Below, one piece after another: positions 1 through 64,000 of a stretch of DNA of 64,000 nucleotides. The position numbers and the translations under genes were made by a program. The notes beneath the pieces were generated by a model. The model ran no database searches, was not told the origin of the DNA, and was given only the letters and a program-made list of their open reading frames with translations. Each line of letters starts with the position of its first letter. Position 1 is the first letter of the stretch. Source of the stretch: Dictyostelium discoideum (Eukaryota); NCBI GenBank assembly GCA_000004695.1, contig CM000152.2, forward strand, positions 3,776,001-3,840,000, read 5' to 3'.

Positions 1-758
<758 letters not shown>

Positions 759-1125
759 TTATTTTTTTTTTTTAAAAATCCAAAATGAAAAAAAAAAAAA
801 AATTATAAAAAAAAATAAAAAATATAAAAAAAAAATTAAAAATAAAAAAAAAAAAAATTTTAAAAATTTTAAAAAAAAAAAAAAAGTTAATAAAATTGGA
901 ATTGGAGAACATGAAAGAATAAATAGAAAAATCTAAATAAAGATAAATATGTTTCCATTGAAATAAAAAAAAGAAAACAATTCCCTTGTTCCCCCCTTTT
1001 TTTTGTAGTTGAAATTAAGTAAAAAATTATTCTCCAATTCTAAATTAATACAAATAATAATTGTGTATCAATTTACTTGTCTTTTTTTATTATTATTTTT
1101 TTATTTTCAAATTGAGACAATTCCT

Positions 1126-1161
<36 letters not shown>

Positions 1162-1863
1162 GAATTTGAAAGATTTATTTTTTTAATAATTATGAAAAAT
1201 AAAGATTTAAGATATCCAAAAGAATCCATAAATTTTTATTTTTACATTTTTTTTTTTTTTTTGTTTGATTTTGGTTGATATTTTTTTTTTTTTTGGGATA
1301 ATAAAAATATCAAAAAAATAAAAATAAAAATAACATTCCTAAAATATAGGAATTTTTTTTTTTTTTTTTTCCCAAATTGGCTAGACTTTAAATCAAAATA
1401 TTTTCAAAAAGTATTTTTAAATATTTTTAAATATTAAAAAAATAAAAAAATAAAATAAAATATAAGTTTGACTAAATTATTAAATTATGATTTTAACAAT
1501 ATTTAATAATATCATATTTCGTAAAAAAAAAAAAAAAAAAACCTAATTTATTTACAAATCCAGTTTCGGTTTTTTTTTTTCGAAAAAACTGTTTAAAAAA
1601 AAAGAAAATAAAAAATAAAATAAAATAAAAAAAAAGAAAATAAATTAAAAAATAAAATATTTTTTTTTAATTTTGTAAAAAAACGAAAAAAAAAAAAAAA
1701 ATAAAAAAAAAAAAAATAAAAAAAAAAAAAAAAATAAAAAAAATAAAAAAAAAAAAAAAATTTTTATTTTGGTTGGGCTTTGAAAACACACACAAATAAT
1801 TTTTTTTATTGTTGATCATTTGGTATATTAAAGTGTTATTGTTTATATAATATATATTTAAGG

Positions 1864-3318
1864 ATGAATAGAACACATCATTTATTTAGATTAAGAGGAT
1901 CCTCAAGATCATTTTGTTCATCCACTCCAGTTACAAAACCAAATAGTAAGTAATTTAATATTTATATATATATTTTTTTATAGCTAATTCAAATATATAC
2001 ACACACACACACACATAAACACAAGAATAATAATTTACAATTTATTTTTTATTAATTTAATAATTCTTAAAAAAAAATAAAAAAATAAACAGAATTATTT
2101 GGTAGTTTATTTCCAAATCCAACACCAATAAATCCAATGAAAGAACAAATTTATTCATTTGAAGCAATTGAAAATGGAACATCATCACCAAAGGGTACAA
2201 CATTTAAAAATTCATTAGATCAACCATTTTCACAAAACGTTTTAAACAAAAGTTTTTTATACGATGAAAATGGTAAAATTACAATTGAAGAAGGTGAACA
2301 GATGATGAAAGAATATGATGAGGACGACGATTATGGTGAATCTGTCGACGATCTCCAATCTGAAAAATTCATTAACAATATTAGAGAACAAAGTAAAAAC
2401 CAATCATTTGAATTATTTCAATATAAAAAAGAAACAAAAGCTTCAAAAGATATGGCATACATCAATTTCCTTGAAAAGCATGAATTAAATCCAAACCTTT
2501 TATGCTTTCTAATTCAATCAGCAACATCAGAGTCTGATAAAATTTTTGAAACCTTTAAAAAAAGTTTATCCTTTGAAATCGCTGAATCAATTTGTGTCCA
2601 AATGCCTGATAATTCCTTAGCTGGTCGTACAGTATCAACCGCTATTTCTTTAATTCCAAAAGAAAATTCAAATATTGACCCACAATCAGTTTATAAATCA
2701 CTTTCAACATTTGGTATAACCTTAAATGTAAGTATTAATTATTAAAAAAAAAGGAAAAAAAAAAAAAAAAAAAATTGTTATTAATTTTTTTTATTTTTAA
2801 ATTTTTTATTTTAGGGTTTAAGATTAAAAGTTTTAAATGCATCAAGTTTAAAGACAATATCATTATTTGGTTTAGATAAAAATTTACCTGAGGAATATTT
2901 TAGAGATTATTTTTCAGAATCATTTGATCCAAATATGAAAGATCCAAAATTTTGTAGAATTACATTCTCATCAAAAGTTTATAAACCACATTTGATCGGT
3001 AAAGAATCATCACACTCTGGTGTTGCACATATTACATTTGACAGTCATTTAGTTGCCATGAGAGCAATAAAAGCATTGTCCAATTTACCAATTTCTAGTT
3101 GGGTGGGTATTAGTAGATACGCTTACACTGAAGGTTCTGCCGCTGCAGATTTAATCACAATTCTTGAAAGAAGGAGACATAGACAAATGGATGATATTAA
3201 ATTAATGAAAGATATTATCGATTTAAAAGCAAAAGTTAAAGAGTTGGAAAATGAAGTAAAGAAACATGAAGATTCAAAGAAAAAGGGTTCATCCAAAAGA
3301 TATTTAACCAATATTTAA
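1864..3318 (+). CDS. Hypothetical protein, three exons: 1864..1945, 2093..2727, 2815..3318. Exon 1 encodes a presequence-like peptide MNRTHHLFRLRGSSRSFCSSTPVTKPN.
   Basis: Long ORFs at 2137..2745 and 2935..3318 join in frame across a GTAAGT(2728)...TTTTAG(2814) phase-0 intron. An upstream exon with ATG at 1864 joins in phase 1 via GTAAGT(1946)...ACAG(2092). The product has no family I recognise (…RYAYTEGSAAADLITILERRRHRQMDDIKLMKD…KKKGSSKRYLTNI). Confidence 0.55.
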
Positions 3319-3781
3319 ATAATAATAAAATAACACTTTTAACGAAAACTAAACAAAAAAAAAAAAAAAAAAAAATATTAAAAAAAAAATTAATAAAAAA
3401 AAAATAAAAAAAGAAAATTATAAAAAAAAAAAAAAAAGAAAATAGATTCTATCTTCTTAACTTTTATTCATCTTTTTTTTTTTTATAATTTTCTTAAACT
3501 GGAAATTTTTTTTTTTTTTTCAACAAACTGGAAATTGTGGGAAATGTACCACTACCATTAAAGTAATGCCAACAATTTTCCTTCCAAAATTAAATAATTT
3601 TAAAAAATAAGAATTACAATCAATATAAAATAAAATAAAATATAATATTTATTTAGTTAGTAAACTTTTTTTTTTTTTGTTTATAATTTCATTTTTATTA
3701 TATATTTTTTTTTTTTTTATTTTTTATTTTTTTATTTTTTTTTTTATAATTTTATTTTATTACTTTTTAAAAAATAAATAT

Positions 3782-5113
<1,332 letters not shown>

Positions 5114-5171
5114 CTAATGTTTTTTTTATTTTTTTTTATGTGTGTATATATATCTAAATCGTCTTTCGTTA

Positions 5172-5205
<34 letters not shown>

Positions 5206-5229
5206 CAAAAAAAAAAAATAATTTTCTTC

Positions 5230-5271
<42 letters not shown>

Positions 5272-5924
5272 CTGCTTTTTTTAATTTTTTTTTTTTTATT
5301 TAAAACTATTTTTAAACCAAAATTAAAAATATACAATTGATTTGTTTTTTTTTTTTTTTTTATTTTATTTTTCCAGTTTTCTCTAAAATAAACAATTTTT
5401 TGATCTACATAATCAAATTCAACGTGGTAATCGTCATTATCATTAACTTCTTTTTTTGTAATATCATCATTTCCATCACCTTTATTTTAATGATCCACTA
5501 TCCAAATTTATTTTTGTAACAACAACAGTTTTGATTAGAAAAATAAAATAAAATAAAATAAATAATTAAAAAAGTTTGGGCAAGTATTAAAATTATATGG
5601 AACATATTAATTTTTTAAAAAAAAAAACAAAACAATGTTATTAGTATATGATTAAAAATCAAATAAATTTATTAATAAATGATTAGAAAAATCCAACGGA
5701 CAATACTCTTTCTGATTATTTAAAATACACAAGATTAACATGGGTCTGGTAGGACAAAAAAAAATAATAATAAAATAATTAATTATTTATTTAAAAAATA
5801 AAAAAAAAAATAATAAAACAATAAAATTATTTAAAAAGTAAAAAAAAAAATATTAAATAATAATTCTTTATTTTTATTTATTTTAAAAAACTTTAATCAA
5901 ATTTACAGATTATTTTAAACACTC

Positions 5925-7504
<1,580 letters not shown>

Positions 7505-7869
7505 TTTAAAAGTGATTAAATAAAATTAATTAATTTTAAAATATTATTGGGTATATAATTTTCTTTTTTTTATTTTTTTTTTTTATATATATTGTAAATT
7601 TTTATTTTTTTGAAGAGACAGAACTAACAATTAATTAATGTGAATTTTTTAAAGAAAAGGACAATAAAAATAATAATTAATTTTTAACTATAAATAATTA
7701 AATTATTATTTTTTTTCTTTTTTTTTTTTTTTTTTTATTTATTTTTTTTCTTTTTTATTAAAAATTTTTTTTTTTTTTTTTCTTTTTTATATTTTTATCA
7801 CACTACCACTATTTGATCCAAAAATAGTTTCATTATGATAACAGGTTGTGCAACATTGATGGGTATTTT

Positions 7870-7911
<42 letters not shown>

Positions 7912-9094
7912 ACAATAAACAACAAACACCCCACACAGTGTGTTAATATAAATATTAATTAATATTGAATATAAGAAAAATAAAAAAAAAAAAATACTAT
8001 TGGAGTGATTGAAATTTTTTATTGTAATGACCTATTATTTTTTTTTATTATTATTATTGCTATTACTCTATCATTTATTGTAGTGATACATAATTTATCA
8101 TTTGTTGGTGTGAGTGTGTTTGCTTGTGTTAGTGTGTGCTATAATAAATAAATAAAAATATTGATAGTAATTTATTAAATTTTTTATTTTTTGAGAGGTT
8201 TTTACAACAACACTTCATTAATTTACATTGTAAATAATCTCCTCCTTGAGAGATATAAAAATGTTTTTTAATCGATCGCCATAATTTTTTTTTTTTCCAT
8301 TTCCAATAAACAATAATAATTACATTTTTAATTTTTTTTTTTTTTATTTTTTTTTTTTAAAATATGATGTTTTACCACCCCTTCAAATTTTTATCTACAT
8401 ATTTATATTAGTGAGTTTATTTTTAGAATTTTGTATTATTTTTTTTAATTCATTTTTTTTTTTTTTATTTATTTATTTTTTTATTTTTTTTTTTAATAAA
8501 TTTTAATGAACAGACAATTTGGGTTGGGGGTTAGATATATGATGATTATTGAAAATCCATATGCAACATTTATGATGAAAACCTACTCATAATTATTATT
8601 TTAGCTTTATATGTTATAAAAATATAATTCAGAAATGATTTAATTTTTGCAAGTAAAAAAGAGTAAAAGTAGTAGCAATGTGTGAACAATAATTCCAATA
8701 ATAAAAAAAAAAAGTGTAATAACAATGTCAAAAAAAAAAAAAAAAGAAAGAAAAAAGAAAATAAATTATAATAAATAATTAGCCCAATAATTAAATCTAT
8801 AACAACAACAATCAAAAATTACAATATTGTCTTAAAAAAATGAGTAACAATGATTAAAAAAGCAAGCAACAACAATAAACAATAAACAACAAACAACAAA
8901 ATTATAAACAACAGCAACAACAACAATTAAAAAAAAAAAAAAAAAAAAAACCACAACAAAAGTAACAAAAAAAAGACAACAACAACCGCCAAATAATAAA
9001 AATAATAATAATAAAAATAATAACAATAATAAAAAATAATAAATATAATAATAAAATTAATAATAAAAATAATAGTAATAATAAAAATAATAAT

Positions 9095-9270
<176 letters not shown>

Positions 9271-9418
9271 AATAATAATAATTTTAAAAAAAAACAAATA
9301 ATAAAAATAATTTTAATTTTAATGATATTGGTAAAAATAAATAAATAAATAAATTTAAAAAATTTAAAAATAAAAAAATAAATAAATTATCACATCATCT
9401 GGTGTTTTTTTGATTTAG

Positions 9419-9472
<54 letters not shown>

Positions 9473-9487
9473 ATTAATTTAACTTTT

Positions 9488-11065
9488 TTATTTTGATGAG
9501 AAAATTAATCTTTCTAAATTAATAAATGGTTTTTCGATTAATAAATGAATAACGAATGCAGCGGCAAATGTTGTAACTACATTTCCAATGTATAAAATTG
9601 AAAATTCAATGGTTGAGTAATGAAGAAAGTTTGTCATTGAGTAAAGTCTATATTCAATTATCAATGGATGAATTAAATAAGAGGAGTAGGTTAATTTTGA
9701 AAAGAATTTCCATATTCCAAGTTTTAAAAACCATTGGACTATACCGCCATAACCATAGAATGTTGCTAAAATAATAATTGAAACACCAATTGAAAAAGTT
9801 GTATGAGAGAAACCATTATATAATGACTTTTGAATTGTTGTCCAATTTCCAACAAAATTAATTGAATTCTTATAAAAATCAAAAGAAATATAAGATAAAA
9901 AGAATGTGATAAACAATGATACACAATATAATATATATCTTGTTGTACGAAGGTAATAAATGTATCTAACTTTTTTAGATAGTTTGGAATCAGTATATAT
10001 AAAAGCAATTAAAATACCAACAATATAAGCACCAATTCTATAATATGGTTTTTGATAAATGTTTGTAATTAATTGACTTGTTGGATGAGGTGAAACTAGT
10101 TCAGCTTCAGTACCTAACAAATCAAAAAATGTTGGTATTTCATATTTAATCGAAACTGCCAATGTTGCCATCATTGATGAATATTAAAAAGTAATATAAT
10201 GGAATTAGTCTATCAACTGCAAATTCACCTGCAAAAATAACTTGGAATGAAAATGAACTAAAAGCACCTCCGAGTGATTCTAAATTATCAATTCCAAAAC
10301 CATCAGTTGCAAATAAAATTGTATGACCTAAAATTACCCAACATGTACCTAATGTTCTAATACCATCTAATGATTGAAAATAACCTTTTGGATTTGAACC
10401 ATAAATTAAAGAATTGAAATTTTTAATTAATGACCAACATTGAAAATATTTAACAAGTTTATTATTTTCATAATCATTATTGGATTTATCAAATTTATCA
10501 AAAATAAATCCATAAAAAGGTGGTGTTAAATCTTTAATTCTTTCATTGTTATTTGTTAATTCTAATTGATTAAAATCTTCATCACCATCTTGTTGTTGTT
10601 TTTGTTGTAAATTAAGTAAATTTGGTTCATAATAACTTTTTGGATTTAATAAAGAGTGTTGTGAATTATAATTTTTTCTATATTGTTTTAATTTATAAAT
10701 TAAAAGATAATCAATGATAGTACCAATGGAAATGTTTGAAAGGAAGAAAACACTAATTCCAGTTAAAACCCAAGTACCAGCATTACTTTGAATTTTAACA
10801 GTTTGATATTCACTATTATAACAATGTAAATTATTTGATGCATTAAAACTCATTTCAAGTTGCAAGACATTTAAAATTGTATATTGTGTCATTAATCCAA
10901 TAATATCATCTTGAGAACAATAATTTGAACTTGGATAACAAACTCCAATATAAAATGTTACTGAATCAAAATTACCTTCAAATAAACAATATTGAGTAGT
11001 ATTTGAAGGTAAGGCTAAACAAGATCCATAATTTCCTAATTCATTAAAACCAATACCACTATACA

Positions 11066-11127
<62 letters not shown>

Positions 11128-11474
11128 TTTAATATAAAAAATTATTTTTTTATTTTTTTTTATTGATTATTAAACAAACAAAATAAATAATTAATAATAT
11201 TACTCATCATCATATTTGTAACATCAGGATTTGAAAAATCTAAAATTGAATCTATTTCATCAGAACAATTTTTAGAAACTTGATAACTATTTGATAGTTT
11301 CGGAATTAAATTTAATTTTTTTTTTTTTAGAAATTCATTATTTATTTCTTTAGTTTTAACTAAAAAATCATTTCTAATATTAATATTTTTTTTTAAAATA
11401 GGAGAATAATCTCCACTACTAAAATTTAAAAAAGTTAAAATAATAAAAGATATAATTATTATTTGTTTAAACAT
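9488..11474 (-). CDS. Acyltransferase-3 family membrane protein with an N-terminal NRF domain (nose-resistant-to-fluoxetine-like). Segments on minus: 11474..11204 (signal peptide + NRF start), 11068..10146, 10174..9488. There is a probable frameshift or unresolved junction near 10146-10175.
   Basis: Exon 1 carries the signal peptide MFKQIIIISFIILTFLNFSSG and the NRF start (KNCSDEIDSILDFSNPDVTNMMM). A GTAATA...poly(A)...AG intron (phase 1) leads into YSGIGFNELGNYGSCLALP...LDGIRTLGTCWVILGHTILFATDGFGIDNLESLGGAFS, which is the Acyl_transf_3 signature. The downstream ORF (MMATLAVSIKYEIPTFFDLLG...multi-TM...LIEKPFINLERL) continues the family fold but in a different frame. The two overlap by 29 nt with no GT..AG that reconciles them. 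Confidence 0.65.
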
Positions 11475-11703
11475 TTTTAAGTTTTTATTTTTTTTATTTT
11501 TTTATTTTTTATTTTTTATTTTTATACAAAAAAAATAAATAAAGGTTTAAATTAGATTAAAAAAAAAAAAAAAAAAAAAAAAATCATTTTGATGGTTTCG
11601 TACTGGGTTACATGGCTTAGTTAGAACTGTTAATTTTAAATTTTTTTTATTTTTTTTATTTTTTTTTTTGGTGAGATTCCTCCTGTTTATTTGAGTTTAA
11701 GTC

Positions 11704-11741
<38 letters not shown>

Positions 11742-11768
11742 ATATTTTTTTTTATTTTATTTTTTAAT

Positions 11769-13204
11769 TTATGCAGATATTCTTTTTGGGAAAGTTTTGG
11801 AATTGAATCTTTTTAATAAAAATTCATCATTTGTATCAATTGGATTTGGTTTATTTTGAACTAAATTTGAAATTAATTTTCCAATGGCAGGACCAAACTT
11901 AAAACCATGACCGGAACAAGGTGATGCAATAACAACATTTGTAAATCTTGGATGTTTATCAATAATAAAATGCCAATCTGATGTATTTGTGTAATGGCAA
12001 ACAACGCTATGACCCTCTTTATCATTATTTAAACCTGGCATATATTCACCAACATATCCTTTAACTTTATCATAATTTTCTTTTTTAAATGGTAATTTTT
12101 TACTTTCCATATTTTCCAAAACATTACCACTATGATGATATCCAACTAAAAAAAAAAATAAAATAAAATAAAATATTAATAATTTTATTTTATTTTATTT
12201 TTTTTTATTTTTATTTTTATTTTTTTTTTTAAAATTATAATAATAAAACTTTACTTACTTTTAACCCCTTTAACATCAATTTGAGGTAAAGAATAATAAA
12301 CATCAGAATTATTATCATAAAAGATTGAAACAGGGTTATTAAATTGAGTATAATCAATTGTATTATTTAATTTTGGTTCCCAGTAAAATACAGTTTCTTG
12401 AGAGATTTCTAAAGGTAATGTAATGTTTAATTGTGAATTATGAATTAAATCATTAATCCAACCACCACATGCTAAAACTATTTTTTTAGTTTTATAAACT
12501 GATTGATCTTCACATAATACAGTTATGAGTGACTCTGATTCAACTTTAATACGAGACACCTTTTTATTATCTAAAATTTGACCACCAAATCTTTTGCATA
12601 GCGACCAAATGGTTTTAATTGATTTACTTGCGTATGCAACACCACTATCTTTTTGAAATACGATTAAATCATTGTCTCTGAATTTAAATTGTGGGAATTT
12701 TGATTCTGCCTCTTTTTTTGAGAGAATTTGGTAGTCGATATTATTTCTTTTATAGGATTCGATTAAATCTTTTAATGGTTCTGCATTTTGGTGACCGAAA
12801 TCCAAGCCACCAGTGATATGAATTAATTTGGTATTTGATAATCTTTCAATCTCTGACCATTCTGGATAAACCAATTTAGCTAATCTAATATAGGTATCCT
12901 CTGGATATGAAAATCTTATAATTCTACCATCGCCATGTGATGATCCTTTATCATGTGCTTCTTTAAATTGTTCTAACATTAATACCTTTAATCCATCTTT
13001 TGCCATTTGATAACATGCTGATGATCCTGTGATACCACCACCAATTACAATACAATCATATAATACTTCATTATTATTATTATTTTTATTATTAAAATTA
13101 ATATTATTATTATTATTACTATTATTACTATTATTATTACTATTTACAATATGTGATTGAATATTTTGAATTCTTCTGGTATATGTTGCTTGTTGATTAT
13201 TCAT
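11769..13204 (-). CDS. FAD-dependent oxidoreductase of the monomeric sarcosine oxidase / L-pipecolate oxidase (MSOX/PIPOX) family. Exons on minus: 13204..12259, 12145..11769.
   Basis: After an N-rich N-terminus comes the dinucleotide-binding motif DCIVIGGGITGSSACYQMAKDG. Downstream are …HGDGRIIRFSYPE… and, after a GTAAGT...TTTTAG phase-1 intron, …HSVVCHYTNTSDWHFIIDKHPRFTNVVIASPCSGHGFKFGPAIG. The covalent-flavin Cys and SGHGFKF are as in MSOX/PIPOX. Confidence 0.75.
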
Positions 13205-13527
13205 TTTTTATTTCAATATTGGTGTTGGGAAAAAAGTTTTAAATAAAAAAAAAATAACAACTCTAAATAAAAAAAAAAAATAAAAAAAAATGAAAACTGG
13301 GGGAAAAAAAAAAAAATAAATGAAAAAATAATAAAAAAAAAAAATAAAAATAAAAAAAAATATCTTTTTTTGAAATCTCAAATAATTTTATTTATTTTTT
13401 TATTTAAATAATCGAATGGGGGTAAAAATGGACACTGACCTTTTTTGTTATAGATCCAAATTTATTTTTTAATTTTTTTTTATGATTTATCTAGAATTGA
13501 AAAAGAAAACTAAAAAAAAAATATCAG

Positions 13528-13558
<31 letters not shown>

Positions 13559-13836
13559 TAATGAAAATTATAATTGTTTGATATAAAAAAAAAAAAAAAA
13601 GGATAAAAAAAAAAAAGGATAAAAAAAAAAAAAAAAAAAAAAATAAAAGAAAAAAAAAAAAAAAAATAAAGAAAAAAAAAAAAAAAAAAATAAAGAAAAA
13701 ATAATATTTTATAAATATAAAATTCTTTTTATATAAAAAATAAAAATAAAAAAATGATTTTTTATGAATCAGAAAAAAAAAAGTGAACTTCTTCATTTTT
13801 ATAATCAAAAAAAAAAAAAAAATTAAAAAAAAATTG

Positions 13837-13872
<36 letters not shown>

Positions 13873-14223
13873 AAATTAAATAAAAATTCAATCATAAAAA
13901 TAATAAAAAGATAGATCTAAAAATGATGGAAAAATAAAATTATTGAAAAAAAAAAAAAAAAAAAAAAAAATTAGAAAAAAAAAAAAAAAAAATGATGAAA
14001 AATTAAATAACTTTGCTTTGGCGTTGAAACCATTAAAGCAGAGTAGATTATTTACCAAAAGCTCTTTAAGATATTTAAACAAATTCTTTAAAAAATTAAA
14101 ATACCAAGAAAAAGTTTTATTAAAATAAAAATAAAATAAAAGAAAATTTTTTTTTCTAAATTTTTTTTTTTTAACATTAAAATTTTTTTATTATCAATTA
14201 TTATTGTATGAAAAAAAAAAACA

Positions 14224-15400
<1,177 letters not shown>

Positions 15401-15518
15401 AGGTAAATTTGAATTCAAATAATAATATACTCCAAAATAATAATAACAAAGGACCATCGTTAAATGAAAAATAATTGTAACTCTTATATTGGGGTTTATT
15501 TTATTCTCATATTAAATT

Positions 15519-15599
<81 letters not shown>

Positions 15600-15885
15600 A
15601 TAATAATAATAATTGAATCTTTACTGTAATGGAGATTAAAAGCAATATTTAATATATATATTCCAATGCAAGATGTAATAAAAAAATAAAAATAAAATTA
15701 AAATAAATATTAAAATTAAAAATAAAATTAAAATAAAATTGAAGTTTTAATTTTTGATACTAAATAAAATATCTTTTTAATTTGAAATGATGACAATCAA
15801 TTAAAAAATTTAAAAAAATAATAAAAAATGACCAACCATAAAAAAAGAAATTCTATTGAAAATTAAAAAAAAGAAATTCTATTGA

Positions 15886-15929
<44 letters not shown>

Positions 15930-16180
15930 GAATGGTTTCTTAAATTTTTTTTATTTTTTATATCTTTAATGTATTTTTTAGTTTCAATTTATAGTATATA
16001 ATATCAAAAATAAAGTTAAATCATTAAAAAAAAAAAAAAAAAAAAGATGAAATTTTTTTTTTTTTTCCCCAAGTGACGAATTTTGTTTTTTAATTATAAT
16101 TATTTATTCTGGACTATAAATATAGATCTAAAAAAAAAATTCAAAAAACAAAACAATTACTGCAATTGTTTTGTTTTTTG

Positions 16181-16234
<54 letters not shown>

Positions 16235-17355
16235 ATCAAATATTATATTTTATTCTCATATATCATTTTGTGTATTTTTGAATTTTCTATTTTTATGTAA
16301 TATTAAATTTTATTTTATATAATTTTTTGTCTGATAGGTTGGGATGTTAAAAAAAAAAAAAAAATGGAAAATTAATTTTATTATGACAACACGTGTTGTG
16401 ATAATACATGTATTTTTAATTTTGCTTTTGGTCTTTTAGTGAATTTTGTTATTTAATTTCACTACACGAGCCCAGTGAAAAAAAAAAATCACTCACCTTA
16501 ATTTTTTTTTTTTCAAAAGCTTATTGATGATTTTCTCTTTATTTACCAAATAAATCAGTTGATCTATTTAAAGAAGAATTTAATTTTGGCACCATATTTG
16601 CACCGACTAATGGTTTACGTTGAATAAAACTTGTTGATCTATTTGGTGATTTGAGAGGTGATTTGGATGGTTTGGAATGTTACCTTTAAAATTGAAAAAA
16701 GTGGGAGTGTGATTGTGGTTACTTTGCTGATTAACCACTTTCTTTTATATTTTTTATTTTTATTTTTTTTTTTGTAGAGGTCACATAATATTTATAATTA
16801 TTTAATTATAATTATGTTATATTTATTTAATTTTATTTAATTTCAATTTTTTTTTTTTTTTTTTTTTTTTATTGCACCTCCTACAATAAATAAAAACAAT
16901 AACTATTATTTTTTTTCATTTTTTTATTTTTTTTATTATTAATTATTAAATATTTATAAATTATCCTTTTACTTTTATTAATTTTAAATATTATATATAC
17001 AATAACTTATTATACCGCTGGTTGTTCAATCTCTGTTCCAAGAAAGATGCTAATTAATTCAAATAAAATTGCTGACTGTGGCACCAATGGTATAATGTTT
17101 ATTGCTTTTAATTATGAAACTAGTAAAAAGAGTAATTTTAAAGAAACTATCAAAAAGAATATTTGATAATGAAATAAATGGCCATAGAATCATTAGAAAT
17201 TAAGTTTTTCAAAATCTTTTCAAAGGTGTTAAACATATTTCAACTTTTCAAAGTATTTTTAAATCCATATTAAAAAATGAATTTTAATTTATCTAACACA
17301 ATTATGATTATTATAAGGGTAAATTTAAAATAAAAAAAAAAAAAAAAATAAAAAA

Positions 17356-17389
<34 letters not shown>

Positions 17390-18486
17390 AAAATTAAATC
17401 AATTTTTTATTTTATAATAAATATAACTATTTAGAAAATAAAAAAAAACAGAAAATAAAAAATATTTTTCTTTCATTAATAGAAGCGGTAATTAAATCAA
17501 TGATTTCAAATAATTTTTTTCTTTACAATTATATTATTTGAATGAAATTTCCATTTAAAATTAATTTTATTTATTTACTTATTTATTTTTTTAATATTGC
17601 ACAGAAACCCCTATCATAATCTATTTTTATATTTATTTTTTATTTAATTTTTTTTTTTTTTTTTTTTTAAATTTATCAACACAAAAAATACAAATCGTTA
17701 TAATTAACAATTATTTAATTTTTATTATTAATGAGTGAAAATGTTTAATCATTGGAAAAATGTACCATTCATTTTTATGTAAAATAAAAAATGTTTAATT
17801 ATAATTTCTTTGAGGGGGTAGTATGAAAAAAAGAAAAAGATAAAAAAAAATAATAAAAAATAAATTCCATTTTATTTATATCTAATTAATTTTTATGTTT
17901 TTTTTTTATAGGTTAGTGGGTGAGATTTGTATATAATATTAAAAAATTCCAAATAAAATCGTTTAAGATCTTGATATTAAAAAAATTATATTGATGAAAT
18001 CTCATTTTCAAAAGTCTGATAAAAAAAAAATAAAAATAAAAAAAAAAATAAAAAAAAATATTCTCAAAGAGAAAAATTTGCACAGTAATTTAAATTGTGT
18101 TAGTGTGTGTTGGTGGTTGTGTGGGATCTAATTTACAAAAACCTTATAAATAAATTAATTTTTTCTGTTTCTTCATACAAAACATTTATGATGTTACTTG
18201 AAAGAGTTTTTTATTATATTATTAATATATTGTTATCATTGTACTGTAAAAAATATTTATACAGTTAAAAAACATAAAAAAATAAAAAAATAAAAAAATA
18301 AAAAAAAAAAAATAAAAAAAAAGAATATAATAATATAATGAGTATATTAAAATAATAATAATAATAAAAATTGTCTATTCATTCATTTTATTTATTTGTT
18401 TATTAAAAAAATAATAATAATAACAATTGGTGTGTATGATAATTACACATTATTAATTATTTAAATAAATAAATTTATTAAATAAA

Positions 18487-19739
18487 ATGGAAATTAAAGA
18501 TATTATCATAAATAGTAATTTAATGTTACCACCACCAACAATTTTAACAATAAATAATAAAGATGATTATACATCATTTACTTTTAAAGGGAAATCTATA
18601 TCGGTACCAAGGAAACAAAGAATAACAAAAAAAACAATTTATGCCTGTGATATAAATGGTACAATGTTTCAAACATATAATATGGATACAAACCGATTAT
18701 TAATAATTAAAAAAATTTCACTTTTACAATTTAAAAATCATTTACAAGGTAGAATGATGTTAAGAAATTGTCATTACCAAAGATTTTTTAATCATCATCC
18801 ATTTGTATCTGGTTTTAAAGTTTCAAAAAGAAAATCATTAAATATTAAAACAAAAAATCTAATTGAATCTCCAGTTGATGATGGTACTGATTTATATTTT
18901 GAATTTGACCAATCTGATTTCACTTTATACCAAATGATTAGATCAGATAAAGCAGCTTCAAGAAAACAATGTCCATATGTTTTGTACCAATTATTAACAA
19001 CTATCAAATATATAAACTCTGCTGGTGTAATTCATAGAAGTCTTGACCCAAAAACAATTGCAGTTAATAAAGAATATAAAACTAAATTATTTGATTTTAG
19101 TTTTTCAATTTCAACAGACTATCCAACAGATATCTTTTTTAAAGATTATGAAGAAACTCCATGGCCATATCGTTCTCCTGAAACAATAATAATGTTAAAA
19201 GAATTTTCATTTGAATGTGATGTTTGGTCGATTGGTGTAATATTTGCTGAATTAATTTTAGGTGAACAATTATTTAGAGGTGAAAGTAGTAAGTATTAAT
19301 TTTTAATTTTTTAATTTTTTAATTTATATAATTAATTTATTTAATTTTTTTTTTTTTAAAAGAACAATCACTTCTTATAGAAATTTCAGAATTAATTGGT
19401 ACACCAACATATGATGAATGTAAAGAATCAACTAATGGTTTCGCTAGAAATTTTATTTTAAACATTCCATTAAAATCAAGACATGGTGGAATTAAAAAAA
19501 GAATTCCAAATGCAACTGAAGAAGAAATTGAAATTTTAGAAGGAATGTTATGTTGGAATCCAAAGAAAAGATGGCCAATTGAAAGAATTATTCAGCATCC
19601 TTATTTTCAAAATTATTGTCATATTGAACAATATAAATGTGATAAAAAATTCTCACTTGGTTCTCCATATGTTTTTCATAGATTAAATGCAAAAGAAATT
19701 AAAAAAATAATTGAAGATGAATTTGTTACCCAACCATAA
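18487..19739 (+). CDS. CMGC/CDK-like protein kinase homolog, probably a pseudokinase. Exons: 18487..19288, 19363..19739.
   Basis: The kinase core is recognisable: LYFEFDQSDFTLYQMI, VLYQLLTTIKYINSAGVIHRSLDPKTIAVN, KLFDFSFSIS, WPYRSPETII, DVWSIGVIFAELILGEQLF, and after a GTAAGT...AAAAG phase-1 intron, LIGTPT…W.P.KR…HPYF. However HRD is HRS (the catalytic Asp is lost), DFG is DFS, and there is no GxGxxG loop. Confidence 0.75.
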
Positions 19740-21153
19740 AAAAAAAATATATATTTATTATAAAAAATAAATATCAACTTGTATATAGTTTTAATATGTT
19801 TTTTAAATTAAAAAGTAAAAAAAAAAAGAATAAATAAATAAAAAAAAGAAATTAAAAAGTTTTAAAATCCTAAAAAATACATATATTTATTTATTTCATA
19901 CTAATTCTTGATTGTAAACCTTTTAACTCTATTTTCTTTTCTTAACTATAAAAAATGTTGTTGCAGCAATTGCAAAAGCACCACCAATTGGAAGAGCAAC
20001 AGCAAGTGGGATGACGATTTGAACTATCACATGAAGTTTTAAAATCAGTTGATAATAAAACAGAGAAATCTATTAATTTAAAAAAAAAAAAAGAAAAAAA
20101 AGAAAATTAAAATTAATAATATGTTATAAATTTATCTTTTTTTTTTAAAAAAAAAACATACCAGGATCAATTAAACATGAAGTTGTAAAATGAGGTAAGT
20201 TTAATCAAACTATAACTGATGTTTCATCTTTTGAAATAATAGAAGATGAAATTAATGTTGATCTATAATCTACTACCGCTTGATTTATTAGTCTACCAAA
20301 TAAAGTTTTACCATTCTTTTTAATTTCAATATAATTAATTGCTGATAATGAATTTTCATCTTGAGTTTCAACTTTAGTATGGGTCAATCATTTTCTTTTT
20401 TATTTATATCTTCAGTTACATCTGATTTCATTTGAATTTGTAAACTATATTACATTCTTGATTGGATTTACAATCACAAATGCAAGAACCAGAATTACAG
20501 TCACAAAAGCTATTACCTGTTCAGTTTGTACTACAACTTAAATATTGGTTTAAAAAGTCTGGAATTATAGTGAGTAGGACATTTGATTGAAGTTGAAGTT
20601 GAAGAAATGGTGGTATTTGCATCAACTATATAAGTTGAGCTATTAAAACCTTCTAAAACTGAACAAGTTATTTGATTAAATATGGCTTTGGTAACTATAC
20701 AATTAATTTCATTACTATTGTTATCTAAACCAACAACTGATATTATACTTGTATTATAATATCAAGACCCATGGAACCAACTAAAATAATTTTGTTTAAA
20801 AAATGTACTGTTAGATTTATAAATTAAATGATATCTTTTTAAAAATTATTTCGAAAACATATTTACAATTGCTCAAACTTTGTCAATTGTGAAAAATAGA
20901 AAATACGATTAAACTTAATTTCTGTACTTGTCATTATACTTTTTTAAAACAAAAAAAAAAATTAGTTTGGAACATATCAATCTTTTTTTTAATTTTTTTT
21001 TTTAAAAATAAAAATACGTACAATGCTTTTAATTTGAGATTTGGTATATCATCAAAAAAATTTGACGTTATGTTGCCTTTAATAAAAAAGAAAAAAAATA
21101 AAAATAAATATTTTTTAAACAAGCACCTAAAAAATAATTTTAGGTAATTTAAA

Positions 21154-21203
<50 letters not shown>

Positions 21204-21709
21204 AAAGAAAAGAAGAAAAAGGTACCAACCATCTTGGCTGTTTATTAAACCAGATATTATTTTATTAAAAATATAAAAAGGAAAATAATTAATTGAAGTT
21301 TCATTTTCTTTTTTTTTTGGAAAAAATCCAAAATCATACATAAAAGGAGGTAACTGGGAAAAAAAAAAAAAAAAAAAAGTAAATAAAATATAGAATGTGT
21401 CTTTTAAAAAATAAAAAAATAAAATAAAAAAAATTAAAATTAAAAAAAAAATAAAATTTAAAAAACACTACAATAAAATGGTTTGGATTTTGTAATTTTA
21501 TCCGAAACCAAATTTTTATAATTTTTATCATTTTTGGGGGACATGACCAAAAAAAAAAAAAAAACATTAAAAAAAAAAAAAAAAAAAAAAAAAATAAAAA
21601 ATAAATTAAAAAAAAAAAAAAAAATAAAAAAAATTAAAATTAGTTTTTCTGACACAATGGATATTTTCCAAATAAATCAAATAAAAAAGGGAACTTTATT
21701 TTATTTTTT

Positions 21710-22189
21710 TTAATAATAAACGTATTTTCTAACTTGACCTATTTGTTTCTTTACGATTGGAGAATCAATCATAGTATTTTGTGATTTGCAAGATAAAACA
21801 AAAAATTTACTTATATATTCTTTTGGTGCCTTTTTTTTTTTTTTTTTTTTTTATAAAATGAAATAAAAAAAATGAATACAAATAAATAATTAATTTTTTT
21901 TGAAAAAAAAATGAATACAAATAATTAATTTTTTTTTTTCATTTTTTTTTTATTTTTATAAAATGAAATAAATACATACATTAATTGGTTTTGGTAAAAC
22001 TAATACTACATCTTCACAATTAATTTTATTAGTTTTTTGAAGAATTGTTTTTATTTCAGAAATATCATCACTATTATTCAAATCATAATTTTCAAAATCA
22101 AATTCAATGTGATTTAAATTACTTATATCATTGCTTACACAATTAATATTATTATTATTTGAACTATATCTAATATTTCTTTTAACCAT
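21710..22189 (-). CDS. Small hypothetical protein of about 109 aa. Two exons on minus: 22189..21980, 21829..21710.
   Basis: ORF MVKRNIRYSS…KINCEDVVLVLPKPIN ends exactly at a GTATGT donor. After a 150-nt AT-rich intron ending AAAAAG, exon 2 reads APKEYISKFFVLSCKSQNTMIDSPIVKKQIGQVRKYVYY*. Phase 0. No homology recognised. Confidence 0.4.
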
Positions 22190-22191
22190 TT

Positions 22192-22222
<31 letters not shown>

Positions 22223-23519
22223 TTATTACTATATTATTATTATATATATTTTTAATAATTAAACAATATTCATTTATTTATTAATTATTTTCAGAAAAAA
22301 GAGAATTTTTTTTTGTATTTTTTTTTTTATTTTTTTTTGTATTTTTTATTATTTTTGTTTTATTATTATTTTTATATTTCACCCCCATAACACTTCACCC
22401 ACTGTTTTTGATTTTTTTTTTTTTGAATATATTAAATTGGGGTAACACATCTTAATTCTTATTTAAATATAACTAAAATTCTATACCTTTTTTAGGAAAT
22501 TTTTTTTAATTTTTTAATTTTCAAAAAAAAAAAAAAAAAAACTAAATAAAAATATAAAAAAATATACAAAAACTGTTATTAAGCTCATAATTTTTCCAAC
22601 TAAATTAAAAAAAAAATAAAATAAAATAAAATAAAACAGTATTTGGGCATGATGATCACCGATTGATATTTTTTTTTTATTTTTTCTCAATTTTTTTTAT
22701 TTTTTAATTTTCACTTTTATTGATTTTATTTATTTTCACAACAAAAGATTTTTATAAAAGAAAAAAGAAAAAAGAAAAAAAAAACTAAAATTCTAAATCA
22801 TGTTGATCAAAAGATGAAATTTATTGATAATGAAAAAAAATAAAAAAAAATAATCAACCCCAAAAACAGTTTGTTTTGCTTTTTTTTATTTTTTTTATTT
22901 TTAGAAAATTAAAAATAATTAAAAAAAAAAAAAATAAAAAATAAAAAAAAATTTGTATACTGCTCACATTTATATATTCATATTTTTACTTCAATTTTTA
23001 TTCTCACATAAAAATTAATTTTATTATAATGTTGAACTAAAGAGCTCATAAAAACGCACACTCACATTCACACTCTCACTAACACACAAACACAATAAGA
23101 TTAGCCCAGATGAAAAAAAAAAAAAAAAATTATTAAAAAAAAAAAAAAAAATAAAATTTGTTTAAAATAGTCTATTTACCACTAGTATATGATGTGATCT
23201 GGGGGGTTGTACCGTGCTGTGGGTACAATGATAGAAAAAAAAAATTTAAATTTAAATTTATAAATAAATTATAATAAAAAAAACAAAAAAAAAAAAAAAA
23301 ATTTAAAAAAAGAATAAAAAAAAAAAATAAAAAAAAGTATTGGTATATCACTAATTATTTTTTAAAATTTTGAAAATCTCTCTCCAAAAAAAAATAACTT
23401 CTATTCTATAATTGGAGCTATCAAAAAAACAAAAAAAAAAAAAAAAAATAAAAAAAAAAAAATATTAAGAAACTAAAAAATTAATTTTTTTTTTATACTA
23501 ATATTTCATTTGTTATTAG

Positions 23520-23575
<56 letters not shown>

Positions 23576-23594
23576 AAAAAAAATATAAAAAAAG

Positions 23595-24895
<1,301 letters not shown>

Positions 24896-25169
24896 TAAAT
24901 TAATATATATATTTATTTGTTTAACTTTATTTTAATTTAATTTATTTTTATTTTAGTTTCTTAATTAAAATAATAAAAAAAAAAAAAATAAAAAAAAAAA
25001 AAAAAATAGATTTTTAAATCAAAATAGTTTTTTGAGAATTAAAAAAAAAAAATAAGATCTATATTTTAATAAAAATAAAATGATATATTAATTAAAATTT
25101 AAAAAAAAAAAAAACTACCATAAAATTTATTTTAATTTTTATTTTTTCATTTTTGCATTCCACTGTTTA

Positions 25170-25219
<50 letters not shown>

Positions 25220-25415
25220 AAAAACAAAAACACTTTTTAGTGGGATTTGTTTAATTTCTTTAATTTACCAATAATATATTAATTTTTACAATTTCAAAGA
25301 TTTATCATTTATTTTGATATTAAATAAAAAATGAGTATCTTTTTGATTTTGTATTTTTCTAAATTAGTGGTAAACACTAAACAAGTATGAATACTACCAT
25401 ATTTAATTTAAATTT

Positions 25416-25453
<38 letters not shown>

Positions 25454-25881
25454 TTGAAAGATTGTTTAATTTAATATAATGTTTTTGTGGAAATGAGATT
25501 TGATTTTTGTACATATAATTAATAATTGTATATTAATATATTTCATTATTGCCTTTTTTTTTTTTTTTTTTTTTTTATTGTTTTAAACAACAAATTTTTT
25601 GAAAACCTATAATATGGTACCTACTATCAAAAATATGTTACAATTAAAAAAAACATTAATTTGCTTATTTTATTGAGGTATTTGAGGGGGAATAGATTTA
25701 CAAATTCATTTTTTTTTTTTTTTTTGTTTTATTTTTTTTTTATTTTTATTTTGTTTAATTATTTAATATTTTTTTTTTTTATTTGTTTTTTTAATTTAGT
25801 ATTTTTACTTTTTTTTTTTAATTGTTTATTAATAATCTATTCAAATAATTACATCTTAAATTTTTTTTAATAATAAAAAAC

Positions 25882-26523
25882 ATGTTACATAAATTTGGAC
25901 CAATTTTTAGAGTAAAAAGATTTAGAAGGGCTCAAAGGTTACACAGAGAAAGGATTAATCGTGAAAGAAATTTACAAAGACAAAGACTTTATGATAGATT
26001 ATATCCAAGAAGAATAATTCAAAATGGGAATATTTTCATTGACAGTTTTAATTCTATAAATACACTTACAAAGTCTGGTCATGAGTTATTAGAAATTTCA
26101 CAATCACCTTTTCAACAAATTATTAAAAAAATATTTGTTGTATTCTTTCAAGATTATTTTAGCCTTCCAGTCAATATTAAACAAAGTGATTTGGAATTAG
26201 TTTTAAATAATAAAGTAAATCAACCAAAATATCAATTTCAAGTGAAAATTTTAACATTCAAAAATAGATCAGAAGATGAATACCCACCACATATGCAAAT
26301 AGTTGTAAATGGTAAAAATGTCATTGATCAAATTTATAAAATTAAAAAAGATAATATTGAAAATGGAATCACTGTTTTTTATTATAATCCAATAGATGTA
26401 TCTCAAAACATACAAAATAAAAATACATTTACAATTAATACTCATGAAACTATTGGAGTATTAATGCTGCAAATTGTTAAAATTAATGGTTTTATTTCAA
26501 CATTAAACTTGGCTAATCTTTAA
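25882..26523 (+). CDS. Hypothetical basic protein with a PINIT-like motif
   Basis: Single ORF with a true ATG: MLHKFGPIFRVKRFRRAQRLHRERINRERNLQRQR… The segment FQVKILTFKNRSEDEYPPHMQIVVNGKNV resembles the PIAS/Siz PINIT-domain core (…[27 protein letters not shown]…). No SP-RING is present in the ORF. The similarity is short and low-confidence. Confidence 0.45.
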   Translation: MLHKFGPIFRVKRFRRAQRLHRERINRERNLQRQRLYDRLYPRRIIQNGNIFIDSFNSINTLTKSGHELLEISQSPFQQIIKKIFVVFFQDYFSLPVNIKQSDLELVLNNKVNQPKYQFQVKILTFKNRSEDEYPPHMQIVVNGKNVIDQIYKIKKDNIENGITVFYYNPIDVSQNIQNKNTFTINTHETIGVLMLQIVKINGFISTLNLANL

Positions 26524-26626
26524 AAAATAATAATAAAATTTAATTTCCAAATTAATTAAACTTATAAATATTGTTTATTTATTTATTTCTTTATTTCTTT
26601 ATTTCTTTATTTATATTAAAAATAAA

Positions 26627-27031
26627 ATGAAGTTGGTTGGGTATGTTTATGATGATGAAGAAAAATATTATCACCCATGTAAATCAATTAAATGGTTAAC
26701 AATTGAATATGAATATAAATTTGTAAATTTTAAAAGACAAATTGTTGAACCAAAATCATTACCTTCCAGTATTAGAGATTTATCACTTATAAATATAGCA
26801 AATGAACCATTAATCAAATTTCCATTTCCAAAAAAAATAAAAAAACTTTTATTAATAACAAATAGAATCACCAGGTTTGAAAATGAAAATATTTTATTGA
26901 AAAAAAGTGTCCCAAATTCTGTTTCCTCTTTAGCTATAGATTTTATTAATGATGAAGATGCTTGTTTTCCATCATCATTAACTCATTTTCAACTTTTAAG
27001 AAATGATTTTGATCTAATATCTGGAATTTGA
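26627..27031 (+). CDS. FNIP-repeat-like protein fragment, Dictyostelium-type leucine-rich FNIP family
   Basis: True ATG. The repeat logic …SLPSSIRDLSLINIANEPLIKFPFPKKIKKLLLITNRITRF…SVPNSVSSLAIDFINDEDACFPSSLTHFQLLRNDFDLISGI has the (L/V)P.S(L/V).hL.F spacing of FNIP repeats. Its 3' end overlaps the convergent ORF 26989..27540. Confidence 0.4.
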   Translation: MKLVGYVYDDEEKYYHPCKSIKWLTIEYEYKFVNFKRQIVEPKSLPSSIRDLSLINIANEPLIKFPFPKKIKKLLLITNRITRFENENILLKKSVPNSVSSLAIDFINDEDACFPSSLTHFQLLRNDFDLISGI

Positions 27032-27540
27032 ATAAAATTATTTTTAGTTTCTTTTGAAATTGACCATTGAATAAAATCATTGAATGAAATTGATTTAAAA
27101 TTTGGTGGAACAACAAATACACAATTTGATTCATTTTTTGGTTTTGATAATGAAATATGTTTAAGGGTATGAACTGTTGATGGTAAACTTTCTAAATGAA
27201 ATGAATCATCATAATTATTATTAGGATATTCAAAATAGGAATGAACTAATGTAATGGCTTCAACGCCATGTGGTACGCATTCACCAGATTCCAAGTTTGA
27301 TAAACTGTTAATGGTAAGATTTTTTAATACACCGCCTATTGGTAAATCTCCAACTTTCAATAAATGATCAGGTTTATCTTCAATACATAAACTTTCAATA
27401 TACTCTCTTTCTTGGTATTCAATTAATGATTGTATTTGTTCAAAAGTTATGAAAATATTCTTTTTATATAATCTACAATATGAAAATATTTTTTTTGATA
27501 ATACAATATTACCAAATACTTTTTTATATAAATGGTACAT
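26989..27540 (-). CDS. FNIP-repeat-like protein (N-terminal region), convergent with and overlapping the previous ORF
   Basis: Starts with a true ATG at 27540: MYHLYKKVFGNIVLSKKIFSYCRLYKKNIFITFEQIQ…, the typical Dictyostelium FNIP-protein N-terminus. It continues LPSTVHTLKHISLSKPKNESNCVFVVPPNFKSISFNDFIQWSISKETKNNFIQIP. The upstream part of the listed ORF (27541..27711) is a poly-Lys artefact. Confidence 0.45.
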   Translation of the reverse strand: MYHLYKKVFGNIVLSKKIFSYCRLYKKNIFITFEQIQSLIEYQEREYIESLCIEDKPDHLLKVGDLPIGGVLKNLTINSLSNLESGECVPHGVEAITLVHSYFEYPNNNYDDSFHLESLPSTVHTLKHISLSKPKNESNCVFVVPPNFKSISFNDFIQWSISKETKNNFIQIPDIRSKSFLKS

Positions 27541-27565
27541 TGTTGGACGAGTGTGTTGTTGAACT

Positions 27566-27608
<43 letters not shown>

Positions 27609-28258
27609 CACAAAAGAAATAAACTAAAAAAAAATAAAAAAAAAATAAAAAACAAAAAAAAATTATTATTGAAAAAATAATAACAAAGAAAAAAATAGCA
27701 CTCCCATGCACAAAATTTTTAGGTAATTTGGAAGATCGACCATGTTTTTTTTAATTTTATTTTTTTTTTAAAAATTTTTTTTTTTTATTACTTCATATTT
27801 AAATGAAAAAATTGTTTTTTTTTTTAGTAATAAAATACAACAAAACCCAAAAGTTTTTTTTTTTTTTTTGTTGACAAAAACATTCAAATCCACATAAAAA
27901 ATATATTCTTTTTTTTTTTTTATAATTAAATTAATTTTTTTTATTTTTTATATGGGTTTAGTATTGATAGTTAGATCACTCTAAAATACATAAAATATAT
28001 TAAAAATCAATGTGATCATTGATTTTTTTCTTTGTTATTATTTTTTTTTAAAAATAATTTATATCTTTTTTTTTTTTTTTTTTTTGTGAAATTATAAAAA
28101 AAATAAATTAAATAAAATTTCTTTTTTTTTAGTACAAAATTTTATTTAATAAAATCAGGTTTGTTCAATCGATTTTTTACATCTAGTTTCATTCCTAAAA
28201 TTCTCTATTGTAGAGAAAGAAAAGAGGGTAAAATATCAAGTAATGATGATGGTTAAAT

Positions 28259-28309
<51 letters not shown>

Positions 28310-28414
28310 TTTGGAATATATAATAGGTATTTATTTTATTTTATAGGTATAGGTATTTATCAATTAAAACTTTTTTTTATATTTTTATTAATATATTAAT
28401 ATTTATTAATTTAT

Positions 28415-28452
<38 letters not shown>

Positions 28453-28762
28453 CCCTGAAGAGTATTTATAATAATCATAAAACCAATTTAAAAATAAAAA
28501 AATTAAAATTAAAAAAAATATACAAATAAATTTTAATTCTTAAATTTATTATTTATAATGTTCAGTTAAAAAATTTGAATAAATAAAAAGTTGAGTTGTG
28601 TGGGTTGTGTTAGTGGTGTGCTGATGTGTTTAAATGATGGTATTTTTTTATCACAAATAAAATTATTTTTATACACTAAAAAATAAGAAATTGTAAATTG
28701 AAAAATATAATTAATCAAAGAGTAAATTAAAATAAAAATAAAACTATATTTATTTATATATA

Positions 28763-28811
<49 letters not shown>

Positions 28812-29426
28812 GTAAAAAAAAAAAAAAAGCTCTTATGAAAATATAATATATATTTTTAAATTTAAAAAAAAAAAAAAAAAACAAAAGTAACAATTAAACT
28901 ATGATAATGTGATAATGTGATAATTTAATTTAATTTTGTGTGGTGGGTTTGTGTGTTAATGTGCTGTGTTGTTTTTTATTTCATAAGAATGATTTCTATA
29001 ATTAAAACCCACTTAACCCCAAATTCCCAAATAAAAAAAAGTGAGTGAGTGTGAGTGAGTGAGTGAGTGAGTAAGTGTGAATGAAAATCACAATCTATGT
29101 AGTTTTTTATAGTGTGAAATATAAAAATAAAAAAAAATTATAATAATAATAAATTTTTTTTTTTGTTGGGTTTTTTTTTTTTTTTTTTTATATAATAATA
29201 AATAACTTAACACAATTATAAACATTACAATTAAGTAATAATAAATAATTATAATTCTATTATATTCAAACGTATAAAAAAATTAAAAATAATAATAATA
29301 ATAATAATGATAATGGTAATTTAAATATTAGTTAATTGAAAAAAAAAAATAAAAAAAATAAAATAATAATAATTCTAAATTGTTTTTTTTATTTTTTTTA
29401 TTTTTTTTTTTTTATTTTCATTTTAG

Positions 29427-30260
<834 letters not shown>

Positions 30261-31027
30261 ATATTTCTTATTAAATAAATAATTTTATTTCTATTATGTA
30301 TTTATTGTTTTGAAATGTAAATGTTTATTTTTTTTTTTTTTTTTTTTTTTTTTTTATCTCTTTTTATTTATTCCTTTTTCTACAATTCTTTTTTTTTTTC
30401 TCTTTTTGTTTATTTTCCTTTATTTTTTTTCTAGCTCCACAATACTATTAAAAAAGGAATCATATTATTACTATTATTATTATTACTGCTATTAAAAAAG
30501 GGAATCATTATAATTTATGCTTTTTTGAAAAATGAAAATTTTGAAGCAGAAAAATGATATTTCTTTTTTTTTTTTTTTTTTTTTAAAAAAAATTCATTTT
30601 TTTTATTTTTTTTCATTTTATTCCCATAATTTATTTAGTTTTAAAATATAAATAAAAAAAAAGTTTTTTTATTTATTCAAAGTTATGACCAAACTCTTAG
30701 GATCATTTCTAGAGTATCGTCTATTAAAATTATTCATCAATAATTTTTCCTCTTTCACAGCTAGGATGATGATATACACTCACTACACGAAAGCGTGAAA
30801 CCGTTATTATCGAATGATTCATTTATTTTTTATTAACATTGATGACCGTCTAATTCAGGGATGAATTGGTTGTGTGGTGGGATTCGTACTGGCTCTTTTT
30901 TAATTAATTTAATGAAAAAAATATCCAATTAAAAATACCTATTATATTGAATTGTTTAACTAAATGTTAAAAACTACAAATTATTAATAAAGCCATAAAT
31001 TATTATTTTTTGTTTATTTCTAAAGTA

Positions 31028-31933
31028 TTAGAATTTATTTAATTGTTTTATTAGTTTACTTTTTTTTACAGTTTTTTTTAAAAACTTGTTTTCATAATTT
31101 TTAATTAAATAATTTGTTTTTTTGATTAATTTTGATTTATTTATTGGTTGAGTTTGGATTAATTCAATTATTAAAATACCAGATGCACCAGGATGACTAA
31201 AACATAAACCATTATAATCTAAAATGAAATCAGTTATATCTATTGGTTTTTTAATTGATAATTGTTCAAAAGGTGAATGAGATTTCACTTTTTTTTCATT
31301 TTCATGATTTTCAAAATAGTAATCATTTATTGATAGATCATAATCAGTTGAATCATATTTGAAATCATTTTCAGTCTGTTTATAATAGAATTTCAATTGA
31401 ATTGATATTCTTCTTGATTGATCTAGTATTATTTTCCATGTGTTTTCACTTAATATTAAAACATAACTACATTTTTGATTATATTCAATAGTGAATAATC
31501 TTTTTATTCCTCTATTGAATGATGTTTTATTTTCATTTATTTCATTTATCATTTCAATTTGTTGTTTTGTTTGATCTTCATATAAAGGTGAATAGTTATT
31601 CTCTAGAAGTGGTGACGGTGGTGATGATGGTGGTGGTGATGTACAAGGTGACTGTGTTAATTTTACTGATGATAGTGTTAATAAATTAGTTTGATTTGAT
31701 TGCAACTGAAGTATTTTTTGATATTGTTTTTGTGGGGGAGATTTTATTTGTTGGTTGTTAAATTCAAGGTGATTATTTATAATAAATTGTTGATTTTTTG
31801 AATCTTGTAACATTTTTAATAATTTTCTTCTAAGAAATAATTCTTGCATTGAAAGTGATTGTTGTTGTAATGGAAGTGATTGTTGTTCGCTCTCTGATTT
31901 AACACTTTCTTTTAAATTATTTTTTTCAAACAT
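31028..31933 (-). CDS. Hypothetical protein of 301 aa, single exon
   Basis: Clean ATG..stop ORF MFEKNNLKESVKSESEQQSLPLQQQS…, with a PPPSSPPSP stretch and a non-repetitive C-terminal half (…TWKIILDQSRRISIQLKFYYKQTENDFKYD…GLCFSHPGASGILIIELIQ…). Non-repeat composition supports real coding. No family assigned. Confidence 0.6.
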   Translation of the reverse strand: MFEKNNLKESVKSESEQQSLPLQQQSLSMQELFLRRKLLKMLQDSKNQQFIINNHLEFNNQQIKSPPQKQYQKILQLQSNQTNLLTLSSVKLTQSPCTSPPPSSPPSPLLENNYSPLYEDQTKQQIEMINEINENKTSFNRGIKRLFTIEYNQKCSYVLILSENTWKIILDQSRRISIQLKFYYKQTENDFKYDSTDYDLSINDYYFENHENEKKVKSHSPFEQLSIKKPIDITDFILDYNGLCFSHPGASGILIIELIQTQPINKSKLIKKTNYLIKNYENKFLKKTVKKSKLIKQLNKF

Positions 31934-32340
31934 TTTTAAATCAGTTTCACTTTTGTTCTATTAATTTTAAAACTAAAAAATTAAATAAAAAAAAAAAAAA
32001 CTACAGTTAGAAGTGTGATAATTAATAATTTTTTTATTTTTTCTTTTTAATTGAAAAGTTAAGTTATATATATTTCATTACTATTTTTAATTGTAAATAA
32101 TTTTTTTAATAATAAATTAATTAAAAATATTATATAATATAAAAAATAATCTTTGTTTTTTAATATTATTCCCAATTGCCAGTAAAAAAAAAAAATAAAA
32201 AAAAAAAAAAATAAATAAAATTAATTAAATTAAACAATATACATACATTTATTATGATTTTCATTCAATTTTAAATCATGACTGTGAGGTGATTTTTATT
32301 TTTAATTGATATTACCTTTTTATCATAATAATTTTATTAG

Positions 32341-32382
<42 letters not shown>

Positions 32383-32602
32383 AAAAAAATTATGGGGTGT
32401 CTATAATTAGAGGATTGATTCTCAAACAAAAAATTTGATTTTTTCCCTTACATCAAGATGTTTTTTTATAATTGGGTGAAACTCAATAATTTAATAATTA
32501 AAAAAAAAATAAAAAAAAAATAAAAGTTAGAAAAAAGTGGGAAAATTATATAGTTTTTTTAAAAATAATAAATAAAAATATATATATTTGATTTTATTTT
32601 TT

Positions 32603-49513: not shown

Positions 49514-51473
49514 ATTTAATAGAGTTACAGAAATTTTAAATGGAAAAGGATTAAGAAAAGAATTAATATCAAAGAATGATGTTTCATATTATTTTTACCC
49601 AGATTGTAAAGTTGGTGATATTAAACCAATAAATGAAAGAGCATTGAAAACCAAGAAAAAGAAAGCATTGGGTGGTGACGCAGTGTTGATTAGGGGAAGC
49701 ATCGATAGGGTTGAGAGAGATTTAACTTATGAACAATTTTTAAGATTTGAAGAATTCTTTTCACCAAAACAAAGAGTATTCGATTTTGAAAATAATTATG
49801 ATGGTACGGGTTCCACTGATTTACTCTCAGTTTTATTTGAAAGTTCAACATGGAATTATAAAATTGATAAAGTTCAAAATGGCAGATACTTAAAGTTTCC
49901 TAATAATGCTGTTACAACCGATTGGAAGTTTGAGAAGAAACAACCTCATTCAATATTGAATGAATACAAAGCTGTCATTCAAGATACAACAATTTCAATT
50001 GACTCATTTTCAATTGGTCCTAATAATAGTTCACCATTCTTTTCAACTGCGACAATTAACAATGGTCCATTGGTAATCTATTCAAATCTTACAAAGAAAA
50101 AAGATGAATCAACTCATAATGTTTGTCATCGTGTTTTATATTATTTAGTAATTTTACAACAAAGATTATTAGGTTTTTCAAATGATGATAACAATATTGA
50201 AAATGATAAAAATAATTTTAGTTTTAAAAATGATTATTTAATTGAATTTAAAGAATTTGAAGAATTTGAAAATTTAAAAAATAATAATAATGATAATAAT
50301 AATGAAAATACTACAATTACTACAACAACAACAACAACAACAACATTAACAACAGTAAATACAACAAAAAATAATACAGAATTAAAAAAAAAATCAATAA
50401 TTGAAAAAACTGAAAATTTTATTAAAAATATTAAAAATGATAATGATATTATAACATTTTATGGTATTAAAATGAATAGAAATAATAAAGTAATTTATGT
50501 TACAAAAGGTATATCAAATATTGTTATAAATGAAAATGATAAAAAGAAAAAAGTAGAATTTGGTGATGAAGTTGTTGTTTCATTTTCATATTATTTAGCT
50601 GATGGGAAATTGGTAAAGGATCAAACTGAATTAACCATAACAGTTGGTGAATCTCAAAGTTGTATAGATGGTGTACACCATTCGTTAATGGAAATGCATG
50701 AAGGTGATTTAGTATTATCCATCGTTCATTCGAAATATGCGTATGGTGAAAAAGGTATAATCTTTGGTGACATTGATTTTTGTAATACTCTAGTGCCACC
50801 ATCATCAACCTTGGGTATTTTAATAGAACTATTAGAGATTAAACATCGTTCAAAATTGACAAACACTAAAGTTTCATCATTATCATTGAATGAGAAAATC
50901 GATTTAATTAAATCAAATAATAAAGAGGCCAAAGAGCATTTCTTGCGTAAAGATTATTTTAAAGCTTTGAAAATCTATAGAGGTAATAGAGTCTTATGTA
51001 ATCTTGACCTTATTGGTAAAGTCGATAGCGATGACCTATGGGACGAAATTAAATTATTGGCAGCTCAAACCCACACAAATCTCGCACTTTGCTATTTGGC
51101 CATGCCTTCACCACATCATCAAAGAATCATTGAATATTGTAATGAATCAATAGTTTTCGAAGAGACTAGTAAAGCTTATAGATTATCATCAGATGCATAT
51201 AAAGAATTAAATAATATTGAAAAAGCAATTGAGCAAATGGAAATTGCTAAAGAAATCGATTTCAATATTGATGATCATTTTAAAAGTAATCCAGAAAATA
51301 AAAATAAAATTAATCCAGTGCAAACTCTCTCTCAATCTCAATATATTCAAAAGATTAATTCTTTAAAAAAATTGGAAAGAAAAGAACTTGAAGATGAAAA
51401 AAATGTTTATAAAAATATTTTAAAAAATTTAGAATCTTCTGGTTTTGATCTTGCAAAAGATGATCATTTTTAA
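49256..51473 (+). CDS. FKBP-type peptidyl-prolyl isomerase domain plus C-terminal TPR repeats (FKBP8/AIP-like immunophilin, about 700 aa). Exons: 49256..49404, 49523..51473.
   Basis: Exon 1 is MISQSSPDAYNFMKPYIPKRENSFKAIFIPNDSKVEPFEIHLSKDKFYD, joined via GTAATA..TTTAATAG in phase 2 to EVTEILNGKGL… The FKBP fold is VEFGDEVVVSFSYYLADGKLVKDQTELTITVGESQSCIDGVHHSLMEMHEGDLVLSIVHSKYAYGEKG. TPR-like helices follow (EAKEHFLRKDYFKALKIYRG…THTNLALCYLAM…SKAYRLSSDAYKELNNIEKAIEQMEIAKEID). The listed ORF 49644.. begins at an in-frame TTG, not the real start. Confidence 0.8.
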
Positions 51474-51971
51474 AAAAAAAGAAAGTATAAATCTAAAAAT
51501 ATATTTTTTTTTTTTTTTTTTTTCTGAGAAAGGAAAAAAAGAAAAAAAAAAAAAAAAAATCTAGTCAACAAATGTTGATCAATATTATACAATTATTTAT
51601 TTATTTTATAGAAAAAAAAAAAAAAAAAAAAAAGTAATAAATAACAAAATAATATATCAAAAAAAAAAAAAAAAAAAAAAAAAAAATAAAATAAAAGTAT
51701 AATATTATTTGTTTTTAAAATAATAGTTAATTAAGAAACTATTTATTTTAATTTCTAATAAAATTCTCAAACTAATTAATTTTTTTTTAAAATATTAAAA
51801 TGATATTTGTTTATTTATTAATTTTTTTGATTTAAAAAGTTTAATTTTATTTTATTTAATTTATTTACAAATTTATTTATTTATTCTATTTACATGATTT
51901 CTTTTATATTTATAGTTTTTTTTTTTTTTTTTTTTTTTTTTAATTGTTATTCTAATTTTTAAAAAAATTGA

Positions 51972-54000
<2,029 letters not shown>

Positions 54001-54873
54001 TTAGTTTTTTTATAAAAAAAAAAAAAAAAATATATAAAATTATAAATTATTTTATTTGTTTTTTGTTATTTTTTTTTTTTGTGTTTTATGTTGTTGTTTT
54101 TTTTTTTTTTTTTTGGTTGTTTTTTGCTTATATATATATATCATCTGATTCCTTCAAAAAAATAAAAAACAAAAAAAAAACAAAAAAAAAAAAAAAAAAA
54201 AGTTAAAAAAAAAAAACAACACAACAAATTTTGATAAGGTGTTTTTTCACATTAAAAAAAAACAAAAACAACTTTTTTAAAATTTTTTTCTTTTATTTTT
54301 TTAAGATATTTTTACTTTTTTTTTTTTTTGGTTGGTGGTTACTTTTTTTTTTTTTTTTTAATTAAATTACCCATCTTTTTTATTTTTAGGAAAAAAAAAA
54401 AAAAAATTAATAAATTTTTTTTATAATTTTATTTTTAGTTTTTTTTTTTTTTAAAGTGTGGGATAAAATTATATCTACCCTATATCCTAAAGTCTTGGAT
54501 AAAATCTCGTGACATTTTTTTATTATTTTTTTTATTCTCAAATTTAATTTAGTTTTTTTTTTTATTTTTAACATGATCAACTATTTTTTTAATTTTTTTA
54601 ATTTAATTTAAACTCATTTTTATAATAAAAAAAAAAAAAAATATATATGTATATTAATGTGATGTAATCCATTTTTTAATAATTTAAAATGTATCTTTTT
54701 TTTTTCTTTTTTTTTATATTTTTTTTTTTTTTTTGAATATTTGGAAACAAATTATTTTTATTAATTTTAATAGTTTTTTTTTTTTTTTTTTTTTTAATCA
54801 TATTTTAAAACAACATTTTGAATACCAATTTGAGCTATAGTATTGATTAATTAAGGATCATTTGTTTGTTTTT

Positions 54874-55824
54874 TTAATCATATTTTAAAACAACGTTTTC
54901 AATACCAACTGGAGCTTTAGCATTGATTAATTCAGGATCATTGGTAAATAATGCACGAATTCCAGCTGTACTGAAATTTTTAAATCCTTCAGAAATTTGT
55001 TGATTAACTTGTTTAACAGCATCTCTTTGACCAATTAAATCTAACCATTTAAAAATATTTGGGAAACGTTCTTTAGTTGCATTATAAAATGGTACAAAGT
55101 TTAAGTATAATAACCATCCGGCACTTGCAATATCAGCAATTGAAAATTCATTTCCACCAATATATGGTGATACTGATAATCTATCATCTAACAATCTAAG
55201 AACACGTTGAGCTTCATTATTAAATCTATGTAAAGAATATTCTTGAACAGTTGGTGAAAAGTATGAAAAATGGAAAAATTGTCCAAATGCTGGTCCAAGG
55301 TTGGCTGGAAAACAAAAAAATAAAAAAAAAAAAAAATGTTATTGTTAAAAATTTATACTTTGTTTTTTTTTTTAACAAACAAATTTATTTAAAAACATAC
55401 CTGCTTGCCAAACTGACCATGTAATAACATCAGAATTTTCTTTTGGATTGGTTTTAAAATCTGGAAGGAAAGTATTATATTTTTGTGCTAAATATATTAA
55501 AATTGATACAGATTCGAAAACTATTATTGGTTTTTCTCCAGTTTGATCAACAATTGCTGGAACTTTTTTATTTGGATTAATCTAATATTTTATAAAAATT
55601 TATTAATATTAAAATAAATAAATAAAAATTAAAATTAAATAAAATTTAATTACTTTTACAAACTCATCAGAATAATTTTCTTTTTTTGTAATATCGATGG
55701 TTTTACTTTCATAAGTGATACCATGTGAATTTTCTAATTCGAGTAAAATTAATTTAATTTTATAAGTATTTGGAGTACCATTTGTATAAAAAATGAAGTC
55801 AACTTTATTATTAATTTCAATCAT
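54874..55824 (-). CDS. Glutathione S-transferase. Three exons on minus: 55824..55654, 55581..55401, 55304..54874.
   Basis: The thioredoxin-fold N-domain is MIEINNKVDFIFYTNGTPNTYKIKLILLELENSHGITYESKTIDITKKENYSDEFVK | INPNKKVPAIVDQTGEKPIIVFESVSILIYLAQKY…WSVWQA | ANLGPAFGQFFHF…, with the classic INP..KVPAL and ESxxI motifs. The C-domain has GGNEFSIADIASAGWL… The introns are GTAATT..ATATTAG (phase 0) and GTATGT..TTTTCCAG (phase 1). Confidence 0.85.
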
Positions 55825-56476
55825 TTTATTATTATTATTTTTTAAAAATTTTGTATTGTAAAAATTTATATTATTATTATTATTTTATTGAATTTATTTA
55901 TTTGTTTTTTTGTATTTTTTGTTTTTTATATAATACTTTAAAAAAAAAAAATTATCATTTTTATACTTATTTTTAATATTCCATGACGTTATAAAAATTT
56001 AATAATTTAAAATTACGTAATAAAAAATTTTAGATTATCTTCTGAATAGTCTTCTATTTTTAAAAAAAAAAACCATAACTATAATTATTTTTTAATGATT
56101 CATTCGCGAACAAAAAAAAGATCCCACAAAAAAAAAAAATTGCAAATTCATTACAAAAAAAAAAAAAAAATAAAAAAATTAAATATCGTGATAAATCTTT
56201 AAATTTTTATTTTTATTTTATATTTTATTTTTTTCATTAATTTTAAAAATAAAAAGTTCTGCTATTTTATCTAATTTTATTTGAAATTGATCAAAATTTT
56301 CAAACCATTTTTTTTTTATTTTTATTTTTTATTTTTTTTTTTTATGATTTCTATGAGCGTGAAATTGAATTTTTTATTTTTTATTTTTTTTTTTACCACA
56401 AGAAAATGATAAAATTAAAGTGTTTTTTTTTTCCTGTCAATCCAAAAACTTCAATTAAATAATAAAATATAATAAA

Positions 56477-56743
56477 ATGAAAGATGAAGATGTTAGACCT
56501 ATAGTTATTGATAATGGTTCTGGTATGTGTAAAGCTGGGTTTGCAGGTGATGATGCTCCACGTGCTGTTTTCCCATCGGTCGTTGGTCGTCCAAGACATA
56601 CAGGCGTAATAGTGGGTATGGGCGAAAAAGATTCATATGTTGGTGATGAAGCTCAGTTGAAAAGGGGTTTAATTAAACAAGGTATTGTTATAAATTGGGA
56701 AAATATGGAAATAATTTGGCATTATACTAAACCAAACATTTAA
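56477..56743 (+). pseudogene. Actin gene fragment / pseudogene (N-terminal roughly 65 residues of conventional actin, then divergence and a stop). Degenerate GC-richer sequence follows to about 57110.
   Basis: [64 protein letters not shown] is about 90% identical to the actin N-terminus ([64 protein letters not shown]). It then reads [24 protein letters not shown], losing TLKYPIEH and truncating. The next 360 bp is non-repetitive and unusually G+C-rich for this genome, but has no open frame. Confidence 0.7.
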
Positions 56744-57481
56744 TTAACAGTGATGCTACTTTGTATTTGGAATAGCTGTTGGTATTGAACCAAATAAACC
56801 AGAGTTGTAGCTACAATTTTTTGTTGAACTGGTTGAATTAAACCACCTTCAGTAGCTGCTGCTGATTGAGGTTGACTAAAGCACATCATGATGAGCTAAC
56901 TGTAGTAGTTTGGACACAAGTGATTGGTTGTGTTTGACTATCTAATAATGATGTAGTTGGATGTGTGTTAACGATGATTGCATATTGGTAAATAATGAAG
57001 ATGACGGTGATGCCGTTGCTTATTGTACTATTACTGATGAGTCGGTGGTGTTGATATTGTATGGTGATTATTTGCATTGCTGATCGATATGCTAACATCT
57101 CTCTTTGTTGTTTCTATAGTATTTTTTCATTGTTATTATTATAACATTTAATTTTTTGTTGTTGTAATATTTATTATTATTGCTTTAAAAATAAGATGAT
57201 GTGAAATAAAAAATAAAAAAAATGTTTGGTTGGTGCTGTTAAATAAAAAATAAAAAATAATTGTTAATTTTTTTTATTATTTCATTAATTAATTTTTTTC
57301 AAAACGGATTTATTTAAAAATAGATTCGACAAAAAAAAAAAATAATAAAAATAAAAATAAAAATAAAAATGTAAAAAAATAAAAAAAAAAAAAAATTGAA
57401 AATTGAAAATTTGAAAAGTTTTCATTTTTTTTTTGAAAATCAAACAAAGACAAAAAAAAAAAAAAAAAAAAAGAATCAAAT

Positions 57482-57611
57482 ATGTACAGTGGTGATGATG
57501 TATCAGCAATCGTTATTGATGTTGGAACCTTTTCAACAAAAGGTGGTTATGCTGGTGAAGATTCACCAAAAGCAGTATTTCCAACTGTAAGTTTTTTTTT
57601 TAAATTTTTTT

Positions 57612-57644
<33 letters not shown>

Positions 57645-58285
57645 CTAATCTGCTAATATTCAATAATTTATTATTAGGATATAGGTGTTGTATATAAAAA
57701 CGAGAATGAAACAGTTGGAACAGGTGATTCTGAAATGGGTGAAAAAGATGATTCAGAACCAAAGAGAACTTATTATTGTGGTACAAATGGTATCACTTAT
57801 AGAAGACCACATATGGAGATCATTAATCCTTTATCCGATGGTTTAAGTAAATTTTAAATTTTATAAAAAATTTATTAAATAATAATAATAACAACAATAA
57901 CAATAATAATAATAATTTATAAAAATATTAATTTTAATTATTATTATTATTTTTTTTTTTTTTTCACAAACACCCAGTTAAAAATTGGGATGCGATGGAA
58001 CAAATTTGGAATCATACTTTCTATGAAAGATTACATATCAACCCAATTGAACATCCAATATTATTAGCAGAACCAACATATAATACAAGAGCAATTAGAG
58101 AGAAAGTAACAGAGATTATGTTTGAAAAATATCATGCACCAGCATTATTCATTGCAAAGAATGCTGTTTTATCTTCATTTGCAAGTTCAAAAGCATCTTC
58201 ATTAGTATTAGATTCTGGTGGTGGTATGACTTCTGTCACACCTGTATTTGAAGGTTTTGTTGTTAAAAATGGTAAAATTATTAAA

Positions 58286-58375
<90 letters not shown>

Positions 58376-58378
58376 TGG

Positions 58379-58437
<59 letters not shown>

Positions 58438-59332
58438 AAACTAATATTCTTATTAATATTAATACAAATAATAATAATAATGAATAGGTATTGTAAAATC
58501 AAATTTAGCAGGTAATAGATTAACAGAAGAATATTATAGAATTTTATCTAGTAAAAATATTACAGTCAATCCAATTAATTTAATTAAAAAAGTAGAGATT
58601 AAAACTGGTGAATTTGGTATTACACCATACAATATACCAACACTCACTGAATCTTATAAAAGATATGTTACATTAGAAACTATTAGAGATTTAAAAGAAA
58701 CTTCTTGTAGAGTTTCTGATACAAAGGATTTAGGTGAAGAGTAAGAATATATATATATATTTTAAAAACTACAAAAATAATAATAATAATAATAATTTTA
58801 ATATTAATATAAACATTAATAATTTAATAGTATAAATATAGCACAAGTACCATATGAATTGCCAGATGGTAATTTATTAGAGATTGGTTCAGATAGATTT
58901 CAAATTCCTGAATTATTATTTAATCCAACACCATTGAATGAACAAATTTTAAATAACAATAATAATAATAGCAATGGTGAGAATACAACAACATCATCAG
59001 TTGTTCAACAACCACAATATCAAGGATTAGGAAGAATGATTATAGAATCATTAGAGAAAAGTGATACAGATATTCGTAAAGAATTAATAAGTAATTTAAT
59101 TATAACTGGTGGTAATACATTATTTGCAGGTTTCCAAGAAAGATTAGTTAGAGACATTTCTGAAATCTCTTATAATAAACCAAAAATCGTTGCAAATCAA
59201 ACTGAAAAAAAGAATTCAGTTTGGATTGGTGGTTCTGTTCTTGGTTCATTAGGTACTTTTCAACAAATGTGGATGTCAAAATCTGAATGGGAAGAATTTG
59301 GTCGTCCATTAGTTGAAAAGAAATGTCCATAA
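57482..59332 (+). CDS. Actin-related protein 4 (Arp4 / BAF53 / ACTL6-like), 440 aa. Five exons: 57482..57586, 57678..57846, 57978..58271, 58488..58740, 58831..59332.
   Basis: Exon 1 is [35 protein letters not shown] (yeast Arp4 is VYGGDEVSAVVIDPGSYTTNIGYSGSDFPQSILPS). Exon 2 has …[26 protein letters not shown]; exon 3 has [19 protein letters not shown]…[21 protein letters not shown]; exon 5 has …[26 protein letters not shown]… and the C-terminus [39 protein letters not shown], which matches human ACTL6A …[38 protein letters not shown]. The introns are GTAAGT, GTAAAT, GTAAAA and GTAAGA paired with AG, in phases 0, 1, 1 and 2. Intron 3 contains an (ATT)n run at 58285..58435. Confidence 0.85.
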
Positions 59333-59529
59333 AATACATAATTAATTTCAAAAATAAAAAAAAAAATAAAAAAAATAAAAAAAAAAAAAGTTAAACTAAA
59401 TAAATGACATATATATGTGTGTGTGTGTGTGTGTAAATCCAAATTATAAATTGGATACAAATATTGAATATGAGAAAAAGGATTTTTTTTTTTTTTTTTT
59501 TTTTTAGTTTTTAGTTTTTAATTTTTTAT

Positions 59530-59998
59530 TTAAATATGAGTATCTAATCTATTATGAACTTCTTCTTGAATTCTTGTTAAATAACGTAAATAAACAGTTT
59601 GTTTTAAAGCTTCTTGATAATTTTTATTTTGAAATTCGTTTTCTAATTTTTCAACTACATCATTAATCTTTTGACGATTTTCATGTGCAATCTTTGTAAT
59701 ATCCTCTTCGGTACCTTCATCAATTGCTTCTCTAACCTCTAAAACCTCCATTAAAACTTCTGGGTCAACATCACCTACTGATGATAAATCTAATCCCTTT
59801 TGATTTAAAATGTATTCTGCTCTTAAAAATGGTGATTTCAATATGTTATGTGCTGTATTTAAAGATGTTGTAATCTCTTTTGATATATTCTTCTCTTTTT
59901 GACTATCACTTTGTTCAAATAAATCTGGATGTAATTGTTTTTGTAACTTTTTAAATCTATGTGATAAATCTTTTAAATCTACACGAAATGATGGTTTA

Positions 59999-60039
<41 letters not shown>

Positions 60040-60519
60040 CCAAAAAAAAAAAAGAAAAAGATTTAGAAAGTGTAATAGAATAAATACATACATATCAAAT
60101 AGATAAAATATATCAATACTATCATCCATTTGTTGAACTTTATTACACATTGGGCAAAATATCTTTTTCTTTTCAATATGTTCATTACATGACCAACATG
60201 GACTTGCTTTTATTTTTTTTAAAAGTTCACTACCATGGTTACTACCACTACTATTATTATTATTATTATTATTATTGTTGTTACTACCACAAGTTGAACT
60301 ACAATTACTATTATTACCACAACCGTTTTGTGTACTTGTTGTACTATAAAATTTGTTGATTGAGGATTCTGGTGATTTATTAAAAATGAAATTATTATTA
60401 TTTATATATTTATTGATTGGTGATGTATAATAATTATTATTATTTATAAATTTTATATTAGCAGGATTTACAACTTTAAAATTTTTATTATTGAATAATA
60501 TATTTAATGTTTTATTCAT
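59530..60519 (-). CDS. HscB/Jac1-type J-domain co-chaperone for Fe-S cluster assembly. Two exons on minus: 60519..60092, 59998..59530.
   Basis: Exon 1 has an N-rich presequence-like N-terminus, then the tetra-Cys module CWSCNEHIEKKKIFCPMCNKVQ (as in eukaryotic HSCB) and …DIFYLFD. After GTATGT..AAAAAG in phase 2 comes the J-domain IKPSFRVDLKDLSHRFKKLQKQLHPDLFEQSDSQKEKNISKEITTSLNTAHNILKSPFLRAEYIL. The HscB C-terminal helical domain follows (…EVLMEVLEVREAIDEG…). Confidence 0.8.
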
Positions 60520-60783
60520 TTTGTTTTTCTTTTGTTAATTTCACAATGTTATGAAAAGAAATGCATTTCTTTTTTTCATTTTTTAGTTTTTGTTTTTTTT
60601 TTTTTTTTTTTAATTTTTATTTTTTTTTTATTTTTTAATTTTTTTTAAAAGGAAATAAAAAATATCTGAAAAACATCCAGCAAATTATTAGGTCCAAAAA
60701 AGGTTTTGTTTTTTTTTTTTTGTTTTTTTTTTATTTTTTAAATTAATTAATTTAATATTTTTTATTTTTAATTTTTTAACTAT

Positions 60784-60950
60784 TTATGTCCATGGATAAA
60801 AATTAGTAAATAAAACAGAACCTAAAACATTATAAAGTATAAAATAAGATAAAATTAAAATTCTTTCAACTCTTTCTTTTTTGCAAGATTTTGATGTTAA
60901 TTTTGATTCTTCTTTTTTCTTTATACCAGTATTATTATTATTATTATTAC

Positions 60951-61045
<95 letters not shown>

Positions 61046-62222
61046 TTATTATCATTATTATTACTACTAGAATCAGACATTCTTGGTGAAGAAGTTGGAA
61101 CTTCAGGAATTTTATTCATAAAGAATTTAGCACAGAACCAAAATATTAAAGGTGAATGAATGAAAAATCTTGTAATAACTTGAACATGCATAAAAGTTAC
61201 AGAGAAAATTGTTAAAAATGATAGATAAACAATGAATGGTAATAAATGTGGACTATAGTAAACAACAGAGAAAGTATCACTTGTATGACCAATTGAAGCC
61301 AATTGTGAAGTTGTATCAATTGTTATATTCTTTGATCTACTTTTAAAAGTTGAATAAATCATTTGATTTGGTTGATTTATAAAATATCTTAAATAACTTA
61401 AAATTGAACCAACCGATAATAATACCATTGGTGTTGCAAATAAAAAGTTTGGAATTTGACTAACTGTATAATAATTAAAAAATCCTTGATTCCAATAATG
61501 ATTTTGAACAAATCCATATAAATTTGGATATTTAAATAATCCACTTGTATCACCACTACCACACCATGGTCTTGGCCAATCACCATTTTTAATTAATTCA
61601 AAGTTGTTATTATTATTATTATTACAAAATCTTGAATAACCATAATATTGAAAAATAATATATGGTAAAATTATAATTAATGATTGAATTATTATTAATA
61701 ATGGATATAATAATAAATCTTTTGATAGTGTTGAATTATCGAAAGCACTATTTACAAGTGGTAATTTATCCATTGAATTTGAAGGTTTCAACAAATAAGT
61801 TTTCTTATAGGTTTTAGTTGAATGTAAAAATCTAAGAATTAATCTTGCCATATGAGTTATATAACTTGAATAGTAAGTATAAATTATGAAACCACACATT
61901 AATATACCATTTGATCTTGTTGCAGTTGCCAAAGAGAAAAATAAACTTGCCAAAGTTGTACACCAAATCTTTCTTGATAATGGCATTGAATGTGTACCTA
62001 ATTCTCTACCATTCATTTCTAATAAATAATAATCACCACCAAATACTTGTACTAATCCACTAAATATCATTAAATTAAATAAATTCTCTGTATAAACTGC
62101 TGTTGTAAATACTCCTGCTGGATTAATACAATATAATAATGTTGCTGTGAATGCAAATTCACTATTATTAAATATAATATATCCTAATCTATTTATTTAT
62201 TTTTTTTGAAAGTAATAATATC

Positions 62223-62277
<55 letters not shown>

Positions 62278-62939
62278 TTTAATATTTATTATTAATTATT
62301 ATTTATTATTATTATTATAATAGTTTTAATATTTACTTTAATAATTGAACTGCTGATAAAACAAATGATAAATTACTAATAATAAAACCTGATACTATAA
62401 TACAATCACTAAATGATAGTGAATGAATAAATGAAAAACTATTTAAAGCTAATAATAATAATAATAATAAAAATATTAGTAAATTAGAATTATTTAATTT
62501 TGTACTTATATAGGTATAGTTATTGTTTTTATAATAAGAAAAAATTACCTTTTCCAACAATATTCATTAATAAAGGGAATAAAGGAAAAAATGCATGATT
62601 TTGTTCATGTTCATAACCAAATTCAGCGATTCTAATGAAATAGATACTATCCCATTTAACAAAAATTCTTTTAATAAGGAAATTTACAATTGGTGATGTA
62701 TTTGAATGATCTTTTAAATTTGATATTGATGATTTTTCGTCATTTAAAATTAAAGAGGAGTCATTTGGTTCCTTTAATGGTGATAATGCATTTATTGATG
62801 TTGAACTATCGAAATTTTCTAATTGTTGTGATACTATTAAACAATAAATCCAAATAATTAATTTACAAATAATTGCAACTTTGATTATTGTATTTCTTTG
62901 TTTTTTATATTTAATTATATTATTATTTAATATTTTCAT
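60784..62939 (-). CDS. GPI mannosyltransferase 2 (PIG-V / Gpi18 family, Mannosyl_trans2). Three exons on minus: 62939..62549, 62448..62337, 62188..60784.
   Basis: Exon 1 is MKILNNNIIKYKKQRNTIIKVAIICKLIIWIYCLIV… with the family signature WDSIYFIRIAEFGYEHEQNHAFFPLFPLLMNIVGK. After GTAATT..TATTAG (phase 1) it reads ALNSFSFIHSLSFSDCIIVSGFIISNLSFVLSAVQLL. After GTAAAT..AAATAG (phase 2) it reads KLGYIIFNNSEFAFTATLLYCINPAGVFTTAVYTENLFNLMIFSG… It is multi-TM to the C-terminus, with a polyN insert from (ATT)n at about 60930..61060. The true ATG at 62939 was chosen over the listed poly-Lys start at 62966. Confidence 0.8.
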
Positions 62940-63289
62940 TGTTTTTTTCTTTTTTTTTAATTTCACAAAAAATGAAAAAAAAAAAAAATAAAAAAAATAA
63001 AAAAAAAAAAAAAAAAAAAACCAATTTGATATTTATTTTTTATTTATTTTCCTTTTTTTTTTTTTTACTTAACAACGATTTAATTTTATTTAATTTAATT
63101 TTAAAAAGAATTTAGTATAAAAAAATAGAACACCCATAAATACACGAAACGATATAAAATATAAAAAAAATGAATGTAACCATTGAATCTTTTTTTATTT
63201 TTTAATTAATTCAATTCTAGTTGTTCCTCAAAATAAAAAAAAAGTCGATTCTAAAAAATAATAAATGAAAAAAAAATATATTTTATTGG

Positions 63290-63651
63290 AGCTTTTTTAT
63301 AAATTATTTTTAGTTATTTTAATTTATTTTTAGTTTTTTGATTTCAAATTATTTTTATATTAATAAATGATATCATCTTCTTTTCAAAATGCCATAGTGC
63401 ATAGATAAATCTTTCCTTTCTCTGACTTTTGATTAGAATTGATTCATTTTATTTGTTTAGAAATAATGATGATCAACCTTTCTTTATGATATAGTGCATA
63501 GATAAATCTTTCCTTTCTCTATCATTTGATTGGTATTGATTCATATATTATATTATCTAGATTATAATTGAATTTAACCCATTTTTATTTGGTAAAATTA
63601 CTCTATAAAAAAATAATAATAAAGTTAGATTAAAATTGTTTTTTTTTTTAT

Positions 63652-63682
<31 letters not shown>

Positions 63683-63760
63683 TTACTTACCTTTTTTTTT
63701 ATATTCTTAAATAAAAATCAAACTCTAACAATTAAAAAGGTTTAGATAAAAGTTGATTGA
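63290..63760. repeat. Solo copy of the roughly 350-bp sub-element from the 42-47 kb tandem array, with an inverted terminal segment
   Basis: 63368..63645 matches 43211..43490 (gatatcatcttcttttcaaaatgccatagtgcatagataaatctttcctttctctgac…ttggtaaaattactctataaaaaaa…aaagttagattaaaattgtt). 63715..63760 (caaactctaacaattaaaaaggtttagataaaagttgattgata) is the reverse complement of 43535..43580, giving this copy inverted ends. Each element has an internal approximately 35-bp direct repeat (tgcatagataaatctttcctttctct, twice). Confidence 0.85.

Positions 63761-64000: not shown

What the first reader, a model, noticed from the sequence alone, without database searches (positions are those of the whole stretch)
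18487..19739. CDK/MAPK-like kinase with catalytic-motif substitutions: a probable pseudokinase
The gene is intact (clean splice, full-length ORF) and retains the CMGC scaffold through to the HPYF C-lobe. However it has HRS-L-D-P instead of HRD-L-K-P, DFS instead of DFG, W-P-YRSPE instead of the usual activation-segment residues, and no glycine-rich loop. An intact ORF with a dead catalytic centre is the signature of a regulatory pseudokinase rather than a decaying pseudogene.
Basis: partly seen in the sequence, partly recalled or inferred. Interest (0 to 1): 0.55.

Follow-up and report, generated by a model that had tools for sequence, protein, structure and literature searches.

The report
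Known Dictyostelium MAPK-like pseudokinase gene
This is the Dictyostelium discoideum gene DDB_G0280855, a MAP-kinase-shaped protein with a dead catalytic centre that evolution has nevertheless kept intact; it was already listed as a predicted inactive kinase in 2006, so the finding is correct but not new.

Summary
A two-exon gene on the + strand (18487-19288 and 19363-19739, with a 74-nt GTAAGT...AG intron) encodes a 392-aa protein-kinase fold. It carries HRSLDP in place of HRDLKP, DFS in place of DFG, TPWPYRSPE, and only one of the three glycines of the glycine loop.

The pseudokinase interpretation is supported, with three refinements:
- The protein derives from a MAPK (ERK-like), not a CDK.
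- The VAIK lysine (K75) and the DFG aspartate (D203) are kept.

It is not a decaying pseudogene or a sequencing error:
- Six Dictyostelium genomes carry the same motifs.
- dN/dS is 0.05-0.17.
- Published RNA-seq shows roughly 100-fold induction at 8-10 h of development.

It is already known. The protein sequence is identical to D. discoideum AX4 DDB_G0280855 (UniProt Q54US6, "Probable inactive serine/threonine-protein kinase"). Goldberg et al. 2006 list it as DDB0229333, CMGC/Dicty1, predicted inactive, "LIIK / HRSLDPKT / DFS, lacks D166".

The biological function is untested. The most likely role is non-catalytic binding during development. Interest is low.

The parts
18487..19288 (+). Exon 1 of DDB_G0280855 (codons 1-267 plus the first base of codon 268): N-terminal motif, N-lobe, catalytic loop and activation segment
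   Evidence: ORF and splice reconstruction. The spliced product is identical to XP_640945.1 / Q54US6.
19289..19362 (+). 74-nt AT-rich intron, GTAAGT...AAAAG. An intron also interrupts the same part of the CDS in all five orthologues and the four tandem paralogues whose gene models were rebuilt.
19363..19739 (+). Exon 2: alphaG, MAPK insert, alphaH-I (HPYF at 19596-19607), C-terminal L16-like helix, TAA stop
18520..18615 (+). Family-specific N-terminal motif LMLPPPT...G(K/R)SISVPRK (residues 12-43). Many positions are invariant across all three Dicty1 subfamilies. The second half aligns with the N-terminal beta-hairpin that precedes the glycine loop in MAPKs.
   Evidence: Alignment A1; alignment to ERK2
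18643..18660 (+). Degenerate glycine-rich loop A53-C-D55-I-N-G58 (ERK2 G32, G34, G37 -> A, D, G)
18700..18711 (+). LIIK = VAIK equivalent. The beta3 Lys (K75) is retained. The adenine-contacting Ala is replaced by Ile (I73).
   Evidence: Goldberg Table S2
18766..18768 (+). N94 at the position of the alphaC glutamate (ERK2 E71 / PKA E91); invariant Asn in the whole family
19033..19056 (+). Catalytic loop HRSLDPKT: D166->S185, K168->D187, N171->T190 (PKA numbering)
19093..19101 (+). DFS in place of DFG: Mg-binding Asp (D203) retained, Gly->Ser
19141..19182 (+). Activation segment K219-D-Y221-EETPWPYRSPE: TEY->KDY (Thr lost, Tyr kept), TRW Arg->P225, one-residue insertion (P227), CMGC Arg R229 and APE Glu E232 kept
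16997..17263 (+). Decayed remnant of the tandem Dicty1 paralogue (subfamily B), which is intact about 1.1-1.3 kb upstream of the orthologue in four other genomes. It is frameshifted, has in-frame stops, and has lost about 950 bp downstream.
   Evidence: tblastn; sequence; blastn junctions against L004

Best explanation
The region is the D. discoideum AX4 gene DDB_G0280855. It is one of three members of the Dictyostelium-restricted CMGC family Dicty1.

Shown. It encodes a complete MAP-kinase fold: N-terminal hairpin, both lobes, MAPK insert and a C-terminal L16-like helix. The phosphotransfer machinery has been dismantled. The catalytic base is Ser instead of Asp. The catalytic-loop Lys and Asn are Asp and Thr. 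The alphaC Glu is Asn. Two of the three loop glycines are gone. The adenine pocket is lined with bulkier or different residues (Y52, M60, I73, F202). The Thr of the TEY dual-phosphorylation motif is Lys. Despite this, the gene is under strong purifying selection and is switched on about 100-fold at 8-10 h of development.

Inferred. The protein does not phosphorylate anything and is not activated by a MEK in the classical way. It most likely works by binding, as a scaffold, decoy or allosteric partner for another protein of the mound-stage signalling network. Binding would use the conserved C-lobe and remodelled-cleft surfaces, as other pseudokinases do. The partner is unknown.
For: Identity. 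The protein exactly matches XP_640945.1 / Q54US6, 'Probable inactive serine/threonine-protein kinase DDB_G0280855'. Goldberg et al. [quoted passage not shown]

Fold.
- Pfam Pkinase E=2.1e-30.
- The PDB sequence hits listed are all MAPKs, 8.7e-40 to about 1e-34, and the MPK6 alignment runs to residue 387.
- The AF2 model has pLDDT 83.5 and pTM 0.83, with helices in the MAPK-insert region and at 377-389.
- The top 50 Foldseek hits are all MAPKs, with TM up to 0.90.
- 120 of the 149 best HMMER representatives carry RWYRAPE (106 of them also TxY), against 5 that are CDK-like.

Dead centre. Residue audit against 38 MAPKs and human ERK2, whose sequence was verified against PDB 3sa0.

Selection.
- dN/dS (NG86) is 0.054-0.171 over 15 pairs of 6 orthologues, with bootstrap 97.5% bounds <=0.215.
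- All motif residues are invariant, with synonymous variation at S185, D187, P225 and P227.
- The tandem paralogue evolves faster (omega 0.21-0.48) and has been deleted in AX4, while this gene stays intact.

Expression. PMC11367525 Table S1 gives 1.4-1.9 rpm at 0 h and 71-186 rpm at 10 h; log2FC 6.99, adjusted p 7.9e-97.
Against: - No biochemical test exists, so inactivity is predicted from sequence only. From general knowledge, some kinases lacking the HRD Asp (HER3, JAK2 JH2) keep weak activity.
- K75 and D203 are retained and invariant in the orthologues, so some nucleotide or metal binding cannot be excluded.
- The canonical MAPK docking surfaces are only partly kept. The CD site is D318->H354 and D321->E356. 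The FRS has Y233->K and L234->Q. A simple 'ERK decoy' model therefore has no specific support.
- The protein was not found in the stored proteomics supplements of PMC11367525 (some files were truncated when stored).
- No knockout or interaction data were found.
Confidence: 0.8

Rival explanations
1. An unconventional but active kinase. The invariant Asp187, two residues after the lost HRD Asp and at the position of the catalytic-loop Lys, substitutes as catalytic base. It would work together with the retained K75 and D203, analogous to the relocated lysine of WNK kinases.
For: D187 is invariant in all 14 Dicty1 sequences examined. K75 is invariant in all 14, and D203 in the seven orthologues. 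K189 occupies the position of the Arg in the tyrosine-kinase HRDLAARN loop (read from the sequence). Strong purifying selection acts on the cleft residues.
Against: At least seven canonical elements are missing at once: two glycine-loop Gly, E91, D166, K168, N171 and G186. An acidic residue at the K168 position would repel the gamma-phosphate. Adenine-pocket residues are replaced by bulkier ones (I31->Y, V39->M, A52->I, C166->F) and the hinge is changed. The D at position 168 predates the D166->S change, because the paralogues have HRDxD. It therefore did not arise as compensation.
Confidence: 0.06
2. A decaying pseudogene that merely happens to retain an open reading frame.
For: Catalytic motifs are lost. 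Both flanking genes are degenerate in AX4.
Against: The 392-395-aa ORF is intact, with an intron at the corresponding place, in six genomes of at least four species. dN/dS is 0.05-0.17 at dS up to 0.63. Transcription is strongly regulated.
Confidence: 0.02
3. HRS and DFS are sequencing or assembly errors in an otherwise ordinary MAPK or CDK.
Against: The same residues appear in independent assemblies of AX4, two further D. discoideum strains, two D. cf. discoideum strains, two D. citrinum strains, D. dimigraforme and D. firmibasis. Codon-level synonymous differences show these are independent sequences. D->S needs two nucleotide changes (GAT->AGT).
Confidence: 0.01
4. A CDK-derived, cyclin-binding pseudokinase (the other half of the first reader's 'CDK/MAPK-like' label).
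For: General CMGC similarity. One JGI fragment annotated as a cyclin-dependent kinase hits at 34% identity over 47% of the query.
Against: There is no PSTAIRE-type helix; alphaC reads GRMMLRNCHYQRFF. All the best sequence and structure matches are MAPKs. The MPK6 alignment runs through a MAPK-specific C-terminal extension.
Confidence: 0.03

Closest known systems
CMGC / Dicty1 family of the Dictyostelium kinome (Goldberg et al. 2006, PLoS Genet 2:e38): DDB0229333 (this gene), DDB0229296 = DDB_G0280557, DDB0229841 = DDB_G0280643
   Same: The sequence is the published DDB0229333 entry, with motifs LIIK/HRSLDPKT/DFS and predicted inactive. The three subfamilies form one clade (100% bootstrap, NJ). 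They share the alphaC Asn, HRxxDP, loss of the DFG Gly, K-[DE]-Y in place of TEY and the LMLPPPT/SISVPRK N-terminus. All three are developmentally induced.
   Different: Only this subfamily has lost the HRD Asp. It keeps the DFG Asp, whereas most paralogues have E or Q there. It is the most slowly evolving of the two subfamilies measured (omega 0.05-0.17 against 0.21-0.48). It is induced last: 8-10 h, against 2 h and 4 h.
Classical ERK-type MAP kinases (human ERK2/MAPK1, Arabidopsis MPK6 and MPK4)
   Same: Same overall fold, including the N-terminal hairpin, MAPK insert and C-terminal L16-like helix. About 26% identity to ERK2. The CMGC Arg (R229), APE Glu, D245 and R337 are kept.
   Different: No catalytic Asp, Lys or Asn. 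No alphaC Glu. No glycine loop. No Thr in TEY. Phospho-binding Arg R67, R172 and R191 are lost. The CD docking acidic pair is reduced to one Glu.
Pseudokinases lacking the HRD aspartate, such as HER3/ErbB3 and the JAK2 JH2 domain (from general knowledge, not tested here)
   Same: Loss of the catalytic base in an otherwise folded kinase domain that is conserved and acts allosterically or as a scaffold.
   Different: Those belong to the tyrosine-kinase group, still bind ATP, and have known partners. Here the parent is a MAPK, the adenine pocket looks remodelled, and no partner is known.

Membership tests
Eukaryotic protein kinase domain (Pfam PF00069) | Significant match to the Pkinase profile over the whole domain | tested here: met
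   E=2.1e-30, 106.4 bits (cut-off 31.7), residues 58-349 against profile positions 13-263
Pseudokinase (criterion of Manning 2002 and Goldberg 2006) | Lacks at least one of PKA K72, D166, D184 | tested here: met
   D166->S185 in three independent alignments and in the published table. K72 (K75) and D184 (D203) are present.
Pseudokinase (functional, not a pseudogene) | Intact ORF conserved under purifying selection, and expressed | tested here: met
   Six intact orthologues, dN/dS 0.054-0.171. RNA-seq shows induction to 71-186 rpm.
Pseudokinase (biochemical) | No phosphotransfer activity in vitro | not testable with these tools
   Needs purified protein. No publication found.
CMGC / Dicty1 family | Listed member; monophyletic with DDB_G0280557 and DDB_G0280643 | tested here: met
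   The exact sequence is in Table S2 of PMC1420674. The clade has 100% NJ bootstrap.
MAP kinase (CMGC/MAPK) | Closest sequence and structure relatives are MAPKs; MAPK insert and C-terminal L16 extension present | tested here: met
MAP kinase (CMGC/MAPK) | T-x-Y dual-phosphorylation motif in the activation loop | tested here: not met
   K219-D220-Y221; invariant in the orthologues
MAP kinase (CMGC/MAPK) | Intact catalytic residues (HRDLKPxN, DFG, alphaC Glu, GxGxxG) | tested here: not met
   HRSLDPKT, DFS, N94, A-C-D-I-N-G
MAP kinase (CMGC/MAPK) | Acidic common-docking (CD) site, ERK2 D318/D321 | tested here: inconclusive
   H354 and E356 align there, but the alignment is gapped in this segment
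Cyclin-dependent kinase | PSTAIRE-type cyclin-binding alphaC helix; CDKs as nearest relatives | tested here: not met
   alphaC reads GRMMLRNCHYQRFF. 5 of the top 149 representatives are CDK-like against 120 MAPK-like. No CDK among the top 50 fold matches.

The most novel reading that the evidence does not exclude
DDB_G0280855 is not dead. It would be a kinase, or another nucleotide-dependent enzyme, with a rewired active site in which the family-invariant Asp187 together with K75, D203 and K189 replaces the canonical HRD/K/N triad. That would explain why the remodelled cleft residues are invariant under strong purifying selection. A milder novel reading is that the three Dicty1 genes, induced in turn at 2 h, 4 h and 8 h, form a lineage-restricted, development-timed set of MAPK-shaped regulators of ERK signalling.
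Probability: 0.06. Interest if true: 0.6.

Novelty: already known. Interest (0 to 1): 0.17.

Why it matters
The finding matters little as a discovery. The gene, its odd motifs and the prediction of inactivity have been in the literature since 2006 and are part of its UniProt name.

- It has strong purifying selection across the D. discoideum species complex.
- It is more constrained than its HRD-bearing tandem paralogue, which AX4 has lost.
- It is sharply induced at the mound stage.

MAPK-derived pseudokinases are uncommon. D. discoideum has only two active MAPKs and one MEK (PMC1420674). That makes this gene a tractable place to ask what a MAPK-shaped non-enzyme does, but that remains an open experimental question rather than a surprise.

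Tried and rejected
- Full-text searches for DDB_G0280855, DDB0229333 and Q54US6 found no paper discussing the gene. The one hit for paralogue DDB_G0280557 was only a row in a differential-expression table, and that paper's supplements did not contain our gene.
- The Parikh 2010 supplements are not held.
- YN00 dN/dS returned nan or absurd dS for most pairs, probably because of the extreme AT bias, so NG86 values with bootstrap were used.
- A first ERK2 mapping with mafft --keeplength dropped ERK2 columns and gave wrong positions. It was discarded and redone with a full realignment (then).
- A Biopython bootstrap tree timed out and was replaced by a numpy NJ bootstrap.
- Model coordinates are not exposed, so side-chain geometry (D187 and K75 relative to the cleft, pocket volume) could not be measured.
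- No family member was found outside D. discoideum, cf. discoideum, citrinum, dimigraforme and firmibasis. This held in an exhaustive HMMER scan of 1.84 billion representatives and in two profile searches. No orthologue from D. purpureum or more distant dictyostelids was available for deeper dN/dS.
- D. discoideum ErkA and ErkB sequences were not retrieved, so the parent MAPK subfamily (ERK1-type or ERK7-type) was not resolved.
- The CDK, sequencing-error and decaying-pseudogene readings were rejected; see the rival explanations.

Full report
**What is there.** The window is extremely AT-rich (19.7% G+C).
- On the + strand an ATG at 18487, preceded by an in-frame TAA 21 nt upstream, opens an ORF that runs to 19288.
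- A 74-nt intron with a GTAAGT donor and an AAAAG acceptor (19289-19362) joins it in frame to a second exon, 19363-19739, ending in TAA.
- The product is 392 aa.
- That sequence is residue-for-residue identical to D. discoideum AX4 XP_640945.1 / EAL66969.1 / UniProt Q54US6. UniRef names it [quoted passage not shown]. The longest contig carrying it is 6.43 Mb long.

- The protein matches Pfam Pkinase at E=2.1e-30.
- The glycine-loop equivalent reads A-C-D-I-N-G.
- Placement of these residues does not depend on one alignment. Four sources agree: phmmer against Arabidopsis MPK6, a 52-sequence MAFFT alignment with 38 MAPKs, a realignment with human ERK2, and the published HMM alignment. My recalled ERK2 sequence was first verified as identical to PDB 3sa0.
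- The catalytic-loop stretch is ungapped and flanked by identical residues, so Ser185 unambiguously occupies the catalytic-Asp position.

**It is MAPK-derived, not CDK.**
- All 60 listed PDB sequence matches are MAPKs, and the MPK6 alignment extends to residue 387, through the MAPK-specific C-terminal extension.
- In an exhaustive HMMER scan of 1.84 billion representatives, 120 of the 149 best non-self hits carry RWYRAPE (106 of them also TxY), against 5 CDK-like.
- An AlphaFold2 model (pLDDT 83.5, pTM 0.83) shows helices in the MAPK-insert region and a terminal helix at 377-389. Its 50 best Foldseek matches in the PDB are all MAPKs, with target-normalised TM up to 0.90.

**Audit of the catalytic machinery (ERK2 / PKA numbering).**
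- Lost:
  - G32 and G34 of the glycine loop (A53, D55).
  - alphaC Glu E71/E91 (N94).
  - Catalytic Asp D149/D166 (S185).
  - Lys K151/K168 (D187).
  - Asn N154/N171 (T190).
  - DFG Gly (S205).
  - Thr of TEY (K219).
  - Phospho-binding Arg R67, R172 and R191 (M90, I208, P225).
- Kept:
  - beta3 Lys (K75), DFG Asp (D203) and the Tyr of TEY (Y221).
  - CMGC Arg (R229), APE Glu (E232), D245 and R337.
- Adenine-pocket lining residues are remodelled, several to bulkier side chains: I31->Y52, V39->M60, A52->I73, C166->F202, L156->A192, and hinge L107/M108->Q142/S143.

**Not an error and not a decaying pseudogene.**
- Orthologues occur in two further D. discoideum strains, two D. cf. discoideum strains, two D. 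citrinum strains, D. dimigraforme and D. firmibasis (84-98% identity). All have HRSLDP, DFS and PW[PQ]YRSPE.
- I rebuilt the CDS of five of them from genomic loci; each has an intron at the corresponding place.
- Pairwise dN/dS (Nei-Gojobori) is 0.054-0.171 at dS up to 0.63. Bootstrap 97.5% limits are <=0.215.
- Codons for S185 (AGT/AGC), D187 (GAC/GAT), P225 and P227 show synonymous differences between species. The amino acids themselves are therefore being conserved.
- Published RNA-seq (PMC11367525, Table S1) gives 1.4-1.9 rpm at 0 h, 3.4-8.5 at 6 h, 35-61 at 8 h and 71-186 at 10 h of development; log2FC 6.99, adjusted p 7.9e-97.

**Already known.**
- Table S2 of Goldberg et al. 2006 (PMC1420674) lists this exact sequence as DDB0229333: group CMGC, family Dicty1, "partial kd", predicted activity "i", motifs LIIK / HRSLDPKT / DFS, "lacks D166".
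- The paper states that 29 ePK domains are predicted inactive by the K72/D166/D184 criterion, and that Dicty1 is a Dictyostelium-specific CMGC family.
- The other two members are DDB0229296 (= DDB_G0280557; HRDIDPSA/EFY, "i") and DDB0229841 (= DDB_G0280643; HRDLDPEN/EFN, "active, qualified").
- No paper in the searchable corpus discusses the gene's function.

**Family context (new here, but incremental).**
- Exhaustive and profile searches find Dicty1 members only in the D. discoideum species complex.
- An NJ tree gives three subfamilies, each with 100% support. A is DDB_G0280557-like, B is DDB_G0280643-like and C is this gene. The whole family is monophyletic against MAPKs (100%), with A+B sister at 82.5%.
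- Shared changes (alphaC Asn, Lys168->Asp, Asn171->Ser/Thr/Ala, loss of the DFG Gly, Thr->Lys in TEY) predate the split. HRD->HRS is specific to the stem of subfamily C.
- In D. firmibasis, D. dimigraforme, D. citrinum and one D. cf. discoideum strain, an intact subfamily-B gene lies about 1.1-1.3 kb upstream of the orthologue. It evolves faster, at omega 0.21-0.48.
- In AX4 only a 267-bp frameshifted remnant of that gene remains (16997-17263), next to a deletion of about 950 bp.
- All three AX4 Dicty1 genes are nearly silent in growing cells. They are induced in sequence: DDB_G0280557 from 2 h, DDB_G0280643 from 4 h, and this gene from 8 h.

**How it most likely works.**
- Shown: a complete MAPK fold, a dismantled catalytic centre, strong constraint, and developmental induction.
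- Inferred: no phosphotransfer; no classical MEK activation, because the Thr and three of the phospho-binding arginines are lost; and action by protein binding (scaffold, decoy or allosteric partner) at the mound stage.
- A simple "ERK decoy" is not specifically supported, because the CD and F-site docking residues are only partly conserved.
- The invariant N-terminal LMLPPPT motif and the invariant remodelled cleft are candidate interaction surfaces.
- The main rival is a rewired active site using the invariant Asp187. It cannot be excluded without biochemistry but is unlikely, because so many elements are missing at once and because D187 predates the loss of D166.

**Verdict.** Novelty: already known. 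Interest: low.

Noticed in passing
window 16997-17263 (+): Decayed remnant of a second Dicty1 kinase-like gene (subfamily B). It is 88% identical in DNA to codons of about 64-152 of the intact tandem gene of D. cf. discoideum (L004 1451-1716). It has a frameshift and in-frame stops, and about 950 bp (L004 1717-2669) are deleted. A full-length subfamily-B gene survives elsewhere on the same chromosome as DDB_G0280643. This suggests duplication or relocation followed by loss of the original tandem copy.
   Followed up: partly
window 19944-21119 (-); related stretch 37687-38466 (+): The gene downstream on the opposite strand is a 1058-1083-aa TIG / ComC_SSD protein in the other Dictyostelium genomes. 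In AX4 only disconnected fragments remain (D. firmibasis residues 122-226 and 532-632 of the main exon; about 0.9 kb and 1.3 kb missing relative to L004), with no long ORF. A 28%-identical relative lies at 37687-38466. Both neighbours of the intact pseudokinase are therefore degenerate in AX4.
   Followed up: partly
window 18520-18615 (+), residues 12-43: The N-terminal motif LMLPPPT(x13)G(K/R)SISVPRK is conserved, with many positions invariant, across all three Dicty1 subfamilies, although they are otherwise only 33-42% identical. The proline-rich part lies largely in the low-confidence N-terminal segment of the AF2 model (pLDDT <50 for residues 1-17). Its role is unexplained; it could be a peptide-ligand motif.
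   Followed up: no
literature: PMC11367525 Table S1 (DDB_G0280557, DDB_G0280643, DDB_G0280855): The three Dicty1 genes are induced one after another during early development: from 2 h, from 4 h (peak at 8 h) and from 8 h. Each rises by 6.5-9.5 log2 units from near-silence in growing cells.
   Followed up: partly
window 14224-15400 (+): The upstream ORFs encode a poly-Asn-rich protein. One segment (ORF residues 127-161) matches the GATA zinc finger, Pfam PF00320, at E=8.5e-6 and 25.7 bits, just under the gathering score of 26.8. It is probably a GATA-type transcription-factor gene.
   Followed up: partly
P0011 (Logan assemblies, contigs <=1028 bp): A 270-aa 'protein' in the public collection is exon 1 of this gene read through into the intron (...RGESSKY*). 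It is an artefact of intron-blind gene calling on short contigs. It differs from AX4 at one residue (I126N), so it may come from another strain.
   Followed up: no
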